Assembly (NCBI GenBank): GCA_001661245.1
Contig: KV454013.1
Span: forward strand, 501,981-565,980
Length of the DNA: 64,000 bases
Reading direction: 5' to 3'
DNA from: Pachysolen tannophilus NRRL Y-2460
Taxonomy: Eukaryota
Part shown: piece by piece, positions 1-64,000 of the stretch
How positions within the stretch are numbered: the stretch's first letter is position 1
How the letters are laid out: the number at the start of each line of letters is the position of its first letter
Made by a program: the position numbers and the translations under genes
Notes under the pieces: model-generated
Databases searched by the model: none
Told to the model about the DNA's origin: nothing
What the model saw: the letters and a program-made list of their open reading frames with translations, nothing else

Positions 1-1065
1 AGTAGAAGGGTCACCAACCATTAAAATGTTAATATCACCTCTTAAATGAGAACCATTTCTTAAGATCTTCTCAGTACCACCCATTAACATTAACAAGATC
101 GCTTTTTTAATATATTCATGTCCAAAAATTGATGGGGCCAAAGATTCTGACAAGATATCAAATATACTTTTTTTCTTGGATAAGATGTTAATTGTCCTCA
201 AAATATTATCGGTAATATTTGAATTATTAGTCTTAATTTCTTTTAACAAATAAATCGAATTAGCAAGAATTATTCTTCTAAATGTTGATGAATTAAATCC
301 GCTTCCTAAACTTCTATAAACACCAATAACCTGAAGTCTATCACCTGGTTTAACCTGATCAGCCAAGTCATCATCAACTATAATGTCTAATGACCTTGGC
401 AACTGACCTGCAGGAGCTAACTCTGGTAATTCTTGTACTGTGATAATTTGATGATCTCTGTATTTGGAAAACCCATATTCAGTAATTAATTTATTACCAT
501 CAGCATCTTCCGTTGGATAAATGGCACTCGTTGTTATTGGATTAAATGAAGTGGTTTGGTCTCTATATTCTCTTTGATGGAATCTTCCTGTTGTATCACA
601 AAAATGAACAGATTTAATAATTTTTGGTCTAATTAAAGAAGCCTTGGTAACTATACCTTCAATAGAAACCATTTTGGATAAGTAAGAAGAATTAATAGAT
701 CTCGGCGTTAGTTGGTGGTCACCAAATGATCCTCTAAAGGATAAATAAAAATCAGAATCTGCTGATAAATCACAATTAGGGAAATCCATAGGATTATAAA
801 TAACCATAATAGTATCTTTTAAAGCTCTTTCAGCTGCTGGTAAAAATTCTGAAGGAGTCTCTAATAAACCAGTCCAAAAATCTTTATCAAAATCTCTAAC
901 CTCATCAATAGAAACGCATAATCTTCTTTCACTTTTCATCAACAACTTTTTAATTAATTCTTTATAATCAGTCAGACTTTCTGAAGAATCTAAAAATTCT
1001 TGAAATCTTCTAACTCTATCACTAAAGACAACATCAGTTGAATTTTCCTCAATTGTAGTATCCAT
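1..1065 (-). CDS. MCM3: MCM2-7 helicase subunit Mcm3, N-terminal part (runs off the window start)
   Basis: Manual translation from ATG at 1065: MDTTIEENSTDVVFSDRVRRFQEFL...SIEGIVTKASLIRPK...YRDHQIITVQELPELAPAGQLPRS...VKPGDR...HLRGDINILMVGDPST; absent from the ORF track because it is truncated. Confidence 0.95.
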   Translation of the reverse strand, partial: MDTTIEENSTDVVFSDRVRRFQEFLDSSESLTDYKELIKKLLMKSERRLCVSIDEVRDFDKDFWTGLLETPSEFLPAAERALKDTIMVIYNPMDFPNCDLSADSDFYLSFRGSFGDHQLTPRSINSSYLSKMVSIEGIVTKASLIRPKIIKSVHFCDTTGRFHQREYRDQTTSFNPITTSAIYPTEDADGNKLITEYGFSKYRDHQIITVQELPELAPAGQLPRSLDIIVDDDLADQVKPGDRLQVIGVYRSLGSGFNSSTFRRIILANSIYLLKEIKTNNSNITDNILRTINILSKKKSIFDILSESLAPSIFGHEYIKKAILLMLMGGTEKILRNGSHLRGDINILMVGDPST

Positions 1066-1221
1066 CTTTCACTTCCTACAAACACTTAAACACCTATCAG
1101 CTTATAAGAGAAAATTTCACGGATAGATAGTATCAAAACATATAAATTATATAAATGGTTTTAAAATGTCCTCTATATTTATTCGTTTCTGCATTTTTTT
1201 TTTTTTAATAAAAATAAAATA

Positions 1222-1263
1222 TTTCCTCTTTAGGAAAATTAATTAAATTGAAAAAAGACGCGT
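1222..1263. promoter_or_regulatory. ECB (Mcm1) site plus MCB element upstream of MCM3
   Basis: TTTCCTCTTTAGGAAA at 1222-1237 fits TTTCC-N6-GGAAA; ACGCGT at 1258-1263. Confidence 0.7.
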
Positions 1264-1455
1264 AAAATTCCAAAATCTTAAAAATTTTGAAAACTTCAGA
1301 TGAAGTTCAACAACCTTTCAAGTGTTCAACTCATCGGGTTTTGCTTGCTCGATTAGAATAGGATTAGTGTGTTTAATAATAGCATTTCAATTTATATTGA
1401 AGAAAGAAAAAAAAATAAAGAAAGCAAAAGTATGAATGTATAAAAATTCCTAAAA

Positions 1456-4400
1456 CTAGTGGATGACAGCAACAAGATCACCTGCTTCAACCATATCTCC
1501 ATTGACGTGAACGATTTTAATAACCTTTCCTGATTTTGGTGCGTTCACAACCATTTCTGTCTTCATAGCCTCAACAACCACTAAACCTTGACCTTCTTGA
1601 ACAACATCGCCAACTTGAACCAATGATTTCCAAAATCTACCCGAATACTCGGAATAAACCAATTCTGCGCCTTCTGGAAATTGATCTTCCTCAATAACTT
1701 TAGCACCCCCAGATTGAGCCAATTCTTCATTTGCAACTTGAATCAACCTGCTAAATTCTTCTTTCTTTTCTCCACTTTGACTATCAACGAATGTCTTGAT
1801 TGAATCTATATTATCTTGGATCCAGTCCAAATATTTGGCGTGATCAAAGACAGATTCAACAATGTCAACTTTGAAATGGCCATGGTTAGCTTCTTCGCTG
1901 AATTTGTCCAATTCTTCTTCAGAGACTGGGTAGAATTCAACTTGATCAAACGGAGTTAATAACCATGGTTGATTATTAGAAAACTCTTTGGAATGCTCAC
2001 CAAGTGATAACTTGTCCCAAATTGGTATAGTTCTTCCAACCAATTGATAACCTCCAGGAGATTCCATTGTATAGATACACATGTACATACCACCAATCCC
2101 TACAGTACCGTTAGGAGTAAAAGTTCTCGATGGATTGTACTTTGTACCAAGAAATCTATGACGAGGATCTAATGGAACAGCACAAGGAGCTCCAAGGAAA
2201 ACATCACCAAGACCCAAGACAAGGAATCTTGCAGAATATAACATGTCCTTAACATCTGATCTTTCAATCCCATTAACACTAGCAATGAAATCGACATTAT
2301 TTGGAAGCCAAGGAGCATTTGATCTAATAGTTTCTTGATAACGCTTAACCGCATCTAAAGTCTTTTTATCTTCAAAAGCCATAGGCAATTTGATAACTCT
2401 TGAAGGAACACTCCATTTATTAACGACTGGTATTTCCTTTTCATAGGCAATCAATGTCTTTAGTAACATCTTTTGTGAAATCTTATATCCATCAAATTCA
2501 ACTAAAACTGATCTCACACCTTGAGACATCTCAACTATACCGACAGTTTTGTTGAAACTGACCAATTCTATTAATTTGTGAACTCTATAAGACAAATTTA
2601 AATCCATAACATTCTCTCCATACTCTACTAAGATATATCTGTCACCAGCTTGACGGTATGTGACCTCCGGTGCACTCTCGGAAACTTTAATTCTATCAAG
2701 AACTGGATCTTGCGGTTTCAGCAATACATTTGTTAAGTTTTGCGTTAGTTCCCCAGTCAAGCGTTCGATATTAGTGTCTTGAGCCTCTTGTAATAAACGA
2801 GCACTATCATAACTTATTGGAACAAACTGGATGACATCACCTGGTTTAACTTGACCAATTTTCCACATTTCAGCTTGGGATACAACTGCTTGGCAAACAA
2901 ATCCACCCAAAGATGGTCCATCGCAAGTAAGAATAACAGGTTCATCACCAGTAAAATTGATAGCACCTAATGAGTATACGTAATCATGTGCATTTGAAGG
3001 ATGCAACCCTGCCTCGCCACCATTAGCTCTTGCCCATTTAGGTTTTGGACCAATTAATCTAACCCCAAATCTATTGGAGTTATAATGGACTTTCCAGGTT
3101 TCAGAGAAAAATTCTTCAATTGATTCTTGTTTAAACAAATCTGGAGCTCCATGTGGACCACAAGTAACTCCAACTGTCCATTTCTTAGAAGGATATTCAG
3201 GGATCAAAGATTTAGGTGCTGCCTGTGGTGCATGAGTTGGAGAAGGTAAAGTACAAGCTGGCAAGCTTGGATCACCTAAGAATAAGACATCACCTAACTT
3301 CAACACTCTACCGTTATAACCACCCAAGTTTCCTAAAGCAAAAGTAGATCTAGAACCCAAGTACTCCGTGACATCAATTCCATCCCTGATGGCCAAATAA
3401 GATCTACATCCGGAGATTAATTTACCAATAGCTAATTTGTCACCTCTTTTCAATACAATTGGCTCCCACATTTGCTTGGCAACTCCATTAACTGTAACTG
3501 GTGCTTCACCACCGGTAACACTTACAATAGCGTCATGATGGAAAAGTAATGAAGGACCATTAAGTGTAATTTCAATCGCTGGAGCTTTGTTATGATTACC
3601 CACAATTCTGTTTGCTAAGCGAAATGCGTAAGCGTCCATTGGGCCAGATGGTGGCACACCAATACGCCAAAAACCAGTCCTTCCTGGATAATCTTGTACT
3701 GTTGTATAAGCCCCTGGAGAAGTTATTTCAAAGGCCTTTGCCTTATAGTCGTAAGTGTCTAATATTTTTGTGTGCATCTTAACATTTTCAAACATTTCTG
3801 AATTAGCAACTGATCTCAAGTAGTCAATATTGGTAATACAACCGTAAACGACAGTTTCATTTAATGCCCTTCTCAATTTGTTCAAGGCATCAGCACGATC
3901 TCTACCATGAACAATGATCTTCAGCAATGTTGGATCGTACTCAGCTGAGACAACTGTACCCTTTTCAACCCAACCATCAATTCTAGCCCATTCTGGAAAT
4001 TTAACCTCAGTAATTTGACCTGGTGAAGGCATGAAATCTTTGACAGGGTTTTCAGCATACAATCTTGCTTCCATTGATGCACCGCTAACTTCGACTTCAG
4101 TCTCAAAGAAATCACCTTGTGGTAAGTTAGCGCTGATATAAATCATTTTTTCGATGATATCCAAACCAGTTACCAGTTCGGTAATTGGATGTTCGACTTG
4201 CAATCTAGAATTAACTTCTAAAAAGTAGAATGCTTGTCTGCGTTCATCATATATATATTCAACAGTAGCAGCACATTTATAATTCATTGATGAAATTAAC
4301 TGTTCAGCAGCTTTTCTCATTTCTTTCCTAATACTTACTGGTAAATTTGGTGCTGGTGTTTCCTCAATAATCTTTTGGTTACGTCTTTGTAAAGAACAGT

Positions 4401-6945
4401 CTCTTTCTCCTAAAGCAATAGCTTTACCAAAACCGTCACCCAAGATTTGAACTTCCACATGTCTTGCCTTGTCAACAAATCTTTCAAGGAAAACACCTTC
4501 ATCTCCAAAATAGATTTTTCCCTGATGTTTAACCGTGTTGAAAGCCTTTTCTAAATCTTCTTCTTTATCTACTTTTTGCAACCCTATACCACCACCTCCG
4601 GCTGTTGACTTTATCATAACTGGGTACTGCAAAGATGCAGCAATCTCCTTAGCTTCAGCAGCAGTGGATACCAATCCTGAACCTGGCACTAATGGGACAC
4701 CCGCATTTTTGGCAATTTCTCTTGCAGAATGTTTCAAACCTAATTTCCGAATAGCATCACCAGAAGGTCCAACAAAAATAATTCCTTCTTTGGCTAATCT
4801 GTCTGAAAAATCAGCATTTTCAGAAAGAAACCCATATCCAGGTATAACAGCCTCAGCGCCAGTTTCCTTACATGCTTTCACAATCTTGTCTATAGAAAGA
4901 TAAGTTTCAGCAGCAGAGACACCATGCAATGGAACTGCTGTATCAGCCATTAAAACATGTTTTGCATATTTGTCTGGCTCTGAATAAATGGCAACAGATT
5001 TGACTTTCAATTTTTTCAAAGTTTTAATTATTCTAACTGCAATTTCACCTCTATTTGCTACAAGAACAACATTGAAAGGTTTCTTTGATGCTTGTGACTC
5101 AATAGATTTTATATAACTTTTCCATCCACCAAATTCAGTAATATCCTTTGTTCCTTGTTGAGTGTATCCAAATTCTTCACAAATAAAAGATTTGACCCAT
5201 TCACCTGTTTCCAACTCAACAGAACCAATACCTAAAGGTTCAGGTACCATTTCTATAAAGTCACCAAATTTTTCCTTTGGAATTGAATAAACTTCCAACT
5301 GGATATGAGAGCCAATTTCTTCGGATACTCTTCTTAAACCGGGTTTAGCTATGGGTCCAGCGGTTGGTAAAGCATACAATCTATACTTCTTTGAAGTCTT
5401 TGGTGCAGAAAGTAAAGTGGCATTAACTTTCTGTAGTTGCCAATTTAACTCCATACCTGTTAAATGAGCTCCAACAACAGCTAACTTTACTGAATTTTTC
5501 AAATCAGGTTTTGGTATATTTGGTAATAATTCATCTCCAAGTGATGAAATTGTCTTTGTAGCACCCAATGATCTTTGATTTGAGAATGATATTTTTAAAA
5601 ATCTATTTGCAAATTCTAATAAAGCGTAATCGTTAAATTTTTCAGAAATTAAAGTGATACCAAATGGTAATCCATCAGGTCTAAATCCTGCTGGAATTGA
5701 AAGAGCTGACATATCTGCCAAATTAACAAAATTTGTCCATGTACCTTGTCTTGAATTGATTAAAATTGGTTCTGCTAAAACTTCTGCAATTGTTGGATTT
5801 AAAGGTGATGTTGGTACAACCAAGAGATCAACTCCTTTTAATGCTTTTCTAACTTTTTGTAAGATCCCTTGTCTTTTGTATTCATAAGTAAATGCTGTAG
5901 CAGCATCAAATTTTGCTCCACCTTTAACTATAGTAGTAACTGTTGGATCCAAAGTCTCTACTGGAGGGTTTGTAGCATAAAAATCTTTAAGTGCTGTATA
6001 TCTTTCAGCAACCCAAGGACCTTCATATAAGCATTTTGCTAAATCTAATAAAGGTTGGAAATCAATAGAAACAATATTAGATCCAGTTTTTCCTAAATTT
6101 TCAATTGCTTTATTGAAAATTTTTGGGTTTTCTTCTTCACCAAACCATTCTAATTTTGTTGGAATTGCAATATTTACTTGGGAAGGTCCAAATTTTTGTA
6201 AAGGATTTAAAGGCATTGCTCTAGAATATTCATCATTTTCAAAATCTGGTTGTGCCATGATGTTAAAAGTCAACTGTGCATCTTCTAAAGTCAATGAAAA
6301 GATGGAAACACAATCCAAAGAATGACATGCAGGTACAACACCTTTTGTTGAAAAAACACCAACTGTTGGTTTCAATCCAATTAAATTGTTCAAACCAGCT
6401 GGAACTCTACCCGATCCAGCGGTATCTGTTCCTAATGAAACTGGGACTATACCCCTTGCAACAACTGAGGCAGAGCCTGCAGAAGAACCACCAGAAACAT
6501 GCTTACTAGAAAAAGAATTTGGAGTTATACCGTAAGGTGATCTGGTGCCAACTAAACCAGTAGCAAACTGATCCAAATTTGTCTTACCTATAACTATAGC
6601 ACCAGCTTCTTTCAACAACCTAACAACCGTGGAGTCCTCAGTTGGGGTATATGCAAAACTAGGACAAGCCGCGGTTGTTGGTAAATTTTTAACGTCAATA
6701 TTATCTTTAACCGCTATTGGAACACCATATAAAGGTAATTCTTCCTTATGTGACTTTGATTGCAAAATATCCCATTGATGCAACAATTGTTCTTCTGAAG
6801 TTAACGATATCCAAGCAGGATCAGCAGGTGCCGGTTTTTGAGTCCTTAATACAGATAAAAGAGTGTTAAAAGATTCTTGAGGAGTCGAATCTTGATGGAA
6901 CTTTACCCATTTTTCAATAGTCCAACCTATTGTATTAATACTCAT
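1456..6945 (-). CDS. DUR1,2: Urea amidolyase (allophanate hydrolase fused to biotin-dependent urea carboxylase)
   Basis: Amidase signature GGSSAGS...GTDTAGSGRVPA; biotin carboxylase ANRGEIA/PGYGFLSEN; biotin site EAMKTE; first ATG at 6945. Confidence 0.97.
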   Translation of the reverse strand: MSINTIGWTIEKWVKFHQDSTPQESFNTLLSVLRTQKPAPADPAWISLTSEEQLLHQWDILQSKSHKEELPLYGVPIAVKDNIDVKNLPTTAACPSFAYTPTEDSTVVRLLKEAGAIVIGKTNLDQFATGLVGTRSPYGITPNSFSSKHVSGGSSAGSASVVARGIVPVSLGTDTAGSGRVPAGLNNLIGLKPTVGVFSTKGVVPACHSLDCVSIFSLTLEDAQLTFNIMAQPDFENDEYSRAMPLNPLQKFGPSQVNIAIPTKLEWFGEEENPKIFNKAIENLGKTGSNIVSIDFQPLLDLAKCLYEGPWVAERYTALKDFYATNPPVETLDPTVTTIVKGGAKFDAATAFTYEYKRQGILQKVRKALKGVDLLVVPTSPLNPTIAEVLAEPILINSRQGTWTNFVNLADMSALSIPAGFRPDGLPFGITLISEKFNDYALLEFANRFLKISFSNQRSLGATKTISSLGDELLPNIPKPDLKNSVKLAVVGAHLTGMELNWQLQKVNATLLSAPKTSKKYRLYALPTAGPIAKPGLRRVSEEIGSHIQLEVYSIPKEKFGDFIEMVPEPLGIGSVELETGEWVKSFICEEFGYTQQGTKDITEFGGWKSYIKSIESQASKKPFNVVLVANRGEIAVRIIKTLKKLKVKSVAIYSEPDKYAKHVLMADTAVPLHGVSAAETYLSIDKIVKACKETGAEAVIPGYGFLSENADFSDRLAKEGIIFVGPSGDAIRKLGLKHSAREIAKNAGVPLVPGSGLVSTAAEAKEIAASLQYPVMIKSTAGGGGIGLQKVDKEEDLEKAFNTVKHQGKIYFGDEGVFLERFVDKARHVEVQILGDGFGKAIALGERDCSLQRRNQKIIEETPAPNLPVSIRKEMRKAAEQLISSMNYKCAATVEYIYDERRQAFYFLEVNSRLQVEHPITELVTGLDIIEKMIYISANLPQGDFFETEVEVSGASMEARLYAENPVKDFMPSPGQITEVKFPEWARIDGWVEKGTVVSAEYDPTLLKIIVHGRDRADALNKLRRALNETVVYGCITNIDYLRSVANSEMFENVKMHTKILDTYDYKAKAFEITSPGAYTTVQDYPGRTGFWRIGVPPSGPMDAYAFRLANRIVGNHNKAPAIEITLNGPSLLFHHDAIVSVTGGEAPVTVNGVAKQMWEPIVLKRGDKLAIGKLISGCRSYLAIRDGIDVTEYLGSRSTFALGNLGGYNGRVLKLGDVLFLGDPSLPACTLPSPTHAPQAAPKSLIPEYPSKKWTVGVTCGPHGAPDLFKQESIEEFFSETWKVHYNSNRFGVRLIGPKPKWARANGGEAGLHPSNAHDYVYSLGAINFTGDEPVILTCDGPSLGGFVCQAVVSQAEMWKIGQVKPGDVIQFVPISYDSARLLQEAQDTNIERLTGELTQNLTNVLLKPQDPVLDRIKVSESAPEVTYRQAGDRYILVEYGENVMDLNLSYRVHKLIELVSFNKTVGIVEMSQGVRSVLVEFDGYKISQKMLLKTLIAYEKEIPVVNKWSVPSRVIKLPMAFEDKKTLDAVKRYQETIRSNAPWLPNNVDFIASVNGIERSDVKDMLYSARFLVLGLGDVFLGAPCAVPLDPRHRFLGTKYNPSRTFTPNGTVGIGGMYMCIYTMESPGGYQLVGRTIPIWDKLSLGEHSKEFSNNQPWLLTPFDQVEFYPVSEEELDKFSEEANHGHFKVDIVESVFDHAKYLDWIQDNIDSIKTFVDSQSGEKKEEFSRLIQVANEELAQSGGAKVIEEDQFPEGAELVYSEYSGRFWKSLVQVGDVVQEGQGLVVVEAMKTEMVVNAPKSGKVIKIVHVNGDMVEAGDLVAVIH

Positions 6946-7109
6946 AATCAATTACAAATAATTTTTTTACTTTTAAATATTTCAATTTATGATTAGCTCT
7001 CAAACTAGAATCAACAACAACAACAACAAAAGAAGAAGAAGGGAAAAAAAGAGAGCAGAAACTTACAAATTTATATATTTCTCAATATCCATTGTTCAAA
7101 CGTTGATTT

Positions 7110-7406
7110 GATAACGACTTATCTGCTGCTTACTGAAAACAGCTTTTTGACCGCCGTTATTCTCGCCGGATAAAAATCTACTCCGCAAAGGAGAAGTTTC
7201 CTAGGAAAAGTTTCCAAAAAAAAATAAAACCTTTTCCTTGACGGTAGAAATATGTAAAGTAACGCCGAATCTCTCTATCTCTTTCTCTTTCTCTTTCTCT
7301 TTCTGTTTACTATCAAAAATTTTTTTCCAGTAAATGTTTTTTGTTCGCGGAGAAGATTTGGTTTTCTTTTCCAGTCGCCGTTGAAGATGGCCGCAAAGTT
7401 GCGGCC
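7110..7406. promoter_or_regulatory. Candidate nitrogen-regulation elements of DUR1,2 (GATAA sites and UIS-like palindrome)
   Basis: GATAA 7110, CTTATC 7118, GATAA 7169; GGCCGCAA-AG-TTGCGGCC 7389-7406 contains AAAGTTGCG. Confidence 0.45.
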
Positions 7407-7908
7407 TGGATGCAGATATGATGACGAAAACGACGAGGAAGATGTGTTAGTGTTTGATAGAGGAAATGCCAGATCTTTCGGTCAACCGAAAAATCTGGAT
7501 GTTATGTATATGAGGTGCTTGTTTTAGTTTGGATAAATACTTTATTTTTTTTTGGTTTTTTATTTGAGTTCGGAGATGGCCAGAACTGATATGCAAGGCA
7601 AGAAGTGAAAGATATCAAGTAAGTACTCAGACGGACCCTGGGACCTGATCTGTGATGCCGTCAATACCGACAATACCGTCAATACTCATAATCAATACTC
7701 GTAATCAGTATCTCTATGTCTTTGTCCCCGGTTGATTATGTAAATGTGGAAATGTATATTATAAAATACGCTATAAAAAAAAAATTCTTCTTTTTTTTTC
7801 CCTCTAGAGATTCCAACGATATTGATCACATTAAGTGTGAATTATGAATTAATTCTAGTAATAAACAGTGGTTCGAAATATTTTCTTTTTTCCTTTTTTG
7901 CTTTTTCT

Positions 7909-8628
7909 TCATATTAATTTATGTGCTTCTCTCCAAACCATTTCTAATTTATCTCTTCTGGGTAATAATTTTGGAAACACAATAATTAATTGAAACCTAT
8001 CACCATTAACTTTATCATTTTGATTTTGGAAACTTTTCCCTCCACCATGATGATCTACTATGATACACATGTAGTATATTACTTCGAACCCTTTAAAAGC
8101 TTCATTTATCACTATATCTACCACTTTATCCATGGTTATAAATTTTTTAGTAGAATGTTCCATTTTTCTCAATAACAGTACAATTATAGCTGAAAAATAA
8201 CCAGAAAAAAATGAGGGAAATACAGGTAATGGTAATACTAAATGAGTTTCTAATTGAATTCCAACCTTATCAATGATCATTAATGATTCCTTATGAATTA
8301 AACATGATGAAACCAAAATTTTAAAACTTATAATACAAATAAATAATGGAATAATAAAATAATGGAAAACTCCAATAAACGATATTACACTATTATAACG
8401 AAACCAACACAGTAAAAAATATTTGAAAATAATTGAAAAACATACAAAATTAATTATTAAAGCTAGTAATAACTTGACAATTCTTAAGAAACTTGAACCT
8501 TTTTCAGATGTAATTGTAACTTTTGTATAGTTACCATGCTCATTTTCTTTCCGATCTTTAAATGATTTAGATGTACCATTCAATGAAACACAATCAAAGT
8601 CGATAGTATAATCTTTTTTACCACCCAT
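7909..8628 (-). CDS. GPI15: GPI-GlcNAc transferase subunit H (PIG-H)
   Basis: Two TM segments then ESLMIIDKVGIQL...DIVINEAFKGFEVIYY...IVFPKLLPRR; start reset to MGGKK because the ORF-track extension runs through a (TA)n microsatellite. Confidence 0.85.
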   Translation of the reverse strand: MGGKKDYTIDFDCVSLNGTSKSFKDRKENEHGNYTKVTITSEKGSSFLRIVKLLLALIINFVCFSIIFKYFLLCWFRYNSVISFIGVFHYFIIPLFICIISFKILVSSCLIHKESLMIIDKVGIQLETHLVLPLPVFPSFFSGYFSAIIVLLLRKMEHSTKKFITMDKVVDIVINEAFKGFEVIYYMCIIVDHHGGGKSFQNQNDKVNGDRFQLIIVFPKLLPRRDKLEMVWREAHKLI

Positions 8629-8649
8629 CCATCTATTATCTTGTACATG

Positions 8650-8712
8650 TATATAGATATAGATATATATATATATATATTTATAATTATATTTATATAT
8701 ATATATATATAT
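8650..8712. repeat. (TA)n microsatellite
   Basis: Long interrupted TA runs. Confidence 0.85.
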
Positions 8713-8856
8713 TATATTATATAAATTTGTACTATTATTGATTTGATGTAATCTTTTATTTTTTTTATATATATATTTATTTTTCACATAAAATACTATT
8801 ATTTATCCCAATATATAAAATTATACAAAAACAACCCAAATTTTATAATTTACGGT

Positions 8857-11013
8857 TTATTCGAAAACCTGTTGCTCCCTCTTAGTGTTACTGTCAACTG
8901 TTCCAATAACAGTTTCATTCCTTCTCAACTCTGCCAATTTCTCATCTCTTGTCATTGGCTTAACTCCAGTCCTCAGTTCCCAGTCTTTCTTTCTCAAAAG
9001 CTCTGCATCTTCTTGTTTCTGCTTTTGATATGCTTCCTGCATTTCTTTTAACTCTCTTTCGTGTTTCTCCTTTAGCTCTTTTAATTCATGATCGTACTCT
9101 GCTAAAGTTTTAAAACTTTGGCCAGTTTCTTTGCAATAATCTCCAAAATTTACTGGTAATTTCCTAGATAAAGCTAATTCAACTATATGAGGATGTTTTT
9201 TCTCTTCAGTTGAAAATTTGGATTTGATTTGTCTTCTTGTTCTATGAGGGAATAATTGAGCTATGATGTTGAAATCAGTTCCCCAAGAAGAAAGTGCTTT
9301 GTAAAAACCAGCAAGTTCTTGTGAAGTCCAACGATCTGTAAATCTGTTCTTGCCATAAGTAGCCGACGTTATTGGGTTTTCAAAAATATTTGCATTTTCT
9401 TTAACTCTGTTGTTGTTATTCGAATCTCTTTCGTGTCTATTAACGTACAAAGATTCATCGTCAACAGCTAACTCACCTGTTGTGCCAACTTTCAACTGAA
9501 TTGCAGAATTTGTTGTCTTTGAGATGGCCCTTTCATTCTGACCGTCTTCACGTTCAATTCTCCTACGATCTTCTTTAAGTTGTTGCAGCTCTTCCAATTC
9601 TTCATCATAGTCTTTTATTGGACGTCTTTCAAGTCGAGCCTTCTGGCGTTGTTTTCTCCTCAGATCTTGACGGTCTTTCCTTTTCTTTGCGGCTTCTTTA
9701 ACCAATTCAAAATTTTCAGAAACAACTCCAAGTGGTAATGTCTGTCTACACAACTCTGTCATTGTGATAGAATCCTCATCTATTTTGAAATCCTCTAATA
9801 CATTGGTATCATTTCTGAAAAAAGCTTTTGGAATTTGTGATAAATTGTTTATAACAAATAATTCATTGCTTGGAGTGTACTCATCAAGAGGAACTTTTCT
9901 CACCACATTTAGCTGTCTATCAAGAATATATTTAAACTCTTGTTCACCGCCAACATCAACATTTGTTACGTGAACTTTACCAGTACTATCAATTATTGAT
10001 GTACCACCTTCCCTAACTACCGCGATATCTTCCTCAGGTTCAGCAGAAGAATCTGCTGTAACATAAGCATCATCTCCATCTTCTTCTTCATTGTGATTAT
10101 TTTTAATTTTCATTTTATTGTGAGCTTTTGTCTTTCTCTTTTTCGGTATATTTGAACTTGAATCATCTTCACTTTCGGTGCCAGCTCCAACCAGTGGTGC
10201 AACTACCGTAGCAGCAGCCTTGCCAAGTGTTTGCCCTTCCTCTTTTTCTTTTGATTTCCTTGTTGTATATTTACGTTTTGAAAGTTTACCCACCACTCTA
10301 TTTCTATTTCTTGCTCTTGCAGGAGCTGTTATTGGAATACCAATTTTAACTGGTTCATCAACCGCGACTTTCAAATTTTCATCAACCAGCAAAGTAGCAT
10401 CGTTATTGCTACCATTAGTAGGTGGTAAATTTGTAAGTTTCTTGGCTGTCAAACTTGCCCTTCTTAATAAACCTCCAGAACCCAATCCAGATGTGATTGA
10501 AGATAATCTTCTCTGCCTCTGTATATTTTCATTTAACGACAGTCTCCCATTGGATGGGGAATTATAATAGGTCATTGTGATCAGTTCTGTATTACCACTC
10601 GTACTCAAATCTCCCAAATTATCAACCTTGGTAGGTTCACCTTCATTTCCATGTTCTGGCGCAACTTCTTCTATTGTTGTCTTGCTAATCAATTTATCAT
10701 CGGTATTATTGTTATTGTTATTGTTATTGTTATTGTTATTGTTGGATTTCTCAAAAATATCGGTTTTCAAACTCCCAAGCACAGATTGCTGCAACTCACT
10801 CAGACCTTCACCTGGAAACCCCACTGCCTTCTGTGGTGCTGGGCTAGCTGTCTTTGCTGCAGATGGAGTAGCAGTACGAGACTGTTTCCTCTGCGTCAAC
10901 TTTGGAGTAAAACGGGTATTGGTTTTTTCTATAAAACACGTTAGTACTTCTTAAACTCTCTCAAAACTCAAAACATGTATTAAAAAGCTACACTTACTGA
11001 CAATACTACTCAT
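8857..11013 (-). CDS. BDP1: TFIIIB subunit B'' (SANT domain); exons 11013-10998 and 10928-8857
   Basis: SANT WTSQELAGFYKALSSWGTDFNIIAQLFPHRTRRQIKSKF; splicing gives MSSIVKKTNTRFTPK, matching the Bdp1-type N-terminus. Confidence 0.93.
10929..10997 (-). other. Spliceosomal intron in BDP1 (69 nt)
   Basis: GTAAGT donor, TACTAAC branch point (10946-10940), TAG acceptor; frame preserved. Confidence 0.92.
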
Positions 11014-11231
11014 CTTCAAACTACTACGGACTTGCCTAGCTAGCAATCAATATGAATATTCTCAAGTTTATAATAAATATTTATATAATTTGTTTAAATA
11101 AAAATTTTATTTCTTTTTAATTTTTTATTTTTTTTTTTTTTCACCTATTTTATCTTGTATTGAAAAGTGAAAAATTCCCTTAACTTTAAAGATAATACTG
11201 TTAAAGGAACAAGGTTGATAAATACTATAAA

Positions 11232-12572
11232 ATGAGCTTATATAAAGAAGCAGAGCAGTTTCTAGTGTCTGTTGGTTCCAAGCCAAATGGTGGTTCTTTA
11301 CAAAATAGGATATTTGAAGCTTCAAATAATAAGAAAATAAAATCAAACCCAAAACAAGTTTATGCTTTAGTGGTATCGACTCTCAAGTTCAAGCCATATA
11401 TTCAAGAGATAGTCAAGAAATCCAAAATTTTGAAGGTAGAGACAAAATTGAATGAGAGATTATGTTTGTTATTGGTTCATGATTTGCTATTTACTAAAAA
11501 TGGTAGAATTCAGTGTGGTAAGCACCCTTTAAAAGACTCAGTTTTAAGACACAAGACAAGGTTGAATGCAGAATTTATCAAATTGAAATTAAAGCATAAA
11601 GTAACAGATATAAATGAACTAGAAGTGGGTGATATTGTGGATAAGGATCAAACACCGGTTAGGTGGTTTAGGTGTAATACTATAAAGACAACAGCAGAAT
11701 CTTTATTAAAAGAGTTTCAACACTTGACAAGAGTTTACTCTATAGAAGAACTTAAACTTGGTACCATTTACCATGATATTTATATTCCAAATTTGTTTGG
11801 AGTATTTCCGCGGGAGAAAATTACCAATACAGATGCTTATTTGAAAGGAAGGTTGATTATTCAAGATAGAGCATCATGCTTTCCAGCATATATTTTAAAT
11901 CCTAAGCCTAACATCGATAAAGTGATCGATGCATGTGCAGCTCCTGGAAATAAGACAACACATCTTGCTTCTATTTTACAAAATGTTCCAGGGTCAATAA
12001 TAGCTTTTGAAAAAGATGTAAAAAGAGCAAAAATTTTGAAAACAATGTGTGATAAAGCTGGTGGCCTAAAATGTATCTCAGTTCAACAAGGGGATTTTAC
12101 TTCTGTAAATCCTTTAGACTATCCTGAGATAACAGGGTTTGTAGTTGATCCATCTTGTTCTGGAAGTGGGATATTTGGACGTGCATTATATGATGATGAC
12201 TCTGAACAGGATTTAAAAGAAGAAATTGATGAAAATAGATTGATAAAATTATCTGGATTTCAATTTAAGATAGTTAAACATGCATTAAGCTTTCCTAATG
12301 CTAGAAAACTTGTTTATTCAACATGTTCCATTCATGCCCAAGAAAATGAAAGAGTTGTGATTGATTTGTTAAGAGATCCAGATGTTATTAAGAATGGATG
12401 GACATTATCTACTAGAGAAGATGTAATTCCAACTTGGGAAAGAAGGGGTTTTGTTGAAGAATTTAGCAGCTTTGGAGAAGATGCTGTTAAATTAGCTGGT
12501 GGGTGTATAAGAAGTTTACCAAAAATTGATGGAGGAATAGGATTTTTTGCAGCATGTTTCGAAAAAAAATAA
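11232..12572 (+). CDS. RCM1: 25S rRNA m5C methyltransferase (NSUN5 family)
   Basis: IQDRASCFPA, IDACAAPGNKT, VDPSCSGSG, VYSTCSIH motifs. Confidence 0.93.
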   Translation: MSLYKEAEQFLVSVGSKPNGGSLQNRIFEASNNKKIKSNPKQVYALVVSTLKFKPYIQEIVKKSKILKVETKLNERLCLLLVHDLLFTKNGRIQCGKHPLKDSVLRHKTRLNAEFIKLKLKHKVTDINELEVGDIVDKDQTPVRWFRCNTIKTTAESLLKEFQHLTRVYSIEELKLGTIYHDIYIPNLFGVFPREKITNTDAYLKGRLIIQDRASCFPAYILNPKPNIDKVIDACAAPGNKTTHLASILQNVPGSIIAFEKDVKRAKILKTMCDKAGGLKCISVQQGDFTSVNPLDYPEITGFVVDPSCSGSGIFGRALYDDDSEQDLKEEIDENRLIKLSGFQFKIVKHALSFPNARKLVYSTCSIHAQENERVVIDLLRDPDVIKNGWTLSTREDVIPTWERRGFVEEFSSFGEDAVKLAGGCIRSLPKIDGGIGFFAACFEKK

Positions 12573-12608
12573 TATATAATTTCATTTATATTTGCATTAT
12601 ATAGACAC

Positions 12609-13742
<1,134 letters not shown>

Positions 13743-14666
13743 TTAATATTTACCAATGAAAATAATAGAAAAAATATATATATATATATATAATATATAG
13801 ATATATATATGGGCAATCATATTTTGGAAACTGAAAAGTTTGGAAAAGGTGAAAAAAAAAAGTAGCCTGTTCGGGCCTATATCGCATGAAATACGTGCAT
13901 AAAGAAGATACATCATTAATACCGTAAATTTAAAAATTGAATTCTTGTGATTTATGAACCAAGAAATAAAGATTCTAAGGTCAGGGTTGAATAAACTAAA
14001 CTAAACTTTTGAAATTATAAAACATTGTTGAGCAGAAACTGAAATGGTTGAAATCTTTTTTTTTAAAACTTTTGCAAATACCACATTATGGGCTGGTATA
14101 TACGGCGAATTACTGAAATGTAGATTCTCTTATCGAAGTCCCTATTGTTGTGAGAGGAACAAACTGTTGAAAGGTCTGATAAACTATATTTAAAATAATT
14201 TGAAAAAATTGGCTTGTTCCTATTTTCAATTCAATTCGAATTTACATTAAACCTTTTTATTGCGTAGTCTGACAAGTTTACAAATTGCAAATACTCTGCT
14301 GCATTTGTGATAAATAGTCCATTATTTTGAGTTGGTGCTTTGAGAACTCTAAGTAATTGAAAACACAAGACATACGTCTAAGTCTTAAAGCAAAGAGAAG
14401 CCAGAGATTAAAAAAAAGCAAAAAAAAAAAGTTTAAATTTAATCAATGATCAAACCTAAAATGTTTATTCCTAATTACATCTGTTATTATACATACCATT
14501 GGATTTAAAAGCAACTGGTTTATCAATTTTTTTGAAAAATATCTATCTTTTAATCAAATAAAACCCCAAAAATATCCTTCACTACATCTTGCTTTAGAAT
14601 AAGACTTTATCTAAAAAATCAAAGTAGTAAAAGAATTTAAAAGTATCTTAAAAGTTGCAGCTGTTA

Positions 14667-14887
14667 CCCCTAAACATAAATGTGAAACCCCTAATCTTAT
14701 ACGACACCTGACGTCCTCTAGTGGTAGTCAGTGTCATGCCAAAAAAATAAGTAAAAAAAAAAAAAAAAAAAAAAAGTAAGTGTAACATAACAGGGGCTGC
14801 CTTAAAAATTTTAAAAAGCCCTCCAAAAACAGGAATCCTAAAAACCGCCCCTTATGTTTATATTAGGGGCGGTTTTATATTTAGGGG
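14667..14887. promoter_or_regulatory. Cluster of six STRE-type (AGGGG/CCCCT) sites
   Basis: CCCCT at 14667, 14688, 14848; AGGGG at 14792, 14865, 14883. Confidence 0.65.
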
Positions 14888-15077
14888 AGGCCGATTTTCA
14901 AGATTATTTTTTGGGGCTGTAAGAGCTTTTGAGCATTTTAACGAAAGAAAGAAAGAAAAAGCTAAAGAAAGCGGAGAGAGGAAGATATACGTATAAAATT
15001 ATATTGAATTGAGTGGTTTTTAGATGTCAATCATATTAACGATATTTATGAAATAGAAGTTAATAGAAGTTTTTTAT

Positions 15078-15872
15078 ATGATAGAAATGCGTTCTTTGAG
15101 TTTCCAAAGATCTTTTAATTCGTTTTCGAAGGTTTGGAAATCATCATCAAAGAATACTAAAGATATAATTGATCATAAATTTACTCATATACGGAAGGAT
15201 ATACAACATGATTCATTAACTGATTTATTATTGGATATAAATAAGACAGCAAATATTTTGCATAACCCTTCTGATGTGAGAGGTTACTCAAGACCGAAGC
15301 TGAGTGTTGTTTCGAAAGAGCCAGGAGAGATTTTCCATAAATTGAGTGGTGTATTTGATCATTTAATTGAAAAAGATACATTTACTCATAATAATGTTAA
15401 TAATACATCAACTTCAACATTATCTGCATTACAAAAAGGAATTCAGTCTTCTAATGTATCACAGGAAAATAATTCAAGTATTGCCAAGACTGTAACAAAG
15501 ATGAAACTTTCTGATTTTAGTGATCCAAGTTCAAATCCACATTTAAATCCTGAATTAAAAATAACTTCTACTAATACAACAATTATATCAGAAACAACTC
15601 ATAGTAAACGTCAGTTACATGATTTGGATAAGAAAAATCGTTTGGTAAGTAAAAAAATTGATGATCATCAAGTATTCACTTCAAATGCATTTGTTAAAAA
15701 CGAACAAAATTCTCAAATTAATAATAATCAAAAAAAAAAGAGAAAACCTCCAAAAAATAAAACTTATGTTCGAAATTTAGATGCTTCCAGTAATACTACT
15801 ACCACAAATAATAAAGATGATGTACCTTCTGATGATGTGAGGTTGCTCTTATCTTTATTAGACAGAAAATAA
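15078..15872 (+). CDS. Hypothetical protein, possible mitochondrial presequence
   Basis: 264 aa ORF in an AT-rich context; Ser/Arg/Phe-rich N-terminus; no family recognised. Confidence 0.6.
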   Translation: MIEMRSLSFQRSFNSFSKVWKSSSKNTKDIIDHKFTHIRKDIQHDSLTDLLLDINKTANILHNPSDVRGYSRPKLSVVSKEPGEIFHKLSGVFDHLIEKDTFTHNNVNNTSTSTLSALQKGIQSSNVSQENNSSIAKTVTKMKLSDFSDPSSNPHLNPELKITSTNTTIISETTHSKRQLHDLDKKNRLVSKKIDDHQVFTSNAFVKNEQNSQINNNQKKKRKPPKNKTYVRNLDASSNTTTTNNKDDVPSDDVRLLLSLLDRK

Positions 15873-16517
15873 TAATAATAATATTTTTAATAACGAGAAA
15901 TAGAGAGAATGAAAAAAAATATTTCGAATTTGGGTTTGATAACTTTCTAGACTAGTCATGATTTTTTAGAGCTCTAGTAAAATAATGAGGGTTTACATTT
16001 TTTTTAGTAAAGTATTGAAGGTAGGGGAATTAGATATTTTTTTTTTTTTTTGTTTCATTTCATTTTTCATTTTCAGGTTTTCCAATTTTGTTTTCATTTT
16101 TGTTTTTTACTTAATGACTTTTGTTTTATGTCTTTGTTTATGTATTCAATTTACTTACGGGAAGTTTAAAGATCCCATATCTTCCATATCTTCACTAAAA
16201 AAATAAATCTCAGTGTTGACTTTGATCGCCAACTTGTTTGTTGAACGCCATTTAGCAATCTCTTTCTTAACTGTCATCATGTCTATCTACAATAATGATA
16301 TAATATACAGTCTATTAATAATCCTAATTATTATATACATGAGCATTCTCAATCAAAAATTAAAAACTTTTAACTCTATACGTTGAATCTAGATCTAAAA
16401 TGAGAAAATCTCTAAATTAACAAAAACAGATATTTCACTTTTTTTAATTTATCATCTCAGACTGATATATCTATGCTCGACAAAAAATTAAGCCAAAAAA
16501 ATCTCAGTTGCACAGGT

Positions 16518-19500
16518 TCACCACCAGTTATAACTCTGAGATTCATTATGATTTCCATTTGAAAGATTTTGTTGATCGCTATTATTTGTTAGTTCTTCGT
16601 TATTTTCCTTCGTAACATTTGTGTCATGAATATCCAAAACAGTAAATAAATTTTCAGACAGTGTTTTCGGATTTTCCAGTTTATTGCCGTTAACTCTTCT
16701 ATTACGGCTTTCATTATCCTCTGTATCATATATCACAGATCCGGATTCATCTAATTTGCATAACTTGCAGTCAAATGCCAATGATTTCTGACGTAATAAG
16801 CTCAAAAAACTTGTTGATAAAGTATATAACTCATTTTCTAATTTCTGCGAGGTGAGATTGTGGTGATTTCCATAAAAAACATAAGTAGAGTCATTTATAT
16901 AATTAATGTTAATCGGTTTCGACAACACTACACCTGGTTTTTTCATAAAAGCTTCGACTAAATCAATAAGACAGCTTTCAATTTCATCCCTAGTGACACC
17001 AAAAAATACATCCCGTATTGCAATAGCATTATAATATGAATGCTTTAAATCAAAATTACCATTTAAATCTACCAACTCTTTAGCATCCATTTCTTTTTTA
17101 AATGCTCTTAAATTTTCTCTTTCTTTCAATTTTGAATAGCATATGTAACCTTCTTCTAAAGTCATAGACGGAGTTTTCGAATTCAACAACTTTGTAATAG
17201 TAACACTTCTTCGTGGTTCTGGATCATGGGATTCTGAATAAAATCCATAAACAGCTGCAAGATTATGAATAAACTGCCTCTGTGCTTTTTTCATTGGTTG
17301 AAAGTGTAATGTCCTTCTCGAAGGCTCACTAGAAATTAACAAGTTCCTCAATTTTTTTTCAATTTCAAGACACCAAGTTTTCTGTCTGAAATAAGTCATC
17401 AAAATATCCTTTGCATAAGGATTTTCCAATTCAAGTAGCTTGCATATCAAATTATCTGGCAAAGAAGTCTTTCTAATATCAATTGAAGATTGTGCATTTT
17501 TCTCTGAAGAAGAAATATTCAACAGTTGAAATAGTTGCTTATTCCTTTCAACTCTAGCACATTCATCATCACAATCTAAAACGTTATTCTCAATTGATGG
17601 CTTTGTCAAGGTGGCCCCACAAGGTAATTCACGTTTTATTCTGTTACATTTACAACGTAAAACTACCATCGTAGAACATGGCAATTTTTCATTACAAGGA
17701 GATGGATAGTGACATTTTTTGTCGTCTAGATGTCCACAGACAGATTTCAGTGCACCACATTTGGATGTACACTTTGTCTGACATTCTCCCGGTTTATGAC
17801 ATGTTTTGAGACATTTATGGCCGCACTTTAATGGTTTCCCACAAACTAAACCACACGATACATGTTGCTGAAAACACATTACATTTTTGACTTCGATTTT
17901 TTTATCACACTGGCATGTCTTTGTTAATAACTTTGTACATTTTGGACATTCTTGATCATTTTCATGACAGTTATGTTGCTCCAACCTATGATCACACAGT
18001 GGCTGCCTTGTGCAAGGATATGGACATGGTGGCAATTTTGTACCACATCTTACTGGAGCTGGTACAACTGTATTTCCACAAGAACAGATCAAGTCTTCAG
18101 CAGATGATTCTAAACATGGATTGCAAGGTCCTACATGACAACTCATTTTGCAGTAATGTATTCCACACAGAAGTAGTTTACCACATTCTCTTGTACAAAT
18201 GTGAACAGCTTCAATCGTCATTGTATCATTTTCAAAACTATTTGTATTTAAAGTGTTTTTCCTAATTTGTTTCTTTCTTTCCCTTTCTCTCTTCATGGCT
18301 ACTTGTTCATAAGAGCAACATTGTCTATTACATCTATGACGACGACAATTTAATAGTGCTTGACATTTATGATGACATCTAGGTTTCCCCTTATCCAATA
18401 CGAATTTACAAGGTACTGAAAACTGTGAATATTGACAACTACAACTTTCCGTTAAAATTTGATAACAAGGTGAGCATTCTCCAGGATGACATTTCCAAAC
18501 ACACTTGTGGCCACAAGTTAATAATTTGCCACATATCTGATCACAACTTGGAATTGGGTCCAAACAAGATTTTCTATGTTGACCATTTAAAATACTTGAT
18601 ATTTGCTGTTTACCACAATAACAATGACTTGCAAGTTCTGGTTTTAACAAACATTTATGATCATTCAGAGGATCTAAGGCATGACAAGTCTTTTCACATC
18701 TATGGTTCCCACAATCTAATAATTCGTTACATATTTCTTCACATTGATATACACCAATCCATGAATTTCCATCTTTATTTATGGATTTTTTGGGAATTCT
18801 TTGATAACAAAACATATCCTTTTGATGTTTTCCACAATAACATTTTCCGACGATGACTTCTTTGCATACACCGCAAGGTCCTGTATGACATGTTTGTTGA
18901 CACTTATGTATTCCACAAGGCATGATATCTCCACAAGGTTCATAACAGCACCATCCTGTTTTGTAAGGAGTTATCACACATGGTAGCTGTTTTTCATTCT
19001 TACCACAGTGACACTTCATTACTGGACCTATAGCACCACATCTCTTAACATGAGGACCGGGATGACAAGGAAATGAGCATCCGTGGGAGCATCCTTCTAA
19101 TTTATGGTTACAAGTATTTGAACAAGAATGTGGATATATGGGATTCAGTGGAGGGTTCATTATTTTTTTACACCAACATGTATAACTCTTTGGGATTTTA
19201 AAATGCTTATTGTTACAACTTGGACATCTCCAAGACCTATCCGATTTCAAAGTGGAAGAACCTTTAGTTGCCCAACTTCTAATACAGTCGAGATCATATG
19301 TTCTGTAGCACACATCACAAGACCAAATCTTGGAATCTGAATCAATTTCACCAGTGCACACTAAACAAGTATATGTTCCATTCTTGATGTCTGTCAATAT
19401 CGAATTTGCCAAAATGGCAACATCATCCGTACCTCGTGAAAATCCAAATTCGTCCTCATCGTCCTCATCGTCCTCGTAGTCTTCATCTTCATCTTCATCT

Positions 19501-19808
19501 TCGTCATCCTCATCATCCTCATCTTCGTCGTCCTCGTCTTCGACATCCTCATCATCTTCTTGGATATCATGAGACAATAATTGCAAATCTTCTCCACCAC
19601 TAAAAATATTTCCAACAACATCCAATCTCTGTTCTACTTCTCTTGTTTCATCGCAATTTCCATCTCGTTGATGCTCTTGTTCTTCATTGTGGCTTTCCTT
19701 TTCATTTTCCTTATGTGAGTAAACAGAATTATTCACAGCGCTTGAATCATCCAAACACAAACCATCGCTTCTAACCTGATCTATCTCACTGCCTCCTCCT
19801 AGCGCCAT
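16518..19808 (-). CDS. FAP1: FKBP12-associated NF-X1 family zinc finger protein (RING, NF-X1 repeats, R3H)
   Basis: CLVC...WSC...WRCPSC RING; many CGxHxCxxxCHxGPC repeats; R3H PMKKAQRQFIH. Confidence 0.93.
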   Translation of the reverse strand: MALGGGSEIDQVRSDGLCLDDSSAVNNSVYSHKENEKESHNEEQEHQRDGNCDETREVEQRLDVVGNIFSGGEDLQLLSHDIQEDDEDVEDEDDEDEDDEDDEDEDEDEDYEDDEDDEDEFGFSRGTDDVAILANSILTDIKNGTYTCLVCTGEIDSDSKIWSCDVCYRTYDLDCIRSWATKGSSTLKSDRSWRCPSCNNKHFKIPKSYTCWCKKIMNPPLNPIYPHSCSNTCNHKLEGCSHGCSFPCHPGPHVKRCGAIGPVMKCHCGKNEKQLPCVITPYKTGWCCYEPCGDIMPCGIHKCQQTCHTGPCGVCKEVIVGKCYCGKHQKDMFCYQRIPKKSINKDGNSWIGVYQCEEICNELLDCGNHRCEKTCHALDPLNDHKCLLKPELASHCYCGKQQISSILNGQHRKSCLDPIPSCDQICGKLLTCGHKCVWKCHPGECSPCYQILTESCSCQYSQFSVPCKFVLDKGKPRCHHKCQALLNCRRHRCNRQCCSYEQVAMKRERERKKQIRKNTLNTNSFENDTMTIEAVHICTRECGKLLLCGIHYCKMSCHVGPCNPCLESSAEDLICSCGNTVVPAPVRCGTKLPPCPYPCTRQPLCDHRLEQHNCHENDQECPKCTKLLTKTCQCDKKIEVKNVMCFQQHVSCGLVCGKPLKCGHKCLKTCHKPGECQTKCTSKCGALKSVCGHLDDKKCHYPSPCNEKLPCSTMVVLRCKCNRIKRELPCGATLTKPSIENNVLDCDDECARVERNKQLFQLLNISSSEKNAQSSIDIRKTSLPDNLICKLLELENPYAKDILMTYFRQKTWCLEIEKKLRNLLISSEPSRRTLHFQPMKKAQRQFIHNLAAVYGFYSESHDPEPRRSVTITKLLNSKTPSMTLEEGYICYSKLKERENLRAFKKEMDAKELVDLNGNFDLKHSYYNAIAIRDVFFGVTRDEIESCLIDLVEAFMKKPGVVLSKPININYINDSTYVFYGNHHNLTSQKLENELYTLSTSFLSLLRQKSLAFDCKLCKLDESGSVIYDTEDNESRNRRVNGNKLENPKTLSENLFTVLDIHDTNVTKENNEELTNNSDQQNLSNGNHNESQSYNWW

Positions 19809-20124
19809 TCCAGATATCTCTATTTATCTCTCAATAGCTCTCAATATAAAATAAACAACAACTCAACAACTTCTATTCTATATCATATATCTCTTTTCTT
19901 ACTACTTCTGCCTGCTCTTCAAAATTTTTCCTCTTATTCGCTTTCCCCCCCCCAAAAACACAAAGTCGTGTTTGTTATATCAAATTTGTTCACTTTAAAA
20001 GATAAAGTAAAATTAAATAAAGAATACAAGTCTCATATATATATATATATATAAATGGTTGTTTAATATAAATCTTGATTTTGAAGTTAATTTATCAAGG
20101 CTATTTTTGTATTTGAAGGAGACA

Positions 20125-20310
20125 ATGGCAGGAGTTAGATCAGAACATCCGTGGAAAAAAAGAGATGCTTGGAGGTACCAGAACCAATTTACTAGAGCTA
20201 ATAGGTTAAAAGGATTATTCCCAGGTTTTGGTTGGGGTCTTGGTGCATTTATCTTGTATTGCGGTTATGAGAAGTTGTTCTTGGAGAATAAGACTTCTGA
20301 ACACCATTGA
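20125..20310 (+). CDS. NADH:ubiquinone oxidoreductase B12 subunit (NDUFB3/NB2M)
   Basis: HPWKKRDAWRY...FTRANRLKGLFPGFGWG plus His-rich tail; ATG at 20125. Confidence 0.88.
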   Translation: MAGVRSEHPWKKRDAWRYQNQFTRANRLKGLFPGFGWGLGAFILYCGYEKLFLENKTSEHH

Positions 20311-20332
20311 ACTAGAAGTCTAGTTTTTTATT

Positions 20333-20371
<39 letters not shown>

Positions 20372-20544
20372 TTCATTTATTCATTCTTGATTGTTTAACA
20401 ATATAGAATTTAGGTATAAACAGACAGGAAGAAAGAAAGAGAGACATGTACAGAAGATATGTTTCGAAATCATTTATTACAAAAAAAGTAATAATAAAAA
20501 ATAAAAAAAAAAAGTTTTTAACTAACACCTATTAATTTCAGCAA

Positions 20545-21732
20545 CTAACTAGCTGTTGTTTCATTTTGTAAATTTATCAATTCTGTCTTTTTAGTTTTTA
20601 AAAATTGTTCTAAAGTCAGCACTTGTTGTTCAATATCGTCGATATCTGATTTGACGTTAGACATCCCACCAGTAGAGCCATTGGAGCCATTACTTGTTGA
20701 TATTTTAGCCAATTGAGATTCCTTATATTTCAATAATTGCTCAAATTCATATTTGGTTAAACCAATCTTATCATCTTCTATACGTGGGTTACGCCTTTTC
20801 TCTGCTGCTTCTTCAGCTTTTGAAATCAAATTTTCTAAATCTTTTAATTTTCTTCTCAATCTAACTTCATCCCAATCTGTATCCTTTGTTGATTCAAAAT
20901 CTGTTCCTCTATCAATCCCATTTACACCATTAATAGAACCAGTACCAGAAGGCGTGATTCTATTTAAATAATCATCTGCAAAAGAATGCTTGTTTTTCAA
21001 AGATGTGGGTCTTCTAATATCACCTTGATGGGAATTTATATCATAATCTGGTGTTTCTCTAGAAAAAGTTGCTCTTAATGAAGCTGGAATATTTCTTGGA
21101 ATTCTTTTACCATTTGAACGTTGATTTAAAATATGTAAAAAGACAAGGCATTGATCTTTATCTATGGTCTCATATTGTTTAGGATTGACTATATTCCATG
21201 CAGAACTAATATCTGTTCTTGGTACATTTCCTAAAGTCTTGTATAAACCATCTAAGGAATCAAATGTAACTCTTCCAAACCTATCAGAAGAAGTCGTGTA
21301 AACAGATTCATAGGTTGATTTATCCGTTGGCGAAATATACCATTCAAAATTATCAGATAGTTTTAAATCATCATCTTCATCTGATGATGGATAATTGTTA
21401 TTACCAGAACTTATAGCTTTATCAGCTTGTACCAAATGCAGTTTTGAACCAGGAACTAACCAATCTGGAAGAGAATCAGGTATAGATGATATATTACCAT
21501 TCACAGAATCAAATATTAATCTCATCGCAATACAAAACTCTTCAAAATCTAATGACCCATCTGTATCAATATCTGATAAATCCCATATCTTAGTTAATTT
21601 ATCCTGAGGTAATTTAGAGTTGTTAAAAATCTGTTTAACTTTATCACCACTTAGTTTATTGTTTACTGGCTTTAAACCGCTAAATATTTCCCAATATTTT
21701 TTAATTTCCCATTCTTCTAATTTCGGAGACAT
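20545..21732 (-). CDS. END3: EH-domain endocytosis protein
   Basis: MSPKLEEWEIKKYWEIF; EH motif IWDLSDIDTDGSLDFEEFCI; TDWDEVRLRR. Confidence 0.95.
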   Translation of the reverse strand: MSPKLEEWEIKKYWEIFSGLKPVNNKLSGDKVKQIFNNSKLPQDKLTKIWDLSDIDTDGSLDFEEFCIAMRLIFDSVNGNISSIPDSLPDWLVPGSKLHLVQADKAISSGNNNYPSSDEDDDLKLSDNFEWYISPTDKSTYESVYTTSSDRFGRVTFDSLDGLYKTLGNVPRTDISSAWNIVNPKQYETIDKDQCLVFLHILNQRSNGKRIPRNIPASLRATFSRETPDYDINSHQGDIRRPTSLKNKHSFADDYLNRITPSGTGSINGVNGIDRGTDFESTKDTDWDEVRLRRKLKDLENLISKAEEAAEKRRNPRIEDDKIGLTKYEFEQLLKYKESQLAKISTSNGSNGSTGGMSNVKSDIDDIEQQVLTLEQFLKTKKTELINLQNETTAS

Positions 21733-22366
21733 TTTGTCTTCTTTCTTTTTCCCCTAACCTTCTCACTCCAAATAAACAACCAAGATATTTAAATAGAAAA
21801 AAAAAAATTGAGCGTACAAAATTATAAATATATATATATATATATATATCGATCAATTAAAATATACTTGTTTATTAAAAAGAGTATAAACTATATGAAA
21901 GTTTCAACAGTTTTCACAGTAAAAGTACACGACTGTTTTATCCATTACAATTAACATTAAAAGATAAAAGATAAAAGATAACTTCAATTACATGAATATA
22001 TATATATATATATATAGATAATAAATAAGTATTATTAATTGAAATAAGAATAATAAAAATAATAAAAATAAAAATAATAATAATAATAATAATAATAAAA
22101 TAATGAAATCAAATGATAAATGATACTATATATATAAAAATTGCTTGTGGATGAAAAATAAGAACAAACGAAAACGCACGCATATAAAATTACTTAACAG
22201 AGAAACAAACAAAAAGAAACCCAATATACTCAACTATTATAACCTAATTATTATTTTTTTTTCTGCTTTTTTCTTGTCCGGTTTTCAGTTTATTTTATTT
22301 TTTTTTTTTTTTTTTTTTCTTGCATCACTTATTCTTTTTCCGCAAAGATCAAATTATTTAATTTAT

Positions 22367-24709
22367 TTATTTACTCTTGTGAGCGGCAGCCATCTTGTTC
22401 AAAGCTGAACCATACTTGAACCATTCAATTTGTTGAGCATTGTAAGTGTGAGACAATGGAGTTTCCCAAGCTTCACCGTTCTTTGGGTGAACTCTCATGG
22501 TCAAGTTCTTACCTGGAGCAAGTTCAGTTAAACCAATGATATCAATTTCATCATCTGGGTTAATCTTTTCGTAAGCAGACTTGTCAACAAAGTTTAATGG
22601 TAATAAACCTTGTTTCTTCAAGTTAGTTTCGTGAATTCTGGCAAACGATTTAGTAATGATAGCAAAACCACCCAAGTATCTTGGTTCCAAAGCAGCATGT
22701 TCTCTTGAAGAACCTTCACCAAAGTTTTCGTCACCAATAACAACCCATCTGATACCCTTGTCACGGTAGTCAGCAGCAGTAGCTGGAACACCCTTGTATT
22801 CACCTGTGTAATGGTTCTTAACATAGTTAGCCTTACCGTTTTCAGCGTTAATAGCACCAATCATATAGTTGTTAGAAATGTTTTGCAAGTGACCTCTGTA
22901 TTTCAACCATGGACCAGCCATTGAGATATGATCCGTGGTAGTTTTACCTAATGATTTAATCAAAATTGGTAATTTGAAAGCATCTTTACCATCCCATGGT
23001 TTGAATGGTTTTAATAATTGTAAACGGTCAGAAGTTGGAGAAACCAGAACAGAAACTTGAGATCTATCCTTTGGTGGAGCTTGATAGGTATTTTCACCCT
23101 TATCGTAACCTCTTGGTGGTAAACCAACACCATGAGGTGGTTTCAACATAAATTCATTTCCGTTAGCATCCTTCAATTTATCAGTAGCTGGGTTGAATCT
23201 TAAATCACCAGCAATAGCATAAGCGACAACCATTTCTGGAGAAGTGACGAATGAGTGAGTTTGTGGGTTACCATCGTTTCTTGAAGTAAAGTTTCTGTTG
23301 AATGATGAGACAATAGTGTTCTTGTCACCTTTCTTAATATCTTGTCTATCCCATTGACCAATACATGGACCACAGGCATTAGCTAAAACCTTACCACCAA
23401 ATTCTTCAAAAATATGTAATTGACCATCTCTAGCAATTGTAGCTCTAATTTGTTCAGAACCTGGAGAAACAGTGAATAAAGTCTTTGCCTTAACACCATG
23501 AGAAGCAGCATCTTCAATAATAGAAGCAGCTCTGGTCATATCTTCATAAGAAGAGTTGGTACATGAACCAATCAAACCAACTCTAACATCAACTGGCCAG
23601 TCATTAGCAATGGCTACGTCCTTCATCTTTGAAACTGGAGTAGCTAAATCTGGAGTAAATGGACCATTAATATGTGGTTCTAAAGTATTCAAGTCAATTT
23701 CAATAACTTGATCATATTCACAACCTTTGTCAGCAGACAAGTATTCTTTTTGATAAAGTTTAGCAAAATCAGCGATTTCACCTCTACCAGTAGCGTTTAA
23801 GAAATCAACCATAGAATGGTTGAATGGGAAAACTGATGTTGTAGCACCAATTTCGGCACCCATATTACAGATAGTACCCATACCAGTACATGAGAAAGTG
23901 TCAACACCATCACCGAAATATTCAACAATAGCACCGGTACCACCTTTAACAGTAGTTATACCTGCTAATTTCAAGATAATATCCTTTGGTGAAGTCCAAC
24001 CACTCATCTTACCGGTTAATTTAACACCAATAATCTTTGGAGCCTTCAATTCCCATGGCAAGTTGGCCATAACATCAACAGCATCAGCACCACCAACACC
24101 AATAGCCAATTGACCCAAACCACCAGCATTTGGAGTATGGGAATCAGTACCAATCATTAAAGCACCTGGGAAAGCATAGTTTTCCAAGACAATTTGATGA
24201 ATAATACCAGATCCTGGACCCCAGAAACCAATGTTATATTTAGCACAAGAAGTAGCCAAGAAATCATAAACTTCCTTGTTTAAACTAATGGCTCTAGCTA
24301 AATCAGCTGGACCACCTTTTTGAGCTTGAATTAAATGATCACAATGAACTGTAACTGGTGTAGCAACTGAAGGCATACCAGCAGACATAAATTGTAAAAT
24401 GGCCATTTGTGCAGTAGCATCTTGACATGCAACTCTATCTGGTCTTAATTTCAAGTATGAAACACCTCTTTCAATTTCTTGACCATGTGGATCATCTAAA
24501 TGAGCATATAAAATTTTTTCTGCATAAGTTAATGGTCTATTTAATCTACCCTTGACAACTTTTAAATTTTCCAATTGTTTCTTATATTGAATAAATGAAT
24601 GATCTTCTAAAAGATTCATATGGACTTTTGAGTCCGGTGTTAACTGTGAAACACTAGCTAATCCACGAGTTAAACGTGGTGCTCTTGATAAACTTCTGGC
24701 TGCCAACAT
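22367..24709 (-). CDS. ACO1: Mitochondrial aconitate hydratase
   Basis: [46 protein letters not shown]. Confidence 0.97.
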
Positions 24710-24808
24710 TTTTTCCTCTCCTTTTCCTTCAACTGAATATTATATATAATATATAGCGCCTTTAATTTAATTCTTTTAAGAAGAAAAAAAAAAAGAAAAA
24801 ATAAGAAA

Positions 24809-24839
<31 letters not shown>

Positions 24840-26279
24840 TATAACTTATATCAAGAAAGGAATATAAAATTATTTATATAAATTCTAATTGAACTTTCAA
24901 GTACCTGGGAATTAAGATGAGAATAAAAAAAAATTGTTGGAGAGAAGGAAAGAAAAGCAAAAAGAAAACACGGAGCCTAATAATAAAATAGGTTTAAAAA
25001 AAAAAAATTTAAAAATTAAAGAAATGAGTTATAAACCGGTCCTGAGTCTCGGTTCCGCTCTATTTTGAGAGCCAATGGTAATTTTTCTTTATGTAATGCA
25101 TTTAGTTAACTGGTACCTTTGCCCCGTACCATAATGTATGGTATCACTACATAGAAAAAAAATACAAAAGGTTTTGGTAAAAGGCAAAAAAAAAAAAATA
25201 AATAAATTTGTAGACATGTATTATTTGAAGACGATGAAGGAGTTTACAGACTCAATGGGTGTTTGTGTATAGTTGTTTTTAATTAATTAATTCTTGTAAT
25301 TATCTATTTGGTCTTGTTCATTAATGAGTTTTTTTTTTTCTTACCTAAATTTTAGAGATGAGCGTTTTAGTTACGGTGAGCGGCTAATCCGAGATAAAAG
25401 TTCCGGTCTCAGGCCGGTCAACAAAATGCAACCAATTTGCATTGGGTCATTCAGCGCCTGCAGACTGATAATAATTTTTAGCTACTTTTACTACTACAAC
25501 TACTTTTGCGTGCGTCAAGGAGAAGATTTTTTTTTTTGCAGGTTTTAGGAAAAGATTTTTAATACTGTAGATATAACATTGATTTCGAGTTCAACAGTTA
25601 GGTTAGGTTAGGTTAAATTGAAATTTCAATTTTAAGAAATTGAATTCAACTTAAACTTTTCTTTCAAAATTATTATACCGTATAAGAAACTTTGAGATTT
25701 GGTGTCTGGTGACTTTGACCTTGACCTTGACCTTGGATCCCATTTCAAGCCTAACATAGTAGAAGATGCGATCGCGGACATACTATCTTTATGATGATAT
25801 CAACATTAAAAGCTTCTCCTAGAAAAATTTGAACTTCTCCGTTGACGACGAAGTTTTCTGTGTAATCTTTTTTCAAAAAATTATTATTGGCGACTGAGCA
25901 AGCATTTTTTTTGTCCTTATTCTTTTATTTAAAGTTTGCTAGGTGCAAGATTATTGCGAAGGTTCCGATCTCGCTATATTTCTTAAAAGCCGAATCTCGG
26001 TAAACGAAATATAAAAAAAAAAAAAATAACAATAAAGGTAGTGGACAAAAAAAAAATAAAAACTAAAAGCGCACATATTGCGTAAGCATTTACATTTGCC
26101 AAATGCGGTTCGTTCCTTTCAAAAATAAAAGTAGTGCGCTAAAATACAAATAAATTTTTCAATCAAGAAAAAATGAAAAAAGGTAATAATTGAGAAAACT
26201 GAACCACCGACCAAAGCATATACATTTAAACATATATATATATATATATATATATGGCTCTTAAGTATACTATAGGATT

Positions 26280-27056
26280 ATGAAGATTCAAACAAATGCT
26301 CTTAATGTTCTTGAAAGGACGTCACATTACTTGAAATCTGGGCTATTGAAAAAACAGCCGCTATGGTATAAAGTTGTTGCTGCTTATCCACCTCAAAAAG
26401 ATTTAACTAGAAAAGTTAAAAGAGTAAATGAAGTTTTAAAGAATGCTTCTGAATTGGAACCTTCTAAGAAACTGTTATATAAGACTAGGATACAACCAAA
26501 TCGTCTTAAAAATAAGTTGTACCAGTCACAGAAATTGAAATTCTTGGAGGATGATTTGAGAAAATTATTTTATGAACAACACCCATGGGAATTAGCTGAT
26601 CCTAAAAATTTAATTGAAAATGAAAAAATAATGCACAAGACTTTAAATTGGAAAACAATAAGACAATTATATGTTCCATTAAGTGGTGAATCAGTTGTAC
26701 AGAGAACTTTATATATACTTGAGAATGAAAATTTATCATTATTAAATGCTTATGATAAGGCAAGATTTGAATATTATAGAGTTAAAATTGAACAAGAATC
26801 AGAAGAAAATATTTCAAAAGAAGAATCACTGATGTATGGTGCTGTCTTTGATAAATCCTTGGTTGAATTTGGTTTCAACAAAGAACAAGAAATAATTGAA
26901 AAATGGAAACAAGACGCAGAAGCTGCTACTCAATTGTTAGAAGCTAGATTCAGTAGTAGAACTACAGCTGCTGAAGAAGAATCAGGTCCTCAAGATAAAG
27001 AAGATGTTTTTGGACTTGAGAATATAGAGAGCTTTGATGATGTTGCAAAATCGTGA
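26280..27056 (+). CDS. RSM25: Mitochondrial small ribosomal subunit protein mS23
   Basis: MKIQTNALNVLERTS...FYEQHPWELADP...LSGESVVQRT...AYDKARFEYY. Confidence 0.93.
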   Translation: MKIQTNALNVLERTSHYLKSGLLKKQPLWYKVVAAYPPQKDLTRKVKRVNEVLKNASELEPSKKLLYKTRIQPNRLKNKLYQSQKLKFLEDDLRKLFYEQHPWELADPKNLIENEKIMHKTLNWKTIRQLYVPLSGESVVQRTLYILENENLSLLNAYDKARFEYYRVKIEQESEENISKEESLMYGAVFDKSLVEFGFNKEQEIIEKWKQDAEAATQLLEARFSSRTTAAEEESGPQDKEDVFGLENIESFDDVAKS

Positions 27057-27080
27057 AATTATAAAATTTAAGTTTTTTTT

Positions 27081-28061
27081 TTATTTTTTTTCAACTATTT
27101 TGTATATAAAATCATAAAATTGTAAATAAAAAATGCTATACGTTATCTCATTAATTTTTTTTTTCAAAATAATTTTAAATAAATGACATCTTTTTTGCCT
27201 AAATTCCTCATATTCTTTATAATCAATAATTTCTTGAACTTGAAAAGTCTTCTTTAACATTTTGAAGAATTTTAAATCACATTTCCTTCTTTTAACAGAA
27301 GCCATTAAGATTACAGTTTCCTTATCTTCATGTTCTTGGTTTAATTTACTTAACCTAATTAAAGTATCTCTCAATGCATCAAATGCCCTTGGATCATAAA
27401 CACAATCAGCAGCTAGCACTAAATCACATTTTTTGTTATCATGAGTTAAATAATCGGGTAATTTTTCATTATTCCAATCCAATTCTTGTGCAGAAATAGA
27501 TGATTCTAAATTATTCAATCGAATATTTTTTGATAATATTGGTAATACTAAAGGTAAATCAGTTAAATAAATTTTCCTAGAAGATAACAGCAAAGAACTT
27601 TTTAATAATAATCCTAAACTTAATCCAACAACACCAGTACCACTTCCAATTTCAACAATCTTGTTGATTTCCAAATTATTTTCTCTTTGTACTTTATCCA
27701 AATTTTCTAAAAGATATATAGATAATAATTTCCCAGCAGTCCACAATTTCCCACCACATCCAGCATTTAACCCATTATCTTCACTTACCACAAGTTTGGG
27801 AATCTCATCATTCTCAGAACAAATACCAGAAGAAATTAAATTTTGTTTTATCAGATCATCTATCGAAGAAATATCTAATGAAGTCAGTCCTGTTGTTTCT
27901 ATGGTATCTGCTACATTTGGAATAGCAACATAATCATCAGTGAAATCCAAGATAAAACTATCAACTTCTTCTTCGTGTGCTATCACTTCCGAAATACCAG
28001 CCAATACAACTTTAGATTTCGGTATAATCGTTGTTAACGATGGAGTCACGATTGGAACCAT
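27081..28061 (-). CDS. EFM6: Protein-lysine methyltransferase (family 16, Efm6-like)
   Basis: GCGGKLWTAG, VEIGSGTGVVG, LAADCVY motifs. Confidence 0.8.
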   Translation of the reverse strand: MVPIVTPSLTTIIPKSKVVLAGISEVIAHEEEVDSFILDFTDDYVAIPNVADTIETTGLTSLDISSIDDLIKQNLISSGICSENDEIPKLVVSEDNGLNAGCGGKLWTAGKLLSIYLLENLDKVQRENNLEINKIVEIGSGTGVVGLSLGLLLKSSLLLSSRKIYLTDLPLVLPILSKNIRLNNLESSISAQELDWNNEKLPDYLTHDNKKCDLVLAADCVYDPRAFDALRDTLIRLSKLNQEHEDKETVILMASVKRRKCDLKFFKMLKKTFQVQEIIDYKEYEEFRQKRCHLFKIILKKKINEITYSIFYLQFYDFIYKIVEKK

Positions 28062-28973
28062 CAGTGGATTATTTGAAAGAAAAAATATTTGAATTTAAAA
28101 AGAGAAAAAAAAAAAAAGGAAAATTTTTTTTTTAAATTTGCACCTGATTTTATCACTCTTCATAAGCTTGAAAAAGAAAAGATATGAACCACCACAGCTC
28201 TCAACAGTAAAAATCTAGAGATATTATAAAGTCCATAAATATGAAGTTATTTAATACCCGAAAAAAAAAAAAGAAAATATCAATTAAATCTTGCATGAAA
28301 AATGCGACTGCACACTACAAACTCAAACTCAAACGGTTTTCAGTTTGGTATTTAATACCGTTCCGTTCAATAAGCAAATTATGAAAATACAGAGATTCAG
28401 ACGATTTTTGGCTTGCGAAATAAATTTTTAACTTCCAAATTTCTCAAAGAATAACAAGTACCCAAAAGAACTTATCATGTTTCTGATCTCTTGATTAAAA
28501 AAAATTCATATTTCACTATGTTTAAAAGTTGGTTGATAATTGAATAAAGAGTGGGAACAATAAATTTCCTCTTTCTGATGTTTTGATGTATGGGCCACTA
28601 CCTGGGTCTATCCGTTGGTAATGCTGTTAATAGTTTGTTCTAGAGGTGATGAAAGAGCTTGTTAAACGGCAGTAACGATGAAGGTGATCCTCACGGTGGT
28701 AATTTGTTTTTTCATAGCAACTAAAGATTATATGGTGGTATAATTCCTACATGTTCGAAATCAAAAAAAAAAAAAAATGTAGACGATTTAATGAATAAAT
28801 AGGTAAATAATAATAAATAAAATAAATATAATAAATATAATAAATAAACAGCAGTCCGAGATATCTCTTGCTGGAAGCTAATAAATAAATAAATAAATGA
28901 ATAAATAAAAATCGAAAAGTTATGAATCATTTGAAAAAATGAAAGCAATGGTGATCTAAAAGAAAAGATATTT

Positions 28974-29849
28974 CTATTTTTTCTTTTCGTCTTTATTTTC
29001 CGGTTCTGGTTCAGGCTTTGGTTGTGCCAACTTGAAAGCTTCTGGAGTTGCATCTTTTCCATCACCAACTTGATCCCAGACCGATGAGCCCACCGTGAAA
29101 TTTCTCCATGCCTGAGTCAATTCTAATGGTTCATAAACAATTCTTCTCTTTTCACTATCATATCTAATTTCCGTGTATCCACTTGTTGGAAAATCCTTGC
29201 GCATAGGATGACCTTCAAATCCATAATCAGTCAAGATTCTTCTTAAATCCAGGTTTCCTTCAAAGAAAATTCCAAACATGTCATAAGTTTCACGTTCTGC
29301 CCAATGGACACCTTTAAATAATTCAGTCACACTCGGAACCGGTGATATTTCAGAAGCATAAGTTTTAACTCTAATTCTGGAATTCAATCTAACCGAAAGT
29401 AAATTATAAACAACATCAAACCTATTTGTTTTGGAAGGGTAATCTGCAGCGGTAATATCCATACAAGCTTTAAATTGACATGAACCATGGTCTCTTAGAA
29501 AAGTCATAACCGGTATCAACCCGGTTGGTCCAACGCATATGGTTAATTCATCTTTCCAAACAGTAAACTGCTGAATAAATTTAGGTAAGCATGACATCAA
29601 ATATCTACCAAACTTGTGCAATTCCTCAATTTGATCTTTATACTTATCATTTGGATCATAAACAGGGACATTGAGTTCAACATCATCATAATTTTTCCGA
29701 GGTAATTTTCGAAGATCAGTAAGCTCATGATCTTCACCAGCAATAGGATTTAAATTCTTCAAAGTTGATGAAAATGATCGTGAATTTCTAATGACATTGA
29801 CAACAGGTTTATTATTTAACCTTCGAATAAAATTTTTGCAAACAAACAT
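28974..29849 (-). CDS. NADH:ubiquinone oxidoreductase 30 kDa subunit (NDUFS3/NUGM)
   Basis: RFDVVYNLLS, ERETYDMFG, DLRRILTDYGFEGHPMRKDFP; start at MFVCK. Confidence 0.95.
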   Translation of the reverse strand: MFVCKNFIRRLNNKPVVNVIRNSRSFSSTLKNLNPIAGEDHELTDLRKLPRKNYDDVELNVPVYDPNDKYKDQIEELHKFGRYLMSCLPKFIQQFTVWKDELTICVGPTGLIPVMTFLRDHGSCQFKACMDITAADYPSKTNRFDVVYNLLSVRLNSRIRVKTYASEISPVPSVTELFKGVHWAERETYDMFGIFFEGNLDLRRILTDYGFEGHPMRKDFPTSGYTEIRYDSEKRRIVYEPLELTQAWRNFTVGSSVWDQVGDGKDATPEAFKLAQPKPEPEPENKDEKKK

Positions 29850-30335
29850 TCCAAATTTATCTAAAGAAAACCAGATAAAAAAAAAAAAAAAAAAAAATAA
29901 CACAATTATCAAACAACAAAAAGTATTTAGATACAAATACTATTCGCCTCTCGTTTGATACAACAACTTGATTCTTTTGGTTTAAGTTTCCTTCTAAACT
30001 ATTGAATATTATTATAATTGATTACTTTAGAAATTTTAGGTTCTCAATTGGTCCAGTAGAAATTGTTTCCGAAGTACACTACTGCTTCTCCACAATTTTT
30101 GATAAAATAATCTAAGTTAAGTGCAATTGAAAAGTATACTTTTATTATAAATGTTAAATCAGAGAAAAATGTTGGGAATGGAGATTATTATCAGTAAAGC
30201 TACAAGACCCAAAGGAAAAAAGGTTGAAAAAAATAGGGAGAAAAGAAAAAAAAAGAAAAGAAAAGAAAAAAACAAAAACAAAAAGGGAAAGGAGGAAAGC
30301 AAGAAAATTGAAACGAGAAACATTAGTTATTGTAT

Positions 30336-32007
30336 TTAATGATTTCTATCTGCAGTACGAGGTTTAGCACGGATGATATTGTCTACTCTCAATAAGACTT
30401 CAGCAGCCTCACTTGCAGAATTAACAACTGCAAATTTTAATTTGTAACTTTCAACCACTCCCAATTCTCTCATGTCAGCAATTTTACCATTATTTAAATC
30501 AAGACCTGAGGTTATCATTCCGTTATAAATACTTGATCTTAATTTTGTAACCAATTCACTTGAATCGAAACCTGCGTTATCACATAAAATTGTTGGTAAT
30601 TGTCTTAATGCCTTGGCAAAAGATTCAATTGCAAGAGCTTTTTTACCTTCTGAATTTTGAGCAACTTGTTCTACAGCTTTTGACATGATCATTTCTGAAC
30701 AACCACCACCCAACACAGTTTTTGTTTCTCTTGTTGTTTGTGATAAAACTGAAAGAGCATCATGTATAGATCTTTCAGCTTCATCAAGAACTTGTTCAGT
30801 TGCTCCTCTTAATACAATAGTACATGCTTCACCATCTTTACAACCACTAAATTTTGTCATTACATCTTCTCCAATTATAATTTCTTCAATTTTATCACAA
30901 TAACCCAATTTTGCCTTTTCAGGACGATCAAATGTAGATACTACTTCACCACCTGTAACTAATGCTAATCTTTCAACACCTTCAAAATCTGCATGTTCTA
31001 TAGTATTAATACCAGCATCGGAAAATAATTGTTCTGGCCAATCATAAATTAATTGTCTATTAATAAAACAATTAATATCAAATTTTTTAATTTTTTCAAC
31101 TTTATTTTTCATTTTTAATTTTTCAGCTTTTTCTAAATCAGCTAATTTACTTGTAGAATCAACTTTAAATTTTGCACCAAAAATTTTAACTTTATCAGTA
31201 TCCATTGAAGTATTTGCAATTAAAATTCTACAATTTTCAATTTTTTTAGGTTGATCAACACCAAATCTCTTATTTAATATGAAACCTTCATCTAAGAAAG
31301 AATCTGATAATTTACCACCAATTTTTTTAATAATTTGAATACGTTCTAAATTTGTTGAACCTTTTAATCTTAATATTGCATCTACTGCTAATTTAGCAAA
31401 ATATTCTTTATCTTGAGATAAAATCTTTGAAGATAATGTTGTTCTCGCAATATTTAATAAATCTTTTTTAAATAATTCTGAATTTAATCCATTATCAACA
31501 GCAACTTTATCTAATGCATCAATTGCTGCTTTACATGAAATTCTATAACCTTCAATAATAGTTTGTGGATGTATTTTTTGATCAATCAATTTTTCAGCCT
31601 CCCTCAACAACTCTGCAGCCAATACAGTGACAGAAGTGGTACCATCACCAACTTCATCATCTTGTACTTTTGAAATATTCACCAATACTTTTGCCGCTGG
31701 ATTATCTAAAGGAATAGCTTTCAAAATAGTAGCACCATCATTTGTGACTAAAGACTGACCTGTTGAAGCACTCTGGAGCAATTTATCCATTCCTTTTGGA
31801 CCAAGAGTAGTCTTAACCAAATCCCCAACTGCTATAGCTCCTACAAAAGCAGAAAGTCTAGCATTTTCAGCTCTTTCTTCTGTGACTTTATCACCAAAAA
31901 TTTGAACCGACTATAAATAAAAAGAAAAAGAAAAAGAGAAAAGAAAAAATCGTTAATATACTTGAACCGCCTTAAAAAACATGAATTCCATTGATATAAC
32001 TTACCAT
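30336..32007 (-). CDS. CCT2: Chaperonin CCT beta subunit; exon 1 is the ATG only (32007-32005), exon 2 is 31910-30336
   Basis: Spliced N-terminus [45 protein letters not shown]. Confidence 0.96.
31911..32004 (-). other. Spliceosomal intron in CCT2 (94 nt) with non-canonical branch point
   Basis: ATG|GTAAGT; TATTAAC (31958-31952); pyrimidine tract; TAG. Confidence 0.9.
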
Positions 32008-33546
32008 TTAGTCTATAAATAAAAAAAAACTATATTCAATTTTTAAATAGCTTTATAATTTTTAAATTATTGATGATTATAATTGAATCAATTCTTCCTA
32101 TAAATTTTTCTTCGCTCACTATTTTGTTAGTTACGCGACAATATATTTTCTTTGGAAGAAAAGAAAAAAAAATGTAAAAAAAAATTACAACATTACTTTG
32201 ATCTTTTAAACACGACGACAATTTGTTTTTTTTTTAAAAAATCTCCTATTACTTTTCCTTTTCCGGAGAAGTGTAATAGTAAGTTTCCTACTAGGAGAAA
32301 CTAGTTTTTTTTTGCCTTTTTTTTTGTTTTTTTTCCTTTTTTTTTCTTTTTTTTTCTTTGTTGTCGAGCAAAACGATTAATAGTTTTCATTTAGTAAATA
32401 TTTAAATCCCCTTTTTTAGAATGCAGGTTTAACCCTGAAATCAAGTATTTGGAATATTGATTATTCTAAAAAAAGTAAGTAATGGATTGAGATTAGTAGG
32501 AAACTGTTGTTATTTATTTCTCTATGATTTGATTTATTTAATGATGATTTAAATTTTACTGCGTTATCGTATTGACTGGTTGTTTAATTACCGCCAAGGA
32601 AAACACTTTTTACAGAAAATTCTGAAACATATTTATCTTTTCCATACTTTGATGGAAGAAGAAAGGAGGCAATAAGGAAGGGAATAAAAGACACAGTGGA
32701 TTTACAACTTTTGAAAAAAAAAAATTTTTTTTTCTTTCTATAAAAATAAATAATAAATACTAACTCAACATTAACCCCAGCACCTTTTGCTTTGTTATTT
32801 TTTTTAGTTTTCTTTAAGCTGTAGAGAGAAAAGTACAAACAGTACTCTACGCCTTCTCATCTTGATGGTTATGGCTAACTTTTTTTTTTTCCATCTTCAT
32901 CTTTATATTCCCAGTATCTAATCTAATCAACTTTTATCTTCTTTGTTTCTTTATTTTTTTCCTTTTTTTATAAGGGAGAAAAGGGTCGTGTAACAACATA
33001 GTAGAAAAGTTATGTCGAATCACTTTTAAAATAAAAAATCTTAACAGCGGTTAAATATAATAATTTTATAAAATATATAATTTATAATATTTAAACCAAA
33101 TTATATTAATCACCGAGTTACGTTAACGTTTCCTCGAGGTTTTTTTTTAACCATTTCTCAATCCTTTGAGTTGATTTCATTTTTAAAGTTATAAATTTTG
33201 TTTTTTTTTTTTTTTTTTTTTTTTTTTCTTCTTCTTTTTTTATTAGTTGCGTTTGTTTTATAGTTTAGGTACGGAGATTTTTTATCAGGTTTTGTATTTT
33301 TGTTTGGATCTGTTTGACCTTAAAAGTTTCTGATTCTTTCTTGTATTATTGGTCATATCGGTTGCATCTTAGTAATTAATTAATTACAAAAAAAATTTTT
33401 TTTCCTTTATTCTTTCTTTCACATTAGATGACACCACGTTAGTGTATTCAAATCATATAACAAAAGCAAAATAGCATAAATAGTGAATTTTTAAAAAATT
33501 AATTTATGTATATGTTCAAAGAACAAGAATAATAATTCACTCAATA

Positions 33547-35070
33547 ATGTCAAGAGAAACAGATGAAGAACGAGAGAAAAGATATCATAAGCTTTTTGAT
33601 GAAATTGATGTAAAGAAAACTGGTAAGATATGTTCTAATGATTTTATAGATACTTTTAAAAAAAGAAATCATCCTTTACAAAATTCTGAAATTGCAATAA
33701 TTGAAATTTTCCATGCTTTTGATTCAAATAATGAAAATTATATAGATTACAAACGTTTTAAAGAATATTTAATTCAAGCTGAAGAACAAATATTACATGG
33801 ATTTAATACATTGGATTTAGATAATGATGGACGACTATGTAAAGATGATATAAGACATTATTTAAAAAATTATTTAAATATAGAACCCAGTGATCTGGAA
33901 ATTAATAAGTTTTTCAATAGCTTGGATTATAGAAAAGATGGTATTATAACTTATGATGAATTTAGAGATTTTTTATTATTTATGCCTAGATTACATGGTT
34001 CAAGAATTAGAACTGCATATCAATTTTTTAATGATAAATTGGAATTTACCAATTCTGAAGGTGATGTTACCGTTTTAGATGATTTTTTAAAAGGTTTTGG
34101 ATTTTTCTTAGCTGGAGGATTATCAGGTGTAATATCAAGAACTCTGACTGCTCCTTTTGATAGAGTAAAAGTATTTTTAATTGCAAGAACAGATTTAACT
34201 TCAACTTTTTTACATTCAAAATTAGAAATTGAAAATAATATTGAACTTTTAAAACATCAAAAGATTACAGAACCAAATAAAATAAAATCACCTATAATTA
34301 AAGCTGCTAAAACTTTATATAGACAAGGTGGTATTAAAGCTTTTTATGTTGGTAATGGTTTAAATGTTTTGAAAGTTTTCCCAGAAAGTGCAATGAAATT
34401 TGGTTCTTTTGAAATTGCTAAAAGATTTTTATGTACTGTTGAAGGAGTTGATGATCCAACACATTTATCCAAAATTTCTACTTATCTTTCAGGTGGTTTT
34501 GGTGGTGTTGTTTCTCAATTTGCCGTATACCCAATAGATACTTTAAAATATAGAGTCCAATGTGCACAATTAGATTCTAATCTTAGAGGTACACAATTAT
34601 TAATTAAAACAGCAAAGGAAATGTATTCAGATCATGGAATCAAAATTTTTTATAGAGGCTTATTAGCTGGTGTCACTGGTATTTTCCCTTACGCTGCATT
34701 AGATTTAGGTACATTTTCCACCATAAAAAAATGGTATTTCCAAAAAGAAAGTAAAAGAACAGGTATACCTGAAGATGACATTAAATTACCAAACCATATA
34801 GTATTATCAATGGGTGCTGTAAGTGGTACTTTTGGTGCTTCTATGGTTTATCCAATTAATTTGTTGAGAACAAGATTACAAGCTCAAGGTACTTTTGCAC
34901 ATCCACATAGATATAATGGATTTTTCGATTGTCTGAGAAAAACTATAATGAGAGAAGGTTATTCTGGGCTATACAAAGGTTTAACTCCAAACTTATTAAA
35001 AGTTGCTCCATCTGTAAGTATATCATATTTGTGCTATGAAAATTTGAAAAGCTTGTTTCATTTGGAATAA
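33547..35070 (+). CDS. SAL1: Ca2+-binding mitochondrial ATP-Mg/Pi carrier
   Basis: N-terminal EF hands (DLDNDGRL) plus three carrier repeats (APFDRVK, YPIDTLK, YPINLLRTRLQ). Confidence 0.95.
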   Translation: MSRETDEEREKRYHKLFDEIDVKKTGKICSNDFIDTFKKRNHPLQNSEIAIIEIFHAFDSNNENYIDYKRFKEYLIQAEEQILHGFNTLDLDNDGRLCKDDIRHYLKNYLNIEPSDLEINKFFNSLDYRKDGIITYDEFRDFLLFMPRLHGSRIRTAYQFFNDKLEFTNSEGDVTVLDDFLKGFGFFLAGGLSGVISRTLTAPFDRVKVFLIARTDLTSTFLHSKLEIENNIELLKHQKITEPNKIKSPIIKAAKTLYRQGGIKAFYVGNGLNVLKVFPESAMKFGSFEIAKRFLCTVEGVDDPTHLSKISTYLSGGFGGVVSQFAVYPIDTLKYRVQCAQLDSNLRGTQLLIKTAKEMYSDHGIKIFYRGLLAGVTGIFPYAALDLGTFSTIKKWYFQKESKRTGIPEDDIKLPNHIVLSMGAVSGTFGASMVYPINLLRTRLQAQGTFAHPHRYNGFFDCLRKTIMREGYSGLYKGLTPNLLKVAPSVSISYLCYENLKSLFHLE

Positions 35071-35257
35071 TGATTTACCTCATTTTTTTTTTTTTTTTTA
35101 TTTTCTTCTTTCTTTTTTTCTTTAACCCAATTTTTTTTCTTTAATCATTATTTATTTATTAGGATATGTGTATATAAATTTCTGTGTTTTCTGTCCATTA
35201 ATAGATACTTCAATATGTATATATTACATTTATCAAAATCAAAATAATCTTATATAA

Positions 35258-35932
35258 TTATTTTTTGCCTAGACTTACTTCATAACAAGTATTGAACTTG
35301 ATGTAACCAACATCAATGTCATTCAACAGATATAATTTCCTTGTATCATGGCCATTATTATTCTGGCTTCCTACAAAATCATCATCGTCATAAATCAATT
35401 CATTACCATTGCCATTACCATCACTGTATAATTCTAAAAATATTTTAAATTTATACTCACTCTCTTTCCCCATATTAATTTCTTTTAAACACCTTAAATT
35501 ATCAATCAACGAAATTAAGTTCCGCTTAAATGATGAATAAATATCATACCAATCCAAACCATCAATCACCAAATCCGTACCAATACTGTTTCCTGTAGCA
35601 TTTCCTAGCTTATTACCAATATATTCTTCCAAATTAACGTTAAAACATTCAACTATAGCATCCAGTTTAGTTATATCTACTATTGCAAATTTAATCAGAA
35701 CAATCTCAGAAAGTAATCCCGTATTAATCTTATTCAAAAATTGAGAAATGTAATTTTGAACATCAGGATGCCTATTAATTGGAACTTTTAACTTAAAAGA
35801 TTGATGATAAGCAAAAGAATCATGTGGATATAAATTTCTATAGTATAAAATGATATTTATCGATGATTTCAAATATTCTAATAATAACAAATTGATATTC
35901 TTAACAGAAGCTGGGATATCATTTTGATCCAT
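35258..35932 (-). CDS. REV7: HORMA-domain DNA polymerase zeta subunit
   Basis: INIILYYRNLYP...VPINRHPDVQNYI; CCT2/AXL2 neighbourhood. Confidence 0.85.
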   Translation of the reverse strand: MDQNDIPASVKNINLLLLEYLKSSINIILYYRNLYPHDSFAYHQSFKLKVPINRHPDVQNYISQFLNKINTGLLSEIVLIKFAIVDITKLDAIVECFNVNLEEYIGNKLGNATGNSIGTDLVIDGLDWYDIYSSFKRNLISLIDNLRCLKEINMGKESEYKFKIFLELYSDGNGNGNELIYDDDDFVGSQNNNGHDTRKLYLLNDIDVGYIKFNTCYEVSLGKK

Positions 35933-36113
35933 CACTCTCTATAAACTTGTTAAGCAATAATTTATCATAATAATAATAATAATTATTATTATTAACGGTT
36001 TTTCATACCAGATCAATTTTTCAAGTTATTTATTTACCTTTAAATTAATTAAATAAATAAAAAAAAGCACGTCTAAAAAGAAATAGTTACTCATGGATTT
36101 TGATACAAGATAA

Positions 36114-38783
36114 ATGACAGAGATAAGACAGATTAGCACATCAGATGTCCATAGGATAACTTCTGGGCAGGTGATAATTGATTTACAAAGTGCTGTTAAG
36201 GAATTAGTGGAAAATTCATTAGACGCCAATTCTACTAGGATAGAAATAACTTTTAAGAATTATGGTATTGATTCTTTTGAAGTTACAGATAATGGTAATG
36301 GGATTTCATCACGCGATTTTTCAAATATTTGTCTTAAGCATTATACTTCTAAGTTGATAAAGTTTGAGGATGTATCTGGAGTAGAAACTTTTGGGTTTAG
36401 AGGAGAAGCAATGAGTTCACTTTGCTCCATATCTAAATTGAAAATTAAAACAGCTACTAATGAAGATTACCCCAAAGCAAATTTACTAGAATTTGATCAT
36501 TTTGGGAATTTAATTAATCAATCAATAGTTAGTGGTTCGAAAGGTACGAGTGTTGTTGTGGAAGAACTATTTAAAAATTTGCCTGTAAGGCAGAAGAATT
36601 TTATTAAAAATTCTAAAAAAGAGTTTCAAAAAGTTATTCATCTATTACAAAGTTATTGTATAATATGTGTTGGTGTTAGAATGATGATCAGTAACGTTAA
36701 TAGCAAAGGTAAGAAACAATTAATACTTGCCACTAAGGAAAACAATTCGATGAAGCAAAATATTATTGATGTGTTTGGTAATTCTATGTTAAACGGTTTG
36801 GAACAATTAAACTTACCACTAAATATTGAACCCTCTCAAACTTTAAACTTGAAAAATCATCATAATAGAAATTCTTTTGAAGTTGTGGTATCTGGTTATA
36901 TATCGAGCTGTTCTTTTGGACAGGGCAGAACGTCACAAGATAGACAATTGGTATTTATCAATAATAGACCAGTAATCCTCCCTCAACTTAACAAGTTAAT
37001 CAATGAAGTTTACAAGACATTTAATCATTTGGAATACCCAGTTTTCTTTATAAATCTTATTATTGCTCCTGATTTAATTGATATCAATGTGACTCCAGAT
37101 AAGAGAACGATATTAATAAGTCATGAAAACAGTATCACTTTTGTTTTCAGAGAAGAATTGGTTAGTTTTTTCCAATCACAAAATAATATAATTCCTAAAT
37201 CCACAACTACTTTAGATGGTTCAAAAAAACTGAAAAACTTTTCTAGACAAAATTCTCTAAATAACTTTATAAAGAGTGATAGTACGGAAAAGGATGACAA
37301 GGAAGAAAAGGAAGTTGAAAATAATTATCATCAAGAGAATCAAGAAGAACAAGAAAGTATAGAACAAGATTTTGAGCAGGAGCAAACTAATGAATCAATC
37401 GACCATGAGCAGCAAATCCTACAAGAGCAAGAACAAGATGATGATATTTTGAACAACGAACGAAAGGATTATGAAGAGAGTAAAATTCAAGAAGAAAGTG
37501 GTGTCAAAGATGCACCTCGCAAACTTAGAGAAAACAGAATTCAAGAAGTATTTCAGCGACCTCTGAAAAGATGCAGGACAATAAGCTTATCTGACTTTAT
37601 AAATAATACCGATAATAACACACCTACCCATGATGAAAATGAAGATGATGATGATGAATTATCAAATTCGCAACCAATGACTATCTCTATGGGAGATAAC
37701 ATAATTCAAGAACATGTTATCAAAAGATCAAAAAATAAATACGATTTTATTGAAGCATCTTCCCCAAGTGAAGAAGAAATTGACTTTAATAATAATAGTG
37801 AATCTGAAACAAACGATAAGACACAGATTACTTCTCCAGTAGAAGAAGTTTTAGACAAAAATATGGAGATCGATGAGAAAGATAAAAATGATTCAATAAG
37901 TACTCAAGAAGCATTGACATCTTCCCAATTATCACGAAGAGGGAATAGTAGTAGTAATAGAAGTTATCAAACTCAAAACTTTGATGCTGTCGTAAAGGTT
38001 AATATTGAAGAAATCTTATCATCTGCTAAAAAGCTACAAAATGAAGATTTAGTGAAAAACAGAAGTAATAATAATAATAAAGGTTTACAGAATAATCCAA
38101 TTGAAAAAAATTTTGATGAAGATGAAGAATCTTCTGAAGCAACGCTAACATTAACAGTATCGAAATCTGATTTCAAGGAAATGAAAATTGTTGGACAGTT
38201 TAATTTAGGATTTATTATAGTCACTAGGGAGAAATGCCCTGGTGTAGTTGATTTGTTCATCATTGATCAACATGCCTCAGATGAAAAATATAACTTTGAA
38301 CGTCTACAGCGAGAAACTGTTTTCCAAAGTCAAAGGCTTGTGATTCCAGAAACTTTAGAGCTAAATACTTTAGATGAATTAATGGTGATGGACAATTTAG
38401 ATATTTTCAAACTAAACGGCTACAAGATAAAAATAAATGATGATAAACCGAACGGGTCCAAAGTGACTTTAATTTCAATCCCACTTTCTAAAGAAACTAT
38501 CTTTGATTTGCAAGATTTCCAAGAATTGATTCATCTCATAAGAGAAAACCCAAGTAATAAGGCAGTAAGACCATCAAAGATAAGATCTATGTTTGCAATG
38601 AGAGCATGTCGCTCAAGTATTATGATTGGTAAAAACTTAAGTTTTACCACAATGGAAAGAGTGGTTAAAAATCTTTCGGAGATAGATAAACCTTGGAATT
38701 GTCCACACGGCAGGCCAACTATGAGACACCTAATGGAGTTAAAGGATTGGGACAATGGGTTCATATCTGATTATCTCCTATGA
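36114..38783 (+). CDS. PMS1: MutL-alpha mismatch repair endonuclease
   Basis: KELVENSLDA, TFGFRGEA, DQHASDEKYNFE, ACR, CPHGRP. Confidence 0.96.
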   Translation: MTEIRQISTSDVHRITSGQVIIDLQSAVKELVENSLDANSTRIEITFKNYGIDSFEVTDNGNGISSRDFSNICLKHYTSKLIKFEDVSGVETFGFRGEAMSSLCSISKLKIKTATNEDYPKANLLEFDHFGNLINQSIVSGSKGTSVVVEELFKNLPVRQKNFIKNSKKEFQKVIHLLQSYCIICVGVRMMISNVNSKGKKQLILATKENNSMKQNIIDVFGNSMLNGLEQLNLPLNIEPSQTLNLKNHHNRNSFEVVVSGYISSCSFGQGRTSQDRQLVFINNRPVILPQLNKLINEVYKTFNHLEYPVFFINLIIAPDLIDINVTPDKRTILISHENSITFVFREELVSFFQSQNNIIPKSTTTLDGSKKLKNFSRQNSLNNFIKSDSTEKDDKEEKEVENNYHQENQEEQESIEQDFEQEQTNESIDHEQQILQEQEQDDDILNNERKDYEESKIQEESGVKDAPRKLRENRIQEVFQRPLKRCRTISLSDFINNTDNNTPTHDENEDDDDELSNSQPMTISMGDNIIQEHVIKRSKNKYDFIEASSPSEEEIDFNNNSESETNDKTQITSPVEEVLDKNMEIDEKDKNDSISTQEALTSSQLSRRGNSSSNRSYQTQNFDAVVKVNIEEILSSAKKLQNEDLVKNRSNNNNKGLQNNPIEKNFDEDEESSEATLTLTVSKSDFKEMKIVGQFNLGFIIVTREKCPGVVDLFIIDQHASDEKYNFERLQRETVFQSQRLVIPETLELNTLDELMVMDNLDIFKLNGYKIKINDDKPNGSKVTLISIPLSKETIFDLQDFQELIHLIRENPSNKAVRPSKIRSMFAMRACRSSIMIGKNLSFTTMERVVKNLSEIDKPWNCPHGRPTMRHLMELKDWDNGFISDYLL

Positions 38784-38977
38784 GTAACCTAGCTAACTAT
38801 GTAATATTTTTTAACTAGTTCAATTTTAATCTTCGACCGATAATTTCGAATTTTTATTTTTCTCACTAAAAAATCATATTTTAAGACATATATATATACA
38901 TATATATATAGATTTAAACAAAAATCTGATTCTTATACAACTTTGATGTTGCTTGTATCTATAAATGTAGAAGGGTT

Positions 38978-40225
38978 ATGTCGCTTCCGGTTATAAAGAT
39001 TTTAGTAGTTGGTGGGTCTTATGGTGGCAATACTTTTCTTAAGTTTTTTTTAAAGTTGGTAGAGAAATATGAAGGGAACTCTCCAAGATTTGATATTACT
39101 TTAGTTGAACCAAGAAGAGGTTTCATTAACATATTAGCTATTCCGAAAGCTGTTTTAGATCCTGAATTTGCGAAGACCACTTATGCTACAATTGAAAATA
39201 TGGGCTTGCCGTTTGATTTCTTGGATTCTACATCAACCACTTCGGACTCATCACTAAGGTTAAGGTATATTCAAGGTTGGTGTCATGAATTGCATGAAAA
39301 TTATGCAATTGTTAAACCAGTTGATAACAGTGCAGAATTATCGAAATACGAGTTTGATTATTGTATTTATGCTGCTGGTAGATCAAGACCATGGCCATTT
39401 GATCCAAAAGGTTTTGACAAGAAATATTATTTGGAAGAAATGGAAAAATCAACTGAAAAAATCAAAGCTGCAAACATTATTAGTGTAATAGGTGCAGGTG
39501 CTGTTGGAATTGAAGTTGCTGCTGAACTCAAGACAGATTTCCCTGAAAAGAAAGTGTTATTAATACATCCACATGATAATTTACCACCAGAAAACAGATT
39601 ATCTCAAATTTTCAAGCAAAAAAATTTAGAATTTTTAAAAGATGTTAAGGTTGAAGTTAAATTAAATACAAGAGTATTAAAGGAAGTTGAAAATGGGTTT
39701 TTAACTACAAATGGTGATTTTGTTGAATCCGATTTGATCTTGTGGTGTTCAAGCAAACAAAATAATTTAAAACCATTGTTGAATAATGAGAAATCACCTT
39801 TTAAAGATTGCATTGATTATAAAGTAGATGATATTGCAATCAATAGGAATATGCAAATTATTCGTTACGATGAATCAAGTTATGATTTTTCCAACGCAAC
39901 AGTGCCGGCAAAATTTGAAAAAATTTTTGCTATTGGAGATGTTAGTAAAATACCAGCTGTAAAAGCAGCTGGAGGTGCTTATAGACAAGCAATTGTAGCT
40001 GCTGAAAATGTTATGGCTATTGTTAGAAATGAATTATACAATGAACAAAATGAATTAAAAATGATTGATTTATGGGGTGCTCATATGACACTATTAGTGG
40101 GTCCAAGACATTCTGTTACACAAAATGATGATGAACTTTTACTTGATAATGCAGATACATTGAAACTTTACGAAGATTACTGTAATGACTTTGTCAGTAA
40201 GACTCAAGGAATTAAGTTTGATTAA
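38978..40225 (+). CDS. AIF/AMID-like FAD-dependent pyridine nucleotide oxidoreductase
   Basis: VVGGSYGG, VIGAGAVGIEVAAELK, IFAIGD motifs. Confidence 0.85.
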   Translation: MSLPVIKILVVGGSYGGNTFLKFFLKLVEKYEGNSPRFDITLVEPRRGFINILAIPKAVLDPEFAKTTYATIENMGLPFDFLDSTSTTSDSSLRLRYIQGWCHELHENYAIVKPVDNSAELSKYEFDYCIYAAGRSRPWPFDPKGFDKKYYLEEMEKSTEKIKAANIISVIGAGAVGIEVAAELKTDFPEKKVLLIHPHDNLPPENRLSQIFKQKNLEFLKDVKVEVKLNTRVLKEVENGFLTTNGDFVESDLILWCSSKQNNLKPLLNNEKSPFKDCIDYKVDDIAINRNMQIIRYDESSYDFSNATVPAKFEKIFAIGDVSKIPAVKAAGGAYRQAIVAAENVMAIVRNELYNEQNELKMIDLWGAHMTLLVGPRHSVTQNDDELLLDNADTLKLYEDYCNDFVSKTQGIKFD

Positions 40226-40523
40226 ATTTGATTAAATTTGATTTCATTTATTTACTAAAGAACATTTTTAAAGTAAAAAAAAAAAGGAAAAGTAATAATA
40301 AAATCTTTTCATCCATATACAAAATCTTAATTGTCTCTCAATTATCATTTATCACCATGTTTTCCAACTTTTAACTTGTGATTTATATCACTTCAAAACA
40401 ACATTAGACCAGCTAAACATTGTTAAAATATTATATAATATTCATTGCTATAAAAGAAGAACTTTTCACTTTTTTTTTTTTTTTTTTTTTTTTTTTTCTA
40501 TTTTTTATTTATTATTATTATTA

Positions 40524-40910
40524 TTATAAATCTTTGAAATTCACAGTAGGCTCATTGTTATATTCAATTGATCTCGCTATTTTACGGAATTTATTAGTTA
40601 TCGAATAAAAATCTGATTCATCATCCTCTCCACTGACTTTAACTGGATGTCTTCTTGTCTTTTGAAGTAATGGATCATGCTGCGAAGCTTTTAATCTATA
40701 CTGAACAAATGAAGTATATTTAACTGGGGGATCAACTTCAGGTTTTCTTGCAAATGAACTTGAATCAATTGCTTGAGCTTCAGCCTTTGGCTCATATTCA
40801 AAATATAAAACAGGTAAAGCTGAAAATTTCCTAACAGCAACCCATGACATTGGTGCAACCGCACTAGACAAAAACGATAAAGTAGCTCTAGAAGTTATAG
40901 TAGAAAGCAT
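40524..40910 (-). CDS. Small hypothetical protein, probably mitochondrial
   Basis: 128 aa from ATG 40910; presequence-like MLSTITSRATLSF...VRKFS; SFVQYRLKASQHDPL segment. Confidence 0.65.
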   Translation of the reverse strand: MLSTITSRATLSFLSSAVAPMSWVAVRKFSALPVLYFEYEPKAEAQAIDSSSFARKPEVDPPVKYTSFVQYRLKASQHDPLLQKTRRHPVKVSGEDDESDFYSITNKFRKIARSIEYNNEPTVNFKDL

Positions 40911-42097
40911 CTTTTCTAATCTTATTATAAATTGGGATATCAATATTAAAACTGTTCATAAAAAAATTTAAAATTTACAAAAATGTTTAGGAAATTAATT
41001 ACACCTATATATATATATAAATCTTTTTTAGCTGATTAAATACAATAATTTATAACACAACTTTTACAATGTTGCAAGAATTTTTCACAAATTGATGACT
41101 AAAAAATTATGTTTATCATCCGATAAATTCTTTTTGTATATATCCCCGATAAGCCCAATGTAAGCTTCTTTTTTTTTTTACGTGAAGAAAAAGAATAAAA
41201 ACTGGAAAGTGTGGTGTGCTACATGTAGAAGCTAATAAAATAATTGAATTGGTATTTTTTATGACAGATCCTCCTCATACATCCAAACAGATTTTAACAA
41301 ATTCTACCAAATTCAAATTATATAGCAAATTTTATCGGTATTAAACCTTTATGTCCTCATTACGGAAGAAAAAAAATTGTGGCTGTGATTGATCCGTTGC
41401 AATCTTATTGTTTAGCTTATCTATTATAATATGAAGATATTAAGATAATCCGTAACTTCCATCATGTTCTTTTTTTTTCTACCCGTTTTTTCCCTTACTT
41501 CCACCTTCTTACATTAAAATTTTTTAATAGGCAATTGACAGAGATGAACTTTGTGCTGCTGGTTTTAAAAAGATATCTCGATTAGTTACTTTTTGAAGGG
41601 GTGAGGTAAAAGGTAAGTTACGGGAAAAAAACCAGTAAAAAAAAAAAAAAATTTTTTTTCTTTTAAAACTGTTTTAGCCGATCATTATTATCATATGAAA
41701 TTACAATTGAAATTAGTGTCTTGAAGAGTTGAAAGGTCACAATACGATTTATTGTTTCAACTTTCTATTATAATATCTATCTGACATGTTACTTTGGAAA
41801 TAAACAATTTTAAAAATTTTCATTACTCTTAAAAAAAAAAAAAAAATATACACTCGTAAAATAAAGTTCTATTGTAAATGAAATATCACTGAAAACACTG
41901 AAAACACTGAAGACTTGAAAAATGCATACATCTATAATAAAACCCGACCTGAAATACTTGTAAAGTAATAATAATAATAAAAAAATAAAAAAATAAAACC
42001 CAAATTGTTGAAAAATAAAGTACAATGAAAAATAATAATAAAAAAAATGAAAAATATTAAAAAAATTCAAGAAAAAAAAAAGAAACCTTTCTCTTTT

Positions 42098-43216
42098 TTA
42101 TGCTTCAGTTGAAGAATTTGTAGAAAGCCTTCTCCATTTTAATTTCTTTGCGGCTTTTTTCCAGTTTGAATCATTATTACCATTTGCGTTTCCAATGAGA
42201 CTATTGGAATTTTTAAAAGATCCAGCAAAGATACTTCCAAGTGAAGATCTACTTGCTGAATTAATAGAAGTAACTGAAGAATTTCTAATCATGTTGGTAC
42301 TTTGAATTGGAGGAGTTTCCAAGACATCTTCAACTACACTGCTTTGTCTTTGACTATTAGTTGTTGCAATGTTACTATTTTCGCGATGGAAATTTGAGTT
42401 TATTGAAGGCACATCACTTTGTTCTTCGTTATCACTCATCAAAAATGGGAATTCGTTATCGTCATGATTTGTTGAAGATCCTGCAGTGGAATCTTCTGGT
42501 GATAAAGGTGAAATACACCTACCGTTTGGGCGTCCATTGAAAGAATGTGAATTTGATTGTGGTTGCGGCAGTTGCAGTTGCAGTTGTATTTGTAACTGTG
42601 ATTGTGATTTTGATTGTGATTGAGGTTGTGATTGTTGAGTAGAAGGAGATGCTAAATAGTAATATTCACTAATTGATTTATCTGAAGATTGTTTCTGCAA
42701 AGATTCATTATGTTCTCTTATCTTGGAAGATGTAAATTCAACATATCCATCATGTAATAAATTCACTATAACTTTTGTAGCTTCTTCTAATGCTTCATTT
42801 GTGGGTATTAAACTGGATACTAATTCATTTTTCACCGAAGATGGGAGATTAACTTCTTTTGGAGAATCTGCTTCTATAAAATTACTAGATAAAAATTTCC
42901 AACTATATTCTTTTTCAATAGGATGTGATAACTGTTGAAATCTTTCAATTTCTAAATAAAATTCCAAATTTTCAAGGCAATGACGATTTAATAAAAATTT
43001 TGCAAAATTATTTCTAGAATAAGGTGATGAAGAAGATCCCGCAAGAACAAGTTCTAACGGAGGTATTTCATCTTCTACCAAGAGCCCTCCATCCTGATAA
43101 GCCACATTTTCGTTACTCTTATTATTTAAAGTGGTTGAAGTATCCAAGGATGATGATAAAGTTGTAACTTTTGGTAGGCCAGCGTTAACATAGGACGTTG
43201 AATCCAAAAAATCCAT
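42098..43216 (-). CDS. RGS2: RGS-domain regulator of G-protein signalling (Rgs2-like)
   Basis: FAKFLLNRHCLENLEFYLEI...FIEADSPKEVNLPS RGS domain; low-complexity C-terminus. Confidence 0.75.
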   Translation of the reverse strand: MDFLDSTSYVNAGLPKVTTLSSSLDTSTTLNNKSNENVAYQDGGLLVEDEIPPLELVLAGSSSSPYSRNNFAKFLLNRHCLENLEFYLEIERFQQLSHPIEKEYSWKFLSSNFIEADSPKEVNLPSSVKNELVSSLIPTNEALEEATKVIVNLLHDGYVEFTSSKIREHNESLQKQSSDKSISEYYYLASPSTQQSQPQSQSKSQSQLQIQLQLQLPQPQSNSHSFNGRPNGRCISPLSPEDSTAGSSTNHDDNEFPFLMSDNEEQSDVPSINSNFHRENSNIATTNSQRQSSVVEDVLETPPIQSTNMIRNSSVTSINSASRSSLGSIFAGSFKNSNSLIGNANGNNDSNWKKAAKKLKWRRLSTNSSTEA

Positions 43217-44149
43217 CACTGAATTAAACGGGTAGAAAAAAAAAGAAGAAAAAAAGTTTTTTAAAAAAAAAAAAAAATTCTTTTCAAGTTCAAAATAATA
43301 CAAATTAATGATATCTTTTTTTCTTCTTAACTGGAAATAGGTTTTTATATATACAGCTTACATATATTTTATCGGAATTTGCACGTTTTAGAAAGATATA
43401 TATATAATATGTATCAGACATTAAAAAAAAAAAAAGAAGATAGAGAAACAGACAGGACAGCAGGACCAAAGTATATCTACCAGATTATGCTGTAGGAACT
43501 GTGGGAAAATGCACAAAGTTTATAAAGTTTATAAAATTTGCGGGAATTCCTTGACTGTTAGTGACATAAAACCGTTTTTTTTCTTTTATTTCCTGGTTTT
43601 TAGTTCCAAATTAAAATTCAAACTGTTGAACCTTAAAGTTTAATTTTATTTTTTTCTTACATTTTTTTTGTATTTTATTTTTTTTTTGACTTCGGCATAT
43701 GCTTAGCACCGTTTAAGGACAGAAATTTTTTGCAGAATCTTTGCGAGAAAAGGTGGAACAGGCGGGACATATTTCCCGAAGGGCAGGAAGAGACAAAAGT
43801 ATTTTGTATACTACTTGTTTTCTATTTCACTAGATCTTACATTTATACTTTAAACTATTCAGTGCTTGCTGTGCTTTCTGTGCTTTCTGTACTCACTCAG
43901 ATTTGTGTAACCAATCTACTACACAAGTACAAAAAAATAAGAAGATTAGAAAGTTTATATATTTATATAATGTAAGCTTCTCAGTCTTATTCTCAGTCTT
44001 ATTTAATCTACAAATCATATCATTTCTGTTTTTTTGTTTTTTTGTTTTTTTTTTCTTTTTAATTTATTAATTTGCATTGTCAATACTTTGAGCGAGTAAC
44101 TTCGTTGCCGCGAATCTGAAACTAAGAAACAAAAAAAAAAAAAAAAAGG

Positions 44150-44463
44150 NNNNNNNNNNNNNNNNNNNNNNNNNNNNNNNNNNNNNNNNNNNNNNNNNNN
44201 NNNNNNNNNNNNNNNNNNNNNNNNNNNNNNNNNNNNNNNNNNNNNNNNNNNNNNNNNNNNNNNNNNNNNNNNNNNNNNNNNNNNNNNNNNNNNNNNNNNN
44301 NNNNNNNNNNNNNNNNNNNNNNNNNNNNNNNNNNNNNNNNNNNNNNNNNNNNNNNNNNNNNNNNNNNNNNNNNNNNNNNNNNNNNNNNNNNNNNNNNNNN
44401 NNNNNNNNNNNNNNNNNNNNNNNNNNNNNNNNNNNNNNNNNNNNNNNNNNNNNNNNNNNNNNN
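44150..44463. other. Assembly gap (314 N)
   Basis: Run of n. Confidence 1.
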
Positions 44464-46555
44464 AAAAAAAAAAAAAAAAAGGTTTTGTTTTGTTTTGTTT
44501 TGTTTTTTGCCTTTTCATTTCGCGCCTAGTATTGAAAGAAAAAGAAAAAAAAAAGTGTGTATTTAACTGCCCTTGTTGGCTGTAATCCGGAGAAGTCTTG
44601 CCTCTCTCCTGATGCAAGTTGGGGAAGAATTAATAATGACTGAGGGGACGGAGATGGATTCTTACTATTAAAGTTGAACAAAAAAACAAAAGATTTAATC
44701 CAAGCCTTGTACCATGAAGATTAATTCCTACGAATTGGCTATCTGTTTTTGTTTTAAAAGTCTGTATGTTGTGTGAACCTTTTACTTTTTAGTCAGTGGT
44801 GTATTGGATCTTCATCTTTTCCCCCCCTTTGAGCCCAGCAAAAAAACAAAAAACAAAAAAAAAACTGAAGTCACCATTACGTATATCTCATTAACAAAGC
44901 ACTATTAAAGCACTGTTTCTTCTAAGAAAAGGATTATCTAAGCTTGTGGTTTTTTTCTCGAAGAGTACAAGAATCCCGGTAACTTCTAGGTTATTTAGCG
45001 CTAAAACAGCTTCTGCAAGTTTTTAACCTCCAAGAACTAAACTTTAGACTTTTTGTACCTCCCATCGCCGCAAATCGTCCAGATCAGTGTTTAAGGCGTC
45101 TCTGTCTGTTTTGTCTCTTTTGTCTATATCTCTACATAGCAATTTTTAAAGAATTTATTTATCCATTCGAATATGAGTAATTAATCAATCGTATAAATTT
45201 CCTCCTTTCTTCCCCAGATACCTATAATTCATAAATTCAGATAATATTTATTTATTAATGAACTCTGCCCCTCGGATACTTATTGTTTCGGTAAAAAAAG
45301 AAAAAAAAAATTTTTTTTCCACTAAATTTTTTAATTGGTGACACCGGTACTAAAATTGTACAATCTTCCGTTGTGGGACAGGACAAGCAGTAGTAGGCGC
45401 GAGCATGCTGTGAGCGTGCTGTAAGCATGAAGCATTAGGTACTAGTCAAACCTGCTGCACCATCCCAACAATAATATATATATTATATTTGGTCGAAACT
45501 AGACCTTGTTTGGTGGGGAAAATATCTAAAAGGGTAGTTCCAACCTGTCTGACTCTAGAGTAAAGATAAACCGATAATAATGTAATTTAATTTTGACGTT
45601 ATACAACAACTACTACTACTACTACAACTACTAATAATGCTACTACTAATACTTGAGATCTCACCAAGACATGATTGTTTTCGATTATTACACATGCCAT
45701 ATTATTACCAAGAAATTTAAACCTACTTAATGAGTCACATGCCTTATATAATTTTTAATGATTAGATAGCAAAATGTGAAACAAATTACTTTTTTTTTAT
45801 TCAATACAAAGAGATCGGTAAAAGTTTATAATGCATTGGCAAGTCTAAAATTAAAAAAAAATGACATGGAAGATGCTTCAGATACTTTCCGCTAGTTTTT
45901 TCTTTTTTTATTTTGCATTTTTGCATTTCTGCATTTTTGCATTTTTGTATTTTTTAATTCAAAAACAGGCAACCATCAAGATTAATTCAAACTTGCATAT
46001 AAAATCCGATTTTAAAGATAATAAGAAATTAACCCAAATTCAAATTTAACTCCACGGATTTTTCATGCTCAACTTTATCTTATTTTCTATATTTTCTGTA
46101 CCTTATTTGATTGATTTTTTATAATTTTTACAATATTTCAAAGTTTCTTCTTTTTTTGTTATTTGACAACTCTATAAACTACGAAAAAGAAAAAGAATAA
46201 AAGAAAACTGTTTCTTTTCTTTTTGATCAGAAATTTTCTTAGATTTGCGATATTGTAAAAACGGAGAATCCCGATTTGTTTTTTTTTTCTTTTTTTTTTT
46301 TTTTGATTTTTGCTCTTTCACAGAAAGTTCTTCGTTACCTTAAAGACAATAAAACCCTATCATCAAGATAATAGAAAAGAAACATTTGCTAGACTTTTTT
46401 TTCTTTTTCTTTTTCTTTTTAATTGAAGTTAGTTACAGCTTGAACTTAACACTAAAATTGTTTTTGACTCTAAAAAAATGAATTTTTCTTTTTAATAAAT
46501 TATACAAGCATTAAATATTACAACTATAAAGCAATCATAAAAGATCATGTTCAGG

Positions 46556-47134
46556 TCAATTGTTGTTACTTTCCCTTGCTCTTTGTTTCAATCTTTCTAA
46601 TTCATCGTTATCCCTTTGTGCACCTTTCTCAACAACTAAATTTCTTAACAATCTATTTTCCATTTCCAACTGTTGAATTCTCATTTGTAATTTATGGCTA
46701 GATTCATTCAAATCCTTAATCTTTCTTTCCATTTCTTGCTCTTTAAGTTTTTTCTTTATTCTGAATCTAGCAGAAGCAGCTGTATTTCTACGTCTTTTAT
46801 CTATGTCCACAGCGGCCCCGTTGGAGTTATTTGCACCTGAGAGTGATGACGAAGAAGATGGAGTGTCCTCTGGTGGGATTTGAATTGTACTATCTGATTT
46901 TATGGTTTCAGGACTAACTGCAACTGAATTTGTTCGGAAATTATTAGTTGAAGAAGTTTGATTTCTCAAAGGATCTGGTGATAGCATGGAATTCAGAGGT
47001 GAGGTTGATATAAATGATTGGGAGAGTGAAGAGCGTGCTTCTTGATTAGGTGCTAAAGCAGATATCACTTGTGATGGCTTAATGGTTTGATCATGTGGTT
47101 GTTGTTGTTGTTGATGCTGTTTTTGTTGTTCTTG
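46556..47134 (-). CDS. MET4: C-terminal bZIP half of a Met4/MetR-type sulfur regulator; no natural start (first in-frame ATG at 46987)
   Basis: DKRRRNTAASARFRIKKKLKEQEMERK...LEMENRLLRNLVVEK; Q-rich coding-like sequence begins abruptly at ~47134. Confidence 0.8.
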   Translation of the reverse strand, partial: QEQQKQHQQQQQPHDQTIKPSQVISALAPNQEARSSLSQSFISTSPLNSMLSPDPLRNQTSSTNNFRTNSVAVSPETIKSDSTIQIPPEDTPSSSSSLSGANNSNGAAVDIDKRRRNTAASARFRIKKKLKEQEMERKIKDLNESSHKLQMRIQQLEMENRLLRNLVVEKGAQRDNDELERLKQRARESNNN

Positions 47135-47290
47135 ATATAGAATAAAAACAAAAAAAGTTAAAATATTACAGTGATAAAATTTTCAGTTTGATTTGCAATC
47201 ATAAATGACACTTTGATAAGAGGAAAAGAATAAGTGAAAAAAAAAAAAGAACAAAAACAAAAAATCTGAATCGAGAGCTGGAAAAGAAAG

Positions 47291-48319
47291 ATGTCACTCA
47301 GTAATAATCAAGATGTTTCTTTGAATGAAAGTGGTGGTATTAATAATAATAACGACTATTCTCATGCTATGCGTCACGCCGAGGACACTACACCAGCCGC
47401 ATTATTAGAACAATTGATATACGTGGATACGTTTATGCCAGATGCTGATCCTACAACGTTAGATGAACAGTTGACAGCAGAATTAGCAGCTTTTGCTGAT
47501 GATTCGTTTATATTTCCTGATGAAGATAAACCAAAAGATCATGATGGTAATGGCAATGGATATGATTTAGGAGGTTTGGCGAAATCATCAGATCATATGA
47601 CAAATCAAAACAGCAATAAAAACAATGGGAATGATAATAATAATAATAATAATAATAATAACAGCAATAACAGCAACAACAGCAACAACAACCATGTTTT
47701 AAATAACCTTAATTTCTCAGAACAACTTCGTAATCATGATTCATTATCAAATAATAATAGTGAAAATAATAATAATAATAATTCTAATGATACAAATGCA
47801 GATGTGCTTTCACAAAGTTTGGTGACAATATTATCTTCACAAGGAAATTTCAGTAATAGTATAATAAACTCTTTATCATCAAGCTTGCTATCTGGAGTGC
47901 CCAAGGTACATGTTCCTGCTGGAGTGCAATCTACATTGGTTTCTGCAGGGTTAACACAAATACAAATAGATGCCCTTGCAGCTCTTATAGCACAGCATCA
48001 GTTAAAGAGCAACCACAATGGTGATATTTTCAACAACAATGATCTTAACGGTGGGTTTAATGCCAGTGCGGTCGATGTTTTAAGTGGCTATAGTGATAGT
48101 AGTGCTGCAAATGGTGGTGGGTTGTTAAACAATTTTACTCAACCTCTGTCCCAACAACAACAACAACAACATGTAAACCAAACAAACTTTCAGCTGCAGA
48201 GTCCTGAAAACTTACTCTCAAGTATTGTTAACTTGTTAAATAGTCAAACACATAATCAAGCACAACAAAACACGTCGTTGTCTTCTCAGGGTCAAGTTTT
48301 CGCTTTTCAACAAAAATAA
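47291..48319 (+). CDS. MET4: N-terminal activation/regulatory half of Met4, lacking the bZIP
   Basis: LLEQLIYVDTF, LDEQLTAELAAFADDSFIFPDEDKP and VPAGVQSTLVSAGLTQIQIDALAALIAQH blocks recalled from yeast Met4 proteins. Confidence 0.85.
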   Translation: MSLSNNQDVSLNESGGINNNNDYSHAMRHAEDTTPAALLEQLIYVDTFMPDADPTTLDEQLTAELAAFADDSFIFPDEDKPKDHDGNGNGYDLGGLAKSSDHMTNQNSNKNNGNDNNNNNNNNNSNNSNNSNNNHVLNNLNFSEQLRNHDSLSNNNSENNNNNNSNDTNADVLSQSLVTILSSQGNFSNSIINSLSSSLLSGVPKVHVPAGVQSTLVSAGLTQIQIDALAALIAQHQLKSNHNGDIFNNNDLNGGFNASAVDVLSGYSDSSAANGGGLLNNFTQPLSQQQQQQHVNQTNFQLQSPENLLSSIVNLLNSQTHNQAQQNTSLSSQGQVFAFQQK

Positions 48320-48356
48320 AATAGAAACTCAAATATGAAATAATAGCCAAAAAATT

Positions 48357-48534
48357 TTTTTATAAACAAATGAAAAGCTTTCAAATCTCTTATAAACTTG
48401 ATATTTCAAGAGTGAATAATTAATTATCAAGCTTTCCATCAAGAGATGAGTATTTCAATCTACCCTGTACCGTCTTGCTAAGTAAAGATAGTGTGGCACA
48501 CTAAAGAAAATTTTGCATTTGACATTTCACGTGA
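48357..48534 (-). promoter_or_regulatory. Sulfur-regulon-type promoter: Cbf1 site, Met31/32-like core, TATA-like box
   Basis: TCACGTGA 48527-48534; TGTGGC 48492-48497; TATAAAAA on the minus strand 48364-48357. Confidence 0.6.
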
Positions 48535-48732
48535 TATGGTACCATTGCGGATCAGTTTGCCTAAAGAAGAATATTGCTGTTGTGGAACACTACTTTATAT
48601 ATGTATTTTTTTTTTATTTCTGATCACCGCTTGGGTTCAGCCCGCAGCTCTTTCCGCAGGGCCGTTCGGTAGAGCGCCCGCTTCTGTTCCCTGCTAAAAG
48701 CGATGGCGGCCCGAGGGCAGAGCGATGGGTAT

Positions 48733-48773
48733 AGTAGTTAAGTAGTAGTAGCAGTAGTAGTAGTAGTAGTAGC

Positions 48774-48803
<30 letters not shown>
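48733..48803. repeat. (GTA)n microsatellite
   Basis: Tandem agt/gta units with a few gca variants. Confidence 0.9.
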
Positions 48804-48804
<1 letters not shown>

Positions 48805-48997
48805 TTTAAATTATTGTCTTAGACAAAAATTATATAAAATGATAACTGAAATCAATAAGCCAAGAGAAAACGCAAAGATGAATATATAGATCCTGTGTAA
48901 AAACACAGTACGTAATTAAAAGAAAAAAAGAAAATAAATATATAAATTATCAGTTAATAGATTAAAAATTAAATCTAATTTCCTCTTGTGTGTAACC

Positions 48998-50635
48998 CTA
49001 GTTCTTTGGTTTAGGGCTTATGCGCTTGAGTTGATCAACATAGTTTGCAGTATCTTCTGCTCTTCTTCTACCATCGACGTACAGCATCATTTCACCATAG
49101 GATTCAGGGAAAACTGAACAGTAGCCTGGATTATCGTACGCAACATGGTCTCTAGGAACGAAAAATGAATAGACAAAAGTACCACTCTCTGTAAGTTTCT
49201 TGCTGTCCAAGGTTCTAATGCCAGTATCCACTTGTACCTGAACTAAAGTTCCAGGTGACGATAAGAAATCTTTTTCATCTGTTGAGAGTCTATTTGCTGA
49301 CGGCAAGTCAAAATCTCCCAATTCTTTAATTTTCTTTACAGATTCAGCTGCTTCATCACTTTCATGAATATGTTCAGTATAACATACTGAGGCCTTCATA
49401 TATAATACAGATCCAACAGGTACTGGTGCTTTGAAAGTCGTTGAATCCAAAGAGACAAATCTTGGTGGAGCTCTTGCAAAAGCAGCAGAAGTACAATAAG
49501 CTAATTCAAACGTTTGACGTAACAAGTAACCACCAAATATCATATAAGAATGTCTATTTCTATATTGTGGTTGCATGAAAAGTGTTGAATAACTATAAGT
49601 ATCTTTCATAAGAATTAAATTCTGAGGTTTTTCTGGGCCCAATTTTTCAATACTCTTAGAACTTATCCACATCTTGTGAATTAATTTAGATTCTTCATTT
49701 GTTGGAGGGACTTTATCTAAAGTTTCCAATTTTGCTCTCAATTTCTTTGATGCATTATGAGATTCTGCTCTTCTGTAATCAATCCATTCAGGTTCAGTTA
49801 CAGGTAAAAGACGATTAATTGGGAAAGATTTATGTGTCTCTGGGTTACGAGCAACAAATGTAAAATTTGCTGTTAAAAAACAATTATCCAGAGGTAAATC
49901 TGATTCTTTAAAATTTTCTGGTAATTTACTTTCAAAAGCATAACCTTTAACTGAAATTTCCATCGATGACCTACCTGTCCAAGTAACACTTCCAGCCAAT
50001 AAGAAATTATAATTTTCAATTTCATCAACTTTCTTAACCATATAGATTCTATCAACAGATGCAGTAACATTAACTGGTTCAGCAGGAGCACAATGTCTAT
50101 ACGCAATTCTTCCAGCTAAGGCATCCAAATCTTGGAATAATTGACCAACTCTTAATCTACCAAAAGCATTAATATATCCATCCCTCAACATGGGATCATC
50201 TTTAAACGGTAAATTCAAATAACAAAAAGAATCCAGTCTAGTTTTTTCTCCAATAACATAAGTCTTTGAAGTTCTATATGCATAAGAATCTAAAGTCTTT
50301 CCCTGAGCTAATTGTATCTCTCTTTCTTTCAACGCCTCTAACCATGTAACTTTATTTGGTGGTGTCTTGTGTTCTTGCATAGATTGAAATAATGTTCTTT
50401 GTGGTTCCATACTTTCTGCTAATATAGTCGCAGTAGCATCAGCTGCCTCTGAAGCATCATTCGAACCAGGTTGAGTATCTGGTCTATGGAAATTTTTTGG
50501 CTTCTCTTTAATCTCGCTATCAGCATCTTTAGAAGGTGTTGATATAGTAGAATTAAACCTCGATAAATAATAACCCGAATAAGAACTACGCATCAATCTT
50601 TGAGCATTCTGGCTCAAAAATGTAGTTCTTAACAT
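48998..50635 (-). CDS. Mitochondrial double-hotdog acyl-CoA thioesterase (ACOT9-like)
   Basis: GRLRVGQLFQDLDALAG, VTASVDRI, VTWTGRSSMEI, IFGGYLLRQTFELAY, FKAPVPVGS. Confidence 0.88.
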   Translation of the reverse strand: MLRTTFLSQNAQRLMRSSYSGYYLSRFNSTISTPSKDADSEIKEKPKNFHRPDTQPGSNDASEAADATATILAESMEPQRTLFQSMQEHKTPPNKVTWLEALKEREIQLAQGKTLDSYAYRTSKTYVIGEKTRLDSFCYLNLPFKDDPMLRDGYINAFGRLRVGQLFQDLDALAGRIAYRHCAPAEPVNVTASVDRIYMVKKVDEIENYNFLLAGSVTWTGRSSMEISVKGYAFESKLPENFKESDLPLDNCFLTANFTFVARNPETHKSFPINRLLPVTEPEWIDYRRAESHNASKKLRAKLETLDKVPPTNEESKLIHKMWISSKSIEKLGPEKPQNLILMKDTYSYSTLFMQPQYRNRHSYMIFGGYLLRQTFELAYCTSAAFARAPPRFVSLDSTTFKAPVPVGSVLYMKASVCYTEHIHESDEAAESVKKIKELGDFDLPSANRLSTDEKDFLSSPGTLVQVQVDTGIRTLDSKKLTESGTFVYSFFVPRDHVAYDNPGYCSVFPESYGEMMLYVDGRRRAEDTANYVDQLKRISPKPKN

Positions 50636-51151
50636 GACTAACTTTAGTTCAACAAACAAACCTTTATCTATCTATCTATCTATAATATATATATATAAAT
50701 AGAGAGAGATAAAAAGATCTTATTTCTTAATAAATTAACAAATATATTATATATTTATTCTTAATCCTACTCAGCTCATCAAAGAATTTTAATCGGTCCT
50801 CGGTCACCGTGTATCTTTTCGCCGGCAGGTTTTCCGGGTGCGAGATATCCAAACGGTCAATAATCATAAATACCCCTCAAGTATATGGAGTATTAAATAC
50901 AACGATGCCATCAAGTGGTTATCAAGAGATTATCAAGATATTGGCCATTGGGTTAGAGATTAAGGGTATCCTTTCCTGTATTAATTCTTTGATTTGAAAA
51001 GAGAAAAAAAAAAAAAATAAGAAGAAGAAGAATAAAAATGTAAAATAAAATAAAATTAAAAAGTAAACTCCAAATAACTAAACTAATAAGTACAAAGCTA
51101 AAAACTAAAAACAATGAAAACAAAAAGATCAAAACATCAGTCTAAAATAAT

Positions 51152-53956
51152 TCAATTATCGGCGTTTTCTATTTCGCCCTCGTTGGATACTCTGTCGTCT
51201 CCAAAATTTGGTTCGTGACTGGAAGTACGTCCTCTATGGCTAAATTCTACCAAGCGTGCTTTTGCTGTTGTAGAGATTGCCGATATTCCTCCTGATAAAT
51301 CTGTGTATCGACTTGAATCCAGCCATGATTCTGATGTAGTGTTGATATTGGTGGTGCTGTTATTGTGAATTGTGTCTGGGTTACTCAGGTTTCTGAGAGA
51401 AGCATTTGCTGGGGATTCGAAATTAAATCCACCTTCTTCTGTACCGGTTCTATTAGCTGTTGCTGAGAATGTATTTTCATTAACATGATCCCATCTTAAA
51501 TCACCATTGGAGGTTTGTGTTGGTCTGAATTCATCTCCTATTGATGTGCCATCTGAAGAAAATGCATTTGTTGATGTTGAAGTAGACATATCATTTGCAG
51601 ATGTGGAATGTCCTATATCATTTTTAGAGGCTCCATTGCTGTTATAATAGTTATCTTGTAAAGAAAAATGTTCAGGTCCTAATGATCTTGGATGATGTTC
51701 TTCATGTAAGATATCTAAATTTTTAGGTGCTTGGAAATATCTTGAAGAAGATCTGTTATTATAATTACTATTGTTATCGACAATTCTTGGTTCAACTAAT
51801 GAATTTTCACTTTTAGGATTATTCATTGATATCACATTGTTGTCGCTATCCAATCTTTGGAAATTACCACTTCCTGAATCTTTTGTTAATACAGAGGATG
51901 TCGTAGATCCCAACATATCTCCCGATTTTCTATATGCTAATATATTTGATTGTTGAGATTTTCTTTTGAAATCATCATCTACCACTCTCACACTGTACAA
52001 TTCATTTGTCGCCACAGTAGCTATTGAGTTGAGAGAATTTCTTGATTTCCATAGCTCATCATTTCTTCTCCAAGATCTACGAGGAATTTCGTGTTTATTA
52101 CCATTGCCATCATGATGATGATCATGAACCAACAGATCAGAGCTATATGTCTGCATTGCATCTTGATATATGGAAGAATCTTCAATGTTTGTAGATCCTG
52201 ATTCATCGCTCTCACTTCCATAATCTAATTTCTCCAAATTTAAAACATTCAATGCTGATAGTCTCTTGGCATCTTCATCTGCATCATCTTCAACATCAGT
52301 GATGCTACGTGTAGCTGATCTGTTATTTGGATTGTTCGAAGGATTACCCAAAATTGGTCCAGAAATTGATTTTGGTGATTTTTCTTGATCCAGATCTGAG
52401 TCTCTGCGACGTTTCCAATAGCAAAAATAAAATACAAGCAGAATAATAGTAAGTGTAACAACTGGAACTACTACTCCAACCGCAATAGCAACTGTTTTCT
52501 TCTTGTTGCTGGAAGCAGATTTGCTAGAATCCAAATTTCCTGCTGCTGTAGTAGATGACGAATTACCTGTAGTAGCGGTTGCTGATGAAGTTTTTGAAGA
52601 ACTTTGAGAACTAGTAGCAGCTGAAGATGATGACAGTGACGGTGAGCTTGAAGTTTTAGACTTCAGTACGCCTGAGATCTCAAAAGAGAGTGAATCAGTT
52701 AAACTTCCTCTAGTTGCTGTAATTTCAACCTCAAGGCTATCCAAGTCGGTTGGAGTGGATCCAGTAAAGGTCAAATTTGAAGTATGAAAATCTAACCAAC
52801 TAGTTTCATTACCATCAAAGCTAGCTGATAAATCTGTATTATTTAAGTCTGTGAAATCTGTCTTTGGTAGCGTATATTCAAAATATTCGCCTCTTGTAGC
52901 GTTAACATCAGATAGATCACTGACTGTAAATAAGGAATCTTCAACATCTAATTTGAATTGTATGGCAATAGTATTTCCAAATACATCTTCTATTGTGATA
53001 TTGAAATAATCAACTTCGTCATCATCTGCAGTGTCCGGAATTGTTCCTGATAAAAATTCTTCATCTAATGATAACCATGAAGGAGCACCTTCTAAAGTCA
53101 AAGAAGAAATATTAGATGAAGAGATTTCTTTACCATCTAAGTAAACATCTGATAATGGCAACGTGTAATTGACTGTCTCATCTACGGTTCCATTCAACAC
53201 AATAGTACTTGATAAGCTCGTACTTAATTGGTGAGCACCAACAATTAATTTAAAAGTACCAATACATCCGGAAAAGTCAACGTAATCAGTAGCAATCAAT
53301 AAAAATCCATATTCAAAACTTGGTGCAATATCAGAGTTAACTGCAGGTGCAGTTCCTGAAAATGTTAAAGTATCGGAATCAAATTGGATCCAACTTGGCA
53401 ACGGAGTTGCATCTGATGATCTTCCGTAATATGCAACGATAGAGTTACTCGAATCTGAAGGAACTTCGAATATACTCATTGAGAAATTAAGATTGAAAGT
53501 TTGACCTGGTGCAAGAACCAATCCATCGTAACCATTTGTATCTCCAAAAGACGATAGTTCGGTGAATATAATATCAGATGATTTCAACTCAGGTGCTGGA
53601 TCTGTGGAAACAACTAATGTATAGTCTTCAGATATATTACCAGTAGAATCGTAACCAATAAGTGTTATGGTAAGATTATCGGTTGCATCTGAAGTTGAAG
53701 GAGTTCCTAAAAAAGTTCTACTTGAACTATCAAATGAGAGCCAGCTTGGTAAGTCAGACGCATCAAATGTAACAGTACTGTCATTCGATAAAAAAGTTTC
53801 GTTGCTTATTGTGAAAGAGTAACTCTCTTCAGTTCTTGCTACTAATGGTAATTGCTCATCAAAGGGAAACCCGACATAAGGAGTAGCTATGACCAATAAA
53901 GAGTTCAAGTACAACAACGCTATTGTCGGAAGATACGAGAAATTATTTATTTTCAT
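51152..53956 (-). CDS. AXL2: Axial budding membrane glycoprotein (cadherin-like repeats)
   Basis: Signal peptide, PYVGFPFDEQLPLVAR, LPSWLSFDSSSRTF repeats, Ser/Thr stalk, TM VAIAVGVVVPV, KSISGP. Confidence 0.94.
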   Translation of the reverse strand: MKINNFSYLPTIALLYLNSLLVIATPYVGFPFDEQLPLVARTEESYSFTISNETFLSNDSTVTFDASDLPSWLSFDSSSRTFLGTPSTSDATDNLTITLIGYDSTGNISEDYTLVVSTDPAPELKSSDIIFTELSSFGDTNGYDGLVLAPGQTFNLNFSMSIFEVPSDSSNSIVAYYGRSSDATPLPSWIQFDSDTLTFSGTAPAVNSDIAPSFEYGFLLIATDYVDFSGCIGTFKLIVGAHQLSTSLSSTIVLNGTVDETVNYTLPLSDVYLDGKEISSSNISSLTLEGAPSWLSLDEEFLSGTIPDTADDDEVDYFNITIEDVFGNTIAIQFKLDVEDSLFTVSDLSDVNATRGEYFEYTLPKTDFTDLNNTDLSASFDGNETSWLDFHTSNLTFTGSTPTDLDSLEVEITATRGSLTDSLSFEISGVLKSKTSSSPSLSSSSAATSSQSSSKTSSATATTGNSSSTTAAGNLDSSKSASSNKKKTVAIAVGVVVPVVTLTIILLVFYFCYWKRRRDSDLDQEKSPKSISGPILGNPSNNPNNRSATRSITDVEDDADEDAKRLSALNVLNLEKLDYGSESDESGSTNIEDSSIYQDAMQTYSSDLLVHDHHHDGNGNKHEIPRRSWRRNDELWKSRNSLNSIATVATNELYSVRVVDDDFKRKSQQSNILAYRKSGDMLGSTTSSVLTKDSGSGNFQRLDSDNNVISMNNPKSENSLVEPRIVDNNSNYNNRSSSRYFQAPKNLDILHEEHHPRSLGPEHFSLQDNYYNSNGASKNDIGHSTSANDMSTSTSTNAFSSDGTSIGDEFRPTQTSNGDLRWDHVNENTFSATANRTGTEEGGFNFESPANASLRNLSNPDTIHNNSTTNINTTSESWLDSSRYTDLSGGISAISTTAKARLVEFSHRGRTSSHEPNFGDDRVSNEGEIENADN

Positions 53957-54463
53957 TTCACCGCTATATCTCCCTCACTCTCTACTTTGCTGCTTCTAAT
54001 CAACTTTCTTCTTGGTTGCCTTTCCTTTGATCAAATTTTGTTTTTTTTGCCTTTTTTCGTTTCTTGTTTTTATTAAGACTGATAGAAGTAAATCAAATGG
54101 CGAATTCTTGATATATAACGATATTGCTTTCTTCTTTTAGTTTTTCTTCTTGAATATTTTTTATAAAACTGAAGCTGAATACTAAGATATAAATTCGAAA
54201 TACAACACAAGAATTAAAATAAAACCCAATTAATTAATTAACTTCCCCTAAATGACTATATAAGCTATTTTCAACGAACCATAAACAACTACAATGAATT
54301 ACAAAGACCTACGCACGAACAAGGGTTTAAAGTTCAATTAAGATATACCTATTAAATTTCATTGTAAAACACGATATATTTGATGAAAAAAGGAAATACA
54401 CTATATTTTTTTTGTAAACACTACAGCTTTATCCATTGTTTTAAACGTCACCCTTGCATAAAC

Positions 54464-54656
54464 ACGCGTAAAAAGAAAACTTTTTTTTATTTTTCACGCG
54501 ATGCTCTTTTTTCAAATGTTTAATACCCTTCAAATGTTTAATACCGTACACATTCTCTATCAGACAAACTAGACATTTTGAAAAAAAAAAAAAATTGTAT
54601 GCAGTTAATATCTTTTTTTGCTTTGCTGAAAGGGATCTCATTAATTCCTAATGCGG
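54464..54656. promoter_or_regulatory. MCB-like elements and a possible Mcm1 site upstream of AXL2
   Basis: ACGCGT 54464-54469, ACGCGA 54496-54501, CC-TAATGC-GG 54647-54656. Confidence 0.5.
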
Positions 54657-54841
54657 TTTTAGAAAGTAGATCATTTATTATAAATAAATAAAAAAAAGTA
54701 AAAAAAAATATAAAAATTAAGCTATAAAGTGTTTAGGGAACCATAGAAAAAAAACAACCAATAGATAAATAAATAAATAAAAAAGGAGCTGTGAAGACGG
54801 AAAAATATAAGAAAAGCTATTTAGTGAGTATTTTGCTTCAT

Positions 54842-56179
54842 TCAGTTTTCTTTTGCGGCTGGTAACTGTATAGTTACTGATTTATCATTAAGCCTATGTG
54901 TAGTTGTGGCTATAAACGTAGAATCATTTTGATTATCATTTTCTGACCTAAGATGTGCTTCTTGCCACCAGCTACTATTTTTTATCTCTTGTTCTAAATC
55001 GATAGATCCCCCACTTGAAAATAATTCGTTTTCTGATGAACTATCAATTTCGTGAGCTTGTACAGAAGTGGGTGTTTGTTTATCATCACTTGGTGAATTG
55101 CCTCTGTTTTCAGTGTCACTCATATTCTTATATTTTTCTGGATAAAGCGAATAAGACATGTTTGTCTTTGTATAACCTTTCTCTATCTCGCCAATGGATG
55201 ATGCGTATAATGTTGAGCCTCCACCATTACTGGTTGGACAAGATGCTGCAGAAGATGACAGTCCTGAGTGAGATTTTTCAAGAAATGGTGTTTGAGTAGT
55301 AATCGTTGGAACATTACTTGAATTATTTGCTGAAGAAGCCCACATTGACGATAAGGGTAATTGTAAAGTTACCAATAATATTGAGACAGCAGTTAAACGT
55401 GAATGAGCAAGATTTTTTGTGCTATGACTTACCATTACAACCACCGCTGGAATTATCATTGTTTGACTTGACATTATAAATAAAATGTGTAAGGTTCCAA
55501 ATTGTTTAAGACCCAAATAACGTCTTGATCTAATTGCTAACCCTAACTTAATGACTAAGATAAGACAACTGTAAACGACTGAAGCTGAAAAGATATACAT
55601 TGGGTAATTAGATAAAACTACTCCAACACTCACATCACTATAAAGTGAAATTATAGAACGAACACATGCAGCAAAATAAAAGCCTAAAGTTGTTAAACCT
55701 AATGCAGCAGAAGTTAAAGTAAGTAATAATCCAATTTTGCGAACTTCTGGTGATTTGAAAACAACTCTAACTTGAAACGTTAATGAACTCTCAATACATG
55801 CAATAAGTAAGACTTGTAATATATCCGCACAAATACTGGTTCTATAATCATCTCCTGTTAAGTTTCCAAATGAAGTAAAATAATATGTAGCAGAATTAAA
55901 ACCACCAAGAAGAAAATGGATATAAAGTGATGAATGCATTATAAGGAAAAACAACGACAATTCATTTAATATGAAAACTGGTGTTTTACGATTCTTTGTT
56001 AATAATCTCAAGATTAAAAACATTAATCCTGCACAACCAACTCTGCAACCATAAATCACTGCAAGACTAATATTTGAAGAAACAAAAGATTCAATATCTT
56101 TAAATGTTATTTCTGTTTCCCCATACAGGGAAATAAAAGATAATTCTTGTGTTTCCGGGTCAAAACTTGATGAACTCAT
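54842..56179 (-). CDS. STE2: Alpha-factor pheromone receptor (fungal class D GPCR)
   Basis: Seven TM segments; RKTPVFILN, AIRSRRYLGLKQF, HILFIMSSQT, LPLSSMWA. Confidence 0.96.
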   Translation of the reverse strand: MSSSSFDPETQELSFISLYGETEITFKDIESFVSSNISLAVIYGCRVGCAGLMFLILRLLTKNRKTPVFILNELSLFFLIMHSSLYIHFLLGGFNSATYYFTSFGNLTGDDYRTSICADILQVLLIACIESSLTFQVRVVFKSPEVRKIGLLLTLTSAALGLTTLGFYFAACVRSIISLYSDVSVGVVLSNYPMYIFSASVVYSCLILVIKLGLAIRSRRYLGLKQFGTLHILFIMSSQTMIIPAVVVMVSHSTKNLAHSRLTAVSILLVTLQLPLSSMWASSANNSSNVPTITTQTPFLEKSHSGLSSSAASCPTSNGGGSTLYASSIGEIEKGYTKTNMSYSLYPEKYKNMSDTENRGNSPSDDKQTPTSVQAHEIDSSSENELFSSGGSIDLEQEIKNSSWWQEAHLRSENDNQNDSTFIATTTHRLNDKSVTIQLPAAKEN

Positions 56180-56641
56180 TTCAAAATAAATACCTGTATA
56201 AATATTATATTATGATTATTAAATAGTAGATGAAACCCAAGTTTGAATGAATGGCAAAGAAAGTTGCTTTTATAACAACTTGTTATTAATAGCTTCTTCT
56301 GATTTTGGATTATGAAACAATTTAGCAGTAGATAATAAATCTATTTTCAATGTCCTGAGATAACGACAAAAGCTTAATTTTCTATATGCCAAAAAAAAAA
56401 AAAAAGAACAAACAAAAAACAAAGAAATAAATTAAAACAAATGAAAAAAACAAAACTTCAAGCTTAAAGATTTGTATCAAAACTCATTTTATAATACCTG
56501 TATACTAACTAGCATACTTAGGTCTCATTAAGATATAGATCTATAGCCACAAAAACTGAAAGATTTGAAACTATGAAAGGTATTGATATTAATCTTTGAT
56601 TATGCAAATAAAGAAGTATAAAATCTGCATCATCAATGAAA

Positions 56642-56665
56642 TTTCCTTTTTAGGCCATTACAATG
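56642..56665 (-). promoter_or_regulatory. a-specific gene operator (MATa2 + Mcm1) upstream of STE2
   Basis: Minus strand CATTGTA-ATGG-CC-TAAAAA-GG-AAA; pheromone response element TGAAACA also at 56313-56319. Confidence 0.65.
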
Positions 56666-56970
56666 GATTATAAAAACACATCAAAAAAAAAATCAAAAAA
56701 ATCAAAGTTACAAAGTAACAAAAGTTAGGAAGTTACCACTGTACAACAATACAAGTACCTTCACTATATACAACTGCTATTATTACTACACTACAGTATC
56801 ATGTCGATAAAAATAACAAACCTAAAAAAAACTAGAAACGTTTATTTTAAACTATTAAAAAAAAAAAAAAAAAATTCTTTTTTTGATTATTATTATTTAA
56901 TTGGTCGACAAACAATCATAGCAACACCAACTACAAATCACTAATTGATTTCAAAAGAAATCAAATAGTA

Positions 56971-57336
56971 ACTTGTCAGACAGCCATTTGTACCCACCCA
57001 GATTACATCCCTTCACGAAGAAGTACATATAACGGGTCAAGATCATCGCGCCTTTTCATCTGAAAACCACAAAAAGTGGATTCAGAATTATAAAAGGCAA
57101 AAATATAAAATTGCAGATGACCAGACCACTAAGGATCATGGACAAGCTAAAAATTAATTTCTCACTCTAGGGTACAAAGGTATCTACCTCATCAACCAAG
57201 TTGGATTCAGTGGCTCTTTTGAAGAGTCAAAGAGGGACGTGACCTATAGAAATGATCCTACTATTATGGGTGTTAGTAAAAATGACTTTAAAAATGTTCC
57301 AATTGCTATATTCATTACTTACTGAAGTACGTCGAC
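56971..57336 (-). ncRNA. SNR17: U3 snoRNA with a spliceosomal intron (exon 1 57336-57323, exon 2 57260-56971)
   Basis: 5' GTCGACGTACTTCA|TAGGATCATTTCTATAGG (box A'/A); CTCTTCAAAAGAGCCACTGAATCCAACTTGGTTGATGAG; AGAGTGAG box B; CGATGA box C; 3' GGGTGGGTACAAATGGCTGTCTGACAAGT with box D; closely matches yeast U3 as recalled. Confidence 0.97.
57261..57322 (-). other. U3 snoRNA intron (62 nt)
   Basis: GTAAGT, TACTAAC (57278-57272), TAG. Confidence 0.95.
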
Positions 57337-57380
57337 AAAGAAAAGAAAAAAAAAAATAAATCAAATTGTAGGAAGAATTG

Positions 57381-57441
57381 CTCTTTTTATATGCTTCATC
57401 AGGGTGAAAATTTTTTCTTCTCACAAGATGCGTTTACCCGG
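57381..57441. promoter_or_regulatory. U3 promoter: TATA, RRPE, Reb1 site
   Basis: TATAAAAA on the minus strand near 57391-57384; TGAAAATTTTTT from 57405; TTACCCGG 57434-57441. Confidence 0.65.
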
Positions 57442-58806
57442 CTTGAGCAAGAAAAAAAAAAATTCAGAAAAAAAATTTTTTGGCGTTTTTTTTTTCTTTT
57501 CTTTACTTTACTTTGAGAGGTGAGTAGTGTAGTATAGAAAGAGAAAGAGAAAGAGAAAGTAGTGTAATTCTTACATACACTACTTTCTTTACATACCTAA
57601 AAAAAAAAAACAAAAAAACCTATAAAAATTGTTATCTGCCAAGTATCAAAATACAAAAAATAAACAAGAATAGCAGAGTGACACCAGGGTGACACCAAAA
57701 TGACACCAAAATTCCATCAGAGAGAGTGACAGCGGCTGTTTTTAAATTTTAGCGCCAGAAGAAATCCAACAACCTATACGAACACACTGACAGACACACA
57801 CTTGGCTAATCTTTACAATAAGAGTTTCGGCAATGCCTCGCTCCATGCTACAATCCACTTTTTATCTATCTATCTATTTGAAAAACTCTTGAATTATGCG
57901 TTATTTTAGTTTAGTTAGTTTAGTGCGGAGATAGATTACCGAAATTGATGATGTTTATACTTCTCCTCCTCCTCAATTCTAGATTTTAGTCGGATCAACT
58001 GTTCAAGCCGCCGCCCTTTTTCATTACATCAATCAAATAAAATCTACGTTGTTAACAACTGACATGTAGTAATTACACGGCGTAAGCTGCCAAAAAATAA
58101 AAAACGTCTTTATAATAATAATATAATAGTATAATAGTATAAAAAAACCGTAGTCTGGGCAACAGCCAATAAGAGGTGTTTCATAACCGTGTTACATCAT
58201 AGAAAAAAGACCCTTCGCTCTCCTCTCCTCTCCTTTATTGTATGTAATTTTGAAATTGTTTTGAAATTGCCGCGATTTTTTTTTTTTTTTTCTTAATTTA
58301 ATATTTTAAGCTTCAGCACTTGAGATTCAATACTTAGCTACACGACCTTTGTTTACGTTTGTTGTTTGTTTTTCCACATCTCATGCTTTGCCGCCTCAGC
58401 TTCCAATCTTAGATAATAAGGAAAGTCTTAAGTTTCTCTTCAAACTTCAATTCTCAAAATTTTTTATTTTTTATTTTTTGAAGGTAATAATACTACTAAT
58501 TTATTGTTACTTCAAACTATCACTAAAGGCGCTTAATTCATAGTACTCTCAATTATATTATTTCGTACCATCTTTATATAATTTGATTCAATACTGGTCG
58601 CTAGATTGTACTTGATTTTTGTGTTTTGTCTTTTTTTTAAAAAACTTTTAGAATTAGTTTTTGAAAAAAGATTTTGCTACCCCTTTTAACAAAAAGGTCG
58701 AAAAGGTTTTATTTTTAATTGTTTTTTTTTCTTATTTTAAATTGGTTCTAGGTTTTGGTTTTTAGTAATTGGGATTTGAACTGATAATCATAGTATTAGT
58801 TTAATC

Positions 58807-60303
58807 ATGTCCCTGAATAATAATATGGGTGCTTCAACTTCTCCAAAGAAACGATTGAGTTTATTTTCATTTGGTTCTAAGAAGCATAATAGCGATAATG
58901 GCAGCGGCGGCAATGTGATGGTCGGTAATGGTAATGCCGACAATGATAGTAATAATATCATTAATAGTAGTGGTAATAGCGGTAACAAGCTAGATGATGC
59001 TATAGATCCAAATGAGGAACATCAATATGATTATCATAGTGATCCAAGACGAGTTAGAAGTAGACAACAGTCTAGTATTGGTGGTAGTGGTGGTAGCGCC
59101 GTCATGAGCGGTAATAATGATTCTAAAAACAATAATCCTCAATTGATGTCTCCAAATTCTCCATTATCTTTAACAGATGAGAATTTGAATAATTTAAATA
59201 CAAGTTTGAATTTGAATAGTGGTGCTTCATCAAGATCATATAGTAATACTAATACCAATTTTTCATCAACAAATAATCATAATAATCATGGATTACATCA
59301 TCATCAGGATAATGTTTCTGAATCTTCTTTAATTTTTGAAAGGTTTGTACAAGATCCATTGATTGATAATCTGCCAATCGTTAATTGTCCAAGATGTGGG
59401 AAATTGAAAAATGAATGTCATCATAATTCAATTTTTAAATTACCTTCACATTTGATTAATTCTGAAAATTTTATTCCTCTGGCATTGGATTCTACTGCAT
59501 CATTGATTAATAGTGATACCGCATTGGATCAAGTTGATCTTGTTTATTCCCAAAGGAGACCAAGTGTATTAACAAATGCCCTTTCACCATTATCAAATTC
59601 AAATATAAATACAAATACAAATAACGGTAGTGGCAATAATACCCAAATTTCTAGAAGACCATCATCCATTGTTCCATCTTCTCCTGGATCAACTTTAATA
59701 ATGGAAAGAAGTTTATCCAATAATAATATGATGAATTCACCAAGTTCACCAGTACCAATGAACAGTGCAACTTCTCCTTTAAACAGGACAAAATCAACAA
59801 TATCCTTCTTGTCATATGCAGACGTTATTGAAAGTGAAGATCAAGAAACAAATTTCCAAAGAAGACCTTCAATTTCACAAACTTTAAGTACTTCATTTTT
59901 ATCTTCACCAAGCAGTCATAGTAGAAATCGAACAGATTCAGTTACATCGTTACTGACAAGAACTCCAATGAGAGTGAATACAAATCCAAATCCTCAGTTT
60001 TTCTCATCATCTGCAATTTCAAGAACTACATCATCAAGAGCAGGTTTTGGTGGAAGATTAAGTTCACTGTCTGTTAGTAATTGCTGTGGTATTAATAATA
60101 ATGTTAACAACAATAACAGTGGCCACAACAATAACAATAACAACAACAACAATAATTTATCAACAAGTAAATTTCAATTTTCACCAAATTCACCGACTTC
60201 AGACTTGTCAGATAATGACGATTTTGCAAAACTAAAAAATGCAAAGAATGCAAGATCTATGTCTAATACTTCAAGTTTAATTTCGAGTGAACATCACCGA
60301 TAA
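58807..60303 (+). CDS. MLF3: Ser/Asn-rich Mlf3/Vhs2-like protein
   Basis: SSLIFERFVQDP, ENFIPxALDST and SFLSYADVI blocks; adjacent to IMP4 and MSK1 as MLF3 is in S. cerevisiae. Confidence 0.7.
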   Translation: MSLNNNMGASTSPKKRLSLFSFGSKKHNSDNGSGGNVMVGNGNADNDSNNIINSSGNSGNKLDDAIDPNEEHQYDYHSDPRRVRSRQQSSIGGSGGSAVMSGNNDSKNNNPQLMSPNSPLSLTDENLNNLNTSLNLNSGASSRSYSNTNTNFSSTNNHNNHGLHHHQDNVSESSLIFERFVQDPLIDNLPIVNCPRCGKLKNECHHNSIFKLPSHLINSENFIPLALDSTASLINSDTALDQVDLVYSQRRPSVLTNALSPLSNSNINTNTNNGSGNNTQISRRPSSIVPSSPGSTLIMERSLSNNNMMNSPSSPVPMNSATSPLNRTKSTISFLSYADVIESEDQETNFQRRPSISQTLSTSFLSSPSSHSRNRTDSVTSLLTRTPMRVNTNPNPQFFSSSAISRTTSSRAGFGGRLSSLSVSNCCGINNNVNNNNSGHNNNNNNNNNNLSTSKFQFSPNSPTSDLSDNDDFAKLKNAKNARSMSNTSSLISSEHHR

Positions 60304-60733
60304 GAGTTATAGAGTACTATGGGGTAAAAATTGATTTACAATTTTAGAAAAAATGATAGAGAGATAGATTCTAAAGCATCTGAATGTTTTTGATTTGTGA
60401 TTTGTCTTTAAAAAACAAAAGAAAAAGAAAAAAAAAAAAAAAAATTTTGTTTTTGGTAGCGGTGTTTTACATTTTTTAATTTTTAATTTTTAATTTTTTA
60501 ATTTTGTCAAAGAGGGAAAATTTTAAAAGTTGGCAGGAGTTGTTAATATTTCGTTCCTAAAGGGTTCTTAGATATATACTCTTTTTGAAATGTCAATATT
60601 ACCTGTTTTTTTTTTTAATCGTTTTATTTGTTAATTTTGAATTTTTTCTGGATGCACTTTGTTATTTATTTGTTTTTACCTTCACTTGTTTTTTAATTGG
60701 TTTTGTAATATTGACAATTCATAAATGTGAATT

Positions 60734-60784
<51 letters not shown>

Positions 60785-60959
60785 TTTTATATTTTATGAG
60801 AATTTGTTGTTATAACTTTTATTATTTTAATGATTTTACATTTATTAATGCAATATGAAATCAAATATATTATTTACTTTCTAGGTGCTAAGGACATACA
60901 TACTTCAATATATAATATAAATAAATACATTTTATATTTTTATTATAATAATAATCAAT

Positions 60960-61820
60960 TTATTCATCTGCCAAATAATTTTTCCTATTAGCAGTTCTAA
61001 CAAATCTTCTTAATTGCCATTCAATTTCTGCATCTTTATTATCCAAAGTACCTAACCTTAATTCAAATAACCGCATTTCAAGTCTCGGTCCAACTTCACT
61101 AATTTCAACTCCATCTCTTGTTTTCACATATACATGCTGTCTAACACTAATAAAATCTTCCTTATTAATAAAACTTATAACTCTTGGTGAATCTTTCTTG
61201 ACACCTGGTGGAAATAAATTCTTTAATATTGTTTCTATTCTTTTACCCAATTTTGAAGTAAAATTTTCAAAAACTAAATGCGGATAACTTTCTGATTGAT
61301 TCCCAGCATTTAAAATATCATGTCTTAATACAACATTATGTAACGTAAATATCGCCGTAGGACCATGTGGGAAATGCGATATAGTCAAAGTAGTCGGCAC
61401 ACCTCTATGTTCATGTATAACTATCAGGTCATTAATATTTGCTGATTTACAAGTTTCAACTAAATTTGGCATTATATAATTACCTCTGTTTAATCTTATC
61501 GAATTTGGAAACATCAACTTAATCTCCTTGGCAAATTGTGATAACCTCGTCGATGGATCTCTAGATGTCGTAACAACAATTTTTGGTTCTATAATCCCAC
61601 TAAGCAGTGAATATTCATCATCAATAGATTCTTGTACAGATTCATCATATAAAAAATCTTTTTGCAAATCTTGGTCTTCTGAAAGCTCTTTAGAAAGTGG
61701 TTTCCCAGAAGCTAACGCCTGTTTCAAAAGCTGTCTTTTTTGCACAAGAGACGATTCTTGAAGCTCTACAGCTTTACGATATAAATACTCTCTCCTCTCA
61801 CGGGCTTGCTTTCTAATCAT
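60960..61820 (-). CDS. IMP4: U3 snoRNP Brix-domain protein
   Basis: [41 protein letters not shown]. Confidence 0.96.
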
Positions 61821-62012
61821 TCTTTACTCAACAACTCAATTAAAAGATTAATTTTTATATACAAGATAAAAGATTAAATAAAAATTAAAAAATTTTTTTT
61901 ATAATATGAAAAATTTTCAGTAAACATTTACACTACCAAAACGATCAACCTAAAACTTTTGAAGAGCCCGATGATCATCATCATCTTGAACATCATGATG
62001 ATGATGACTAGA

Positions 62013-63653
62013 TTATTGTTTTAAGACGTCATTTAGCTTACCGAAGCTCAAGACGTTTTCTATTCTCAGGCTGCTTGTTAGTAGCATCACCAATCTGTCT
62101 ATTCCAAGTCCCCATCCTCCAGTTGGTGGCATTCCCAATTCCATGTTTTCTACAAATTTATAATCCGGTATTAATGATTCGGTATCTTTATATTTTGCAC
62201 TGTTTTTCAATTGGGATTCAAAATTTTCGAATTGAGTGAATGGGTTATTCTCTTCTTCATATGAGTTGACGTATTCTTTAGAGTTTATAAATAATTCAAA
62301 TCTGCGAGAAATAATAAATTCTCGGTTACCGTTATAAATCAATTTTGTTGATTTTGCTAAAGGTGATAGTAAAGCTGGTTGGTTATATATTATTGTAGGC
62401 TTGTTGTTGTTGCTTAAAGGTTCCAAGTAAATTGACGACAATTTGTCTAAATATTGCAGTGGAGATTTAATTTCAGGTTCGGTTATTTTCAAAATTTGGA
62501 AATATTGGGATAAATTTTCAGTAGTTAAATCTAATGGTAATGGTAAGCCAGTTTCAATTTCTAATGTGGGTATAAATTCTATTCTGTTAAATCTTTCAAT
62601 ATTGGCTAACTGCTGTAATAATGCATTATCAAAATTTTGACATAAATTCTCATGATTCAATAGGTCTTGTATAATTTTGTTAAATAAATCTTCTGTCATT
62701 TTAATTAATTCTTCTAAACCAATAAATGTTTGATAAAATTCACATGTTGTAAATTCTGGATTATGCGTTGAATCAATACCTTCGTTCCTGAAAACTTTAC
62801 CTATTTCAAAAACTTTATCAAACCCTGAAATAATTAATTTTTTTAACCATAATTCAGGTGCTACTCTCAAGTTTAGTGGTAATGGTATATTATCATCATC
62901 TTTAAGGTGGACACTCGAAGAAATGAAAGGAGTGGCATTAGCACCTGTGCTACCACTAGCAATTATAGGAGTTTCTACTTCAACAAATTCTCTTTTGTTT
63001 AAAAAATTTCTAATACTAGAAATAATTATCGACCTAGCCAACAAAGTATCCCTTGATCTCTTATTAATCAAATAATCAAGAACTCGATTACCATTGATCT
63101 TTGCTGTATCTGTTAACCTTGTCGGAATTGCATGTAAAGCTGGGGCACATAGTATTATTGGTCTTATCAATTTTAACGATAACTCTCCAGCATTTGTCAC
63201 ACCGGGATACCCAATACAAGATATAAAGTCACCTCTTCGTAGCAAATCATGATTCTCCACAAACTCTTGTTTATCTAATCCCATCATCTTACTATTACCT
63301 ACAATTTGAAGTTTCTCAAAATCTTGTACTATATCAATGAAAATTAAATTCTTACCAGATTTTCGAATACTAGAAATCTTACCATTCACTTGAAAAGCTT
63401 CTTCAACCACCTTCAGATCATCAAGAAAACAATAATTCTCATATTTCTTTCTGAATACAGGTATTCTTATTTCGTCAGTATCAGTATTTTCACTCTTGAT
63501 TTCGCTTAAAAGAGGGTAGTATTTTTGATGAGCAGTAGTAACTAATTTCTTTCGATTAGCAAAATCACTATCTTCCAATATAGATGATGAAACTGATGAT
63601 TTCACTCTCTTGAACACCAATGACGATATCTGTCTTCGTATCATCATTATCAT
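62013..63653 (-). CDS. MSK1: Mitochondrial lysyl-tRNA synthetase (start ATG uncertain, 63644-63653)
   Basis: LRVAPELWLKKL, FRNEGIDSTHNPEFTTCEFY, GMPPTGGWGLGIDRL; presequence-like N-terminus. Confidence 0.93.
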   Translation of the reverse strand: MIMMIRRQISSLVFKRVKSSVSSSILEDSDFANRKKLVTTAHQKYYPLLSEIKSENTDTDEIRIPVFRKKYENYCFLDDLKVVEEAFQVNGKISSIRKSGKNLIFIDIVQDFEKLQIVGNSKMMGLDKQEFVENHDLLRRGDFISCIGYPGVTNAGELSLKLIRPIILCAPALHAIPTRLTDTAKINGNRVLDYLINKRSRDTLLARSIIISSIRNFLNKREFVEVETPIIASGSTGANATPFISSSVHLKDDDNIPLPLNLRVAPELWLKKLIISGFDKVFEIGKVFRNEGIDSTHNPEFTTCEFYQTFIGLEELIKMTEDLFNKIIQDLLNHENLCQNFDNALLQQLANIERFNRIEFIPTLEIETGLPLPLDLTTENLSQYFQILKITEPEIKSPLQYLDKLSSIYLEPLSNNNKPTIIYNQPALLSPLAKSTKLIYNGNREFIISRRFELFINSKEYVNSYEEENNPFTQFENFESQLKNSAKYKDTESLIPDYKFVENMELGMPPTGGWGLGIDRLVMLLTSSLRIENVLSFGKLNDVLKQ

Positions 63654-63865
63654 TATATCTTTAAACCCATTCTTCTTTTCAAGTTGTATCGATCTCTGCA
63701 AAAATATTTAGTACCAAAAAGATGGTTGGAAAAAAGAAGGAAAAAAAAAAAAAACTTCACCAAAATACAGGTATTAAACCCAACCACCTTTCCACACTAT
63801 TAAATTAAATTAATAGTTTTAGAGATCTTTTTTGTTTTAAACGAATATTAATAGTTTGATTACAA

Positions 63866-64000
63866 ATGGTGAGTTGTTATTCTTCAATTTGTGGAACAGG
63901 GTTCTTTGCTATAATTCTTTAGCTTTTTGTGATTGAAATTAAAATTACTAACATGGATTTTATATGTGTTGTTATTTGTAGGATTTTAATTCTATCGAAG
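63866..64000 (+). CDS. Start of an intron-containing gene (M|DFNSIE...), truncated by the window end
   Basis: ATG 63866-63868 followed by GTGAGT; TACTAAC 63946-63952; TAG 63979-63981; intron 63869-63981. Confidence 0.75.

What the first reader, a model, noticed from the sequence alone, without database searches (positions are those of the whole stretch)
46556..48319. MET4 split into two oppositely oriented halves by a ~1.17 kb internal inversion
Seen: the + ORF 47291-48319 has Met4 N-terminal blocks but no bZIP. The - frame ~47134-46556 has a Met4/MetR-type bZIP but no ATG before 46987, and it opens abruptly in a poly-Gln tract. The two diverge only ~155 bp apart. Known: these parts normally form one polypeptide. 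Inference: reversing ~47131-48296 gives a single in-frame ORF of 526 aa (335+191; ...SSQGQ|EQQKQHQQQ...) on the minus strand. Three explanations remain open: (a) a reversible ON/OFF inversion controlling sulfur assimilation, which would be highly unusual outside yeast MAT loci; (b) a fixed inversion or gene fission; (c) a local misassembly. The sequence alone cannot separate them.
Basis: partly seen in the sequence, partly recalled or inferred. Interest (0 to 1): 0.92.

Follow-up and report, generated by a model that had tools for sequence, protein, structure and literature searches.

The report
Assembly flip splits yeast MET4 gene
The yeast sulfur-regulator gene MET4 looks cut in two here, but public sequencing data join its start to its promoter the normal way round, so this is most likely a flipped piece in the genome assembly and not a genetic switch.

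Summary
The split is in the window: a + strand ORF (47291-48319) carries the Met4 N-terminal blocks, and a - strand frame (46556-47182) carries its bZIP. Of 90 relatives, 84 hold both parts in one chain. Read-derived contigs contradict the window. In 3 of 4 runs laid (one sample), a single 1-kb contig runs from 48720 down to 48297 and on into 47150-47620, the intact orientation. The fourth run, from another study, shows the same geometry but with only 23 letters on one side. No repeat fit for a flip/flop switch flanks the block (longest 9 bp, chance level). The joint inside the coding sequence was not covered, and contigs drop rare variants, so a private or minority inversion is not strictly excluded. 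The scan had not noted MET4 before, but unchecked notes report similar small flips in four other genes of this assembly (ADE2, REG1, RPS22, a zinc-finger factor). Verdict: most likely misassembly (about 0.88) of an ordinary MET4; low interest.

The parts
47137..48296 (.). Block that lies reversed in the window (best-fit ends, 1160 bp, blunt, no shared bases at the ends)
   Evidence: Right end from contigs stopping at 48297 in 4 of 4 runs. Left end inferred: the only model of 547 that stops at 48297, has 12-15 letters up to 47150 and keeps the frame; needs one more homopolymer letter than the window has.
47291..48296 (+). MET4 coding sequence, N-terminal 335 codons
   Evidence: on record as the 342-aa protein P0001, read with CTG = Ala
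47384..47542 (+). Conserved Met4 N-terminal block (residues 32-84; activation/ubiquitin-binding region by inference)
   Evidence: 81% identical to P0002, 71% to the Komagataella protein named MET4 (P0019)
47891..47992 (+). Second conserved Met4 block (about residues 201-234)
   Evidence: Aligned to P0019 and P0002; its identity as the INT region is recalled, not tested
48297..48319 (+). Short read-through tail and stop of the 342-aa ORF; by the contigs this is promoter DNA, not coding
46556..47136 (-). MET4 coding sequence, C-terminal part (Gln/Ser-rich linker, bZIP, stop)
46658..46801 (-). bZIP_2 domain with an unbroken basic region
   Evidence: PF07716, E 8.4e-11; 69 of 81 residues identical to P0002 over the wider bZIP region
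47137..47290 (+). 5' leader and proximal promoter, carried inside the reversed block
   Evidence: Joined to 48297 in contigs
48297..48997 (-). Upstream region of MET4 in the intact orientation
   Evidence: holds the window's only TCACGTG site
48527..48534 (.). Cbf1-type E-box TCACGTGA, about 385 bp upstream of the ATG in the intact orientation
   Evidence: motif as in PMC11502921 (passages); weak, about one such site is expected per window

Best explanation
The organism has one ordinary, intact MET4 on the - strand, of about 528 codons, with its promoter in 48297-48997. It should work like Met4 of Ogataea, Komagataella and Candida: N-terminal activation and regulatory blocks and a C-terminal bZIP in one chain that switches on sulfur-assimilation genes. 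The assembly from which the window comes holds about 1160 bp (47137-48296: leader plus 335 codons) reversed, and a truncated 342-aa protein was annotated from it. Shown: the halves belong to one Met4; contigs join 48297 to the DNA just before 47150. Inferred: the coding-side joint, the exact left end, the length of 528 aa, and that the flip arose during assembly (a small piece placed backwards, or a library chimera) rather than in the sequenced cells.
For: table 8: X1, X2, X3 each have one contig of 1000-1001 letters with 48297-48720 on the - strand (record 51-475) and 47150-47620 on the + strand (record 490-962), no other letters, 14 letters apart. X5 (other sample and study) has the same two pieces 14 letters apart in one 512-letter record. 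That contig ends only at the (AGT)n and (AAT)n repeats, so it runs through the joint unbroken. The same contigs have 2 and 1 more letters than the window in the two covered stretches, so the window has other small errors here. 84 of 90 relatives hold both parts, N before C in 84 of 84. The best-fit flip keeps the frame with no base lost. The window's only Cbf1 box falls upstream of the ATG only in the intact orientation (weak). [quoted passage not shown]
Against: The tool listed no joint in its own joints table and says that it dropped one joint row at skipped repeats, where most rows are false; my reading rests on the table of pieces. X1-X3 are one sample, and X5 has only 23 aligned letters on the short side, under the tool's 31-letter rule. 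The 14 letters between the pieces were not printed; the best model predicts 13. No full-length protein of this species was found in the protein collection. I do not know whether any laid run is the DNA that the window was assembled from, so a real inversion private to that culture remains possible. In C. parapsilosis met4 loss alone does not cause auxotrophy, which weakens the growth argument.
Confidence: 0.88

Rival explanations
1. A real, one-off inversion private to the culture or clone that was assembled (two breaks rejoined blunt), giving a met4 null or weak allele, while other cultures are intact.
For: The window has both joints without N and loses no base under the best model; the split is in the deposited record, since P0001 equals the window's ORF with its read-through tail. 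The source of the assembly is not known to be among the runs laid.
Against: Both samples examined (S1, S2) give the intact promoter-side joint. Unchecked scan notes list like flips in ADE2, REG1, RPS22 and a zinc-finger gene of the same assembly; five damaging inversions in one growing clone are harder to accept than one recurring assembly fault (inference).
Confidence: 0.07
2. A reversible ON/OFF inversion: most cells hold intact MET4, a minority hold the split OFF state, and the assembler took the minority form.
For: The flip is base-perfect and would switch Met4 off. Contigs drop rare variants. P. tannophilus inverts its MAT region (PMC6692504, passages).
Against: That MAT switch uses 2-kb inverted repeats. 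Here the longest inverted match near the ends is 9 bp, reached by 298 of 1976 control pairs, and neither 9-bp pair nor the 5-bp pair sits at the joint that the contigs define. The best-fit ends share no base, so there is nothing for a recombinase or for homologous recombination to act on. The 1-kb contigs do not break at the joint.
Confidence: 0.02
3. A gene fission fixed in the species: an activation-domain protein and a short Met28-like bZIP protein made from two divergent genes.
For: Both frames are open; the bZIP half has an ATG at 46987 that would give 143 aa; short bZIP-only Met28 proteins exist in yeasts.
Against: Contigs of two samples show the intact promoter-side joint. The bZIP is the Met4 type: 17 of the 20 closest bZIP matches also carry the first N-terminal block. 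49 Gln/Ser-rich codons stay open upstream of that ATG with no sign of decay.
Confidence: 0.01

Closest known systems
Met4 of Komagataella, Ogataea, Kuraishia and Candida (canonical-bZIP type; MetR/Cys3 in filamentous fungi)
   Same: Same two N-terminal blocks and same bZIP, in the same order once the block is turned; basic region unbroken, unlike S. cerevisiae Met4 (PMC11502921).
   Different: Longer (about 528 aa against 325-413 for most of the closest hits) through Asn, Gln and Ser runs; split only in this assembly.
FF1 flip/flop mating-type switch (Ogataea polymorpha, Ascoidea rubescens, Pachysolen tannophilus)
   Same: An inverted chromosome segment in a yeast of the same code clade.
   Different: FF1 uses long inverted repeats (2 kb in P. 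tannophilus and A. rubescens) and moves whole genes; here there is no repeat above chance, the ends cut a coding sequence, and only one orientation was seen in read-derived contigs.
Local mis-orientation of a short segment in a draft assembly
   Same: Short block, base-perfect, contradicted by read-derived contigs, beside homopolymer shortfalls and 2.1 kb from a 314-N gap.
   Different: No N and no repeat at the two ends, so the step that made it is not evident from the sequence.

Membership tests
Met4 (canonical-bZIP type) | Conserved N-terminal activation/ubiquitin-binding region | tested here: met
   Residues 32-84: 71% identical to P0019, named MET4 by its source, 81% to P0002. Met by homology; the sub-domain names were not mapped.
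Met4 (canonical-bZIP type) | C-terminal bZIP of the Met4 rather than the Met28 type, basic region without insertion | tested here: met
   PF07716; same top hit as the N half; 17 of the top 20 bZIP matches among 245 proteins carry the N block. No tree was built.
Met4 (canonical-bZIP type) | All domains in one polypeptide | tested here: inconclusive
   Not so in the window. Contigs restore the promoter-side joint, which implies the intact chain, but the coding-side joint was not covered and no full-length protein was found.
Met4 (canonical-bZIP type) | Activates sulfur-assimilation genes; deletion usually gives methionine auxotrophy | not testable with these tools
   Feature from PMC11502921, section 8.
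FF1 flip/flop invertible region | Long inverted repeat flanking the invertible segment | tested here: not met
   Longest inverted match within about 60 bp of the ends is 9 bp; 298 of 1976 control pairs reach that.
FF1 flip/flop invertible region | Both orientations present in cells | tested here: inconclusive
   Only the intact joint appears in the 4 runs laid; contigs drop rare variants.
FF1 flip/flop invertible region | Inversion inducible by starvation | not testable with these tools
   Feature from PMC6692504.
Site-specific invertase switch (fim/hin type; features recalled, from no call) | Short inverted recombination sites exactly at the two break points | tested here: not met
   The 9-bp pairs (47120/48316, 47121/48270) and 5-bp pairs (47131/48296, 47145/48300) predict contig ends other than the observed 48297 with 14 letters to 47150; the best-fit ends share no base.
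Site-specific invertase switch (fim/hin type; features recalled, from no call) | A dedicated recombinase gene | not tested
   No whole genome is held; only 5 of the window's proteins were scanned with Pfam.

The most novel reading that the evidence does not exclude
The split form is a real minority state: this yeast, which (if it is P. tannophilus) already inverts its MAT region, also turns 0.5-1.2-kb blocks inside MET4 and other genes without flanking repeats, making rare loss-of-function cells, and the assembly caught that state while read-derived contigs show only the majority.
Probability: 0.03. Interest if true: 0.85.

Novelty: not a real feature. Interest (0 to 1): 0.08.

Why it matters
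As biology it matters little: an ordinary MET4. As curation it has some value. The public record holds a 342-aa Met4 without its bZIP, and the bZIP half was not found as a protein in the collection, so comparative work on the sulfur regulon would score this species wrongly. It also bears on the scan's other notes of small gene-splitting flips in this assembly, some of them left undecided: here read-derived contigs speak against one such flip, which lowers the prior for the others. Had the switch been real, it would be an invertible metabolic ON/OFF control in a eukaryote.

Tried and rejected
Whole genome: none held, so no genome-wide count of flips and no search for a second MET4 or for MET28. 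No RNA holder listed; this says nothing on expression. In one search, 45960-47142 and 47621-48296 had no cover in any of the 4 runs (11 of 30 bins covered); the tool says that a filter leaves records out, so the holes are no evidence, and the coding-side joint stays unseen. 4 of 7 listed runs were laid: X4 (same sample as X1-X3), X6 and X7 (share 0.00) were not. The 18-21-letter matches of 13.6-kb records at 47143-47163 and 47518-47535 were set aside as chance. Contig depths were not used to bound a minority form, since the tool says that depth is no share of cells. Three protein searches for a full-length or joint-spanning protein of this species found none. Two scans of metagenome contigs found nothing, so no synteny check. 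The TGTGGC motif is at chance level (11 found, 11.85 expected) and is not counted. The model 47135-48297 gives exactly 14 letters but breaks the frame (358 aa, no bZIP) and was ranked below 47137-48296. Six relatives matched the N half only (P0022, P0048, P0053, P0080, P0089, P0090); not followed up. The inverted (TAC)n/(AGT)n pair at 45601-45653 and 48741-48805 does not lie at the break points. Paper searches for a split Met4 or small inversions in this yeast's assembly listed nothing on the point; no supplements were read.

Full report
Observation. The layout is as described. The + ORF 47291-48319 gives 342 aa with no Pfam family and no basic-region motif. The - frame 46556-47182 is open from stop to stop, has its first ATG at 46987 and holds bZIP_2 at residues 112-159 counted from 47134 (E 8.4e-11). 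Searched apart, both halves have the same best relative, P0002, and cover it end to end without overlap: N half 32-320 on 22-282, C half 75-188 on 297-411. Of the 90 other proteins found with the N half, 84 also match the bZIP half, with the N part first in 84 of 84; 6 match the N half only. One of the 84 is named MET4 by its source (P0019, Komagataella). Among 245 fetched proteins, 17 of the 20 best bZIP matches carry the first N block, so the bZIP is that of Met4 and not of a short Met28-like paralog. These are two halves of one MET4.

Organism. The window's own protein is on record (P0001, on a 1.75-Mb contig) and equals the ORF read with table 26: both CTG codons are Ala. In the window's urea amidolyase three CTG codons align with Met, Ala and Pro of the solved relative, none with Leu or Ser (a small sample). 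The CUG-Ala clade holds Pachysolen, Nakazawaea and Peterozyma (PMC5951914, passages). An earlier, unchecked scan note calls this genome P. tannophilus; I use the name only conditionally. P0001 ends with the read-through tail beyond 48296, so the split is in the deposited record itself.

The ends cannot be read from the frame.

Reads. One search listed 7 runs, 5 holding 0.96 of the sampled words (2 samples, 2 studies). I laid 4 of them on 45960-48720; all are contigs. In X1, X2 and X3 (one sample) a single record of 1000-1001 letters lies on 48297-48720 on the - strand (record 51-475) and on 47150-47620 on the + strand (record 490-962), with no other letters and 14 letters between the pieces. 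So the DNA that the window puts behind the N half lies in front of it: the intact orientation. The record's ends map into the (AGT)n repeat near 48770 and the (AAT)n repeat near 47658, the expected places for a contig to stop; it does not stop at the joint. In X5 (other sample and study) a 512-letter record holds 47150-47172 (-) and 48297-48720 (+), again 14 letters apart; 23 letters are under the tool's 31-letter rule for a bridge, though the next record overlaps it by 30 letters if colinear (my inference). Limits: the joints table is empty, the tool having dropped one joint row at skipped repeats; the 14 letters were not printed; the bZIP side and 47621-48296 had no cover; contigs drop rare variants.

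Ends. Neither fits. Of four models that stop at 48297 with 12-15 letters between, only 47137-48296 keeps the frame: 528 aa (335 codons, an Asp codon formed at the joint, 192 codons), with 13 letters between. One more A in the run at 47150-47156 would give 14 and would explain why the alignments start at 47150 (inference). The contigs do have 2 and 1 more letters than the window in the two covered stretches, so short homopolymers are a fault of this assembly here. These best-fit ends share no base.

Switch test. The flip/flop MAT region of P. tannophilus is 8 kb between 2-kb inverted repeats and inverts on nitrogen depletion (PMC6692504, passages). At MET4 the longest inverted match near the ends is 9 bp; 298 of 1976 control pairs as far apart reach that, and neither 9-bp pair lies at the joint that the contigs define. 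There is no substrate for recombination.

Lesser support. The window's only TCACGTG site (48527-48534; about 1.3 matches expected), the Cbf1 motif of sulfur-regulon promoters (PMC11502921, passages), lies about 385 bp upstream of the ATG in the intact orientation and between two converging gene ends in the window's. [quoted passage not shown] That sulfate is the sulfur source of this medium is my own knowledge. Earlier scan notes, which I did not check, describe flips of about 0.5-1.1 kb in REG1, RPS22, ADE2 and a zinc-finger gene of the same assembly; none concerns MET4.

How it most likely works. In the cell: one intact MET4 on the - strand, transcribed from 48297-48997, making a Met4 with activation blocks and a canonical bZIP, as in Ogataea and Komagataella. 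In the record: a block of about 1160 bp placed backwards during assembly (0.88). A real inversion private to the assembled culture (0.07), a reversible minority state (0.02) and a fixed fission (0.01) are the rivals. The searches (listings and abstract starts) showed no paper on a split MET4 or on such flips in this yeast; most subscription papers are outside the library, and no supplements were read.

Verdict. Interest 0.08.

Noticed in passing
window 47237-47248 and 48297-48720: Contigs have 2 more letters than the window in 47150-47620 (by overlap geometry in the 12-A run at 47237-47248) and 1 more in 48297-48720: the assembly seems to shorten homopolymers, so frameshifts at such runs in this genome deserve distrust.
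   Followed up: partly
window 44150-44463: A gap of 314 N lies 2.1 kb from the MET4 stop codon.
   Followed up: no
window 45601-45653 and 48741-48805: A (TAC)n run and an (AGT)n run, about 85% complementary over 53 bases, bracket the whole MET4 locus 3.1 kb apart; they are not at the break points.
   Followed up: partly
window 46556-46987 (-): No near-identical protein for the bZIP half was found at 114-2000 residues, while the truncated N half is on record as P0001: the annotation seems to hold Met4 without its bZIP.
   Followed up: partly
window 32007-31911 (-): The CCT2 (TCP1-beta) gene seems to have a first exon of ATG alone and an intron of about 94 bases starting GTAAGT, without an exact TACTAAC branch point.
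   Followed up: partly
window 48487-48534: A TGTGGC site and the Cbf1 box lie about 35 bases apart upstream of intact MET4, as would suit feedback control of MET4 by its own regulon; the first motif is at chance level.
   Followed up: partly
window 42098-43216, 48998-50635, 51152-53956, 54842-56179 (all -): Neighbours: an RGS-domain gene, a thioesterase (4HBT), an Ig-repeat membrane protein (RAX1-like and AXL2-like by recall) and an STE2-like ORF judged only by eye; all on the - strand, as intact MET4 would be.
   Followed up: no
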